A stretch of DNA of 64,000 nt from Isurus oxyrinchus (lineage: Eukaryota). The stretch is from contig JANJGN010000006.1 of assembly GCA_026770705.1 (NCBI GenBank), forward strand, positions 39,246,001-39,310,000, written 5' to 3'. The notes beneath the pieces are model-generated. The model ran no database searches. It was given only the letters and a program-made list of their open reading frames with translations, and was not told where the DNA came from. Positions 1 through 64,000 of the stretch are shown piece after piece. Made by a program: the position numbers and the translations under genes. How positions within the stretch are numbered: the stretch's first letter is position 1; every line of letters starts with the position of its first letter.

Positions 1-759
1 CGTTACCCATGTACTTAACTTTTTTTGTTTTTACTTCCTTCCAATCTAACCAATGTCCTGTGCTCAGATTTATGAAATAACTATACAGTGCATTAGTCAG
101 CATAATCAGCTACAAAATCTCCTTTCCCTCTGTGGTTGCTCAATGCCACTGAACTGTAGCACTTCCCAAAGGACATGCAAACCCTCAATGGTGACCAGTA
201 GGTTCTTGTTCCTTCCTGGCTGCTATTACTTGCTCCTGCTCACCTTTCTGACTTTATCTATGCAAGCTCGCTTCTCAAGGATTTGTGCAGCTTGTGTTGG
301 TGCTTTGAAACATTGCAACATGCCGTGAGGTCCTGTCTTGTCCTGGTCCCTCGCCATTGCTTTCAGGCTGCTGTTTCCAGTCTACAATAACAGAGAAGTG
401 ACTAACACAACATTGCTGTTTTCAAAAGATATTTTCCAACAGAATCCATGTTACACAATGATATTTATATTGTTTGTGTGGTGTGTGCATATATGAGTGG
501 GAGTCAATGAGACTGAGAACAAGAAGTAAGAACTGGATGTTATTTTGAGAATATCTATGGCTTCATCCTCCCTTGTCCCCTCCATGCTCTTATAGGCCAA
601 ATTGTCCAATTGGCTTCCTAACGGTGAGTAAAGGATTTGTAATTTGAGGCCCACATTCTGTTTATGCCTGTTCGTTTGAATTAGGTACTGTCTTGGGAAA
701 GCAGAGAAATAGTCTCAACTTGTAAGTTGAAGGAGCGCAGTGTTCGTGGCAGACATATT

Positions 760-1485
760 GGGTGGAACTTATGGCCCCCCAGAAGCAAGTTTGGTGCAGG
801 GGGCCATTTGATCAGGCAGGAGGATACAGGGTGGGTAGCTTGCTACCTCCACCCAATTAAGTTTGGACCAGGAAGGCTAATGGATTGCTTTCCCACACGA
901 ACACTTATTGAGGTGCTTAAGTGGGCAATTAATGCTCACTTAGGGTCTTGATCTCACCACCGCTGGTAATCAACTAGCGGGGGGAAGGGGACTTGTCATG
1001 CGGGGAGACTGGCAAACAAACCCCACACCTCCTTGGGGGTGATCCCTCATTCAAAAGTATTCGAAGGCACGCCTGATAGAGGTACCTGGCATCGGGAAGG
1101 TGGGGCGCACTGAAAGCCAATCCCCCTATTCCCCAGCCTGCAATCCCCTACCTGTGACCGCCACCCTCTCCTGTCCTCACCACATGTGGCCTGAGTCCTT
1201 TGGTGATCCTAGGCCTTCTCCCTGGGTGCTATATCGGTGGCAGTCGTGACTCCCAGTGGTACTGCCGGCATTGGAGAGCTGCTGGCCTCTAATTAGCTGG
1301 CAGCTCTTGGCAGGCAGGATTGGTGCCCCCACGGCCCTAAAACCCAGGGAAGGCCCGATGCTGACAGTTAAATGCCTGACTGGCACTTAATTCCACCTGG
1401 CCTTCCTCAACAGAGACGACGCGGGACAACTACCTGTTCTCCAACTGGCAAGTGAGGCCCCTGTCACCAAGCTTAAATTCCGCCC
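760..1485. mobile_element. Non-autonomous DNA transposon (PIF/Harbinger-like MITE, family B)
   Basis: Imperfect TIRs gggtggaactta / taaattccgccc; 3-bp flanks ATT/GTT; internal motif ccagtggt..gagctgctggcctct..ttagctggcagctctt shared with 16089-16782. Confidence 0.6.
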
Positions 1486-2611
1486 GTTGAAGCCACAGCC
1501 CACCATGATTCCCATTAAGTCATGATCATCATGTAGCTAAGTTCTATTACAATGCTTTCCCCAATTTGAGGAACGTGTTGATCCAATAAAAGGAGCACTT
1601 TGATCCAGGTTGTTTTAGGATTATATGAGTCATATTTAAACAGAAGTTTTTCTCTTTTTAATTGGTGTATTGCATCAGTATACAGGAGTGATATTGGTTT
1701 GAGTCTGGTGATTTTTTAAAACAGCATTGCTGTTTATACGGTATAAGAATGCTTTTGAAGATCTGTGCTGAGACTTGCAATTGTAATTTAAATCTATAAG
1801 ATTATGTGAGCTTGACAAGGTTGCTGCATCAAACGTGAAACAGATTTCCTGCTGACACTTTGTGGCATCTGTGGGTGAGCCGTGTGGCTGGTGAATAGGA
1901 CCATTAGCAGGGCAGCATCTTCTGCATCAGTTCCCAGGTTTTGAAGGCTGTGTGAACAGAATTGAGTCTGGCTGCTGCCTCCTGACATGCTTTCTCTGGA
2001 AATAGTTCCCTGGGATAATACAGAGCAACACCCCTCACAAGCTTCCATGCAGCAGCAAATCCACTTCCCCAGCCACGAAACACAGAGTTTCAGTGTTGCT
2101 TTGATCCAACCCATCTCCACTTCCCTCCTCCAAGTCTATTATTACCAGTCACTGGGAGTTTCTTGCAACCTTTTTTTTCTTCAAGCAGCTTTTAGGAAAG
2201 CAAAATATCTGTGACAAATTATTTCCCACCCTTTTAGAAAGACCAGCGCTGTTTTTGTCCCCAATGTGACTATTTTTAAGTAGCCATATACTTTTAAATG
2301 TTTTTATTTGCTTTACCAACAGCCCTTTAAAGGGCAAGTACTCATCTGCTTTCAGCCACACACACACATAGGAGATGCAGAATAGGGTGGCTAATCTAGC
2401 AAAAAGTGCAGAGGTGTGCAATAATGATGAAGAATTGAGCCTGTTATATAAGGGTAACGAAGTAAATTGCGGGTAGTGTACTTGATTGATCAGCTTCTCA
2501 TAATACAAGAGGACTTATCATAAATTCAGGTTAAATATTACCTCGCAGCACAAAATAAATGAATGATAATTGCTCCAAAGTTGAATTGGCTGTATGAAAG
2601 AAACTTGCACA

Positions 2612-2712
2612 CAAGAAACAAAATTGCTGGAATACTCAACAGGTCAGTCAGTATCCATTGGGAAAGAAATGGAGTTAACCTTTCAGGTTAATGACCTTTC
2701 ATCAGAATTGGC
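2612..2712 (-). mobile_element. Penelope-like terminal-repeat fragment with minimal hammerhead ribozyme core
   Basis: Minus strand reads CTGATGA-aaggtcattaacct-GAAA-ggttaac, then a tail similar to those at 4650-4765 and 62975-63050. Confidence 0.6.
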
Positions 2713-4139
2713 CAATTAATCCAAAGTGGATGGTCTCGCTTTCCTCACATTGAATTGCCATGGTTTTACCTACGTTATTATTCTGTTTTAACTTTCTGCT
2801 CCTATCTTTACAACAGACTGTGCTTCCTAACTTAATATTATTTGCAAAGATAGATGTACAACTTAATGAGAATGAAATTGAAACCTATTACTCCCCTTCT
2901 AGCAGTTATACAGAACGCTGCCTGGGCTGCTGGCTGCACAATCCAAACAGCATTCTCCATTGACACTGGCACATGCAGCTGCATCCCCTGCGTTCGACTG
3001 AACACATTGAATTGGTGCAATCTTGATACCACACAGCCCAACTGGTTGATGTGATGCCAGTGTTCCGGTTTTGATACTCCAGAACTTGGCAATCTCTGTG
3101 TTATCCACTCCTGGGAAAGAGGTGTGAAACAGCAAGATGGGCCCTGCGGCAGTGTTACTTAACCAGCCACATGCCCTGATTGCTGCTAAGTTACATTTTT
3201 GGAACCTTTTCCTTTGGAAAGTGGCTGAAATTACTTGGGAATGTTTTTGGTCGTGTCTTGGTGCAGATAGTATTGCTGCATCCTCACAGGTGGAGGAGTA
3301 GGTGATCTGTCCATACAAAGGCTGCAACAGGTACAAGGACAGCAGTGCCATGCCAGTGCCTCTGGATCTGCAGCACGACAGGGAGATGGAGCAGAGGCTG
3401 CAAAGAGGGCAAAGTCTGTGTCATGCCCTCTGCCAAGTTGGAGCCCATCAGTGGTAGGAGACTGCCTGGCAGGCCAACCAATATACCGAGGATCTCAGTA
3501 TCCATACCTATCTGTGTCCTCCTGTATGCTGACCCATCAAGGTTCTTATCTGAGTCTTCTCTGCAGCAGTATTCATTCTCCTCTCCACACTCCGGTGTGC
3601 TAGTAAGTGAACCATCCTTTCACACTGGACTGATTGTAGCCCACATGAAACTGGTGACTTACCGTGTGCTGATCCCAACTCTATATTTACATCCAAGGTA
3701 TGTGCAATGCCAGTGTCAGGGCCGGTTGCAGGGCCTTTTCACCAGTGCAATGCAGTTGCTCTCCCTCTTTCTCCTTTGGTTGCTGTGACTGGAAAAGCAG
3801 CAGTCCTTAGGCGTCAGAAAGCAGGAAATCAGAAGGGGGTTGGGGTGCGAAGCAAGAGGTTCATGGCCACACCATTAACAGCTTGCACTTTATGCTAAGT
3901 ATGAGAGTTTGCTGAGAATTGAAAAAAGTCATAAGACTGAAACATATGGTCATCTTCAACGTTCTCAGTGACATCAGATGCCATCACAGCTGGCACCATG
4001 ATGCTGGAAGCCATTTCCTCTGTAGGGCTCAGGAAATGTTTTATTCTTTCAGGAGATGAGCATTGCTGGTAAGGTCAGCATTTGTTGCTCATTGCTGGTG
4101 GTGGTAGACTCCTTGTTATTCAAGTGTGTTCAAGCTGAA

Positions 4140-5015
4140 ATTAACTCCATCGTTTTCTGTGCATCCTCTCGTGACTGAAGAGTCTGATGTGAGATCGGCA
4201 CAGACGTCCACAGAACTGGCAGTTCATGTTGTTGTCATTGTTGCTTCTACAGCTGTACCACCTCTGGCCACCTACTGGGCACATTATGTGTGTTGCATGT
4301 TTGGCTTAGATGGTCCTTGAAGCATGCTGAATTAAGTTTCAGTGTTTGCCTCCAAATGGGCCAGGCGCCTGCAGTGTCCTCCCAAAAGAGGTGGCCTCTA
4401 ATGCAGAAGTTTATAAGGCTCTTTTATTGACCACCTTGTTGTTGTTTGCGCTGAGAGAGTTCCTCATAGAATATCTGCTTCGGGATTCTGTAGCCATCCA
4501 TGCAGGGGACACGGGCCTGCTCATCTAACATGAATTTTCTGGAATAAAAATAAAAATACCTGGAAAAACTCAACAGGTCTGACAGCATCTGTGGAGAGGA
4601 ACACAGTTAATGTTTTGAGTCCGTATGACTCTGTTAAAGAGTCATACAGACTCGAAACGTTAACTGTGTTCCTCTCCACAGATGCTGTCAGACCTGCTGA
4701 GTTTTTCCAGGTATTTTTATCTTTGTTTTGGATTTCCAGCATCCACAGTTTTTTGCTTGAATTTTCTGGAGACTGGTCTCCAGGCTGTTAAGCCCAGCAC
4801 AGTGAAGGAGCTCATTGTTTGTGATTTTGTCCTGCCATCAATTTCTCATGATAGACCTCAGGTGTCTTTGGTGAAAGTATTCCAGAGCTTTGATGTGGCA
4901 GTGTACAACAGGATGGTAAGGACAATGGCCTGGTAGAGTTTGATTTTAGTCTTCAGTTTAATGCAATGTTGCTTCCAGACATGTTCATGGAGTTCGCTGT
5001 TGGCAGAATTTGCTT
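4140..5015 (-). mobile_element. RTE-clade LINE 3' fragment (decayed), interrupted at ~4543-4765
   Basis: Minus-strand translations include VWKQHCIKLKTKIKLYQAIVLTILLY and a C-terminal C2H2-like motif CQFCGRLCRSHIRLFSHERMH, typical of RTE ORF ends. Confidence 0.7.
4543..4765. repeat. Fold-back (inverted duplication) of a Penelope-like terminal repeat; ~185-bp palindrome
   Basis: Near-perfect ~90-bp inverted arms 4543-4727 centred at ~4635; right arm runs into the tail gatttccagcatccacagttttttgctt. Confidence 0.75.
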
Positions 5016-6864
5016 TACTCATCCCAAATTGCCCTTGAGTAGGTAGTGGTGAGGCATCGTTGTCCTGCTCTACTCCCTTCTATTATGAGCCACCTTGTCC
5101 TGCAAGAGAGAGGGGAGAATGTTAGTGGTTGTGTAGTGCTGTGTTTCGATGATATGCCTGTCATAGCTAAATAGCTGAGGTGTGTAGAAGCAGTGAGAGG
5201 TGGATGTGAAGCTGGCAGCATTGGTCAGTATGAGTTTGATGGGCCAAATGGCCTACTCCTGTTCCTATTTCTTCTGATCTTATGATTCCTCTGCCTGCCC
5301 TGGTATTCAGTTCATAAGAATTTCTATTGAAACAAATTTTTGTGCAGCTTCCCTTTAAGTGACAGTCCACTTTTAAGAAAGAGCAAGCTGCCTGTACCAC
5401 ATGATCTGCAACAACATTGCCTACACCTCCTACTGTCTGTAGAGCTCAACAGCAGCAATAAGGAGAGAACAGCATCGGAGGTACAGGAACTAATACCAAA
5501 ATCATTCAGCTGAGATGGGCAGATGAGTTTTGCATCTTACTCACCTTGATCTGAACAGGTGTGCTGTGAATTATGACCCTTACCAAAAATCAGGCCACAT
5601 AAATTTTGAGCCTTATATCCTTTTATCTAAATCATTGATATGAATAATAAAACGCTGAGGCCACAGCACAAATCCCAAGGGGAAATTAAGTTGTCACAAC
5701 TCACCAATCAGAGTACACTGACTTTATCCTTACTCTCTGTCTCCTATCTCTCAATTGACCCAATGGCACAAGGTGACCTCAAATTTCATGTGCTTTCATT
5801 TTTCCTAATAACCTTGTGTGGAACCTCATCAAATGTCTTCTGGAAGTCCATGCAGACAATATCCACAAATAGTCTCCTACCCAAGTTAATGATCTCTATA
5901 TATAATTCAATTAAATTAGTCAGACATGAACTACCCTTTGGAAATCCACAGACTATTGTCATGGACAGAATTTATGGTGTTTTCTTACTGTTGGTGATCA
6001 ATGTTTTATATTTGAGGTGTGGTGTATTTTTGCCCTCAGATTGATTGCCTCAATTTAAATAGTCCCAGCAGCAAGCCATTTTGTGAGTATAAAAATAAAG
6101 AAAGTTATTTATTATCTCACACTTCCCCCAGAGGTTTAAAATGTCTCATATACACATGACTCACACACACTATCACTCACACAAAGACTAGATACAGATG
6201 ACGAAAAGAAAACCATTATAATGTATAATTGTCTCAGTCTCTCTTTCATGGCAGGCCTGTAGTATCTTAGATGAGTTGATGCTTTTAGTTGGAGCAAAGG
6301 TCTTATAACCAGAAGTTTCTCAGTAAACTGCAATGCTTCTTATAGTTGAATTTCCAGGAGGTTGGTTCTCAGGTGAAATTGAAATTCAAACAGGTTGGGG
6401 GAGTCCTTCTTTCACTTTCAAGGTATTGCTGTTTATTACCTTTGCTGCTTAGATGACTGCAGCTGGTTCGATGGCTTTCTGATAGTTTCTCTGTCTCTGC
6501 AGAGCTGATCCTTGTGGTTTTAAAAACAGGCATCAGACATAGTTGGCTCACCAATGTGACCAAGTCCAAAGTCCTTTTCTAAATAAGATGGGTGGCCAGG
6601 TCAATTATACATCCTGTGTGATGACTTTCACACCTTAAGAGTTTGAGATAGACTTTCACACCTTAAGACTGTATCTGAATGACTCACTCAATTTGAAATC
6701 AGCTGTTTGAATTAGTTTCAGGAAAAAGGCATTGAATCAATATTAGTCTGGAAAATTCCTTTTGTTCCCTCTTGAAATGGGAATGTTTCAATCCACAAGA
6801 GATTGAAACAGGTGATCCTTGGTTGGCCACCTTTTTACAGTCTTTTGTGAGTTTAAAAAATATT

Positions 6865-7566
6865 GGGCAGGATTTTCCCATCGGTGAGCGGGACAGGGCC
6901 CGCTCGCCGACGGGTAAAATGACGCACGGTGACGTCGGGCGGATCTCCTGATGTCACCGCGCCCCATTTAAATTTTCAGGTAGGTAGGAGCACAGCAAAA
7001 TCAGCTATCCTCCTGCCAACCTGTCAATGGCCAATTGAGGCCATTGGTAGAGTCATTTAGTTAATTAATGGACCTGCCCGTCCAACCTTAAGGCTGGCGA
7101 GCAGGCCAGGAGCTCCGGCGGGAATTAGAAAAAACGTGAAACCTCATCCACAGGTGGGATGAGGTTTTATGTAGGGTTTTTAAAAATTTTATTAAAGTTT
7201 TTGTAAAAATTATGGACATGTCCCAACTCATATGACAGTGTCACATGAGAGGACATGTCAGGGATTTGTTTTCTTTCCATTTTTAATATTTGTTACAGAA
7301 CAGCCGATCTCCCTGAGGCAGCACTTAGCCTCAGGGAGATGAGTGCTCTCTTTCCTGCGCGAAAGACCACACTCTCGATTTAGGGATTCACCCCCCGCCC
7401 GCACAGGGAATGCATAGCGCTTCCATGCAGATGTCACGCTGGGTGGGCCATCATTGGCCTGCCCACGTAAAATGGTGCTGCGCCTCGATTGGGGGCGCCA
7501 ATCGGAAGCACACCTGTGTGCGCCTGCTATTCAACTTTGCCCCCGACGGGGGTAAAAGTCCTGCCC
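6865..7566. mobile_element. PIF/Harbinger-like MITE, family A
   Basis: TIRs gggcaggatttt / aaaagtcctgccc; alignable along its length with copies at 15439, 27081, 57141, 57791 and 58732. Confidence 0.8.
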
Positions 7567-9159
7567 ATGAAGTATGGACTGAGAGTTCATGATATACTGG
7601 AGCATGACATTATATATGAAATATATTCTACATAAATTAAAACACAATTCATCAAGTTAAAACTTTGCAGTAATACTTTTTAAGAATTCGTTTTAAGGGA
7701 AAACAATAGCCGCAAAGGATATTAACCAAACAGATATAGAAAAAAATCCTTGAAGTCTTCAAATTTGGCCTGATGTCTAGTCCATGGCTGTGAACAAACG
7801 TCCAGGAAAGAGCTCTTAAAGCAGAATCTGCAGTTTCCTGCAGTAACTAATCTGCTTCTGCTGGCTACTAGTTAATCATCATCCTACTCCTGCTGTTGCA
7901 GGCTTATTAATGTCCCTCATCCATACTTGTGTCTCTCATTGTAGCATATTGTAGGACACCCCTAGACTGATCCAGCTAGTTCACCGATTGTATGATAGCT
8001 TTGCTGCTTCTGCCTCTGGGATTAATCTTTATGTATACTGTTTATCTAGTGTTAGGTATTTGTTTTGTGGTGTTATAACCATGTTTTGAGCACGTAACCC
8101 ATATCCCTGAGTGACCATTCATAAGGCTTATTCTGACTCTGAAACAGCAAGGAAGCCGGTAAGTTCATGAGGTTAATATTCTGCCTTTGTCCCTGGAAAA
8201 CATACCACGAATACCCAATCCTTTTCGTTTGGTTACACACAGTTTTGAAGCTCAGAAAGTGATTACCTTTTCCATTAATAAATGCATGGGATTTTCTACA
8301 GATGCTTGTATGATCAAATGATTGTAATTGTTGACACCCTGCACTACTTGGAATGCTGTACACCTTGGATAGGGGTGTTGTGGTTGTTGCAGCATCTTAG
8401 TACTGAACTTGTCTCATCATGAGCATGTCAAAGTAGTAGATCTGTAATGTAGTAGTAATGCACAACCTGAGAAAATCATTTATAAAGTCCAATGCTGATG
8501 TGGTATAAAGTTTGAATCCTGTTGTCACTTTTCAGCTACTTCAAGTGATCAGTACTGACACTGCTTTATCGTCACATATCAGATTCCAGGAAATGACACA
8601 ATTCATAAATGTCATCGCTGGTGGGATGTAGTACCCTCATGCAAGTTGAGATGACTCAAATCCTAGCAGTAGACATTCTGGCTGAGAGGGTAGTGATAGT
8701 CCTTCCGTTATGATCTCGTCAGCCCCCCCTCCTTTCTCTTATTCCTTCCCTAGCATTTCCAAAGTGAGTTTTGCTGCTGGATACACTGAAACACGTTACT
8801 ACTTTGTATTATGACATAAATTCACTGCTGCCGTGCTCCAGGGGGAGAGCTGTGATCCAAGGGAGTGAGAGTGAGAAAATTGTTGTAACCCTGGCTTAGA
8901 AATTCCTCTCCTGGCTTCCTTAGTGTGGATCTGGGACAGTACATAACCCATAGTGACATGTGGGTGGGCTGCTGACTCTGTCTAGAATTTTGGGCCTTTG
9001 GGAAGCTGTGCCATTTTTGACACTCCTTCCTTGGACAACCCTTTGGCAAATGAATGAAGGAATATCACACCATAACTGTGTTGGTTGTGCTAGATGAAGA
9101 TCTTTCCAAAAGACTTTCATGTTTGAAATTTAAAATTTGCTATTAAAATTACGCAGGCT

Positions 9160-9500
9160 TCAAGGCATGTTTACAGAATAGATAGGGAGAAACTGTTCCC
9201 ACGCTTGAAAGGATCGAGAAAGAGGGAGCACAGATTTAAGGTAATTGGCAAAAGAAGCAAAAACAAGCAGTGAGTGGTTAAGGTCTGGAATGCACTGCCT
9301 GAGAGTGTATGGAGGCAGATTCAATCGAAGCATTCAGAAGGAAATTAGACTGTTACCTGAAATGGAAGAATGTGCAGGGTTACAGGGAGAAGGCAGGAAA
9401 ATGGTACCAAGTGAGTTGCTCATTCAGAGTTCCGATGTAGACAAAATGTATCTCACATGGTGCAGGTCTCCTTCTGCGCTGCAACAATTCTGTAATTCTG
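9160..9500 (+). mobile_element. CR1 LINE 3' end fragment
   Basis: Resembles the 3' end of the CR1 at 56750-57140 (gatagggagaaactgttccca ... tctggaatgcactgcctgagag); short tandem tail aattctgtaattctgtg. Confidence 0.6.
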
Positions 9501-10012
9501 TGAGGCTCCAGGATTAGGTGCTTCATGCAAGTGTACATAGTGTTGCACGAGGGTGTGGAGTTGGGGGTGTTGGGATGGGTGTGTGATAAATGTTAAACTG
9601 GTGGCATTTCTGGGAGATGGTATTACATCAGTCCCATGGCTTTCTGTAACACCAGCACAGAAAATGCTGTGGATGCAAGAAGCACATGACCTATCAGCTG
9701 GAATTTTGAGCAGGTCAAAAAAAGGGATAGAAATTCAATGTACCAGGGTCTGACCCAGATCGGTCCCTTAGCAGATAACAGCTTTGTTCCATTATGGTCC
9801 AGGAATGTTGGGGTCCCTATCTCCAACAGGCACACTCTTGAAGCACAATTCACTGCCGAGAGTGTGGGATTGTTGAGCTCACCCTCATGTCTTTATATGC
9901 TCAACCACTGCTGGCACCCTTGAATGCTGCCTTTTAATAGGTTTAATAACACAATCTGCTTGCAAAGTTGGGCTTGAGAAATTTTGAATGTTTTTCAGTC
10001 CATTGTGGAGTT

Positions 10013-10386
10013 TTACATGGAGCTGGTGTACTTGGTCACTGCCTTTGTTCCTTCCGACACGGCGTGCTTGGCCAGTTCCCCGGGCAGCAGCAGGCGCAGG
10101 GCGGTCTGGATCTCCCGGGAGCTGATGGTGCTGCGCTTGCTGTAACGGGCCAGGCGGGAAGCCTCACCCGCGATGCGCTGGAAAATATCGTTCACGAACG
10201 AGTTCATGATGCTCATGGCCTTGGAGGAGATACCGGTGTCGGGGTGAACCTGCTTCATCACTTTGTAGATGTAAATGGGGTAACTCTCCTTCCTCGACCT
10301 TCGTCGCTTCTTCCCGCCCTTTGTTGATGGTTTCTTTAAGGTTTTCTTGGCTCCCTTCTGGGAGCTGTTTTCTTCTTATCAACCAT
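10013..10386 (-). pseudogene. H2B: Histone H2B pseudogene (1-nt deletion after codon 9)
   Basis: Restoring one A near 10358 gives [79 protein letters not shown]...[12 protein letters not shown]. No other histone gene nearby and no canonical 3' stem-loop seen. Confidence 0.92.
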
Positions 10387-10624
10387 CTTCAGTTTCAGAC
10401 ATATGAACCACATTTAATTGCTGCTTAACAAAGACACAGCAAGCAAACCATCATGGTGCCAGATTTGTTATTAACTTGCACAGCAAGTGTTGGTTGTTAC
10501 AAATGTGAGATTTATAAGATTATTATATTTGGAACTGTAGCTTTAAATTTATGGTAAATGAAAGGAATCATGTGACCACTCCTGGCATATGCCTGACAGT
10601 AAGGCTGGCTAGTTTGATTGTTTT

Positions 10625-11680
10625 TTTTTAATTCATTCATGGGATGTGGACATCACTGGCTAGGCCAGCATTTATTGCTCAAGCCTAATTTCCCTTGAAA
10701 AGTTGGTGGTGAGCTGCTTTCTTGAACAGCTGCAGCCCATGTGGTGTAGGTACACCCACAGTGCTGTTAGGGAGGGAGTTGTAGGATTTTGACCGAGCAA
10801 CAGTGAAGGAACAGTGATATTTTTCCAAGTCAGGATGGTGAGTGACATTAAAGGGAGCTTCCAGGTGGTGATGTGCTTATGTGTTTGCTGTCCTTGTCCT
10901 TCTAGATGGTAGTGATCCTGGGTTTGGAAGGTGCTGTCTAAGGAGCCTTGGTGAGTTCCTGAAATGCATCTTGTAGATGGTACACACTGCTGCTACTGTG
11001 CATCGGCGGTGGGGATAGTGAATGTTTGTGGATGTGGTGCCAATCAAGTGGGTTGCTTTGTCCTGGATGGTGTCAAGCTTCTTGAGTGTTGTTGGATTTG
11101 CATTCATCCAGGCAAGTGGAGAGTATTCCATCACACTCCTGACTTGGGCCTTGTAAGTGGTGGACAGGGCTTAGGGAGTCAAGAGGTGAGCTACTTGCCA
11201 TAGGATTCCTAGCCTCTGACCTGCTCTTGTAGCCACAGCATTTATGTGGCCAGTCCAGCTCAGTTTCTGGTCAATGGTAACCCCCAGGAGGTTGATAGTG
11301 GGGAATTCAGTGATGGTTATGCCATTGAATGTCAAGGGGTGATGGGTAGATTCTTTCTTGTTGGAGATGGTCATTACTTGGCATTTGTGTGGTGCGAATG
11401 TTACTTGCCATTTGTCAACCCAAGCCTGGATGTTGTCCAGGTCTTGCTGCATTTGGACATAGGCTGCTTCAGTATCTGAGGAGTGACGAATGGTGCTGAA
11501 CATTGTGCAATCATCAGCGAACATCCCCACTTCTGACCTTATGATGGAAGGAAGGTCATTGATGAAACAGCTGAAGATAGTTGGGCCAAGACACTACTCT
11601 GAGGAACTCCTGCAGTGATGTCCTGGAAATGATTGACCTCCAACAACAAATACCATCTTCCTTTGTGCTAGATGTGACTC
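10625..11680 (-). mobile_element. CR1/L2-group LINE 3' fragment (second family)
   Basis: RT motif GMFADDCTMF, WQVTFAPHKCQ, LGVTIDQKLSW, MEYSPLAW; same family as 30510-31515 and 24955-25270. Confidence 0.85.
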
Positions 11681-14600
11681 CTACAATCAGACATTAAAGG
11701 AAAGATTATTTTACTGTGTCAAAGATGCAAGGTATTCATACTTGGAGATAATGGAAGGCTCAGAGTCTACTCATTGTAAATTCAGAGATTGCTGTCAAAG
11801 TCCTAGAAAAGTGTTGAAGCTACTGGGTTATAAAGCATTGTGCTGTAAATTGTCCATTTAGTTCTAAGATGAAACAGAGTTGAAATGAAGGATAGCTGAT
11901 TAGTATTTCTACCTGGTTGCAAGGTTAATGTGTTTCACATTGCCATAGGGAAGGGGAGGCCATTTTTGAGATCCTAGCAAATCAATAAATGTCACAGATA
12001 GATGGGAGAGTTCTGTGTGGTCAGCAGAGGGAAATGGCTGCTTAGCTTCGCAAACTAACATAGCCAGATGCAAGAGCGAGACGGTCTCTAGTTGAAGAGA
12101 TGCATCCCACAGCCATCTAAGGATTCTGAGAGATTTGGCCTAGCATGGTTAGGGGAAGAAGAATCATTGGAACAGGCTGTACTGCTTATGGTGGATTTAA
12201 GCAACTAACCGGAAACTGAGGAAAGCACCTAAAGATAGGTCACTTGAAATCGCCAAAATGGGGATCCATGACCCATTGGAAGTTGGGAGCAACTGTGGAC
12301 CAGTTGCTATAAGGACTATAATTCCATGGAGAGTATGATGTACAGTAAGTATAAAAGGAGAATGGTCCTCTCAGTAGTTGAAAATATAAGTTGCCTTCAG
12401 AAATAAAATACTGTTTAATAAAAAGTGCTTTTAGTCATTTGTTACAGTAAAAGTGTTAAACATGACATTTTGATGTTATTCTTTCAGCTATTAACTGGAA
12501 GTTAGAATCACTTTTTAAAAGTTATCACAAAACATAGGAGAACTTTCAAGAGTAGAGAGAAACATGAATGCTCTATTCATTTGTGTTCATGTGGAATTGA
12601 CTTAATTTCATTGAGCATTGATGACTCTATAAAGATTGTGCAAATAAGAAACAGTATGGATATTTTAAACATTTAATTTTGCTGATCAGAAGTCCTATTC
12701 TGTGACTTTTTTGAGAACTCTTCAATATTTTATTTACAGACAAGTAAGAAGGAATGTATTGCAGGAGCATTAACATTTATCACAGTCTTGCATGCTATTT
12801 CTAATCTGTGGATTTGTTCCAGTTCAAAGGAAGAATGAGACTTCACTGGAGCTGTGCCTAGAAATCTATGACTTTGACACTATCCTCAGAGCAATATATT
12901 CTAAATAACTGAAGATATTCGGAACCAACACTATTCCCTGCAATTAGCCTACAAATTTTTCTGAATTTACCCCTTAAAAGTCTGGTTGCATCCACTATAC
13001 ATTTAATAAAAATAACCTAAACACTGAAAATTGTAGGATTCTCTATTTCTTGGTTTCATTCAGTATAGAGAGAATACAAAGATGCTGATCTTTGCCTGGG
13101 GAAGTCAGTGTTATTGTGGTGATAAGGCCCTTCGAACTGAGATCGGTTGACTTACTACCACATTGACGCCAATGCCACAACTACCACCATCTTGAAGGTG
13201 ATGTGCCCGAGATGCCCAGCAAGTCCACCTTGGAAGAGATGGTAGATTTCTTTCCCCGGTTGTAATTTTAAAGGGACGCATGGGTGAAACATGTGCCAAC
13301 CATGAGTATTGATGTTCCAATCAAGAAATGTCAAGAAAGAATTAGGGGATGTTTGTTTTGTGGAGTCAGAGGGTTCTTTGTGGCTCCCTTTTAAAAAAAA
13401 TTACCTCACTGTGGCCTCATTCCCCCTCCCCCACTCACTTGCAGGCCCCTGCAAATATCTCAGTCACTTGATGTTTCTGAGATTAAAGACTGGTGAGCTG
13501 CATCAGGAGTCCATGTGCCTGCAGCTCTCCTGTCAAAGTCAAGTGAGGGTATGGCTACAAAATCACGGCAACCTCTGCTATCAGAATAGCTGCCCTTAAG
13601 TCAAAATCGATCCAACTGAACTGTATTATAAAATGATAATATTTTAATGAGACACATGGGTGGAGCATGTGCCAACCGTGTCCCACCCACGTGTACTGGT
13701 GTTCCAACCAAGAAATGTCGAGATGTCAAGTTTAATTGAAGCTATAAGAAGAGCACAGGGCACTGGGTATTGCAATGGGTTTGATATTTGCCTTTCAACT
13801 TTGGGACCACTGTTCAGGTTCAGAACAGCAGGATGAAGTCTTCTCTGTGCAATGAATATTTAGTATCCCATGTTAAATCAGTCTCTAGTGTCTGATGGGC
13901 AAGAGGCCATAGCACAAAATTGGCATTAACTGGTACTAAAATTACAACTTCACTTAGGATTCCAAATGTAGGAAAATGTTAGACTGGCCCAGTGTGGGTT
14001 GCTCTTAATTTGAAGCTGAGGTGCTGCAGAGCAACGGAATCATCAAATCACTCCATACCTACTGTGTGATGCTGATACAGGGCACCCAAGATGACAGTGT
14101 TCCATTTGTCTGCATTAAAATTGCCTCAGTTTTATGAGCATCAAATTCACACAAAAAATTATTTAAACTGTGGTTTCTGGTTTTAATCTTATGTTTGTTC
14201 GAAAAATGTATGTATTTTGTTCTAATAGTAGCATTTGTGGAAGAAACCTGGATACCATTTTTTCTTAATTTTTCTCCGTCCTACTTCTCAGACCATTAGC
14301 TAATGTTGGAACATGGGCCTATGAGTGTCGACAATCCTTGGATGCCTTATCCATTTTTCATATGTGGCCTGTGGTAGCGAATGTCGACAGGGTATTTGCT
14401 GATAATGTTGAGCTCAACTATGGTCTAGACATAAGAAACCATTGTGTGGGGCAAGGATGGGGAGTGAGAAACATGGCAGATTTTAATCGTCCCTAATTCT
14501 GGAGCGCTGTGACCTCAAAGCACCCTGATGAGCTCCCCTAACTTAGAACATACCTGACGTATATAATTTAGAGTTTGACCAAGCAGTGCAGTTATATGCT

Positions 14601-15073
14601 GAGCCATTAAGTGATCTGTTTCCGATACTTTTTTATGGTGAAAAATGTTATCAATAACTCAGAGAAGTATTGTCGGTTTGAATTATTGTCCATTATGCAA
14701 ATCATTTCTGTTCGAATAATGTGCCAACGAAAAAGTGCATAAAATCATAATTATAGGCTCAGTTCTTTAACTAATTATAAATTGTTTAGATACTAGAGAA
14801 GGATGAAGACTATAGAGTAAATTTTCTGCTCCAGGGTTCCTAGTGCAGAAGCCCACGTAACAAGAACATTAATTATGGACAGCATATCAGGCTCCAAATG
14901 TGTAATTTCCCAATATGTGCTCCCATTGGGTTCTGTCCCACACTGGCAACACTGAAATAGAAAACTTTCCCTTATAATTTACACTGCAAATGTCTTGTGA
15001 ACAAAGTGTAAACTCTTCAGCGACTGTATAAGAAACACAGATCCTAGTAATTTACATATCTCTTTCATTTTAG

Positions 15074-15285
15074 GCCTATGTGTTTTGTTAAGCAGCTCGA
15101 GATCCCACAGTATGGCTACAGACACAGTGTTTCCACCACCACACCTCGATCTAATCTGGCAAAAGAACTGGAGAAATACTCTAAGACTACATTTGAATAT
15201 AACAATTACGACAACCAAGCTTTTGGAAAACGAGCTATTGCTCCCAAAGTCCAGGCTCGGGATGCGTCTCCCAAAGGGTATGACG
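15074..15285 (+). CDS. MYT1L: Myelin transcription factor 1-like, internal coding exon (phase 2 start, phase 1 end)
   Basis: Encodes (R)[70 protein letters not shown], matching my recollection of vertebrate MYT1L; acceptor tctctttcattttag and donor G|gtaag. Confidence 0.95.
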
Positions 15286-15438
15286 GTAAGAAAAGTAATG
15301 CTTTATAATATCATGGAAGGGTGATAATGTGAGTTAAAAGGAGAATTGTTTTCAAGAACTAAAACAAAGCAATCCTTGTCTTTGCAAATTATTTGGACTC
15401 GATTTGTGAGTATTGCTGACAGTTATTTCAGACACTAG

Positions 15439-16085
15439 GGGCTGAATTTTACCCCCTTCGGCGGGGGAAGTTCATGGGCAGGCACGTATGGGCACACTTC
15501 CGATCAGTGCCCCCGATCGGCAGCGCAGCGCCATTTTACGTGGCGGGCCGAATTAAGGCCCATCCAGTGTGGCATCCACACAGAAGCGTTATGCGCTTCC
15601 TGTACGGGTGGGTGAATGCCTAAAATTGAGAGTGCGCTCTTTCATGCATGCACATGAAAGACCGCACTCATCTCCCTGAGGCTAAGTGCTGCCTCAGGGA
15701 GGTCGGCTCTACTTTCAAAAATAGTAAAAATAGAAAAAAAAAAATTCCCTTAAATGTCCCCTTATGTGACAATGTCACATGAGTTGGGGCATGTTCATAA
15801 TTTCCAAAAAAACTTAAAACCCTACATGAAACCTCATCCCGCCTGTGGATGAGATTTCATATTTTTCCTACTTCCTGCTGGGGCTCCTGGCCTGCCCGCC
15901 AACCTTAAGGTTGGACAGGCAGGTCCACTAATTACTTTATTTGCTCTGTCAATGGCATCATTTGGCCATTGATAGGTCGGCAGGTGCGCAGCTAATTTTG
16001 CTGCGTCCCTGCCTTCCTGAAAATTTAAATGGGGCACAGTGACGTCGAGAGTTCCGCCCCCACTCGCTGATGTAAAATCCAGCCC
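15439..16085. mobile_element. PIF/Harbinger-like MITE, family A (opposite orientation to the 6865 copy)
   Basis: TIRs gggctgaatttt / aaaatccagccc; flanks TAG/TAT. Confidence 0.8.
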
Positions 16086-16088
16086 TAT

Positions 16089-16782
16089 GGGAGAAGGATG
16101 GGAGGTGGGGAGGGAAGGCAAGGCCATTAAATTGGGTGGGATGGCGAAGGGCTGCCTTCTCCTTTTTGCCTTCTTGCTGCTGCTGGGACTAGTTGGTGGG
16201 TGGCACCTCCTCAGGCCAATTCAGGCCCTTAAAGTGGCCAATTAATGCCACTAAAGGGCCTCTTCCTACTGCTGCCGTATTTTGTTAGTGGCAGATGGGC
16301 ACCTTGCGGCCTCCCAGCGGGCTCAGGGGGGTTGTGAGGGTGGTGCCCTCCTGATTGGAACTCTGTAGCCCATAGAGGACCTCTCCCCCAGCAGCAAGCA
16401 CCCACACTGCTGGAAGACTTCCCCCTTGCCCTCACAATAGATCGGCCACCACCATCACCTCACCAGGGCCTGTCTGATTGGCCCCAGTGATCCCCAGCCC
16501 CCCTTGCCTTTACTCTGGGCCTCTGACATGGCTGCTCCAAGATCTGCTGCAGCCCCATCAGTGGCCATCACTTCCAGTGGTGCTGCTGGGACTGAAGAGC
16601 TGCTGGCCCTCTTATTGGCTGGAAGCTCTTGAAGGATGGATATCATCTCCCAGAGGGGAGGAAGCCACAACTGCAAGTAGTTAACTGCTTGTCAATGTAA
16701 AATCTAGTCATGGCTTCCATGGCCAGTGGAAACACTTTCTGCCCAGTGGACAGGGCAACTTCTGCCCTGTAAAATCACAGTC
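16089..16782. mobile_element. MITE family B copy abutting the family A copy
   Basis: Shares cttaaagtggccaattaatgc and gagctgctggccctcttattggctggaagctctt with 760-1485; ends approximate. Confidence 0.5.
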
Positions 16783-18219
16783 TATATCTGACTAAAACTA
16801 CTTGTGAATATAATAACACCTTTAGGACCTTTGAAGCACAGTAGCAATCAAGATTGTAGATATTGTTAAACAAATTATTGGGAATGAGATTTAAACTCAA
16901 TGTTCCCTTTTTCTGGATGGAAAATGGGTGCAAAGAGGTCAAGTGTGGAAGGTCAAATGCCTGCACCCCATTAGTGACGGAAACACATCCGAGGCCATAT
17001 TGGATCGCTGTGGGGGCGACTTGCCGGCTGTCAGAACAAACTTTGGGCCCTTTGACTATGCTAAAGAGGGGCCTTACATGTGTTTTAGGACACAAATAGA
17101 AACCAGTTACACTGAACGCTGCTGTGTTTAGGATTATGAGATTGACAGGCAGAATAACCAGAGCTCCTTTTGGATCCTGCCACCAAAAAAGTATGATTTT
17201 TAATGAACTACTTAGCTGAATCTGGAGCCAGTAGGAGATTTCCACATTAAAACCATAATCTGCTGCCAGCCACTGTTCACTCCCTCCCCAGCCCTGCCCT
17301 CACGACCGATGAGCTCCCTTTGGGGATACGACTGGTACCTTCAGATTCCGTTAATAAATAAATAAGGCAGTTGGAACAATCTGTTATGGTCCTGCCAGCA
17401 GCCTCTTTAATCACTGCACTCATACTGCACCCTGAATTAAGTGAGATCCAACTTCTTATTTCTTCAGCAAATTAGAATATTGAAGGAAAGCAATAATCAT
17501 GTAGAAAAATAAAACAATTAAAAATATGAAGGTCTACTTGTGTATATGTCATATTTGGAAAACTTGTCTTCTTTGTGGTTGTATTATTATATATTACATT
17601 ACTATACAAATTGAGACTGCATCACCGAGGTGTGACATTTAATGGTTTTCTTTCCGGAGGTTTATTCCAGGGACACCTGATGAAATTTGACAGCAAAAAA
17701 AAAATTGCAAGAAGGTGAAAGTGAAATGGATTTGTTGACAGCTTTAGTTTAGCCCTGGAGGAACAACACTTCTTCATCATACAAAGTGCCAGAATATGAA
17801 ATTCTTATCACTGAAGCTTGAGTCAAACCCCGTGTAGAATCTTACCTGCCATGCGGTCAAGATTAAATTGGCATAGCAGTCAGCTTGGTATTCGTTGTGG
17901 CTGCCGGCTACATGTGTGGATTAAGTTTGATTCATTCTGATAAGTGACTTGCATTAGAATTGTTCTGTTTCTTGAATAATGTAATGGAAACAAAGGACAA
18001 TGGGAAAGGAAACTAAGGACAGGAGCAATTAAGGTGGGGCACACTGTGGAAGGCCATGTGCGAGAGTAAATTAGAAATGGGCAGCATAGATTTAGAAAAC
18101 CACTGGCCGAGGGCAGTATTGTTCAGATGGAGCTCCGGTCCTATTCTCTGAAAGCGGTGACTGCATTTCCTCTGCTGTACTGGGCCTTGTATAGCCTCAG
18201 TGATATCACATGTATTGGG

Positions 18220-18745
18220 GTACATACGAGCATATGATTTAGGAGCAGGAGTAGGCCACTTGGCGCCTCTAGCTTGCTCCACCATTCAATAAGATCTTGA
18301 CTGATCTGATTGTAACCTCCTGCCTACCCCTGATAACCTTTCACCCTCTTGTTTATCAAGAATCTATCTACTCCTGCCTTAAAAATATTCAAAGACTCTG
18401 TTTCCATTGTCTTTTGAGGAAAGAGTTCCAAAGGCTGACTACCCTCTGAGAGAAAAAACATCTTCTCATCTCTGTCTTAAACAGGCAACCTTTTATTTTT
18501 AAACAGTGACCCCCTAGTTCTAGATTCTCCCACAAGAGGAAACAACCTCTCCACATGCACCCTGTCAAGCCCCCTTAGGATCTTAAAGTTACAATCAAGT
18601 TGCCTCTTACTCTTCTAAACTCCAGTGGATACAAGCCTAACCTGCCTAACCATTCCTCATATGACAACCTGCCCATTCCTGTTATTAGTCTAGTAAACCT
18701 TCTTTGAACTGCTGCCAACACATTTACATCTTTCCTTACATAAGG
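18220..18745 (-). mobile_element. CR1 LINE 3' fragment
   Basis: Reverse complement of the CR1 3' end (aggagcaggagtaggcca ... accctctgagagaaaaaa ... cttctaaactcca). Confidence 0.8.
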
Positions 18746-21658
18746 AGTGTTGCCTAGTTACTCTTCGTTTATGCCAATGCATCATAGGGCAATCTCCAGT
18801 GGTGTTAACAGTTAATGGTGGTGTTATGAATACAGTGGAAAGCCTTTTTTTTGTCATTAGAGTAACTGCAGTATATTTAGGAATACCTCATTGTCAGGTT
18901 TTCTGAATCTGGTTGAAACAGTAGGTGAAACCAATAGTAAGCAAATTTGTGCTGCTTGTTTCAGTATAAATTTAAAGTGAATTTCCAAAGTCAAAAACTT
19001 TGGATTGATTCAGCAAAATAAATTTGGAAGAAGCAAATTAAATAGTTGAAATAATAAACATGACTGTCTTTAAAAAGTCCCATGCTAAAAGCAGTGTCAT
19101 GCATCACTAGTTCCAATCTCAGTGCCTCCTCCCTGACGTACCTTCATTCAGGCATCTCAGTGTGATCTAGATGACTGAACGTGTGCTCTGCATTGATGCT
19201 GTCTGTCACTCGATAGAGAAGATGAAGCATGCCCTGTGCCAAATGGAGAAAGCTGCCAAATGGAGAAGCTGGTGTCACACCAGAACCACAGTCAGGTTTA
19301 ACCCCGTTTTTGGAATTCATCCTTCTGCACAGGGGGAGGGAGAAATAAACTAAAATCAAAAAGATGAATTAAATTTATTGGAGGATACAGTTCACAAAGT
19401 AACCAAATAACCTCAGAAAGAAACTTTAGTACATTTTCTTTTTCCATTCGGTTCAAGATAATATGTTAATTTACATTTTTAGTCAAAAGTTAGGAATTCC
19501 CATACTGTTCTGAATTTTAAAGGAAGATACCAAACAAGTGTTTTATCTTTGTTATGTTTACGAATGAAACAATGGAAACATACAGTAATGAAATACAAAT
19601 ATAGTTTTTGAGGTTTCCAGCATTCTGGGCGAGTGCTTTGGCTGTCTCCATTTGATTGGCTTAGGGAAATTGCCCAAGTCTATATGGACAGCTTGGAAAT
19701 GAAGTTTAACATAGATATCTAGAAAAGGTGGGAAGGCCTGAATTGGCACATAAGCAAACCATATCAAATCAGCCAAGCCCAGTGGAGCAGAATCATCTGC
19801 TCAGTAGGTTTATCCAGCACAAGTTGAGGGACAAGAGGGTCATGTACTCTTAGATACCATGTGAGACTGGAAGAGTGATTGTAATACACAGCAACACACA
19901 GCATCTGTATATTTCTGGCATAACACCATTTTCTGACACATGTCCTCATTATAGATGGTGATCTGAGAGTCACATATGTACAATCAATAGGGCTCTAGAC
20001 AGTTGTAAAGCCTGCCATTTAATTGAAATCATAGTTGGCTTGCTGTTGCTCCTGCTGTGACCCAGGAATCCAGATACTGAGATGTACTCGCCTGAGAGCA
20101 TCTGTCACCTACGACATGCAGTATGACATGGATGGCTAACTCACTGAGTTTCCCTGCACGACATGCCTTATTAAAACTATACCTCCTGATGACTTGGGCA
20201 CCTGTCCAATCCTGGAATATTATTATAGTAAACACCAACGCATCTGAAAGAGGGATCTTGCTGACATTTCTCGATACTGTTAGGTGAGCATTAAGGAAAA
20301 ATGTGTAAATTGTTTTTGGAAAAGTGAATAAATCTCAATATGATGAGGTACTGATTTCTGCTAAGTTACAGAAGCTATGTTTGAAAATTTCTCCAGATTG
20401 CAACTCACTTATCAGCAAGATTTAATAAATGGCAGATAAAAAATCAGTTTGTATGCGTCAGTTTGAATTTGAATCCTTAATATTTATACATGTGCAAACA
20501 TCGACATTTGGAACACTATTTTCACAATTCTATACTAGTGACTAATCCCCTTCCAGAATGGCTTCTGTGGGGAAACATATCCCAATTTGTTGTGCTTTGA
20601 ATGCTTCATGACACCAGTTGCTAATTTAGTGGAAGAATTGAAGCTTTTCCTCCAAATGGTATCCTTTTAATACTACAGGACTGGCAAGACAGCTATTAGA
20701 CTAGCTGTGAATGGGTTGAATCAGATCAGTGGCTACAGGGAAGAACCAGGTAAAAATAAAATGGAAAAATTCAAAACACAGAGTTGCCAATTTAAGAGGA
20801 GCTTTGTAAGACTGTACAGAAATGCTGCACGCAAGAAAAAGCAACATAGGGAATGCTGGTGTTCATTAATAATGTAATAAATCTTACAGCTATATTTGTG
20901 GAGGAGTTTGAATTAGAAATTAAGTATAACAGTCGCGTGAAAAGTGGTGCAATGTTGAAGCAGATTAATGTGATGTTTAGCACTGTAAGAGAAAGCAATA
21001 CATATTTGTGTGCAACAAAAATTGCAAGATATGAGCTTGAATTGGGCACATGGAAATATTGAATTTTCTTCCTTGGCTAGTGAGCAATTGGGAATAGGTG
21101 TGTTGTTTGAAATGATCAATGTGATACTTGAGAAAAATGCTGTAGTAATAATGTTTGTTATACTGAAATAGTGGACTACTTTTTCTAATACACTTTCCAT
21201 CTCTCTTTCCCATTTATTTCAGCTTTTAGACTTACAAGGACAGTGTGCAGTTTGGCTGTGAAGCTGTTGATTAGATTGGTTAAAGCTAGGGCAGTAATAA
21301 GAGCATTTAAGATATATATGTCTTCTAGGAACATCTATACTTGTCTTTTCCAATTTGGGGTGGGCTTAGCAGAGAAAGATTCAATTTGAGGAATTTGTAG
21401 ATTGAGTGGCAAAGACCATTTTGAAATATTTGCTCTCCATTTCATCCTGTGATATAACAATGGTTGATTTTGATGTATCGTGTAACATATATGTATTATT
21501 ATTGCTAATTAAGATGTTCTGAAAATGTTTAATATGAAAACAGAAAATGTTGGAAGTACTCAGTTCATGACAAGGGGTGGGGAAAGAAGTTAACTTTATC
21601 GATATGAAGAGTTAACTTTTTTTCTCAGATCCAACATTGCACAGGACTACATTTAGAA

Positions 21659-22174
21659 CAGTGGTTTGCAAAGTGTGGTCCGCAGATGCCTAGTGGCCCA
21701 TGACGGTCCTCAAGATAGCCTATGGACTGGTCCAAATGCAAGTCAGTAACCTGCAACACCACAGCCAAAGCCATAGGAGAACACAGGCCAGTACCCCACC
21801 ATTCACATGACGCCACACAACCAGACTGGTTCCTGTCTACACGAGTTGCATGTGCAAGCAATAAAAATGTAGTTTTATAAGCAAGATTTATGTTACCATC
21901 ACAATATACAACTGTGAGATCAGATTTTCAACACTTGTGGGACTGAAGACAATGAAGAGGAATTGGCTGAATGTGAAGCCCAAAGTGAGACCAAAGTTCT
22001 CCAGCTTATAACCATACATGACGTCATTGGTGTCTCATCAAAAGCAGCACCATTCTTCCCATTGATGGTGTTTAGTTTTTTGCAGTGGAAGGTGAGAGTG
22101 AATGGGGTAGGCGGGTGGTGGGGTCTTTTGCCCCAGCTAAGTGGCCCATGGATGAAAAGGTTTGAGAATTACTG
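21659..22174. mobile_element. hAT (Charlie-like) non-autonomous DNA transposon
   Basis: TIRs cagtggtttgcaaa / tttgagaattactg with an 8-bp TSD atttagaa/atttagag (7 of 8 match). Confidence 0.75.
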
Positions 22175-22566
22175 ATTTAGAGTATACTGAGGTAAAGAGG
22201 CCTCTAATTTTAGGAACCCATACTTCATCTACACCAGCAGCTGCTCCAACATTTAACTTAGTTGGTGGTAGTTGGTAGTGTCTAAATGTTGATTTACAAA
22301 ATGGAAGAAATTAAATATAAGAGAGTGAACCTTAGAATACTGTTGGAGCAGCATGTGTAGATGAGATGTGGGCTCCCAAAATCAAGTCTCAGACTTCTGG
22401 ACACCCAGATGTCTTTCATTCAGGATGTTCCAACTGCAGTTGCTGGAAATCTCTTAGAAATCATATGATAGTCTATTCATTTCAGCATTCACATTTAAGG
22501 GAGCAGTACTTTCAAAAGCTTTCCTCTTAGTCTCAGCTTTGGTTGATCATACATAAAATCATATTT

Positions 22567-23180
22567 TGTTACAGTAATTTGATTGGGAGAAGGTTTAAAA
22601 TGAAAGGTTTTTGCGGAAGGTTTTTTGGGAATAGCAAGAGTTTAAAAAACCATTAGGGGGAGAAAGTATTGAGATTTAGTCAATGAGGAAGAAAAAAATT
22701 GACACACAGGGTGGGTGTTTTTTACATTTGCAATCTGATTGAAAAGGCCAAATCCATGAGAATTTGAAATGAGGTTAGAAGATTTGTCTAGCCTGCACTA
22801 GAGGGAGAAACTTCAGTGTAAACTGTCACCAGGAAAGCCAGTTCTGGGGTTATAAGTTACTACTAGGCTGGGAAAGGAAAGCAATGGAAGTAAACCCTCA
22901 AGAGCTAAGAATCATTTTAGATTGACTACAGGAAAATTGTAAGACTACTTAAGGCATGGTGTAATGTATACTTCTGAAGTAGGTTTGGCAGTTGTGTTAA
23001 AAGTAAAATAGGAAAGTTCTGTTCTATAGTTTTAGGTATAAGTGCCTACAGTGCCTTTCAGTCTCTTTGTTACAGTAAAAGTGTTGAATGCGAAATCTTG
23101 CCATGTCATCCTTTCAGCTATCAACTGGAAATTCAAATTCCTTTTTTGTAAAGTTATCAATCTCTTTGGGGATCATAACA
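22567..23180. mobile_element. Probable solo LTR
   Basis: Begins tgttac and ends ataaca; its last ~90 bp resemble 12440-12525 (gttacagtaaaagtgtt...ctttcagctat.aactggaa). No TSD seen. Confidence 0.4.
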
Positions 23181-23699
23181 AGATGGGCACAAGTAGATCC
23201 CATCATGGGAATGTCTAGCCCAAGGAAGCTTGGAGATGCCATTTTTCAGAAGGAATGTTAAACTGAAGCTGTATCCACCCTCTCAGTGTAAAGGATCACA
23301 TAGCACTATTTTGAAGAAGAGCCGAAGAGCTCTCCCCAGAGTCCTGGCCAGTACTTACCTGAAAGTTTTCATTGGAATTAACTAGACCATCTTGAGTTAT
23401 CTGATAGTCATTTTATAAGCAAAGATTCCAGAATTGACTGTATGTCATTCAAAATAGTATAAAAATACATCAGTGATTATAGTAATAGTCATGGATCATG
23501 TCACGCTTCTTTAAAGTGCAGTGTCCCCAGATTTACTTGGCAAGTTTGAGACAATGTATGTGATTTGGTGATAATTGCATGGTATACGAAAATAAAAGAA
23601 CCGTTTTAATGCGCACCTTTTTTTAGGGACTATAATTACATACAAAGAGAGGGAAAAAAGAGAGAGAACCACAGATGTACTTATTGATAGACAGGTATA

Positions 23700-24160
23700 T
23701 TGAGTTACATTGAATCTAGAGGACAGAAATGGGTCATTCAGCCTATTTGGTCTTTGCCGGTGTTAATGTTCCACAGGAGCCTCCTCTCAGGCTTTTCATC
23801 TAACCTTATCAGTGTGTCTTTCCTTTCCTTTCTCCTTCTTTTGTTTATCCAATTTCATTTTAAATGCATCAATGCTTTTTGCGTCAACTATTCCAGGTGG
23901 TTAAGTTCCACATTCTTGCCACTCATTGGCTAAAGAAGCTTCCCCTGAATTACCATTTGGATTTTTTAGTGACTATTGTAAATTTATGGCTCCTAGATTT
24001 TGAATGCCTTGCAAGTGAAAATATCATCTCTAAAGTTACCTATCAAACCCCTTCGCCATTTTAAAGACCTCATCAGGTCACCTCTCAGCTTTTCTTTTCC
24101 CAGAGAAAGGAGCCTCAGCCTGTTCAGATTTTCCTGATAGTTATAACCTCTCAGTTCTAG
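23700..24160 (-). mobile_element. CR1 LINE 3' fragment (old)
   Basis: Minus strand encodes LRGYNYQENLNRLRLLSLGKEKLRGDL, like the CR1 ORF2 C-terminus. Confidence 0.75.
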
Positions 24161-24954
24161 TACAGATACTGAGAACCACCACATGCTCAGGGATAGAGAA
24201 AGGGAATGAAAGGTTAACAGGCACACATGGACACAGGAGAAGATGACAAATACAGGCACAGGAAAACAGAAAGCGAACCATAGCTGCACATAGAGAAAGA
24301 AAGATGGAAAAATGAAAATACAAGCAAGAAGAGAGAAAGAGAGAACGAGTGATATGGAAAACTTTGACACACTCAGAGAAGAAAGTATAGGTAATTATAA
24401 GGATAGAGTAAGAGAGAAATATAGACCAAAATCTTATGGAGACAGTGGGGATCTTGGCTGCCAGCTGGAAAGTTAGCAAGAGCCCCACATTGTCTCTTTC
24501 TGGGAAGGCCCACCACATAATGTGACACTCAGATATTTAACAGGTCAATGGTGGGCATTTTCCCTGGATTAAGGACCTCAGGGATGTAAGTCCTGCCCAC
24601 CAAGAGGTGCTGGCTAGTCAGAGGCCTACCATCCTCATTTGCAGTTATGCATGACCTAGCTGGAACCTGCATCCTTACTACAATTCCTCCCAGCTGCTTT
24701 TTGACTGGAGAAGGTCAGGAACATGGTGGGGGTAGAGTAAAGTTTGGGATGTGGGAAGAACATCAGAAAATCTGCGGGAGACAGTCAGTGACATGAGGCG
24801 GGGGCGGTGGGGGAGGAGCGTGATTCAGGTTTACAGTAACTAAGATGGGAGGGAGAAAATGACCCAGTTTGGAAGATAGGTCACCTTCTTCCCCCTCCAA
24901 CAACCCCTATGAGATCGAAACTATGTTCTTCCACCCTGCTTTACAGTTTTTTAT

Positions 24955-25270
24955 TTGTTCTTGGGATGTGTGCATTGCTGGCAAGGCCAACACTTATTGC
25001 CCATCCCTAATTGTGCTTGAGAAAGTGCTGATGAGCTGCCAATGTGAACCATTGCAGTCTATGTGATGTTGTTACACCCACAGTGTCATTAGGGAGGGAG
25101 TTCCAGGATTTTGATCCAGCGACAGTGAAGGAACAGTGATATTGTTCCAAGTCAGGAAGGGAACTTGGAGGTGGTGGATTTTCCGTGCATCTGCTGCCCT
25201 TGTTCTTCTAGGTGGTAGAAGTCATGGGTTTGGAAGGTATTGTTGAGGAAGGCTTGGCGAGTTGCTGCAC
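24955..25270 (-). mobile_element. LINE 3' fragment, same family as 10625-11680
   Basis: Shared gggatgtg..gctggcaaggcca..ttattgcccatccctaattg and ttagggagggagttccaggattttga. Confidence 0.75.
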
Positions 25271-25779
25271 TATGTGTGCCTGCACCAGGTTGTCCCTCTC
25301 CTAACCACGCCTCCTCCCCTTTCCCTACACTGGCTGTTCCCCAGACTTGGATCACACTCTTGACCATGATTTGTCGTGAAGTGGTTTCTCAGAAAACTCA
25401 GCATGTGTGTGGCAAGTGCCATCATTGGACTGAATAAAATCCAGAAGTCATGACACTGTCCCTATTCACTTCATATTGTAAAAGGTGACATGCCACCCCC
25501 ATAATTTCTATCCAATAAATTTGTTAATAATACATGACCCATTCAAAATGCCCATCAGCCAATGCCACTCTCATCCAGAGAGCTGAATTTGACAGTGATT
25601 AATAAAAGTGTGGACACTTCTGATTTTCATTTCACCCATCTTGTCATCCTGCCCATGAGCTGAACAACTCAATGATGTTCTTCTCAGTGTGTGCTAAAAA
25701 TCTGTAGTTTTGCTAGAGATGTCATTTGCTATGACTTCACCCTCATATTATCTCCTTGAATGGAATATGCCTCACTAAA

Positions 25780-26145
25780 CTCAGAAGTGTGAACTGTGAG
25801 TTCTCTGAACTCATGTGAGCCCTGTCTGTTCTCTGGAATCTGTAGTATGAGTGCTGTGTGTTCTCTGAGATCAGTAGGGTGATTCCTGTGGATTCATTAA
25901 ACTTGGAAATATGAGTGCTGTTGAGTGCTCCTAACACACGAATATTAGGCCTTTCCTCAGAAATAAGCAGTGTGATTGCTGGGCATTCTCGGAACTCAGG
26001 AGAGCGATTGCTGGCCAGTCTCTGAGCTTAGGAGTGTGAGTGCTGAACGTTGTCTGAGTACTGTGTGTTCTCCGAGCTCCTCTGAATGAGAAGTTCTAAC
26101 CTGGAAGTGTGAGTCTTCTCCATTCTCTGAAATCAGTAGTGTTAG
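25780..26145. repeat. Degenerate ~31-nt minisatellite
   Basis: Recurring tcaggagtgtgagtgctg..ttctctga-like unit, about ten diverged copies. Confidence 0.55.
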
Positions 26146-26754
26146 CACTGGCTTTGGAGCCTGCCTGACAATGATGGGATCAAATTACATAAAGCAGAGA
26201 CCAAAGGCATATTAATAGGAAAAGTAAGAGGAGGGATGGGGCCAATTAGTGACTAGAAAGTGAGTTAACACATAGAATTAGACAGCATGGCTGATCTACT
26301 AAATGAGTAATTTGCACCTATCTTGCCAAAGAAGATGCTACTAAAGTCATTGTGAAGGAGGCATTTGAGATACTGGTTTGGTTAAAAATTAACATAAGAA
26401 AGCTGGCTCTAGTTAACGTTGATAAGTTTCCAGGACCAAATAGGATTCAGCTGAGGATGCTGAGGGAAGTGAGGCTGGAAATTGCAGAGGCACTAGTCAA
26501 TTCTCTTTAAATACAGGGAGGGGTGATGCCAAAGGACTGGAGAATTGCAAATGTTACACCCTTGTTGAAAAAAGGTTGTTAAGCTCAACCCATCGATGAC
26601 AGTCAGTTTAACCTTGGTGATGAGAACACTTTTGGACGTTGAACATCGTGGATTAATTAAGAAAAACTAATTGGGATTTATTCAAGACAAGTTCTGTTCA
26701 GCTAACTTCCATGAGGTAACAAAGAAGGTTGATGAGGGCAATGTGGTTGATGTG

Positions 26755-28454
26755 TGTTACGACCAGGTGAGAAGGGGTGAACTGGCTCCCCTCTACTCAA
26801 CCTCCTCAGTTGGCCACAAAGGTTTAAGTTTCCTTTTCACAAGGATATGCCTTTATCAATCAGAATGTATTTGTCAATTTAAGCTGTGAGCAATAAGGAT
26901 CCAATCAAGCAAAGTTTTCTTGAATCTATAAAAGCAAATTTATTAACCACTAAACCCAAGAAAAATAATAAAAACGCAATGCCAAGCGTTTGGCCCTCCT
27001 GCAGTCATTGGGGGCTGCACACACACACATGCACGCACTCAAACATATATACACACAAGAATCAGTAATAAGGAGAATTAGGGCAGGATTTTTCCCCCAT
27101 TGGGGGCGAAGTTGAATGGCAGGTGTGTATAGGCGCGCTTCCGATCGACGCCCCCGATTGGGGGTGCAACACCATTTTAAGTGGGGAGGCCAATTAAAGT
27201 CCACCCTGCGCGACGTCTGCACAGAAGTGCTATGCGCTCCCTGTGTGGGCGGGGTGGGGTGGTGATGAAATCCCAAAATGGAGAGTGTGCTCTTTCGCAC
27301 ATGCGCACAAACGGGTGCACTTATCTCCCTGAGGCTAAATGCTGCCTCAGGGATATCGGCTGTTCCGTGACAAATATTAAAAATAGAAAGAAAAAAATCC
27401 GGACACGTCCCCTCATGTGACACTGTCACATGAGTTGGGATATGTCTATAATTTTTATAAAAACTTTAATAAAATTTTTTAAAACCTACATGAAACCTAA
27501 TCCCACCTGTGGATGAGGTTTCATGCTTTTTCTACTTCCCGCCAGGGCTCCCGGCCTGCCCGCCAATGTTAAGGTTGGACGGGCAAGTCCATTAATTAGC
27601 TAAATGGCTCTGTCAATGGCCTCAATTGGCCATTGACAAGTCAGCGGGCACGCAGCTGATTTTCCTGCGCCCCCACCTACCGGAAAATTGAAATGGGGCG
27701 CGGTGACATCGGAAGATCCGCTCGACATCACTGCGCGTCATTTTACGTCAGCGAGCGGGCCCCGCCCCTCTCCCCCCCCACTCGCTGACAGAAAAATCCT
27801 GCCCTTAGATTCCAATAAAAAAAATTAAAAGAATATATGGTTAAGTGTCCTTTGATTGTCCTTGAGGCATAGATTTTAAATGCTGTGATCGATTCATTTC
27901 AGTTGGTTTCTTGGATGCGGTCAGGTGTAGAAGATGTTGCAATTTTTGGAAGATCTCGGTTCTCTGGGAGGTTCCTGGTAGAGTCGGCTTCTCGAACCAA
28001 GTGGCACACTTATTCCAAAGAAAGAGAGAGGGAGAGAGAGCAGCCTTCAGCCTGTTTCCTCTGCTAAAGACTCTTGACACCACTTGTGACACTTGCAATC
28101 TCCCTTTAGTGGCTGGGCAGCCTTGTCTTGGAATACTCTACCCACTGTGTATTTCCCAGAGGTTTTGGATGTGTCTGTCTGTGGCAGCCATTATTTCAAT
28201 ATCCAGTGCTTTGCATTTTTAATGCCTCTTCCTTATACAGTTACACGTTTCAAAGGGTTTCTGGATTATAGGAAATCTCTCTCTCTCTTCACACTCTCTC
28301 GGGAAGGTGATTTGTTTGTTTCTTACCTTCATCTTGGAATGTGGCCTTGCATTTTAAGCAGTTTCCTCTGTCTTAGTTCAAATTGCAAAATTTCCACTCA
28401 GTTGAAAGTTGGAAATTCATATTTTCAAAAATAACAGGGCATAGCCTCGTGATA
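26755..28454. mobile_element. Solo LTR (Gypsy-like) inserted in the CR1, containing a MITE
   Basis: Ends tgttacga / tcgtgata; 4-bp TSD TGTG at 26751-26754 and 28455-28458. Confidence 0.7.
27081..27804. mobile_element. PIF/Harbinger-like MITE, family A
   Basis: Perfect TIR gggcaggattttt / aaaaatcctgccc and TTA/TTA TSD. Confidence 0.88.
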
Positions 28455-28666
28455 TGTGGTGTACATGGACTTCCAAAGACATTTGATAATGTCCCAAATA
28501 ATAATCTTGCCAGCAAATGTGGAGCCAATGGAGTAAAAGAGACAGTGGCAGCATGGATTTGAAGGTGAAACAGACAGTAGTAGTGAACAGTCATTTTCCA
28601 GACTGGAGGAAGGTATACAGTGGAGTTCCCCAGAGGCCTGTACTTGTTCTATTACTTTTCTTGGTA

Positions 28667-29333
28667 TGCTGTAACCTCTCCAGTCCAATATTGGAAACCC
28701 CAGGTTGTTCAGAATATCTTTGAGCAGGCCCACGCAACTCTCAGACTCAACACTGCAACGCTGGCTCTACTGGCGCTACAACAAATTGTGAAATAGTGAA
28801 TGTGATGGCCTTTTTGGTTATTCTAACGGTCCTGCTTCTACTGAAGATGACAATATCAACCTTAGGCTTCTTCAGTGGGAAGACTGCAGGAGAGAAGGAG
28901 AGAGATAAATGGATGACAAAGGAAGAAATGTTGGCTAATTAGGAATTAAAATTAAAAATCAAAACTTTTTACACTGGTAGCGCGTTGCCACTCTCTCTAG
29001 AAAAGGAAATTGTTCTCAGTTTTTATGGTAGTAAATAATCATTATCCAAATTTTTCCAGACTGGGCCTTTTGGTAGTGCTAATTCAATGTCACTGTCATC
29101 ATTTTAGTATAGCACAATACTTTGGAAATATGGAAGATACTGTATTTGGATAAATAATCCAACTTTTATTCATGCCTTATAATGTTTTGTCACTGTTTTA
29201 TGTCTCAATTACATACTTATTTCCGGTTCACACACTTGTGGTTAGGTATTCTAACACTATTCTATAATCCAGAAAATTCCATAATCTAGAAATGCCTTGG
29301 TCTCAAGCATTCTGGGCTGGAGAGGTTACGGTG
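28667..29333. mobile_element. Tc1/mariner-superfamily non-autonomous element
   Basis: TIRs tgctgtaacctctccagtcc / gggctggagaggttacggtg with a TA TSD; interrupts the CR1 RT. Confidence 0.7.
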
Positions 29334-30509
29334 TATATGGTAATAACCTAGACTTGGGTGTACAGGGTACAATTTCAAAATTTGCAGATGACATAAAACT
29401 TGGGAGTATTGTGAACTGTGAGGAAGGTAGTAATAGACTTCAAGAGAACATAGGCTGGAATGAGCAGACACGTGGCAACAACAGCAATTTATATTCTTCA
29501 GTTAGGTTGTCCTGAGTGGACAAACAGTAGGAAGCGTGTCTTCCATGCTTGAAAGTTGCATGTTGTTAGTTGATTCTTTAGCTGTACCCATGTTTATAGC
29601 TGTACCCATGTTTATAGCTGGGTTCCCTAGACTTTGGTTCTTGACATTCTTGGGGAAGTGAAATGAAGTGTGTCTCCAAACTCTACGCTCCATATTGGTT
29701 AAAGAGGAATTTTACCTGTTTAGATTTCACAGTAGCTTGGGCTGGAGACTCTTAAGAATGGGGATGGGTTTTTCCACTTGTCAACATTCAGATGATCAAA
29801 ATAAAATGATCAGTTCCTTCATGCTGACATCTAGCAATTATATTAATGTACCTTTATAACCCTAAATTATTTGGTATGTCAGTAGCATGGCCATATTTTG
29901 GTTCTCTGTCAAATTCGGATCAAAATGTTGCGGACAAGGATAAAGAGTTGTTATTTTTGGCACCAGTTGCCACATTTTTTTTATTATCATGTTGGAAAGC
30001 CCAAACAGAAAAAGCTATGATGCTATCCACTTGGGTCTGTGTAGCATCATGCATAGACATGAGCTTGCAACTTGGGCATATAGCCATAACTTAGCCACTT
30101 TGCATATTCCACAGCTGCACAAGTGATGTGTTTGCTGCATTTTAACTATTTTGATTAGTTGGTCAGCTGCTTGAGCATTATGAGAAGAGATATTTGTTAA
30201 AGGTAATGGAACATGAGACAGACCTTGGGGGTATTGGGGTTAGCCACTCAAACAGTTTGTCTTTGTAATTAAAATTAGAAAATCAAATAGAAAAAAACTA
30301 ATAAAATTGCCCTTTTTTGATGGAGCATAACTCATAGGAAACTTAAATAGAAACAAAGAGATCTTATCATGTAAATAAAACTATTGTTCACACTATCCAC
30401 AACGTGCTCCATTGTCTGTGGTTCCCACAGTCACAGAAAACCTCAAGCAAACTAGCAGAACAGCATACTCCTTCTCCAGGAGAACAACCCTATTCTGCAA
30501 ATTTTAAAA

Positions 30510-31515
30510 AATTCATTCATAGGATGTGGACATCGCTGGCTAGACCAGCATTTATTGCTCATCCCTAATTGCCATTGGAAAGGTGGTGGTGAGCAGCCTT
30601 CTTGAATTGCTGCAGTCCATGTGCTGTAGGTACACCCACAGTGCTGTTAGGAAGGGAGATCCAGAACTTTGACCCAGCGACAGTGAAGGACCAGTGACAT
30701 ATTTCCAAGTCAGGATGGTGAATGACTTGGAGGGGAACTTCCAGGCGATAGTGTTCCCATGTGTCTGCTGCCCTTGTCCTTCTAGATGGTAGTCATCGTG
30801 GGTTTGAAAGGTTCTGTTTAAGGATGCTTGGTGAGTTCCTGCAGTATATCTTGTACATGGTACACACTGCTGCCACTGTGAGTTGGTGCTGAAGGGAGTG
30901 AATGTTTGTGGATGGAGTGCCAATCAAGCAGGCTGCTTCTTGAGTGTTGTGGGAGCTGCATTCAACCAGGCAAGTGAGAATATTCCATCACACTCCTGAC
31001 TTGTAGATTGTGGACAAGGTTTGGGGAGTCAGGAAGTGAGTTACGTGCCACAGGATTCTGAGCCTCTGACCTGCTCTTGTAGTCACAATATTTATATGGC
31101 TAGTCCAGTTCAGTTTCTGGTCAATGATAACCCCCAGGGTATTGATAGTGGGGGATTCAGTGATGGTAATACCATTGAATGTCAAAGGGCAATGGTTAGA
31201 TTCTTTCTTGTTGGAGATGGTTATTGCCTGGCACTTGTGAGGCAAGAATGTTACTTGCCATAGCCTGGATATTGTGCAGGGCTTGCTGCATTTGGAAATG
31301 GACTGCTTCAGTTCCTGAGGAGTCACGAATGGTGCTGAACATTGTGCAATCATCGGCAAACGTCCCCACTTCTGACCTTATGATGGAAGAAAGGTCATTG
31401 ATGAAGCAGCTGAAGATGGTTGAGCTGAGAACACTGCCCTGAGGAACTCCTGCAGTGATGTCATAGAACTGAGACGATTGACCTCCAATGCCCACAACCA
31501 TCTTCCTTTGTGCTA
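30510..31515 (-). mobile_element. CR1/L2-group LINE 3' fragment (second family)
   Basis: AGVPQGSVLSSTIFSCFINDL...GTFADDCTMF RT motifs with frameshifts. Confidence 0.87.
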
Positions 31516-34500
31516 GGAATAGTATCATAGGATTTGTTACATCCACTTGACATGGCAAACGGGTGCTCATTCAGTATGCAAAGGGTATTGGAAGACAAAT
31601 ATGATTTTAGGCTATATTGCCAGGGCCATTAATATAATACAAATAGTGTTATATAAGGCTTTAATATACCTGCTCCGGGAAAATTGTGTCCACTTTTGGC
31701 CCCTGCACAAGACAAGTGATATCGATGAAAAGTGCAGAGGAAGGTGTGTACCTTAACTAACTTTAGGGATCTTATTTATCAGAGTAAGACTATGATGCAG
31801 AGAATTTGTAAGCCACCTTACTCCAACAATCCTGAAACTAATCGTTACCCTAGCTGAGATCAGCAAATTCAGCATTGATTAAAAGTGAGCCCCAGGACCT
31901 TTTGATCTGTATTGCTTAGTACTACACCTGGTTGCATCTTTATCCATTGATGAATAGAGTAGCTCACATCCATCTTTTCCGTGTTCTTATAATTTCGAGT
32001 TCATGCTGATGTATTTTGCATTAGAAAATATCGCACTATAAAAAAAATACATTGGTGTTGCAAAACCGTGGTTTAGAAGACTGCTGTGGTTCTGACACAT
32101 GGGTCTGCCTTGGGAATGATTCTCCTTAAACATAATTGATTTTTTTTACAATTATGAAACAATTCCACTTGTGCAAAAATAGTGGAAATTTCAAATCAAC
32201 ATTATATAAAGGGCTCCCCACTACACCCTCCCATTTCCCTTTTCATAAAGGAAATGTCAACATTGCATCAGTTTGCTGTTCTCAAACTGTAAAACTGGTG
32301 TACCAATAATCAAGTCCAGGAACAAGAAACCAGCTCCATTCTTGCTGGCTCTCCTGTGTTGTTGCTTCTCTTAAGCATATTGATGCCACTTTTCATACGC
32401 TGAGCTTCCCAGCTATGGAGGCTACTCTTCCTAGTCTTTCCTTGGATTCCTGCTCCAGATTTGGAGGGCCATATATTTTATACACTCCAGAAGGATAGTT
32501 CCTTCCAGCACTTAATAAACAGCTCCTGTTATCGCATGCTACTGAAATCACAAGTGCACCTCTTATTAATAATGGAAATGCTCCGATGTGTATTCTGTTA
32601 TACTTTATGAGGAATATATTGTGCATTTAGTACTGAAGAAAAGGCTAAATAAAATCTATTCAACCTGAGAATGAACTGCAAGCAACCAGCTGACATTTTG
32701 AAATTACTGTTAATAGAGAAAGGCAGGAAGCTAATTTCAGATCAAGCGTACCTGAAGCATTTCTATGTTACCTTGTCAGAAATAATGCTTCTAATGATGG
32801 TGGTATGGTTTGAGATAATAACAAGAGCCTTAAATTAAACTGAACTGGCAGCTGTGTCATTGGTCACTGAGCTTAGGGCAAGGCATTCTGACAGTTTTAG
32901 GAGGGGTTCTCTTCAAGCCAATTCTAAAAAAAAGGTCATGAAAATTAACCATCTAACAACCCCTAGAGTCCAAGACAATTTTTTTTTTTGCTAGCCATCC
33001 TGTTGCTGCCAAAAGTGTGAATTCTAATAGAGGAATAATAGCTCTTGACTGCCAGCCCTTGTCTATTGGAGAATGCATGGAGATTAATTAAATATATGCA
33101 ACCAGATATGCTATTAATCCCATTTCTGCCTTTTATGCTCATTTATTCAGACAATTTATCAAGCTATTTAAAAGCCTTTTCAGTGATAAGGAAGAGTAGA
33201 AGATTTATTTATTTCAGCTTTGATAGCTTCCTCACCAGCTCACGTGATATATGCATTCATTTTATTCAGAAGCAATGATGAAGAGGCGAGAGACAATGTA
33301 CAGGGCACCATCAGGATTGAAGGAGTAGGAGAGAAGACTAGATAAATCAAGTAGTGATTAGGTGAGGCCAAGATTTTGTTTGAAAGGTCTGTAAATTATA
33401 GGAGGAGGGGAAGGTGAATTTAACTGCTAACTGACTGACCTTGAATTCTCAGTTTGGGTGTGCATAAAGTATTTGTGTGAATCATTTTTGTTGAACATTA
33501 ATAAATGATAAAAGTCTGAAATTCAGTGAATTTCACAACTATTGTAGGAAACAATGGTTAGTGCGTATAGTAAGGTCAGTTCTGTTATAATGGGGACCTA
33601 ATTTGATCCACTATTATCTTTTATAACCATTTTGTCCTGCATAGTAATAAAATATACCCACAAAGTTGGTGATATTGTTAATGGTTGATGTTTCTGTTGG
33701 ATGAATGGCTCCATCCTTGGCGCTAGACAAAGTGGGGAGCTGTCACAAACTGAAAGGATGAACGATATGAAGTAAAGTGGTTATAATAATACACAGTGCT
33801 ATGTGTCAGCATCAAATATTCCAGAGAATCAGAAAGTCACCAACATTGTTTGCCAAATCTGGGCCACCTTCACTTGCTCTCTTAAACAGTTTGAAAATGT
33901 TTTCCTTAAATTACAGAAAACCTCAGTTGATCAAAGTAAGATCCTGAACTGATTTGCTGAGGAAGCTCAATGCCATAAAGGTCATTTAGTCACAATGTCA
34001 GCCATACAAGGGGACCATCCATCATCTCAACTCCTTCTAGTGTGACCTTAATGGAATAATGTCGATTATAAGCAACAAAAAGAAAAATGATGGTGATGAT
34101 GGCAGCTGATGATTGTACTGTGTAAACTCAGTTTACTCAAATCACATATGTGACGAATCTCAACATTACCTATGTTATTTCTGCCTCAGGAAGCTTACAT
34201 TTCAAACAGCATTTCTATTTTCAAATGGCAGTGAAAGATTTGGCCCTATTCCCAATGTTCTGCTGTCAGAAAGGAATCTTGAGGCCGATCAGCATTTCTG
34301 TTTTACCTAGTTTATTATGAATAGCCCCAGTGCATAGAGAAGCTTAGATCTCTCAGCTTCAATATGCCTTTTCTCAGTAGCCTATTCATTTAAGGTCTTG
34401 AGTCTGTGGATTGAATGCTGACCATTGCTGAGTTCATTGCACTGAGAGACACAAGGACTTTCAGTACATGGAACTTTGCTGACACTTGCTTCACGTGAAT

Positions 34501-35309
34501 GTAGTCAGAGTAGCCATCTTTTAGTTTAAGCTTCTCTGTGATTCTAGGTTATACTATTAGCTCCTTCAGATACACAGAAGAGAAGAAGGCAAAGCAACGA
34601 AACTGGTGCAGTTGATATTTTAATCACGGCAGCTGCAACAATGGCAGAAAGAACAAAGAGATATAGAAAAATCAGGAAGACTACTACAAACACAATTAAA
34701 GCAGCGGTACCAATTGTATTTTATATCATGCAAACGGTACTGGTTTTTGAAAAATAATATTACAATTGAGTCAATTGACAAACGTGTATTTTTCTTGCCC
34801 CTGCTGTAGAGCAGGGGATCGATTTGGGTTCTGGAGTGATATTGAAGGAAGAGAGTGCATTTCTTTTTGAATTAATCTTCAGATTGATGAGGGCATGACC
34901 TTGTTCCAACTGGCTTTCACTTTGTAATCAACTAACAGACGCTGAATATCAATGCTGTTCACTCATGGATGCAAACCTTGCCCACGTTCACCTGAGTGCC
35001 TAACCAAGACAGAAGGAGGAAAAATTCAGAGCTTAGATTTGAGTTTTCCCTTGGGTGAGCAGTTTCCTGGATCATCTTTTCTGGCCACATTTATTCCGTT
35101 CAGTTGTGTTCAGTGAAGCACCCAGTGCAGATCCCTTTAACTCCATGGCTGGAGCACATGAGGTGCCAAGTTCTGCACTAATGTTTGAAAGGGTGAGGGT
35201 GCACCTTTTGGAAGGCACTCATCTTCATTGTGGCCTGAGATATCTGATGGACCTAAAAAGGCGAGAGGTGATTGGCAGCATTGTGAACCAGGTTGTCACC
35301 TTGAGAAAA

Positions 35310-35722
35310 GAAGGAAGGAAGACTTGCAATTATATGGCACCTTTCATGACCTCAGGACATCCCAAAGTACTTTACAGCCACTGAAGCACTTTTGAAGTGT
35401 TGTCACTGTTGTAATGTAGGAAATGTAGCAGCCAATTTGCACACAACAATCTCGCACAGGCAGCAATTGGATAATGACCAAATAATCTGTTTTTAGTAAT
35501 GTTGATAAATATTGGTTAGGACATTGGGGTTTACTGCACTGCTGTTCTTCAGGAAAGCACACAGGGCCTTGGTTAAACATCTCATCTGAAAGAATGCTGA
35601 CTGTGCAGCTTTTCTTCAGTACAGCACTGGAATGTCAGCCTAGGTTTTTGTGCTGATGCCTCTAGAGTAGGTCCTGAACCCACAGTCAAGAGGTGAAAGT
35701 ACTGCTTATGAGCTACTGCTGA
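35310..35722 (-). mobile_element. tRNA-derived Deu-domain SINE (SacSINE1-like)
   Basis: Reverse complement of the SINE at 38265-38629 plus 39574-39672. Confidence 0.7.
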
Positions 35723-35993
35723 CAGATGAGAGTGTGAGAGTGAATTAAGGAGGGGAAGGAGAATGGCAGTGGGTTAATGTTTGTCTTTTTGGTGTGTTGT
35801 CCTAGAGATGCGTGAGGCAGATTAGCAGATGGCATGAGGAAGGAACAGCAGACTGGACAAAATAGGGAAGCCATTGTTCAAGCAGTAGCAGATCCTGAAT
35901 ATACAGTGCAAGAGGAGGAGGTTTAGTGAAGTGTATTGTTCTAATGGAGAATGCCAATGAGGGAAGGATTGGTCATAGTGGGACTAACATAAG

Positions 35994-36865
35994 GGCCCAG
36001 ATCTTCCAGTCACCGGATGATCATACTTCGGAGGTATCCGGGAGAGCCCTCTGGGGGACCCCTCAGAAGGCCCCACACAAGGACTGCACGGGAATTGCCT
36101 GGGAAGTTTCAACTTCATTGGGCAACTACCCCGTGTCTGGAACCCTCTGAAACTCTGTTTTAAAGTTGGCGACTTCAGATGATTCTGACTCTCTTAGCAG
36201 AGTAGTTACCCAGGAAAAGTTAAAAGAATTAAAACCAGTTCTAACTCAGGATAACTACACTAGACCCCCGCAAGACCCCCCGATTATACCTCGCTAAACC
36301 CCCAACCCTGACTACCCTACAGGCCTGCTGATTCCACCCCCTCTCCCACCTCCGATTACTCTCCTGCCCACCAACTACCCCCGACCACCCAACTACCCCT
36401 CCAACCCCTGGCTACCACCCGACTACCCCTGACTAACCCTCACCCCCTGACTACCACCTGCCCCCCCCCCCCGCCCCCACACTGCTGAACTATCCTCCCC
36501 GAGACCCCCAAACACCCTACTACATCCCACCCCCCGACTACCACCTCCCCATCCCCCAACTATCCCACCACACCCCCAACCACCCGACTCCCCCATCCAT
36601 TTACCTTTCACACCTTCTCTCCTTAACTTGTCGAAGTGGCTGGGACATTTAAACGTACCAATATACAGCAGCTAGTGCCTTAAAAAGGAGGTGTGGCTTT
36701 ACTTCCACTGAAGCCCCTACACTTCACTGAAGTACTCCAGGAACAGCTACACTCCACGTTTCTCAGCAGGCCTGGGTGAGAAATGTGGAGCTCCATTCTA
36801 ACATAAGGAAAAAGGAGCGGAGTGGCAACCGGATGGTGATCGCCAATCCACAGAAGATTCAGCCC
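35994..36865. mobile_element. PIF/Harbinger-like MITE (family C) with an internal C-rich tandem tract
   Basis: TIRs ggcccagatcttc / gaagattcagccc; AAG/AAG TSD; ccgactaccc-like repeats at 36260-36600. Confidence 0.65.
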
Positions 36866-38264
36866 AAGGTAATGCAGTGTTTTGCAGAAAGCAACAGAGG
36901 TGTGAAAAGGAGTCTTACCTTAACATTTCTTGTGAAGGTATTAAATTTCATCCTGCGATTGCTGCCATTACTTAAGAACAATGCTTGTGGCATTAGCTTG
37001 CTCTGGCATCTCTCTCCATTGTAGCTGAGATGTTTGCCTGGTACCATCTGAAATTCTGTGCACACCACCTGCTCCATTTGCATGATATACAAAAATCAGC
37101 CTCAATAACTTCACTGTATGACATAATCTCTTTGTTCTCTTAGTAATACATGCACATAGAAGAAAACAAAACTCTTGTGCAAACTATGTGGCCATCAGTC
37201 CTCAGACAATTATACGGTAATATTTCTTTTGGGGAACATACTTACCTTTTCTCAAAAAGAAAACAGCATAGTTATGTCTGCCCATGGGTGTCTGAGTTAT
37301 TTGAGAGTATAAAAAATGTAAGAAAATGAGTCAATTTGAATAAAGAGAAGGAATGGTGATAAGAAGGATGAAAGATCAGAATAACAGAAAACAAACATTT
37401 GTATAGTATTAGGGTGTTAGGGACTGTAAGGGTTAATGTGGGACTGGGGAAACAGTACCGCCCACGTTATGATGTACAGAATCACTAAGGAGTAGTGGAG
37501 CACAATAGTGAATCTGGTAGAAGTTCGCATGAAGATAGCATTTAGTCAGGAATATGAACATAAACCTCCATTGGGCCTCATTTTCACCATTCTTATCTGG
37601 AATGGCTATAAATAGAACTGTACAGTTAACAGATCAGTGTGTGCCCAAGCAGTGGCTATTTGCAACTGTTGGAAACCCTAGTTTTCTAATTGGGATCCAT
37701 CTTAATGGCTGCTGCCAAGAAAGATGACATTTTGTAGCAATACTCTAATCTAGTGAACATATAAACCCTGCCTTAGAGGCCCAATAGCATGAACAACCAT
37801 GAGGAAAAAGTGCTGTGACTAGTGGATACCTATCCATCAGCAGCAAGCATTTTGGAGGCACCTAAATTCATCCCCGCTACTGATGTCAGTTAACCTGTAA
37901 AAAACAAGTGACGCCATATTCACCGGTACATGCAAGTAAGCAACTCAGTGACAGTAGTAAGCATACTAGGAAGATGCATCAATAAATTAACACACATGCA
38001 GTCCAGGGCAACATGGAAATTAATATGACTATAAACAGAAAATATGAATAAGATAATGCAGAAGTAGAAATATAAACGTTGGAGCCATTTACCGTGCACT
38101 GTTCACCAGCATCATTTGTAGCTGCACTTCAGTTCTTCAAAGGATAACTAACATCAATTGGTAAGGGGGGAGTGAGTGCTGGGGAATGAGTTTAGGTGCC
38201 TCCAAAATGCATACAGCTCTGTCACCTGACATTATGCCTGTTGGCCAAAGTTCATTCAGGTTGT

Positions 38265-39672
38265 GGCATCAGCTGCTGCTCAGTTGGTGGCACTCTTGTC
38301 TCTGAATCACAAGGTTCCAGGCTTGAGTTCCACTTGAGGGTTTGAGTGCAAAAGTCAAGGCTGATACTCCAGTGCAGTACTGAGGGAGTGCTGCACTAGT
38401 GGAGCTACCATCTTTCCAATCAAATGTTAAAACAAGGCCTCATCTGCCTGCATAGGTGGATGTAAAAGAACCCATGGCACTATTTTGAAGAAGAGCAGGG
38501 GAGTTTTTCCTGGAGTCATAGCCAATATTTATCCCTCAATCAACATCACAAAAACAGATTTCCTGGTCATTATCACATTGATGTTTGTGGAAGTTTGCTG
38601 TGTGCAAATTGGTTGCCACATTTCCTACAGTTGGTATTATACAGCAGGTAGTATTTGCCAGGTTGACCAAATCCAAAGGAAAACTTGGCCATGCTATCAC
38701 AATAGTTTTGCAACTTGTATTTATTATGAGAAGATTTGTACACTGAATTCAGAAATAATGAGTCCACGAACACCTTTAGAGATTTTAAAAATTAAGCTAA
38801 AATGTTATTAATAAAAGAAAATAATAAAACACATACACAAGATTACAATTACATGGTTACTTAATATTATAACAATTCCCAAAATTCCTAGTTAACCAGA
38901 CTCCCAACTATACACCCCCTTTAAGGCAACAGTCCAAAAAAGATTTTAAATTTATATTGACAATCCATCAAGGTTCCTACAAGTACCCACTCAACAGTGG
39001 AATTCCAAAGGCTTTTAACAGACCTTTGGTTACTGGAACAGCATTTCTGCAAAGTGGCTAGAGACTTTTCCCCAAGTCTGTTTCACATGCTGTACCTTTC
39101 AGATATTACATGGCCACCCCTCATACAGCCTTCCATTCTTCTTTAAATATATTTTCCCTCATTGATTTGTAAATCCCATTGTTCTCCATGTCTTTGGAAT
39201 TTATTTTTCCCATAAAATAAAAATTATTTATGTTGTCATTATGGCCAGCACTTTTAGGAAAAATCAATGTAGTAACCTGCTTTATTTATCTTGTTAGTTG
39301 TAAAAGTGTCTCTTTGAAAACTAAACACCTCTCCACTTACCTTAAAATGCAAATTCCATTCACACCCTATCTGCTGACTTTATGCTTGTTCACTCATTAG
39401 CATTTCACATGCCCTTTTACACATAACTCTTGATAATTTCACCCTTGAAGTCTATCTGTCTCTAATTTAATTAACTCAGCCACACAGACAGAACCATCCA
39501 CACACAAATAAACACAAGCCTACTTTACAATATCCCCCAATAATATTATGAAAAATATGACAGATTTGTGACACATTACAATGGTGACAATACTTCAAAA
39601 AGTACTTTATTGGCTGTAAAGCTTTGAGACATCTAGGGGGTCATGAAAAGAGCTATATAAATGTACTTTTTT
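38265..39672 (+). mobile_element. Deu-domain SINE (SacSINE1-like) split by a ~940-bp LTR-like insert at ~38630-39573
   Basis: tRNA-like head (gctcagttggtggcact), core cccatggcactattttgaagaagagcaggggag; the tail resumes at 39574 (cattacaatggtgacaatacttcaaaaagtac...gctatataaatg). Confidence 0.7.
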
Positions 39673-40059
39673 TCTCAGTTACAGCCTCTAGACACATGCA
39701 ACAGAGCAGTCAAATGGCCATAGTAGTGCTGTTCACTAGCATCAGACCCTGTCCAGGCGGATTCAATTCTGTCTGCAAAAACAGGGACTATAGCAAGGGA
39801 GAATTTTGGCATTGATCAAATGGCATAGTAAGATGCTGCCACTTTTAAACAAAGAGGACTCAAGTCAGGAACAAAGCAGGCCCTAATTTTTGGTCTCTCA
39901 TCTAGGGAAACAGCTAGATCAGGCCAAGTGACATCATACCCATGAATACACGGAAGTAAACTACTCAGAGGCAGTGGTAAGCATACTAGGATAAAATAGC
40001 ACATACATAGTCCAGGGCAACATGGACACATAAACTTGAGTATTGCTGAAAAAACAGGC

Positions 40060-40815
40060 AACAGGTGAAGCTAGCTGTTTCACATTGCTACTAAGCAGTA
40101 GCAACACAGGTGGTATTTGCCACAAACAGGATGCTGCCATCAAGCCAAAAAGACATTCTACCAATCACACAAATGAGTAATGTGGTATATGAAATGCGAT
40201 GCCAGTATGATACTAGGTAAGTAGGGCCCTCTGTCCCAAAGACTGGTGTATCGTACCAAACAGCACATCCCAGCCAATGTTCCCAATGGGCATGGTACAG
40301 ACTGTACCCAACCAGCCTCAAAACATAGTGTCCAATGTTAGGTGTTATTCTGTGATTGGACAACATTTGTTTAATAATCCTCAGTGTGCTAAGAATTAAT
40401 TTAAGATTGTCAGTCAGGCTTGCAGTGCAACACATTTGCATGTACTGAAAGCTACATATATTAGTGCACGGGGCCCTATTCTTTGCAGACAGAAATAACA
40501 TGTACACACATTGCTCCTGTTTCAGGTAAACAAAATAAGTGATGGCCATTCACTGGTTCATTCCGCAGGGCAATTCCTTGACCAATCAAAGTCAAGCTGT
40601 CTGGTTTAAATTTCAATCAATGCTTGGCAGTTAACAGTCAGTCACCATCAACCGGTGATTGCCTCTACTAATCAGCACTCTTTTCTCATACAATATAAGT
40701 TGTTGTTCCCTTTACATTTGATATTCTTGTAAATTGTCCTGATGAGTGCAAGATTAAAAGCTTTGACAAAAAATCTCTTTTATCAGCAATATTCAAGTTC
40801 TCTATAACCAAACAA
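40060..40815 (+). mobile_element. Penelope-like element 3' part (GIY-YIG endonuclease remnant plus terminal repeat with decayed hammerhead)
   Basis: Translation ...KDILPITQMSNVVYEMRCQYDTR*VG is GIY-YIG-like; downstream ttgtc-CTGATGA-gtgcaagat-tAAA-agcttt-gacaa at 40734-40770. Confidence 0.7.
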
Positions 40816-41064
40816 CTACCATAAATAGAAAAGGTAAATAAAAATGCACTATTTACTTGTAAACTATACTCTAATTCTGCTACAAAGAAATGGAGTCAAA
40901 ATGTAATGTTACAAAGGATGGAAAACTGATACTCTTTAAAAGAAACAGAGAAAAGGTATTTAGTCTGATACGAATGTGGTACAGATAAGTTCTTTCAAAC
41001 ATTGGCAGGCTTGCTTGAAATTAATTGAGTGATGATGCCAGACAACTGCTTGTGCCTGAACAAG

Positions 41065-42240
41065 ACTGTTTGCAAACTTGATGTCATATTTGACCCAAGA
41101 TGAGCTTCTAATCGTATATCCATGACATTGCTAAGATCACATACTTCCACCTCCATAAGATTGCCCTATTTTGACATATTCTCAGCTGATCTGCTGCTAA
41201 TATGCTTATCCATGCTTTTGTTATGCTTAGACTTGACTATTCCAACACACTCCTCATTAGACTCCTACATTCTAAGTTCCATAAACTTGGGATAATCAAA
41301 TCTTTGCTTCTTGTGTCCTAAGTTTCACTCATCACTCTTGTTCTTGCTGACACACATTGGCTCCAAATTAAACAATGCCTCAATTTTAAAAATCTCAACC
41401 TTGGGCAGGATTTTCAGCTAGGTGTGCAGGCACGCCCGAGTGTGAAATAGCATGCGATGACTTCGGCCAAGCGTCCCAATATCACTGTGGACAATGCAAC
41501 ATTTTGGTCCACAGACTCGTGTGAGAGTTGGCAGTGCGCCCACTGACAATTAAGAGGCCTATTAAGGCCCTTAAACTGGTAATTAAGTAGAATTTTTTGC
41601 TGCTCATCCAACTTTACAGTTGGCGGACAGGTGAATAGGCCAGGTGGCCTTTGCAGTTTTTGCGAAACCTTATCCACAGGCAGGATGAAGTTTCCAACAG
41701 TGAATAAAAGAACAGCAAAAATGTTTTAAACTTGTTTTTAACATGTCTCTGTTCATGTGACATTCACATGTGGGGACACGTTTCCCTTCTTCTTCAAATT
41801 TTTATTTTTGTACTTAAAATCTTCAGCTCCCTGAAGCAGCTCTGTGCCTTCAGGGAGCTTTCAGCACCCCCGTGCATGCATTAATTGGCCAGCCAGCGTG
41901 AAATTGCAGCTGAAGCCTGAATGCGGGCAGCAGGCCGTTTTGCAGCCACTCCAAGGCCCGCCCGCTGTGGCCACCCGGCGAGGGGAACATCCTCCCACTT
42001 GCTTTTCAAATCTCTGCATGACCATGTCACTTCCTAACCCTGTAATCTCCCCCAGCCCCATAATCCCACTGAGGTATCTGAGCTCATCTAATTCTATTTT
42101 CTTGAGCATCCCCTATTTTAATTGCTTGTTTTCTGTGCCTACAGCAGCCTAGGCCCTAAGCTCTGAAATTCCCTTCCTAAACTGCTCTGCCTTCCTACCT
42201 ATCTTTCTTCCTTTGAGATGATCATTAAAACCTATCTATT
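41065..42240 (+). mobile_element. L2 LINE 3' fragment interrupted by a MITE
   Basis: Translation VIFDPKMSF..ITYFHLHKIA...LIHAFVMLRLDYSNTLL; sequence resumes after 41997; same family on the minus strand at 45325-46060. Confidence 0.75.
41403..41997. mobile_element. PIF/Harbinger-like MITE, diverged family A relative
   Basis: TIRs gggcaggatttt / aacatcctccca; CTT/CTT TSD; retains the family A internal palindromes. Confidence 0.72.
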
Positions 42241-43669
42241 TTGTTCCCAGAGGGGCAATGGTAAACCAAAATAACCAAATTTATCAAATGATGCTCAAAG
42301 AAGAAATTACCAACAAGATTTCACTTCTTGTAACTTCAACTTAACACAAATAAGAATTAACGTAAATTAAAATGAATTAGCAGGCGAAAGATACTTCAAA
42401 TAAAAACATAAGTTTCACTTTAAATAGTCGATACAACAAAAAACAACTTACACAACCACAAGCATTATCTTTCACCATGTATAGGTAATTATTGGCTGCT
42501 ATGTTGTCTGCACTTGCAGCCTCACCCCTCACCTTGACATCGTGTGGGCTATGAAATCTGTTGAGTCTGTCAAACCAACCACGGCTTGCAAAAAAAGTTT
42601 TGCTGGTAGTAGACTTCTCACCTTCTTGCTGTTACGGGTTTACAGGTCATTAAACAGACATGTTAACAGGCATGATCCTTTGGTTCTGATCCTCAATCCT
42701 CAATCCACAAGCTCAATCATCATTCCTTATTTTCAAAGACACTGCACTTATTATGGATTTTTTTGTAGCACTTAAAGGAGTAGCACTTTCCCCACTAGCC
42801 TTTATTTTGTCTTTGTTCTTCTTGATGTTTCACATTGTTGTTAGCGGAAATCTAAGTGAACTCACTATGGTTGTTGGTTTCTCACCAGCATTGTCACATT
42901 GTAATATATTTGAGTTATGTTCCAAAGTAATGTTTCCCTCTTCCTTTTGGGAGTAGTCATTGTCACTTAATGCATGTTAGCTAGATATATTGAAACCTTT
43001 ACTCACATATTACAGGCTAAAATAATGATGCAAAATAAAGCAGAAGCAGTTAATGGACCTTGGACAATTTCAAATCTGTGTACATAAACTTGTCAGCGGA
43101 GTGAGTTTGCACACTGCACATGCACAGTGTGCCGTCGTCTCTGAGTCTACATAATGAGAATGTTATGAGGTGCTCACTTTCCCCGCCACAATGTCTGTTA
43201 CACAAAATTAACTTTAGGCACAAAATATAGGTTGCATATTTCCTAACCACGTTGTAATGGGGTGTGTAGTACATAAAATGAATAAATGGGTAGTAATTTG
43301 TTAAGTACTTAATAACAAAACTGTTATTCAAAGCTGCTTAGAACAGAGTATGGGTGTACTGAGGAAACTAAGAGAGGTGAGGGAGGCGGTCAGAAAAAGA
43401 AAGGAATGACCTCTTTTGCTTGGAGGGAAGTAAGGTTGCAAATAAGGAATAGCCTGCTGATTGGAGGAGAGCAAAAAGCAAAAGGATATTTTGGGGGAGG
43501 AGGGTCTCTCTTCGGAACTGGTACAGGAAAGGTTTGTGGAATTATCTCCTATTCAGGATAGAGATTTCTTGTGATTGAGATTCCTGGGAGGTGAAACAAG
43601 CAAAGATTTAAAGATATTTTGGGGATAAGTATGTCTTGCTCAATGGGAGATTGCAGAAGTACAAGGGGA

Positions 43670-45320
43670 AATCATGCTGATAAATTTATAAGAATTCTTT
43701 GAGATAACAAGCAGGATAGATAAAGGGGAACCAATAGATGTAATATATTTGGATTTCCAAAAGGCATTTGATAAGGTGCCACACATAAGGCTACTTAATA
43801 AGATGAGAGCCCAAGGTGTTATGAGTAGTATGTTAGCATGGATAGAGGATTGGCTAACTAATAGAATACAGAGAGTTGGGATAAGGGGGGCATTTTCAGG
43901 ATGCAGCTAGTGGAATGGCACAGGGATCACTGCTGGGGCCACAGTTATTTACAATATATCATTAATGACTTAGGTGAGGGAAGTGAATGTACTATCACCA
44001 CATTTGTGGATGACACAAAGATAGGTGGGAAGGCAAGTGGTGAGGATGACACAAATATTCTACAGAGGGATTTGGACAGGTTAAGTGAGAAGGCAGAAAC
44101 TTGGCAGATGGAATGTAATGTGGGAAAATGTGAGGTTATGCACTTTGGCAGGAAGAATAGAGAAGGTGTATATTATTTAAATGGAGAAAGACTGCAGAAA
44201 GCTGCAGCACAGAGGGATTTGGGGGTCCTTGTGCATGAATCACAAAAAACTAGCAAACAAGTTCAGCAGGTAATAGGGAAGGCAAATGGTACGTTGGCTT
44301 TTATTTCAAAGGGAATGAAGTATAAAAATAGGTAAGCCTTACTAAAACTATACATGGCACTAGTTAGACCACGTCTAGAACACCGAACAATTTTCGTCCC
44401 CTTTTCTAAGGAAAGATATATTGGCAATGCAGGCAATCCAGAGAAGGTTCTCTAGGTTGATCCCGGGTGCGGAAGGATTTTCGTATGAGCAGAGGTTCAA
44501 TAGGATGGGCATGTACTCAATGGAGTTTAGAAGAATGAGAGGTGACCTTACTGAAATATATAAAATTTTTAGGGGGTTTGACAGGGTAGATTCTGAAAGT
44601 TTGTCTCCCCTTGTGGAAGAGTCTAGGACCAGAGGGCATAATCTCAGAGTAAGGGGTCGCCCATTTAATAGAGAGATGAGGAGGAATTTCTTCTCTCAAA
44701 GGGTAGTGAATCTGTGGAATTCTTTCCATACAGGCTGGGTCGTTAAGTATATTGAAGGCTGAGATAGACAGATTTTTAATCAAGGCCTGAATTTTACCTT
44801 TGGTGGGTGTGCCTGATCGGCCTGGGAGCAGTCGGGAAATGGACCGCTGACCACAATCGGCCCTCGACCGCGATTTCACGCTGGTTGGCCAATTATTTTA
44901 TTTCGTAATAGAGATTTTGTCCCGCTCTTGGATGAGTTTTGATGAAAAATGCAAAGTCCACCTGGCCGATTTGCCAGTCCACCAACCGTAAGGTTGGACA
45001 GGCCACGGAAAATCGGAGACAATTGCACCTTTAATGGTCTTAATTGCCCTCTTAATTGTCGGTGGACGCACTTCCAACTTTTGCGTGTGCACGCCGAGCG
45101 AAATATCAGATGCTTGCCCAATGTCTTCTCACGCGATTTTATGCCCGATCAGGCCGGGCATGCGCCCACTCACAGGACATAAAATTATGCCTCGAGGGTT
45201 GTGGGGAAAAGGCAGGAAAGTGAAATTGAGGATTATCAGATCAACCATGATCTGATTGAATGGCGGAGCAGAACTCAATGGGCCAAATGGCCTACTTCTA
45301 CTCCTACGTCTTATGGTCTT
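43670..45320 (+). mobile_element. CR1 LINE 3' fragment interrupted by a MITE
   Basis: YLDFQKAFDKVPH, FVDDTKIGG, WQMECNVGKCEVMHFG, RRNFFSQRVVNLWNS; tail cctacttctactcctacgtcttatggtctta. Confidence 0.9.
44784..45192. mobile_element. Short PIF/Harbinger-like MITE (family A relative)
   Basis: TIRs ggcctgaatttt / aaaattatgcct; flanks CAA/CGA; shares aaccgtaaggttggacagg with family A. Confidence 0.65.
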
Positions 45321-45324
45321 AAGG

Positions 45325-46060
45325 CACTTCACAGGAGCAATAGAAAACAAAGTATGAAACCGAGCTGCATGAGGAAGTTTTAAGTCAGATGACCAAAGAT
45401 TTGGTCAAAGTAGTGGTTTTAAGAAGTGCTTTAAAGGACGAAAGCGAGGTAAAGAGGTGGAGAGGCGTAGGGAGGTTATTCCAGAACTTGGGCCTAGGCA
45501 ACTGAAGGTGAGACCACATTAGTGGAATGATTAAAATTGGGGATACAAAGTAAGCCAAAATTAGAGGAGCGCAGATATCTCAAATGGTTATGGGGCTGGA
45601 GGAGATTACCGAGATAGGCAGGGGCAAGGCCATAGAGGGATTTGAAGAATGAGAATTTTAAAATCTCATTGCTTGACCGGGAGGCAGTGTAGGTCAGCGA
45701 GTACATGGGTGATAGAAGAACAAGACTTGGTGTGAGTTAAGCTAGGGGCAGCAGAGTTTTGAATGAACTCAAGTTTACAGAGGGTAGAATGTGGGAAACC
45801 AGCCAGGAGTCTGTCAGAATAGTCAATCCAGAGATAACAAAGGCATGAAAGAGGGTTTCAGCAGCAAATGAGCTGAGGCAGGGGTGAAGTCAGATGATGC
45901 TACAGAGGTGAAAATAGGCTGTCTTAGTGATGGCACAAGTATGAAGGTCTCAGGGTCAAATGTGCCAGCAATGTTGCAAATAGACTGGTTTAATCTCTAA
46001 CTATCTCCTGGGAGAGGAGTGGAATCAGTATCTATGGAATAGACTTTGGAGCAGGGATTG
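45325..46060 (-). mobile_element. L2 LINE 3' fragment
   Basis: Minus strand encodes FKSLYGLAPAYLGNLLQPHNHLRYLRSS, an L2 ORF2 C-terminal motif. Confidence 0.75.
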
Positions 46061-46574
46061 AAAACAACACGTGTACTAAATAACTTACAGTTTGTATTCT
46101 GTAGAGCAACTAATTGGTACTTTGGGTCTGAAATTTGTTTTGTACTGTTTTTTGGGTAGGGTATGGTTGGTGGCTAAATAAACACAGCAGAGGCATGACT
46201 GAAATTGGACCTCAGACCTCATCAGATAATTCCAATGGACTGCATATGTCAGCTGGATATCTAGAGGCAGCTGTTAACTCCAATAATTTTATATAAGGGA
46301 AGAATGAATCTGAAGCTGGTCTTTTACCTCGAGCAAGTTTATTCTCCAGCCAGCTCAACAAAATGACAAGCTCCTAATTCCTTGCCCCAATGAAGTGTTA
46401 CAGCTGTGCCTATTTATTGGTGAGCCAATGCCCATCACCTGTTTTAACAATGCAATTATCTTAATGTATTTACCATACAATGTAATTGCCAGTCAACAAG
46501 ATGATTGTTACTGGACCTTGACAATGTAATTGCTGATACATTAACAACTCACAAGTTTGAAGGACAAATTTTTT

Positions 46575-48234
46575 GCTTGGCCTAAATAGCCAAGTGGTTA
46601 TGGTACTGGGTTTGTAACCCCAAGATCAAGAGTTCAAGTCTCGCAATGGCAAACTATGAAACAATGTGACTTCATCTGAAACAGATGGAAATGGGTTTGT
46701 GCTCGAAAGAGTATCAAGAGTTCAAATCTCACAATGGCAAAACTATCAAGAGTTCAAATCTCACAATGGCAAACTATGAAACAATATAACTTCATCTGAA
46801 ACAGATGGAAATGGGTTTGTACTCGAAAGAGTTACAACCTTCATCTTTAGCTTGGCCTAAATAGCCAAGTGGTTATGGTACTGGGTTTGTAACCCCAAGA
46901 TCAAGAGTTCAAATCTCACAGTGGCAAACCATGAAACAATGTAATTTCATCTGAAACAGATGGAAACTGGTTTGTACTCGAAAGAGTTACTGTCAATTCA
47001 GGATTCTTTGCTTGGCCTAAATAGCCAAGTGGTTATGGTACTGGGTTTGTAACCCCAAGATCGAGAGTTCAGATCTCACAATGGCAAAACTATGAAACAA
47101 TGTAACTTCATCTGAAACAGATGGAAACGGATTTGTACTCAAAAGAGTATCAAGAGTTCAAATCTCACAATGGCAAACTATGCAACAATGTAACTTCATC
47201 TGAAACAGATGGAAACAGGTTTGTACTCGAAAGAGTTACACTCCCTGTGCCTGCACTCATACCTTAGCTTGGCCTAAATAGCCAAGTGGTTACGGTACTG
47301 GGTTTGTAACCCCAAGATCAAGAGTTCAAATCTCACAATGGCAAACTATGAAACAATGTAACTGCATCTGAAACAGATGGAAACGGGTTTGTACTCGAAA
47401 GAGTTACACTGGTATTTTTGTGCCTATCTTGGCCGAGCGGTCTAAGATGCTGTGTTAAAAGAGCCATTTCGTTGGGGGCGTGGGCTCAAATCCCACAGTT
47501 CCAATGAGCTGCTGTTCGCGACGTATCACTAAATCGTTAGACGGGGAAGCTTCGGATGAAGTGTGCCGTGTTATATTTTGGGCTTGGCCTAAATAGCCAA
47601 GTGGTTACGGTACTGGGTTTGTAACCCCAAGATCGAGAGTTCAACTCTCGCAATGGCAAACTATGAAACAATGTAACTTCATCTGAAACAGATGGAAACG
47701 GGTTTGTGCTCGAAAGAGTATCAAGAGTTCAAATCTCACAATGGCAAAAACTATGAAACAATGTAACTTCATCTGAGACAGATGGAAACGGGTTTGTGCT
47801 CGAAAGAGTATCAAGAGTTCAAATCTCACAATGGCAAACTATGAAACAATGTAACTTCATCTGAAACAGATGGAAACGGGTTTGTGCTCGAAAGAGTATC
47901 AAGAGTTCAAATCTCACAATGGCTAACTATGAAACAATGTAACTTCATCTGAATAGGAACAGATGGAAACGTGTTTGTACTCGAAAGAGTTACATTTGAG
48001 CTTGGCCTAAATAGCCAAGTGGTTATGGTACTGGGTTTGTAACCCCAAGATCAAGAGTTCAAATCTCACAATGGTAGACTATGAAACTATGTAACTTCAT
48101 CTGAAACAGATGGAAACGGGTTTGTACTCAAAAGAGTTACATCTAAAAAAAAATAATCAAGAGTTCAAATCTCACAATGGCAAACAATGTAACTTCATCT
48201 GAAATAGATGGAAACGGGTTTGTGCTCGAAAGAG
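46575..48234 (+). mobile_element. Head-to-tail array of a 142-nt tRNA-headed SINE-like unit with unique spacers; single retro-insertion with a 15-bp TSD
   Basis: Full units start at 46575, 46850, 47010, 47267, 47582 and 48000 (gcttggcctaaatagccaagtgg...). A-box TAGCCAAGTGG, B-box GAGTTCAAATC, anticodon-like loop TTTGTAA. TSD ttgaaggacaaattt at 46557-46571 and 48235-48249. Confidence 0.85.
47420..47579 (+). pseudogene. tRNA-Leu-like head plus ~75-nt trailer ending in TTTT, embedded in the array
   Basis: tggccgagcggtctaag ... gggggcgtgggctcaaatcccac matches the D-arm, long variable arm and T-arm of vertebrate tRNA-Leu; acceptor and anticodon stems do not pair. Confidence 0.75.
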
Positions 48235-49269
48235 TTGAAGGACAAATTTCAACTGGCAGCAGCACTGAGGTATGTTCTGGTGAAGGGGGCGTGGGCTAAT
48301 ATGAGCTGTCAGTGGCACATTTGTCAGTGACTGTCGTGCACCCAGGAAGACCACTCCTATTTCCCCTCTGCTCAGCATCAAGGTAAGTTTAAAAGAAAAT
48401 ACTATTTTGGTTGTGTCTTCCAGCTGTCCCATTAAGGACCACTGCTTAGGCTACTGAAAACCCTAAACCCTGAGGAGACCGTCCTCCGTCCTATCAAATA
48501 TCTGACAGAAGTCCTAAAACAGGCGTATCTGGTTGCTCATTAACATATGCCTGTTTTGGGGTGGCCACCCTGAATGCTGGTATATCACCCATCCCAGTGT
48601 GGCACAAACATATTTCAGGAGCCCTTGAGTATGAGAGATGGCATTGGAAGATTGAAGCTTTTTGCTTCCATTTTATGTCCAATGAATAGGCATAGCAGAA
48701 TCCATTCACCCCCATTCCATTTTTTATCCATCATTTTTTGTGGTTCATTAGTAAGGTACAGAAAGCAAACCTGTGATGCAGCCTTCTGTATTTCCCTTTG
48801 TGCATCTTTTAATTCCTAATCATGTACTTTGCAAGCATGTTAAAGAAATCACTAAAACTAATGCAGAGAGGAAAATAATGGCGGATACATGTATATATTA
48901 AAATATCACACTTGTCAGGGAATTTGCCATAAGGTTGTAACATTTTATGTCTTTAATGCAATATGCCATGCTGTACTGCCTTGAAATATTAACATAGAAC
49001 ACTTAATAAATTTGCCCAAAATCTTTATCTCCACCGGTTTATAGGAAGTTTTCACTTCTTTAAAACAAGTGGGTTAAAGTCTTCAGTAAGGTAGTGAAGG
49101 GAGATTTTTTTTAGGTGAACATGTTCAAGTGTTCAGACATTAATATCCCAGAATGCAGTTTCAGGACCTTTATGTTAAAAAGAAACAACACAAAATCATG
49201 CTGCCAATATTTGGTTAATGGAACAAATAATTAGTGGTCATGTGTTCCCTTTATTGCTTGTTGTTACAG

Positions 49270-49520
49270 CAAAGCGATTTTGCAAGAACTCCAGTTCAGC
49301 CAGCAGCACGACGAGTAGCTATGCTCCCAGCAGTAGCAGCAGCAGTATCAGCTGTGGTGGAGGCAGCAGTGCCAGCAGCACCTCGAGCAAGAGCAGCTTC
49401 GACTACACGCATGACATGGAGGCAGCACACATGGCAGCCACGGCAATTCTGAATTTGTCCACCAGGTGCCGCGAGATGCCTCAGAACCTCTCGACCAAGC
49501 CTCAGGATCTGTGTGCTAGG
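49270..49520 (+). CDS. MYT1L: Myelin transcription factor 1-like, next coding exon (phase 1 start, phase 0 end)
   Basis: Encodes (A)[83 protein letters not shown]; acceptor ttgttacag and donor AGG|gtaagt; phase-compatible with the exon ending at 15285 (G+CA = Ala). Confidence 0.95.
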
Positions 49521-50664
49521 GTAAGTGACATCCCTTTCAAAGGTCCTTTCCCAGATTAGTTGACAGTCTATGGCTCCACCATCCATGCAAATATGTGTGT
49601 ACACGTATACAGGCCTAAGCACAAAGCAAACCCAAATAACACTGATCAATATAAAATGGCTTCATTGAAGAGAAGGGCAAGCTGTGTGCCTTGGTATGAA
49701 TATTGAATCTGACCCCGCGTTCTGTTAATCTGGAATCTTAACAGGTTTTTCAACAAAGCTTTTATATGGATAAGAATAGATGAATACAGTTTTAATTTGT
49801 CCTTTTTTGGATAATTCCAAGTTAGGATATCCATTTTATATTTTTGCTTATCAGTATGAGGGATACTAGTACTGGGAATCTAAGGGTGCAACTGTGCTAC
49901 CATTTTTGCATTGCAGATGTTTAGAATGGGGTCCCGACTTCACCATGCTATCTTCTGCCACATGGCATTGAGTAAAACTATATTATGGTGTAAAGTTCAG
50001 TTTAAAAAATGTTCAGAACTCTTGTGTACTTTATAAACTTAAGCATCCTCAACACCTTTAAAACTTACATGACAGGAAATGAAACTCTGCATGTACTAAT
50101 AAACAGAGAGCCTCTCCTAATGCAACATTCGGATTTGCATCCAGGCAATGTAAATAATGTAGCACTAGCTACCTACAGCCCTAACAGTTTTCCATTTCTG
50201 TCATCAGAGCCAGCATTAAGCTCTCTGAAATGCTTTAACCCCAGCCTCAAGAAGGACTCCTATTACACCAGTGTGAATTTTTCCATTTCTTACCCAAACC
50301 ATTTTTAAGACCTCCCTGACAGCTAATTTGTGCAATGGACTCACACCCATTAGGTGCTGTGTTGAGAGTGAACTAAGTAATTTTTCACTGGATCCTTATT
50401 AAAGCAGAAGACTTTTATTCTATCAGTTCTAAGAGAGATTGGGCATCTGCACTGACTAACCAGTCTGTCTGAAACCCTATTTTGAAATAATCCTTCACTC
50501 GCATTCCTGCACTTAATTACTTTAAATAAGCTTTTTCCTTTCATTTCTTCAAATTCCATTATCTAAGAAATGTGTTTCGTGCTTCTCTTTCAGTGGCATT
50601 AAAATTGAAGATTGAGGCATAGTTGATTATAAGAAAAAATAAGCTGAAATAAAAAGCACAGCTC

Positions 50665-51730
50665 ATATAGGAATTGGAGTAAGCTATTCAGCCCCTTGAG
50701 CCTGCTCTACCATTCAATTAGATCACAGCTGATCCATTTACCCACCTTAGCTCGACATCGCTTGATAACATTATGCAATAAAAATCTAACAATCTCAGCC
50801 ATGAAAGCTCCAATTGTTCCAGCATCCACGGCCTTTTGGGGTAGATAATCCCAGATTTCTACTACCCTTTGTGTGAAAAAGTACCTCCTGATTTCCCTCC
50901 AAAATGACCTGTATTTCATTTTAAGATTATATTTTCTCATTATTGCTTCTCTCACCAGAGGATATATTTCCTCTGCATCTACCTTATTGATCAGATCACC
51001 CCTCAATCTCCTATATGCAAGGGTCTGTCTAAAGGCCAAATGTATGCAACCTGACCTCATAATTTAACCTTCTAAGCCAGTCTGGTGAACCTGCACTGCA
51101 CCTCCTCCAGGGCCAATTCATCTTCACTGAGGTGCAGAGCCCAAAAGTAAAGGATATATACAACTGAGGATAACTTTGTCTCCTTTCTAATTCAGCCACT
51201 TTCAGACAAGGCCAACTTTCCTTTCGCCAGTTTGATGCGTATCTTCTTGTATCTGTTCAGTAGCTTTAAATGATTTGTGCATTTAGTCTCCCAAATCGCT
51301 ATGCTCCTCTAACAGTTCCTATTTTCTCAACATTTAGAAATACCTTGATTTATCTTTCTTATGTCCAAAGCGGATGTCCTCTAGCTGCTGACATTAAACT
51401 CCATCTGCTGTCATGTTGCGCACTCACCTAATTCGCCTATGTTACAATTTCTTGTTCCCATCTACATGATTTGCTGTCCATCTTAAATTAGCGTCATTTG
51501 TAAACTTGGAAGTATACCTCTGTATTTCTTGATCCATGTCATTAATAAAAATGGTGAAAAGTTGAGCCACCAGAAAAGATCACTGGAGGCACCACTTACC
51601 ATCCTCTGAGTAAATGCCACTGATCCACATTCGTTCCCTTCTAGCGCCCAGCAAATTTACAACTGAAGTCAAAAGGCTATCTCCAATTTCATGTGCTCAA
51701 ATTTTAGTTAATAATTTTTGTGTGGAACTT
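50665..51730 (-). mobile_element. CR1 LINE 3' fragment (old)
   Basis: Minus strand encodes RRLRGDLI...FWREIRRYFFTQRVVEIWDYLPQKAVDAG. Confidence 0.8.
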
Positions 51731-53142
51731 TGGCAAAAATGGAACAGCTGTCGAACCTCCTTTGTCTATTTTATGAGCAATATTATGGTGAAAGAAATTT
51801 GTACAACATACTGAGCAGGACTTTGTGCTTTCTTAAAAAAATAAACTGATAACCAATGGGCATAGTGTCACAAGCCTGGAGAATCTTTTAATTCTGATTT
51901 AGTTGATTTTCCTGATTTTAGTTGAATGGATATAATCCAATAACTGCTGGATCTGTCTTATTTTTGGAATTGTTATTTCCTCAATCTTCTGATTGGTTTC
52001 CCTCAAAAAATGGATATAATTTGGGTATAATTTGGGTAAAACTATATGGAAGTCGTGTTAGAGTACCATCTTGCCAGTTCTCTGCCTATTTTGTTTTCCA
52101 CTTTGGTTTCCTTCTGGTGCAGGGATGCCCACCTGTCTACCAGTTTGCATATGTTAATAAGGCTTCAGTTTTTCACATTCTTCATACAATTACTTTGCAT
52201 TCCCACTGGGATAGCTTTTAATCAACACATTCATGTGAAATGGGCATCCACAATAGCTAGGGGCTGTTGCTAAAGAGCCCTATTTTGGAGACTGCCAGGA
52301 CAATTACAGCCCACTGTTTATTTTTCTGTTTGTTTCTCTTACTTTTGTTTGAATTTTGATACCTTTGTGGTAATTGCTGAACAGCTGATATTTTTCTCCA
52401 AAATTCATTAATATTACCACAATAGAAATTTCCCCATTACTTTTGTTTCTTGGGAGGAAGAAGGCAACAATCACTAGAGGGATGCAAGACTGTATGAAAT
52501 GTGCTCCACATTAACTCACTCATCCATTCAATCTGTATTTACAGCACAAGATGTACATACTTACAACAGTCAGAGGCATGGGCTTAGATTCACAAGAGAC
52601 GCTCTGAAACTGCAAAATGATCCTGAACCAACCTTGTGTACAGGCACAGTTCTATAATGGCTGAGAAGATCACAATAGACCTCTTTTGCCTCTAAGTTGT
52701 TCCAAGGGCCACAGGATGGTGCCATCTACATTAGTCAATGCACAGTCCATAATGCTTAGCTTAATGGACTAGAGTTTTTTCTTAACTTTGTAATTTCATC
52801 TCCTCCAATGAACAACCCATAATACCTTAGATGTTCCATTGCAAATGTCATTATCTGCATGAATCAGAAAGAATTCCACTTTACCTTCTTACAAGGATAA
52901 ATACATTTCAACTTGTTAATAACCATCAGCAAGTCATTGTTTTCTTCCGACACAGCTGTCATAATGCCTTCATTGTAAGCAGCCATGATCTTAGCATTAA
53001 TTAAGCCACTAAAACTAAATCTGAAGGTGACTGCTGTGTAATCAAGCTATCCTCAGGGAAAATGGCATCTCAGTGTACAGTATTCCAGGGCAGCAGTCAA
53101 ATACAAGTATAATGTGGTGCATGTTAAGTATCTTTCAAAAGG

Positions 53143-56100
53143 TTTAATTTAATTTAATGGGGTAAGTCATGGCAGGAGAGCTCAAAACCGTGATGTGTTC
53201 CCCCTGCTCTATGTGGGAAGCCAGGAATATTTCCAGTGTCTGGGGCCAGCTTGTGTGCGAGAAGTGTCTCCAGCTGCAGGTCCTAGAAGCCCAGGTTTTG
53301 TACCTGGAGTGGCGGCTGGGGACACAGTGGAGCATCCGTGAGGTGGAGAGTATAATGGAAAGCACATATAGAGAGTTAGTCACACAGTCCACAGGCAGGA
53401 AGGGAATGGATGACAACCAGACAAAGCAAGAGGACTAGACAGGCAGTGTAGGAATCTCCAGTGGCTATTCCCCTGCAAAACAGATATACCTCTTTGGATA
53501 CTGTTGGGGGGAAAGACCTCTCAGGGGAAAGCAGCCATAGTCAAATTCATTGCACCACGGTTGGCTCTACTGCACAACAGAGCAGTAAAAAGTGTGGGAA
53601 TGCAATAGTAATAGGGGATTCAGTTATAAGGAGAATAGATAGGCGTTTTTGTGGCTGCAAATGAGACTCCAGGATGATATGTTACCTTCCTGGTGCAAGG
53701 GTCAAGGATGTCTCAGAGCAGCTAGAGGACATTCTGAAGGGGGAGGGTGAACAGCCAATGGTTGTGGTGCACATTGGTACAAACGACATAGGTAAAAAAG
53801 GGATGAGGCCCTAAAAGCAGAATATAGGGAGTTAGGAAGTAAGTTGAAAAGTAGGACATCAAAGATAGTGATCTCAAGATTACTACCAGTGCCACATGCT
53901 AGTCAGAGTAGAAATAGCAGGATATATCGGATGAATACATGGCTGAAGAGACGATGTGAAGGGGAGGGTTTCAGATTCCTGGGTCATTGGGATCGGTTCT
54001 GGGGGAGGTGGGACCAGTACAAACTGGACGGGTTACACCTGGGCAGGTCCGGGACTGAGGTCCTCGGGGGAATATTTGCTAGAGTGGTTGGGGGGGTGGG
54101 GCGTTTAAACTAAAATGGCAGGGGGGTGGGAACCTATGCAAGGAGTCCGAGGAGGGGGAACCAAGGACAAGAACAAAAGACAGAAAGGGGAATAAGAAAA
54201 GTGATAGCAGATAAATCAAGGGCAAGAATTAAATGGGAACTCAGTGAAAAGTAGTGGAAACTGGACAAGTAATGTTAAAAAGACAAGCCTTAAGGCTTTG
54301 TGCCTTAACGCGAGGAGCATTCGCAATAAAGTGGATGAATTAACCGTGTAAATAGACGTGAACAGATATGATATAGTCAGGATTACAGATACATGGCTGC
54401 AGGGTGACCAGGGCTGGGAATTGAACATCCAGGGGTATTCAGTATTTAGGAAGGACAGACAAAAAGGAAAAGGCGGTGGAGTTGCATTGCTGATTAAAGA
54501 GGAAATTAGTGCAATAGTGAGGAAAGATATTAGCTCTGACGATGTGGAACCTGTATGGGTAGAGCTGAGAAACACTAAGGGGCAAAAAACGTTAGTGGGG
54601 GTTGTATATAGACTCCCAAACTATAGGGTGATGTTGGGAATGGCATTAAACAGGAAATTAGAGACGCGTGCAATAAAGGAACATCTGTAATTATGGGTGA
54701 CTTTAATCTGCATATAGATTGGGCAAATCAGATTAGTAACAATACTGTAGAGGAGGAATTCCTGGAGTGTGTACAGGATGTTTTTCTGGACCAATACGTT
54801 GAGGAACCAACTAGAAAGCAGGCCATTGTAGACTGGGTATTGTGTAATGAGAAAGGAATAATTGGCAATCTAGTTGTGCAAGGCCCCTTGGGATGAGCGA
54901 CCATAATATGATAGAATTCTTCATCAAGATGGAGAGTGACGTAGTTGATTCTGAGACTAGGGTCCTGAATCTTAATAAAGGAAACTATGATGGTATGAGA
55001 CGCGAGTTGGCTATGATGGATTGGGAAACATTACTTGAAGGGATGACAGTGGATAGGCAATGGCAAACGTTCAAAGAGCACACGGGTGAACTGCAACAAC
55101 TGTTTATTCTTGTCTGGCGCAAAAGTAAAATAGGAAAGGTGGCTAATCATGGCTTACAAGGGAAATTAGAGACAGTATTAGATCCAAGGAAGAGGCATAC
55201 AAATTGGCCAGAAAAAACAACAGACCTGAGGATTGGGAGCTCTTTAGAATTCAGCAAAGGAGGACCAAGGGATTGATTAAGAAGGGAAAAAAAGAGTACG
55301 AGAGTAAGCTTGCGGGGAACATAAAAACTGACTGTAAAAGTTTCTATCGGTATGTGAAGAGAAAAAGATTGGCAAAGACGAATGGACGTCCCTTACAGTC
55401 AGAAACAGGGGAATTTATAATGGGGAACAAAGAAATGATTGACCAACTAAATACATACTTTGGTTCTGTCTTCACAAAGGAGGACACAAATGACATACCA
55501 GAAATGTTGGGGAACACAGGGTTTAGTGAGAGAGAGGAACTGAAAGAAATCAGTATTAGTAGGGAAATGGTGTTGGAGAGATTGATGGGTTTGAAGGCCG
55601 ATAAATCCCTGGGGCCTGATAATCTACATCCCAGAATACTTAAGGAAATGGTCCTAGAAATAATGAATGCATTGGTGGTCATCTTCCAAGATTCTATGGA
55701 CTCTGGAACAGTTCCTACAGATTGGAGGGTAGCTAATGTAACCCCACTATTTAAAAAGGGAGGTAGAGAGAAAACAGGGAATTATAGACCGTTCAGCCTG
55801 ACGTTGGTAGTGGGGAAAATTCTAGAGTTCATTATAAAAGATTTAATAGTTGAGCACTTGGAAAACAGTGGCAGAATTGGACAGAGTCAGCATGGATTTA
55901 TGAAAGGGAAATTAAGCTTGACAAATCTACTGGAATTTTTCGAGGATGTAACTAGTAGGGTTGATGAGGGGGAGCCAGTGGATGTGGTTTATTTGGACTT
56001 TCAGAAGACTTTCGATAAAGTACCACATAAGAGATTAGCATGTAAAATTAAAGCACATGGGATTGGGAGTGTTGTATTGAGATGGATAGAAAACTGGTTG

Positions 56101-57140
56101 GCACACAGGAAACAAAGAGTAGGAATAAACGAGTCCTTTTCCGAATGGCAGGCAGTGACTAGTGGGTTACCGCAGGGATCGGTGCTGGGACCCCAGTTAT
56201 TCACAATATATATTAATGATTTAGATGAGGAAATTAAATGTAATATCTCCAAATTTGCAGTTGACACAAAGCTGAGTGGGAGGGTGAGCTGTGACGAGGA
56301 TGCAGAGATGCTTCAGTGTGTTTTGGACAAGCTGAGTGAGTGGGCAAATGCATGCCAGATGCAGTATAATATGAGGTTATCCATTTTGGTAGCAAAAACT
56401 GGAAGGCAGATTATTATCTGAATGGCTATAAATTGAAAGAGAATGTGCAACGAGACCTGGGTGTCCTCGTACACCAATCGCTGAAGGTAAACATGCAGGC
56501 AAATGGTATGTTGGCCTTCATAGCCAGAAGATTTGAGTACAGGAGCAGGAATGTCTTGCTGCAATTATACAGGGCCTTGGTGAGACCACATCTGGAATAT
56601 TGTGTGCAGTTTTGGTCTCCTTATCTGAGGAAGGATGTACTTGCTATAGAGGGAGTACAGCAAAGGTTTACCCGACTGATTCCTGGGATGGCGGGACTGA
56701 CATATGAAAAGAGATTGAGTCAGTTAGAATTATATTTGCTGGAGTTCAGAAGAATGAGGGGGGATCTCATAGAAACCTATAAAATTCTAACTGGACTAGA
56801 CAGGGAAGATGCAGGAAGGATGTTCCCGATGGTGGGGGAGTCCAGAACCAGGGGTCACAGTTTGAGGATATGGGGTAGACCATTTAGGACAGAGATGAGG
56901 AGAAATTTCTTCACCCAGAAAGTGGTGAGCCTGTGGAATTTGTTACCACAGAAAGTAGTTGAGGCCAAGACATTGTATATTTTCAAGAAGGAGTTAGATA
57001 TAACTCTTGGGGCGAAAGGGATCAAAGGATATGGGGAGAAAGCAGGAGCAGGCTCTTGAATTGGATGATCAGCCACAATCATAATGAATGGTGGAGCAGG
57101 CTCGAAGGGCCGAATGGCCTACTCCTGCTCCTATTTCTAT
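53143..57140 (+). mobile_element. Near-full-length decayed CR1 LINE (ORF1 zinc finger plus SGNH esterase; ORF2 APE endonuclease plus RT)
   Basis: ORF1 pieces CSPCSMWE..CEKCLQLQVL, IVIGDSVIR, DGLHL. ORF2 pieces CLNARSIRNK, MGDFN, SDHNMI, YLDFQKTFDKVPH, LPQGSVLGP, RPHLEYCVQFWSP. Multiple stops and frameshifts; (tatgtttc)n-type tail. Confidence 0.95.
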
Positions 57141-57779
57141 GGGCAGAATTTTCTGCCTATTGGGCGGGCGGGCCCAACCCAATCTCAGTTGGGCGGGGAG
57201 CTGAACCCCGCTGCGCCATTTTAAGTGGCGCTTCCTGTGCGGGCAGGGGGGATTCCCCAAATGCGAGAGTGCGCCCTATCGCGCATGTGCACGAAAGAGT
57301 GCACATCTCCCTGAGGCTGAGTGCTGCCTCAAGGAGTTCGCTGACAGTTGTGAAAACATTAAAAGTAGAAAAAAAAATCCTTAACATGTCCCCCTCATGT
57401 GACAATGTCACATGAGATGGGACATGGTCATAAATTTCACTAAAATTTTATTAAACTTTTAAAATCCCAACAGGAAACCTCATCCCACTGGTGGATGAGG
57501 TTTCATGTTTTCTTTATTCCCCGCTGGGGCTCCTGGCCTGCCCGCTGACCTTAAGGTTGGACGGATAGGTCCTTAAATTATTTTAATGGTCCTGTCAATG
57601 GCCTCAAATGGCCATTGACAGGTCGGCGGGCCCGCAGCTGATTTTGTTGTGTCCCTGCCTTCCTGAAAATTTAAATGGGGTGGGATGACATCGGGGGTTC
57701 CGCCCAACATCATCCTGCGTCATTTTATGTGTTGGCGAGCGGGCCCCGCCCCCTGCTCACCGATGACAAAATTCAGGCC
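57141..57779. mobile_element. MITE family A inserted in the CR1 tail
   Basis: TIRs gggcagaatttt / aaaattcaggcc; flanks TAT/TGT. Confidence 0.8.
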
Positions 57780-57790
57780 TGTGTTTCTAT

Positions 57791-58426
57791 GGGCAGAATT
57801 TAGCCCTTGGCTGGTGGGCGGGCAGCCGACCCCCGCCCCTGAAACGGGGCCCGCCGCCAGTGGCCTGCCCGACAGGAAGCGCTATGTGGGGGGGGGGGGG
57901 GGGGGGGGGGTGGAGGGAATCCATATCTGTCAAAGCACGAAAGAATGCACTGCTCCCTGAGGCAAAGTCCTGTCTCAAGGAGATTCATGAGAGGTAAGTA
58001 AACTCTAAAAATAGATAAATATTAAAATTATTAACGTGTCCCCCACATGTGACAATGTCGCACGAAATGGGACATGTTAGTAATAAACACATAAAATTTA
58101 TTACATTTTTAAAAAAAATCCATGAAACTTCATCCCGCCAGTGGATGAAGTTTCATTAATAATCTGCAGCCTGCTGGGGCTCTTGGCCTGCCCACCAGCC
58201 TTAAGGTTGGCCAGGCAGGGTGTTTAATAAGATTAATTAGCCGTCAATGGCCTTATTTGACCATTGACAGGTCGGTGGGCGGACAGCTGATTTCGCTGTC
58301 CGCCTACCTTCATGAATATTTAAAGGGACCGGGTTGAGGTCAGGGGTTCCTCCTGACATCATCCCACGTCATTTGCCCCGTGGTGAGCAGCCCCGCTCCC
58401 AAATCACCAAGGGGAAAATCCTGGCC
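57791..58426. mobile_element. MITE family A subfamily inserted in the next unit of the CR1 tail
   Basis: TIRs gggcagaattt / aaaatcctggcc; TAT/TAT TSD. Confidence 0.8.
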
Positions 58427-58731
58427 TATGTTTCTATATACCTACTGGAGCAACACAGCCTGGCTAAAGTTTCAAGCATTGTGGTAATGTGTTGCATCTC
58501 ATATAATGTGCCCTGCAAATTGGCATCATCATAGAGGTGACCAAGAAAGAAGACCTGGAGTGCTGCAGAGAGAGGAACAAGAGGAGTAGAAACCACTTGA
58601 AAACTTGTGAAAGGGAGCCTGATGCTAGTTGAAAGAGCTGCCGGGCATGTGATCATTCACATTATGTATTAATACAGTGGGCATTTTTAAATGTTCCCAT
58701 TGCTTTCACTGTCCTAACTACAGCTTCCTGT

Positions 58732-59288
58732 GGGAAAAATTTTCCATCTGGCAAGCAGGGGCGGGGCCCACTCGCCAGTGCATAAAATGACGCGCGGTGA
58801 CATTGGGGCGGAGGTCCCAACGTCACCGCATGTCATTTAGATTTTCCGTTCGGCGGGCGCACAGCTGACTTGGCTGCGTGCCCGCCAAACTGCCAAAGGC
58901 CTGTTCAGGCCTGTTTAAAAACTAATCTAAACAGTTAAATGAGCTGCCTGAGCAATCTTTAGGTTGGTGGGTAGGTGAAGAGCCCAGGCGGCCTTTGCAT
59001 TTTTCATGAAACCTCATTCACGGGTGGGATGAGATTTCATGAAGCATTTTAAAATTAAATAAAAATTACTTTAAAAAATTCGTTGACATGTCCCAGCTCA
59101 TGTGACACTGTCACATGAGAGGACATGTCTTAAAAGTTTTTAATTCCTTTATTTAGTTGTTTAAAATTTAAACAAATCTCCCTGAGCACCCAAGCCCGCA
59201 CAGGGAGTGCTCAGCCCATGTAAAACGACAGTGCGGACCTGATTGGGGGCACCAATTGGGATTGCACCCGCCCCCGCACAACCCCCCA
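58732..59288. mobile_element. MITE family A, truncated, same orientation as the 6865 copy
   Basis: Aligns with 6865-7520 (ggggcccactcgcc..taaaatgacgcgcggtgac; gaaacctcat..gggatgagatttc); right TIR missing. Confidence 0.75.
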
Positions 59289-59319
59289 TGTCTTGTACAA
59301 ATATTTAGAAACTTAATAC

Positions 59320-59700
59320 TATAGGAACATGGGAAATAAGAGCAGGAATAGGCTATTCATCCCCTCAAGCCTGCTTCACCATTCAACTAGATAATAGCTG
59401 ATTTTCTACCTCAACGCCATTTACCCCTACTATCCCCATATCCCTTGATATCATTCATATCGAGAATGTATCGATCTTTGTCTTGAATGTACTCAGTGAC
59501 TAAGACTCCACAGCCCTCTGGGCTAGAGAATTCTTAAGATTCACCACCCTCTGAGTGAAGAAATTCCTCCTCCTCCTCAGTCCTAAATGGTTCACCTCAT
59601 GTTCTGAGACCGTGTCCCCTGGTTGTAGACCCCCAAGTCAGGAGAAACATCCTTCCTGCATCTACCCTGTCGAGCCATGTAAAACTTTGTATGTTTCAAC
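59320..59700 (-). mobile_element. CR1 LINE 3' end fragment
   Basis: Reverse complement of the CR1 3' end (accaccctctgagtgaagaaattcctcctc). Confidence 0.8.
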
Positions 59701-60334
59701 AATGCCTTAAGCCTTTGAAGCAACTGACAAATATTACATTCCTACTACGTGATGAAATATACTTGAAATTTCTTTCAAGAACACTTTTTAGCTTCACTAC
59801 AACAAGATTTTCAATGTCATAACATGCTGCATGTGACTGTCTAGTGTTTTATTCCATCAAGCATCCCCTTGATGACAATGCATGATGTGCATGCTTTCAT
59901 ATCTAGTCTATTGCATTATCCATTTACTACCTGTGTCGCTGGAGTATGTGACATGGCTGACTGATGTGTGTGCAAAAGTACTTCTGGGGATTGAGGTGGT
60001 CCTGAGATAGATCAACAGCATTCTCCACCTTTTGCACAACTGCACAGGCAACCTAGCCTCATATGAGCAGCCATCAGAGAGAATTGCTGGAGTGCAGATA
60101 GGGGTAGATGTTTGAAGTCCTGTAGGTCAACACTACCTTAATATGGTTACCATATGAAAGGGAACTATTGGCACCAGTGGTATCAGTGAAGCATAGTTTG
60201 TAGTTCTTTTTAACTGAACAGCAAGTTTCTCTAAACTAAAAGAGATAGCAATTCCACTGGACACCTACAAATCTTTATAACAAAAATCTGAGCATTCCTG
60301 GTAAAATGAAGTGTGCAAAAATTTGGTAGGGTGG

Positions 60335-60665
60335 AAGTGGTGAAGATGTTTCCACTGGTGGGAGAGTTCAAAATGAGGACCATGAGTATTAATAGTCACA
60401 AAAAATGCATAAGGAATTCAGGAGAAGTTTCTTTAACCAGAGAGTGGTGAGAACATGAAACATGCTGGTGCATGGAGTGGTTGAGGTGACAAGCATCAGA
60501 TGCATTTAAGGGGAAGTTAGATAAGTGCACAATGGAGAATGGAATAGAAGAATATGCTGATAGAGTGAGGTGAAGAACAGTGGGAGGAGGCTCATATGGA
60601 GCATAAACATCAGCTTAGACCTTTTGGGCTGATGGGTCTGGTTTCTGTGTAATAAAATTCTTTGT
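60335..60665 (+). mobile_element. CR1 LINE 3' end fragment
   Basis: gaagatgtttccactggtgggagag...aggagaagtttctttaaccagagagtggtgagaa. Confidence 0.7.
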
Positions 60666-62969
60666 AAACCTGTCATAGAGGATTACAGGTTTACAACTAA
60701 TGGATTCCTCTACACGATTGCCAGCTGCAGCTATTGTTTGTCACAAACCCCCCGCCACCCATACTTGCAGAAACCATCTTTCTTTTGATGTGTTTCAGAT
60801 CCCTGGGCACCTCAGCCAAAGAATGATACTGCATGAACTGACTTTCAGGACATAGGTTCCTACTGTTCCTCTGTCATTGGCAGCTGCTTCATCTCACTTC
60901 TTGCTTGTACCCAATGCTTTCTAGGGATTCACTGAGAGCTTTGACAGTAATTCAAGAATGTTTGGGAGGGGGGGGAGATTATTTCAATTATAATGGTGGT
61001 GCATACCACGCTGAACTAAGAGAATGGTGCAGCATGTTCTTTTACCTTGGATGACTTAATAAGGACATTAAAGGGGTAATTCTGCAATCCATTTCTCCCA
61101 ATGCTGAGATATGCATGCAAGACATGCAGAACAGAGAATTGGACTACAACTTGATCAAATTTCTTGCATTGTGCTGTTTCCACCTCTTGCCTTTCTTATT
61201 GGATGCTTGCCTGGGGTGCTATGGGCTCTGTCTTAAAGAGAGTCCTACTCCCTTCTTCCGTCAGGATTCCTGTGATGCCATTAGGGTGCTCTGTGTCTCG
61301 TTGGACTGCTTACAGACAATTTTCCAAACAGAAGGGCGTGGCCTCCAAATCTTGCTGCTACGCGCAATTTTCTACTTCTTCCTAGATGATCTCCCAAGTG
61401 TGCCACAGGTGTGCCCCATGCTGCAAGCTCATTGAGACTATGCAAACATTGCTCATCCTGGAAATACAAATGAGGTTAACATACTATAGGTTATTCGTGT
61501 ACTTTCTGCATGGAATATTTCTGGCCTGGTATTAATTTTAATTTGATTAACACCATCAATGAAATGGCTGACTCGGTAATGCCCTACGAATGAGTTAAAT
61601 GTTTGTTTGCCGTTGTTACCAATTATAATTTGCATCTCAACCTATGCGTACATCAGCTTAAGTTGTAGATATTAATTCAAGCCCCTTGCATTGCTAGGTT
61701 CAGTAATTTTTTCAAGTCACTACACCTAATGACGTTAGTTCTATATTTAAATGTAAACATTTCACAAATTACAAAAACAGAGCTGTAGGATGTTTACATT
61801 AATCATATTTCTTTATATCTGTTGTCTTTGTATAGGGTCTTAATATAAAGACTATGATTAAGATAAATTTATAGTTTTTATTTTTCTGATGGCATCTTGA
61901 GAATGAATGAATTACACCCAGAAAGGCACAAGATGTATTTGCTTGGAGGAGTCTGAACTGCATTGGTTCAGAAGATCAATGATAGTTTGAGGGTGGGTCA
62001 GAATGTAAACGATTGGTCAGTGAAAAGAAAGGGTGTGAAAGTGGAAGACATGACCAAGAAGAGAATGGAGATGGGGAAAGCAATAGACTCGAAAAGGGTT
62101 TTGAGAAGTATATAAGAAAGTGAACAATGATTTTATTTTTCAAAAAAAAAATGAAAATAGAAGACAATGCATAATCAAAATGTACAGAAGTTCTTTTTAA
62201 GGCAGTTGAACGTGGAACTTTCCATTTTTAAAAATTTATAGTGGGCCTGTAATTTGTTTTAGTAACGGCCAGTTAAGGCTACTTCAGTGAAAGCTACTGA
62301 TAGAATACTTGAGCACACAATGTGATGCTGCACTAAGTACATGATGCAACATCCTGGCTCTTGGTAAATAATCCCAGAATAGCATGCCTGGTAATGTTAG
62401 GAGAGATCCACCCAGTAAAATAGCTTCTTTTACAGCAAACTGCTGTAAGTAGCAAATAATTTTGGCAAGGCCACCCACACCTGACTTGAAGATCAGTTAA
62501 CTTCAATTGTACATGTTTTTAATTATAAACACATCTAATGCTATGGTGCTACCAAAGATTGCGAAGCGTATATTATCCCTGTTGTTCACGCATGAAAAAT
62601 AAACCATTCCTTTCTAACCCATAGATATGTCACAAAGTTAGAAATACACATTGGCAAATTTACAACAACTCTCCACCCAGACAGCAAACTGGAGTTTAGA
62701 TCAACTGGGCATTACAAAAATCAATGGAAGGGCAAATCAGGCAATAGTTTTTAATGGACAGCTAATCTGTGATGCCAGTATGACTCGCAGACAGAAAGAT
62801 GAAAATTTACCCCATAACATCACTATAGTTGGGTTTACTAACTCTGAACCAGAGATGACAAAAATTGGCCAAGTTTACCGGTTTATATTGCTAATTTTGG
62901 AAGTCAACATTTGTGGACAACTTGATTTGGCTATAATGGCTGATTCATCAAATTGCTTCCCAACACAGA

Positions 62970-63050
62970 GATAAAAACGTGAACTCTTTTCTTCTCCGCC
63001 GATGCTGCCAGACCTGCTGAGTTTTTCCAGGTAATTCTGTTTTTGTTTTG
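62970..63050 (+). mobile_element. Penelope-like terminal-repeat fragment
   Basis: gatgctgccagacctgctgagtttttccaggtaattctgtttttgtttt, matching 4680-4730. Confidence 0.6.
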
Positions 63051-64000
63051 CTTCCCAACACACACTGTCCATGCTTAATGCATGAAGATAATTGAGTCAA
63101 ATTATTAGCGAGCTACTGGTTCTCATGAAGATATTGTAACAAGACTTAACACTTGCAGGGAGGAAGGGTCAGGGGAGAAAATCAGAGGAGAGATCATTTT
63201 AATTCTTTTAATTTCCTCCAATCAGAGTCATCAAGAAGAGGAACCTCGTAAATTGCATCGAATTAAATATGTGTACTGCTAACACTGTTTCTGAAAGCTT
63301 GTCATTAAGTGCATACTTTCCTGATCTAATGTCTCTTTCTTGTAGAGCCCTGTCTAAATTGGCTAATTTATTTTGCTTCCCTATTAAAACCTGTTATCTC
63401 ATTTGCATGTCTCCACCTCGTTTCTATTCAGTTTCAACATTGGAACCTGAGCCCCACCTTATTTTTCTTCTACAGTCTTCCTCACCTTCCCATTTTTGAC
63501 CTTATACCCTTTTTTTATCTTAATTATCTCTTAACTCAACCATAATATAGTCTAAAATAAGCAGCCTTAATCCCTGCCTGATTTAATCCCTACAAATCAC
63601 CAGCAGTTTTCTCTTTCTGCATTTCAAATGTTCTTTGCCAGGTGCTGAATGAACTTTGCCATCTCGAGAGCAGTTGCTTCATATCAAATTATGAGAACTA
63701 ATGAAGTGCTTTCCAGGTTTCACAGTTCTTCTAGGGAATGTAATTAGACTTTTAATGAACAGATAGAGATTTTTGTGTTATGCCAAGTACACAATGTCAG
63801 ATTGTCCACCCAGGGGTAATGCCTGGATCTTCAATGGGATTCCCTTTGAGGCAGGATAAGGAAGAGACAGTCCAATGTATTTAATAGTCAAGTGTTGATT
63901 TACTACTGCTGACTGGGACCTCTGCTATTTAGGCTGGGCAATGTAGCCAGCACTGAGCAACAAAGTGTCTATCAGGGAAGAAGTGAGAATATATAGTTTT

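Follow-up and report, generated by a model that had tools for sequence, protein, structure and literature searches.

Chained tRNA-derived SINE units in an Isurus oxyrinchus intron: probable joining of about seven donor RNAs in one insertion

Background

In a 1.7-kb array in the genome of Isurus oxyrinchus, six units of a tRNA-derived short interspersed element (SINE) and a tRNA-like piece lie inside one perfect 15-bp target site duplication (TSD). How could so many units, separated by different spacers, have come to share a single duplication? The original prediction was that one insertion had joined about eight independent Pol III transcripts end to end.

Reverse transcriptases (RTs) are known to be capable of such joining. 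The RTs of R2 and L1 jump serially between templates in vitro with non-templated addition and thus produce concatemers, as described in the available parts of the relevant papers (PMC8594491, PMC10830420). Chimeric retrocopies of the U6/L1, Alu/L1, 5S/L1 and tRNA/L1 kinds combine unrelated RNAs in one event with one TSD, and a template switch or a ligation has been proposed for them (PMC13174262); RtcB-type ligation is the form suggested for U6/L1 chimeras.

Data and samples

The window is the whole stretch of DNA analysed here, 64,000 nucleotides at C6:39246001-39310000 of the 4.98-Gb genome; array coordinates are given within it. Other contigs and loci are designated by C and L numbers, respectively. 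The SINE family was sampled by taking the first 100 head matches on C1 in position order, which gave 54 clusters after parsing (53 by coordinates). The partner LINE was reached from a 117-nt sequence seen within arrays, which led to a young LINE with 308 candidates, 40 of which were scored.

Results

Architecture of the array

The six tRNA-headed units are all present at the predicted positions on the + strand (Table 1), followed by a headless last piece that runs from 48156 to about 48234-48235. The predicted bracketing repeat is single and perfect: no repeated 10-mer precedes any of the seven junctions once the unit sequence and the outer TSD are set aside. As a chance control, 20,000 pairs of 30-bp windows were drawn at random, and 2 of the pairs had an exact 15-mer in common. 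With the six heads go 13 starts of the body (q51 onward), among them four 88-bp copies in tandem at 47632-47990; a part of the array is thus duplicated sequence.

Table 1. Features of the array and its surroundings in window coordinates. "Trailer" denotes a putative 3' read-through sequence
Feature	Position	Strand	Remarks
Left TSD copy, 15 bp	46557..46571	+	100% identical pair; single copy in related species B
Three extra T after left TSD	46572-46574		
Unit 1: tRNA-Thr(UGU)-like head, body, partial body, body	46575..46836	+	
Trailer s1, ends TCTTT + A	46837..46849	+	Behind units in 4 other arrays
Unit 2: head and one body	46850..46990	+	
Trailer s2, ends TTCTTT	46991..47009	+	Candidate donor L037 (C1)
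Unit 3: head and two bodies	47010..47240	+	
Trailer s3	47241..47266	+	Donor L033 (C11)
Unit 4	47267..47408	+	Last 92 nt = last body of L092 (C9)
Trailer s4a: 9 nt = L092 TSD/flank, then extra T and a few letters	47409..47424	+	
Putative captured non-SINE RNA: degenerate tRNA-like copy and ~65-nt 3' trailer to TTTT	47425..47580	+	
Unit 5: head and four 88-bp bodies	47582..47994	+	Then TTT + GA (47995-47999)
Unit 6, A-rich spacer s6 (48142-48155) and headless body	48000..48234	+	Same block at L117
Right TSD copy	48235..48249	+	Identical to left copy
MYT1/MYT1L-family host-gene exon	49272..49502	+	Pfam MYT1, E 2.5e-21

The array lies in intron-like sequence upstream of the MYT1-family exon and on the same strand as the gene, in agreement with the predicted location in a host-gene intron. 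The spacers had been described as mutually unrelated, with none duplicated. This is true within the array; yet the same spacers recur elsewhere in the genome, and the spacer of 173 nt consists of two parts, a 16-nt trailer and a separate tRNA-like RNA copy.

ARAGORN called no tRNA in the window, and an Rfam search of 46400-48400 at E <=5 revealed neither a ribozyme nor another family. We considered a hammerhead reading of a 3' three-way junction and rejected it, as the core does not fit (judged by eye). No pieces of the partner Tx1 LINE were found within the window. At 45500-46000 there is a G/A-skewed old repeat with high read depth, which we take to resemble a reversed L2/CR1-type LINE fragment.

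An empty site in a related species

The expected empty orthologous site with a single 15-mer is present in related species B, where the flank is ~98% identical to the window. A contig match begins at 48235, and its loose 5' end corresponds to window positions 46527-46556 with 2 differences, in both of the B runs examined. Species B thus carries the 15-mer once and lacks the array, which marks the repeat as a true TSD and the insertion as young.

Spacers trace to donor loci

Sequence comparison indicates that the spacers are 3' read-through trailers of separate donor copies and not foreign DNA. Five of the six recur behind a unit elsewhere, with other neighbours, and three have a rare variant in common with their other carriers. 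Donors lie on C11, C9 and C26; L037 on C1 is a weaker candidate.

The end of the unit together with s3 was found at 6 places including the window, with 0 control matches. At L033, s3 is genomic flank: it starts with the TSD of that insertion (13/14 letters) and extends to TTTT. The window and four other carriers keep ~25-62 nt of it, cut at differing lengths and each followed by different sequence; the window copy stops well short of the TTTT of its donor. The spacer s2 is present at 4 places including the window and forms the flank at L037, where it begins with an imperfect TSD (12/14). The spacer s1 occurs at 5 places, the window and others on C16, C18, C19 and C24, always inside an array with differing neighbours, and ends in all carriers with TCTT(T) and a few variable letters. 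A search at <=1 mismatch found no donor flank for s1. The last body before s1 (that of unit 1 in the window) has a TATAAC variant in 5/5 carriers, compared with 5/162 sampled bodies.

The identity between the end of unit 4 and the last body of L092 includes a variant present in 0/169 sampled bodies. Only one other locus, again L092, carries s4a, which begins with the L092 TSD; the s4a pattern search gave 1 control match, so this link rests on the common rare variant and the TSD. The GGTAGAC variant of unit 6 was seen in 1/133 sampled bodies, and that one belongs to L117, the only other locus with s6. Because unit 6, s6 and the headless body recur there as a block with the same rare variant, they likely derive from one transcript, which was likely the first template copied.

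The piece at 47425-47580 is 97% identical to a tRNA-like gene at C26:25.83 Mb (L042), ends at the TTTT of this donor and matches only its own C26 cluster and the window. It has no match in Rfam, the neighbour of the donor gene is an Rfam tRNA, and the piece itself is presumably Leu-like. Given its capture in the array, one C26 tRNA-like gene is apparently transcribed in the germline. The region C26:22-39 Mb (L042-L055) holds a dispersed cluster of degenerate tRNA-like genes with flanks in common.

None of the 14 other spacer carriers (five for s3, three for s2, four for s1, one each for s4a and s6) has a neighbouring spacer in common with the window array. An array copied as one composite element would show the same units and spacers in the same order at many loci; the neighbours of these carriers are all different.

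The donor matches are imperfect: five bodies at L037 stand against a single one in unit 2, L092 contains two and differs from unit 4 in the head, and unit 3 shows about a dozen differences from L033 (by eye) next to an identical trailer. Extra switching, CpG decay or intermediate donors are therefore required. Among the s3 carriers L031-L036 the trailers are identical and the upstream SINE part varies in positions and in body number, a pattern that suggests homologous template switching or CpG decay.

The SINE family and its joins

The unit is 142 nt long. The head has 17,470 exact matches in the genome, and exact head-to-tail joins in which the gap is 1-30 nt number 4,634. The head aligns to the Rfam tRNA model over positions 1-71 with anticodon UGU; the window copies score 20.8-27.7 bits (cut-off 29), and other copies, e.g., L015 with 38.7 bits, pass. 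By its tRNA-type head, short length, lack of coding capacity, dispersed high copy number, TSDs and LINE-like 3' end, we classify the element as a tRNA-derived SINE (SINE2). The head and the T-run endings suggest transcription by Pol III.

More than one head is present in 23 of the 54 C1 clusters, and a unit on the opposite strand in none of them. A TSD of 11-17 bp was detected in 31/54 clusters, 16 of these TSDs starting with TACA. In 12 of the 31 single-head clusters no TSD of at least 11 bp was detected; insertion without a TSD thus exists. The 107 joins before a head in the C1 sample fall into 46 TSD-like, 46 foreign and 15 too short to class, these classes being a rough heuristic in which the rows of L115, L125 and L128 look misfiled. 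After removal of within-locus duplicates, 13/37 foreign spacers of these heuristic classes end with TTT and 0-3 nt, against a background of 8.7% (p 8e-6); the other 24/37 have no TTT ending.

The two kinds of joins point to two array-building processes, re-insertion or duplication with a TSD and joining without one. The window array is of the TSD-less type only. The pattern of one outer TSD and non-recurring spacers, originally proposed as a test for every array, describes the window array, but about half of the scorable joins elsewhere belong to TSD-type tandems. Similarly, unequal crossing-over, which had been excluded by the lack of spacer duplication, is indeed excluded for the window array, but monomers of unit and spacer do repeat at L110 and L175. 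The concatenated layout as such is a common habit of this 17,000-copy family rather than a one-off.

Several other features were seen in the sampled loci. Arrays of several kb with higher-order duplications are present at L101-L103, L110 and L175 and apparently represent early satellite-like growth out of SINE chains. TSD-separated tandems of non-identical units (L139, L144, L156, L158, L170) are frequent even at ordinary sites; they could result from re-priming at a regenerated target within one event instead of later re-insertion. At L015:431-1642 and L068:724-1614, SINE pieces are opposite in orientation to the rest of the locus, possibly due to twin priming or nested insertion. Finally, 9/54 clusters lie at one site in an old repeat of at least 3 kb with DDE_Tnp_4 (Harbinger-like) remnants (~1560-1700 when oriented, L197-L201).

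Host RNAs captured at other loci

SINE heads are joined to the 3' end of 5S rRNA at 49 places and to the 3'-end motif of U6 at 21, counts that include a few places neighbouring within one array; both sets have variable junction letters and 0 control matches. In 7 of the 18 5S loci examined, 5S lies between SINE or LINE pieces. A TSD surrounds the whole 5S chimera in 6/18 loci and was undetected in 12/18. For U6, 4/5 fetched loci pass Rfam, two of them within arrays. Pre-tRNA-like copies with their flanks are found in spacers of L156, L175 and L188. Since the tRNA-like RNA, 5S and U6 do not have the 3' end common to the SINE and the LINE, their most plausible role is that of jump acceptors.

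The partner LINE

Full-length copies of the LINE are ~7 kb. The copy at L097 has an open stretch of 1251 codons with RVT_1, a weak zf-RVT and a weak N-terminal Exo_endo_phos match, and an ORF1 with one stop. The best homologue of ORF2 is the Xenopus Tx1 149-kDa protein (48% identity over 95%, 1217 bits), and matches of 66% identity are found in a ray and a shark. This best match and the APE endonuclease and RT domains place the LINE, as far as homology can tell, in the Tx1 clade.

In the younger subfamily, 24/28 LINE ends lead directly into the SINE from q51 onward, and in a short-tailed subfamily the last ~16 nt are common with the SINE. LINE fragments were found in 10/54 sampled clusters and, at L064 and L082, lie within SINE arrays under one TSD. 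A target preference of the Tx1 type may be reflected in the 9/54 SINE clusters at the Harbinger-like site, the others being dispersed. The common 3' end and common targets make it likely that this LINE drives SINE insertion. The 3' tail of the SINE folds modestly better than shuffles (z -2.66, -2.58); two LINE 3' ends fold no better than chance (z 0.41, 0.30).

The original prediction named R2 as an example of a jumping enzyme. An R2-type RT does not agree with the data: the partner RT is closest in the PDB to L1 ORF2 (E 4e-68, against 1e-16 for R2), and an element with two ORFs and an N-terminal Exo_endo_phos domain does not fit the single-ORF type with a restriction-like endonuclease.

At the 5' junctions of L096, L097, L098, L059, L069, L083 and L160, full-length LINE copies are preceded by a 12-nt piece of the SINE body, which also occurs behind the LINE 3' end, and then by a piece resembling the preferred target; tandem LINE-LINE joins occur. 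The 12-nt piece may be an inherited 5' end or may reflect targeting of the SINE itself.

Discussion

A probable course of the insertion

In our opinion, the block probably represents a young SINE insertion composed of about seven copied RNAs that stem from different donor loci and were joined during one target-primed reverse transcription by a Tx1-type RT through about six end-to-end template jumps. One insertion of independent Pol III transcripts, as originally proposed, agrees with the empty site, the donor loci and the captured 5S and U6. The count of eight does not hold: at L117, too, the final piece without a head accompanies unit 6 and its spacer, so the number of RNAs is about seven.

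Dispersed SINE copies carry internal tRNA-type heads, and the array spacers correspond to downstream flanks of donor copies. Pol III would read through a donor SINE into its flank, often up to a T-run. The ORF2 protein of the Tx1 element would then nick the target with a stagger of ~15 nt and prime on the right-hand RNA through a microhomology of a few bases (AGT/T here, usually TACA). At the RNA's 5' end, the RT would add 0-4 letters and jump to the 3' end, or sometimes to an internal point, of another RNA, which may be a SINE, pre-tRNA-like, 5S, U6 or LINE RNA. The six or so jumps would run from right to left. The product has one outer TSD, none inside, and all its parts point the same way. 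Repeats of the 88-bp body were inherited within transcripts, and homologous switching likely altered their number. The genome sequence alone does not have the power to prove that all joins were made in one reaction.

Alternative explanations

Separate Pol III RNAs could have been ligated to a concatemer RNA by an RtcB-type activity before one reverse transcription. This would give the same single TSD, orientation and donor-specific trailers, and the purines before the heads could be the RNAs' own 5' leaders. Ligation is also an unresolved alternative to template switching for sense-oriented chimeras in the part of the U6/L1 study available (PMC13174262). We nevertheless consider it unlikely for this array. 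The extra letters at the internal joins are like those at the outer DNA junction (G, AG, GG, TG), where no RNA ligation takes place, and the cuts in many of the acceptor pieces are internal and vary in position. Moreover, Pol III primary transcripts bear a 5'-triphosphate and a 3'-OH and are thereby poor substrates for RtcB, and six serial ligations would be required.

Quite improbable, in our view, is stepwise growth, in which successive SINE copies with their trailers were inserted at the previous 5' junction without duplications. Members of this family commonly insert more than once at a site, as the 46/107 TSD-like joins indicate, and such repeat insertion is known for SINEU-3 (PMC4494074) and tandem transposable elements (PMC5932611) from the accessible text of these papers; the single-head clusters with no detectable TSD (12/31) also fit. 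However, repeat insertions here leave a copy of the TSD between units, and the window has none at its six internal joins. At the observed rate, six TSD-less insertions in a row have a probability of ~0.003, before exact landing at the heads is counted. The lack of a common 3' end in the tRNA-like RNA, 5S and U6 and the fully empty site of species B also argue against gradual growth.

It is very hard to believe that the block was copied from a single composite element that already existed, or that it is an assembly artefact. No contig spans the array and the sub-block of unit 6, s6 and body was inherited together, but each searched spacer recurs with other neighbours, no other locus was found to repeat the order, and matches to the tRNA-like piece are confined to its own cluster and the window. 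A repeat collapse would not yield a perfect TSD matching the empty orthologous site, and source-sample contigs (not independent) lead from the right flank into the end of the unit.

Comparison with known systems

Joining of several RNAs by template jumps, our preferred explanation, is similar to U6/L1-type chimeras in that unrelated RNAs were inserted in one event under one TSD. As far as the consulted text on those chimeras goes (PMC13174262), they are two-part, an RNA plus L1, and 5S and tRNA appear in them for the most part in truncated, antisense form. The chains described here contain up to about seven RNAs and are usually anchored by a SINE, the joins are common, and the 5S and U6 pieces, which are often full-length, have the sense orientation throughout the joins searched.

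The SINEU/Tx1-Mar pair of crocodilians is, according to the sections seen of its description (PMC4494074), a case in which a Tx1 element that prefers a target inside a DNA transposon mobilises a SINE, with TSD-separated tandems and repeated 5' additions by template jump; our Harbinger-like (DDE_Tnp_4) hotspot parallels that of Tx1-Mar and Mariner. In those sections SINEU has snRNA heads, single 5' additions and no LINE with the same 3' end. The present family has tRNA heads, a 3' end that matches a LINE and multi-donor chains with trailers.

Xenopus Tx1 (Tx1L) and the partner LINE both have two ORFs, an APE endonuclease, an RT and a zinc-binding tail; the partner LINE differs in its TSD of ~14-16 bp, its apparently loose target preference and its younger subfamily that ends in the SINE 3' half (24/28 copies). 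In vitro, the RTs of R2 and L1 likewise make one cDNA from several end-to-end templates with non-templated letters at the joins, but the work as available to us (PMC8594491, PMC10830420) is biochemistry of purified enzymes, and here we deal with the genomic record of an APE-type Tx1 element. Double insertion of tandem transposable elements, in the form outlined in the accessible text (PMC5932611), accounts for the TSD-separated half of the SINE joins and for later expansion by unequal exchange (L110, L175), whereas the window array has no internal TSD. A SINE-derived satellite grown by unequal crossing-over was rejected for the window array, in which no spacer is repeated.

The CRISPR-like layout pointed out originally is a superficial likeness with no function indicated, the spacers being, in all appearance, donor trailers. 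A CRISPR array was rejected because the spacers are flanks of the host's own donor loci or small-RNA copies and the repeats vary in body number.

Our literature search, which lay outside Repbase, Dfam, subscription journals and paper supplements, found no description of this SINE family or of donor-traceable multi-RNA concatemers formed in vivo. Two-part chimeras and serial jumping in vitro are already known; what is new is the length of the chains, their frequency and the traceability of donors. The array is a family-wide variant of a known mechanism and not a new kind of system.

Conclusions

Serial template jumping by non-LTR RTs is known mainly in vitro and genomic chimeras elsewhere are two-part, as far as the cited sources could be consulted; in this genome, chains of many RNAs are common. 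As trailers are retained, each piece is traceable to a donor locus, and a single genome thereby allows two questions to be put to the test: how many of the SINE copies serve as sources, and whether the RNAs are joined by RT jumping or by RNA ligation. The finding points to an RT that is jump-prone by nature and shows how satellite-like arrays can arise from dispersed SINEs.

We lean, with some reserve, towards the view that this vertebrate Tx1/SINE pair routinely inserts by serial end-to-end template jumping. If so, the genome would hold many fossil cDNA concatemers that sample the germline Pol III transcriptome, namely trailer-tagged SINE RNAs, 5S, U6 and pre-tRNAs, along with LINE RNA. Active source loci and germline-transcribed small-RNA genes could then be read directly from the concatemers.

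Follow-up and report, generated by a model that had tools for sequence, protein, structure and literature searches.

A SINE chain in Isurus oxyrinchus that probably arose as one insertion assembled from several RNAs

In 3' transduction by L1 and SVA elements, offspring insertions carry the 3' flank of their source copy along, and this flank reveals the source. Which SINE copies are true sources, and how many of them there are, is as a rule deduced from diagnostic mutations, since the flank is seldom transported with a SINE. Indeed, a survey of Alu elements reports no confirmed transduction among 118,489 AluY copies (bioRxiv 10.1101/2024.04.29.591526). Composite insertions of another type are the template-switch chimeras of Magnaporthe grisea, which are attributed to LINE reverse transcription and consist of two or three parts, with 33 bipartite cases and 1 tripartite case (PMC2104539). 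In the mammalian U6/L1 chimeras ascribed to RtcB, an oligo-U Pol III RNA is joined to a downstream retroelement RNA with precise joints (PMC6789731). Tandem arrangements of SINEs have been described for the crocodilian SINEU-3 family, which is moved by Tx1, shows a target preference and often forms tandems with a target site duplication (TSD) between the copies (PMC4494074), and for squamate SINE-derived satellites, in which parts of SINEs form satellite-like tandem arrays (PMC10702118).

The locus compared here lies in a stretch of 64,000 nucleotides of Isurus oxyrinchus DNA, which is referred to as the window. Its positions 46575-48235 form a mosaic chain of about 1.7 kb that comprises six SINE copies and one tRNA-like piece. 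Altogether, the chain holds six heads of 50 nt. Its inner domains number thirteen and measure about 88 nt, except for a stub of 32 nt, and a single pair of 15-nt TSDs (TTGAAGGACAAATTT) encloses it as a whole. The parts of the chain and its borders are the following.

46557..46571, + strand: left outer TSD copy, 15 nt; unlike the right copy, it has three additional T behind it (46572-46574)
46575..46832, + strand: SINE RNA copy 7, with tRNA-like head, inner domain, 32-nt stub and inner domain; presumably the last made
46833..46849, + strand: spacer 1, ending in TCTTT plus A; four siblings, none of them a donor
46850..46987, + strand: SINE monomer, with head of 50 nt and inner domain of 88 nt
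46988..47009, + strand: spacer 2, the TSD of locus L037 and 8 nt of its 3' flank
47010..47236, + strand: SINE head and two inner domains
47237..47266, + strand: spacer 3, the TSD of locus L033/L162 and about 17 nt of its 3' flank
47267..47404, + strand: SINE monomer, inner domain like the last unit of locus L066; Rfam tRNA match of 20.8 bits, E 0.077
47405..47419, + strand: spacer 4, TSD of L066 up to TATTT, plus two T
47420..47581, + strand: captured tRNA-Leu-like precursor plus GG, from locus L042
47582..47990, + strand: SINE head and four inner domains; Rfam tRNA match of 27.7 bits, E 0.00096
47991..47999, + strand: spacer 6, TACATTT plus GA; 17 matches, too short for tracing
48000..48137, + strand: SINE monomer with TAGACT variant
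48138..48155, + strand: spacer 7, A-rich, the start of the trailer of locus L161
48156..48235, + strand: terminal inner domain, without trailer at the target joint; presumably the first made
48235..48249, + strand: right outer TSD copy

Like the template-switch chimeras of Magnaporthe grisea and mammalian U6/L1, the array consists of parts from different transcripts that are fused in the sense orientation within one TSD pair. However, it differs from what is described for Magnaporthe grisea in having about seven parts, mostly from one SINE, each copy with its own donor trailer. It shares with the RtcB chimeras the joining of an oligo-U Pol III RNA to a downstream retroelement RNA, but its joints show variable numbers of T, extra bases and full-length acceptors. 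As in L1 and SVA transduction, the 3' flank of the source copy is present in the offspring; in contrast, the trailers are short, often end in a T-run and are found mainly on internal units, and none of the window spacers ends in the new poly(A) that marks L1 and SVA transduction. Compared with the reported Alu result, carriage of the flank is common in the present SINE. The tandems described for SINEU-3 match other arrays of this SINE family, in which a locus uses its own TSD as spacer, whereas all spacers in the window are foreign. Likewise, the array is tandem in the way of the squamate satellites as reported, but its spacers are unique, traceable and located inside one TSD. Searches of the open literature returned no description of multi-donor SINE chains. 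The array combines the template-switch chimera with 3' transduction, in a new and extreme form. We infer, with a probability of roughly three in four, that it is one retrotransposon insertion made from about seven RNAs through serial template jumping by the reverse transcriptase of a Tx1-type LINE.

The repeat unit is a young tRNA-derived SINE. It has the tRNA-derived head, interspersed distribution and high copy number of SINE2 elements: the genome (G000, 4.98 Gb) contains 17,470 exact 23-nt heads, the best 40 unit matches are 97-100% identical, and the best matches are spread over many contigs. Against Rfam RF00005, with its gathering score of 29, the two scored window heads fall below the threshold (27.7 and 20.8 bits), whereas sister units reach 30-34 bits. 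No tRNA was called in the window by ARAGORN at default settings or by Rfam at the gathering score, and the tRNA calls given here rest on relaxed settings. The variable TSD length typical of SINE2 was also observed, as a script called 56 TSDs of 11-16 nt. Since 48 of these start with TAC, the TAC(A) that an earlier note on this DNA had counted as the end of the unit is largely target sequence. A preferred target starting TACATCTTCTT lies inside another repeat and accounts for 7 of the 56 TSDs (L004, L026, L108, L114, L127, L140, L154, L171). Truncated units preceding a head break off at reference positions 78-82, near the GTTT of the unit, in 11 of 38 rows, a raw count that carries no weight in the reading given here. 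A reading of the array as CRISPR-like or as a satellite was ruled out by the thousands of dispersed, TSD-flanked copies and by the lack of a homogeneous repeat.

The integrity of part of the chain is supported by DNA run X1, which may derive from the same sample as the assembly. One of its contigs covers 47388-47601 at a depth of 40.5 compared to 33.7 and 36.9 in the flanks. It runs from the end of a unit through spacer 4 and the tRNA-like piece into the head that follows, and these junctions are therefore not an assembly artefact. The array is located upstream of a MYT1-family exon on the same strand (49270-49521; Pfam PF08474, E 1.9e-24) and is likely to be intronic. In organism B, contig 32 of run X9 gives a hint, and no more, of an empty site: 37 of its letters are unmatched, and its match then sets in at 48235, where the right TSD starts.

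The earlier note had proposed that the sequences between the units record the 3' flanks of different donor loci. The spacers that it quoted are present (46837-46849, 46991-47009, 47241-47266, 47409-47419, 47995-47999 and 48142-48155), and the proposal is borne out by the searches of the assembly. Five of the seven inserts were traced to five donor loci on four contigs (C1, C11, C9 twice and C26), namely L037, L033/L162, L066 and L161 and, for the tRNA-like piece, the SINE-free locus L042. Spacers 2, 3 and 4 represent the TSD, or the TSD and flank, of donor copies on C1, C11 and C9, in agreement with the earlier suggestion that a spacer might be the donor's own TSD. Furthermore, the sources L037, L162 and L161 retain the respective flank outside their own TSD, as is the case in 3' transduction.

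Spacer 2 has four matches, with the terminal donor L037 at G000:C1:225.08 Mb, and its offspring end at TTCTTT in 3 of 3 cases. For spacer 3, with six matches and the terminal donor L033/L162 (G000:C11:107.9 Mb; TSD TACACT(T/C)CCTGTG), the offspring ends vary, lying at about +29, +29, +41 and +67 and near the T4 at +75. The window spacer 3 ends with CCTT, 45 nt before the first T4 of the donor, and its final A can be templated by the donor. Spacer 4 has two matches, and the donor L066 (G000:C9:34.86 Mb) has this spacer as its own TSD. L066 shows TATTT only, to which the window adds two T, and the first T4 of the donor follows about 88 nt further on. 

Donor-specific unit variants were found to travel with the spacers. 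The inner domain of the unit at 47267..47404 matches that of the last unit of L066 over 88 nt, and both share a rare GTAACTGCATC variant that is present in 6 of 623 other units. In the same way, copy 7 carries a AACAATATAAC variant that occurs in 4 of 4 spacer-1 siblings and in 13 of 620 other units, and the TAGACT variant was observed in 20 of 30 units with spacer 7 and in none of 594 others. The units preceding spacers 2 and 3 differ from the last units of the respective donors at about 5-6 positions and no significant variant is shared between them (p 0.06 and 0.24), so their immediate sources may be other copies. Spacer 1 occurs in five copies including the window, all of which are internal and end at CATCTT(T). 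The searches of this assembly for its donor gave internal copies only, and this donor may be missing from the assembly. Among the matches of spacer 6, several candidate terminal loci were found, none of which could be assigned.

Spacer 7, with 41 matches, stems from the trailer of L161 (G000:C9:136.6 Mb), the second donor on C9, which has a T6 located 28 nt beyond the spacer. Where trailers of this type pass an ATCA point, they end in the T6 with 3-4 T (4 of 4 loci), while the window spacer is cut at an ATCA microhomology into an inner domain, and so are 23 of the 29 copies that were scored. Of these 29, 15 share the A-rich type of junction, and the A-rich junction in the window is likely to be an inherited internal junction. 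In the copies with spacer 7 (L067-L096, L161), the unit variants form nested sets, and these could represent successive states of one long-lived source lineage.

If this kind of inheritance applied to the entire chain or most of it, an older array would have been copied whole by Pol III read-through, and the joints would not reflect the RNA pool of one cell. In favour of this view, the loci L007 and L019 have private variants and a unit-spacer-head junction in common, and the common ATCA cut of spacer 7 points in the same direction. However, a read-through transcript would have to pass the T5 at 47415 and the T4 at 47576, no second locus with two of spacers 1-4 turned up among those examined (spacers 1 and 7 occur together at L164 alone), and sibling spacers differ in their junction bases. 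Copying of the chain from an older array is therefore very unlikely. The inheritance of single junctions by read-through (L007 to L019; the A-rich type) does imply that a spacer marks a donor lineage. The idea that each spacer derives from an active source copy thus holds as far as the lineage is concerned, but not always for the locus active in that cell, and the RNA that was used may derive from a later copy than the traced donor. Co-transcription of the donors in one cell, which the earlier note had also envisaged, holds only if the array arose in a single event.

The ends of the spacers were compared with those in other arrays. Set A comprises the 52 loci with the first 100 exact heads on C1 (first 18 Mb), set B the best unit matches, and set C the loci found via the window spacers. 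Spacers were classified by a script as own-TSD, foreign or unknown, a heuristic by which a few rows may have been wrongly assigned. The 18 unknown rows, spacers serving as search anchors and unit-like rows were left out of the counts, and T≥3 was scored within the last 3 nt of the spacer. In sets A and B, 18 of 45 foreign spacers had a T≥3 end, against a flank-position background of 8.9%, compared to 1 of 25 own-TSD spacers (p=0.0015) and 3 of 36 outer 5' junctions (p=0.0018). With set C included, the values were 28/65, 2/33 and 4/53, respectively. The predicted enrichment of T-runs at spacer ends is thus seen across arrays. In addition, internal TTTT was found in 3 of 71 foreign spacers, where 9.1 were expected. 

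The T-runs do not account for all ends. In sets A and B, 27 of the 45 foreign spacers (60%) lack a T≥3 end, and T2 ends fail to separate foreign spacers (13/45) from outer junctions (11/36); spacer 3 of the window ends with TT. The prediction that a T4+ run directly follows the spacer at the donor failed for all three terminal SINE spacers (TTCTTT, TATTT, CCTT) and is true only for the tRNA-like piece and the full-length L161 trailers. Two of these three end at T2VT3 or TVT3 motifs (TTCTTT, TATTT), types that are described as weak, sub-optimal terminators of human Pol III (PMC3141230). Taken together, the spacers without T≥3 and the lack of T4 at the donors of terminal SINE spacers show that Pol III termination would explain only a part of the ends. 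Extra T without a terminator are found in two places, three at the 5' junction of the window and two in spacer 4. Another proposal, a preference for inserting beside T-runs, was rejected, since outer TSD ends are not T-rich (T≥3 in 4/53, background 8.9%).

Two or more heads are present at 23 of the 52 loci of set A, with foreign spacers at 15, own-TSD spacers at 14 and both types at 8. The own TSD is repeated as a spacer, for example, at L105, L119, L123, L127, L133, L139, L141, L158 and L171, which could be due to insertion that recurred at a regenerated site or to re-priming in the course of one event. Such loci, and the terminal units with 3' transduction that exist at L034 and L036, raise the possibility that independent insertions, each with 3' transduction, were stacked at one preferred site over time. 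Sequential insertion that sandwiches a TSD was proposed for the Tx1-mobilised SINEU-3 family (PMC4494074). However, every event of this kind should leave its own TSD, while the window shows one TSD pair, no spacer occurs twice within the chain and none of its seven inserts is an own-TSD spacer. This renders a stepwise origin most improbable.

The earlier note offered no mechanism of joining. On the reading that the chain was made in one insertion, Pol III would begin at the tRNA-like head of a donor SINE and continue along the unit, which has no T4, into the flanking DNA. It would stop at a full or weak T-run, and some RNAs would be cut shorter. The lack of TTTT in the unit, as claimed before, follows from the T4+ runs within 46541-48270, which are located at 46569, 47415 and 47576 only. 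The LINE endonuclease would then nick the target, and the first RNA would be primed at the unit's own end, starting at 48235, so that terminal units would usually have no trailer. [quoted passage not shown] Six such jumps, from right to left, would be followed by a final jump onto the target that closes the TSD. As the insertion is inherited, it would have arisen in the germ line or early embryo. For human ORF2p, concatemers that arise in vitro through template jumping and the addition of non-templated bases have been described (PMC10830420).

The view that the joints were newly made is supported by the junction bases, which differ among siblings of one spacer (TTTA, TTTG, TTAA and TTTAAAAC for spacer 1; TTT and TTTA for spacer 2), indicating that these joints were made independently. 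Together with the single TSD pair and the absence of a repeated spacer, this argues for one event. Of 29 foreign spacers with a T≥3 end, 23 have extra bases behind the T-run, some of which are possibly templated. The extra bases are G/A-rich at internal joints as well as at outer 5' junctions, which is expected if one enzyme step precedes both types of jump. Some of these bases could stem from variation in where Pol III starts.

The joints also bear on the idea that the RNAs were ligated end to end by an RtcB-type activity before one round of reverse transcription. Such ligation would give the same product, in which a Pol III RNA with T at its end is followed in sense by the next piece, among others a 5'-truncated LINE (L082), and it has a precedent in the U6/L1 chimeras. 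RtcB requires a 5'-OH together with a 2',3'-cyclic phosphate, and joining was blocked by a 5'-triphosphate (PMC6789731). The acceptors in the array are full-length heads, the number of T ranges from 2 to 5, and the joints are not precise, as the 23 of 29 spacers with extra bases show. Moreover, extra G/A bases appear at the internal joints as they do at the outer DNA junctions. End-to-end ligation is therefore very improbable.

A candidate for the enzyme that would perform the template jumps is provided by pieces of a Tx1 LINE, which are found in sense orientation inside sister arrays. The C-terminal 455 aa show 41% identity over 98% of their length to ORF2 of the Xenopus Tx1 149 kDa protein (E 2.8e-102), and by this best hit the ORF2 of the LINE piece appears closest to Tx1. 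A shark protein model contains a piece that is 82% identical to the LINE. The LINE piece gave a weak zf-RVT match, and the ESM Atlas returned zf-RVT clusters only, below the recognition threshold. One variant of the LINE ends with ACTC(G/A)AAAGAGT|TAC like the SINE at three loci, and at a fourth with one mismatch. The similarity between the SINE and LINE tails is limited to about 12 nt and to this variant (4 loci). At most of the Tx1 LINE 3' ends, the inner domain of the SINE follows directly (L015, L040, L080, L082, L144, L145, L147, L154, L164). It is as if a source copy of the LINE had inserted in a SINE and now used the SINE 3' end as its tail, and the same insertion site of the LINE may explain the direct repeats of inner domains. 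Inserts of an unrelated repeat, which may be the 3' end of a Penelope-like element, are also present in SINE arrays at L061 (oriented 1183-1337) and L155 (2067-2827).

The captured tRNA-like piece, which ends with ATATTTTGG, consists of a leader piece, a tRNA-like body and a trailer of about 75 nt up to the first TTTT. Its best other match is L042 (G000:C26:25.83 Mb), with 97% identity; the piece starts in the leader of this locus and stops at its first TTTT, and no SINE is located within 1.5 kb of L042. The region of C26 from 22 to 39 Mb (L042-L058) contains dispersed cassettes of a tRNA-Leu-like pseudogene and a downstream tRNA (mostly Ser-CGA), among which only L042 matches the captured piece at 97%. 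Near full-length copies of 5S rRNA-like and tRNA-like sequences (Ser, Asp, Met, Lys and others), all sense, were also observed inside SINE arrays. Eight independent captures at seven loci were found, those of tRNAs with genomic trailers.

Capture loci other than the window: L165:3659-3767; L177:1547-1619; L158; L139:3290-3361; L117:1128-1199; L078

At L117 (oriented 1788-1991), the spacer before a tRNA-Met-like capture consists of the own TSD and about 20 nt of the own downstream flank, which suggests either that the locus was transcribed and its copy re-inserted at the same site, or that DNA was copied locally.

For the window array, copying at the DNA level would involve repair synthesis that switched between homologous SINE copies. 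The 17,470 near-identical heads would offer homology for this process, and tandem duplications of array blocks (L158) and microhomology joints are seen. However, homology cannot import a SINE-free tRNA-like locus that is cut at its terminator, all eight tRNA and 5S captures are in sense orientation, and the spacer ends are T-enriched. DNA-level copying is for these reasons highly improbable.

The chain of the window would thus give in vivo evidence of a LINE enzyme that jumped six times in one insertion, and such chains would record the ends of germ-line Pol III transcripts, weak terminators included. The carried flank serves as a barcode at 15 of 52 loci. Should the first 18 Mb of C1 be representative, this amounts to roughly 2,600 of about 9,000 loci in the genome. 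With this barcode, the question of a master gene versus many sources becomes directly countable. Whether serial template jumping is routine for this SINE, with thousands of inherited insertions each sampling, in order, the Pol III RNA pool of a single germ-line cell, is in our judgement an even bet. If it is, this pool of active SINE source loci, tRNA precursors and 5S RNA, together with the full source-to-offspring genealogy and the groups of co-active loci, would be readable from the genome.
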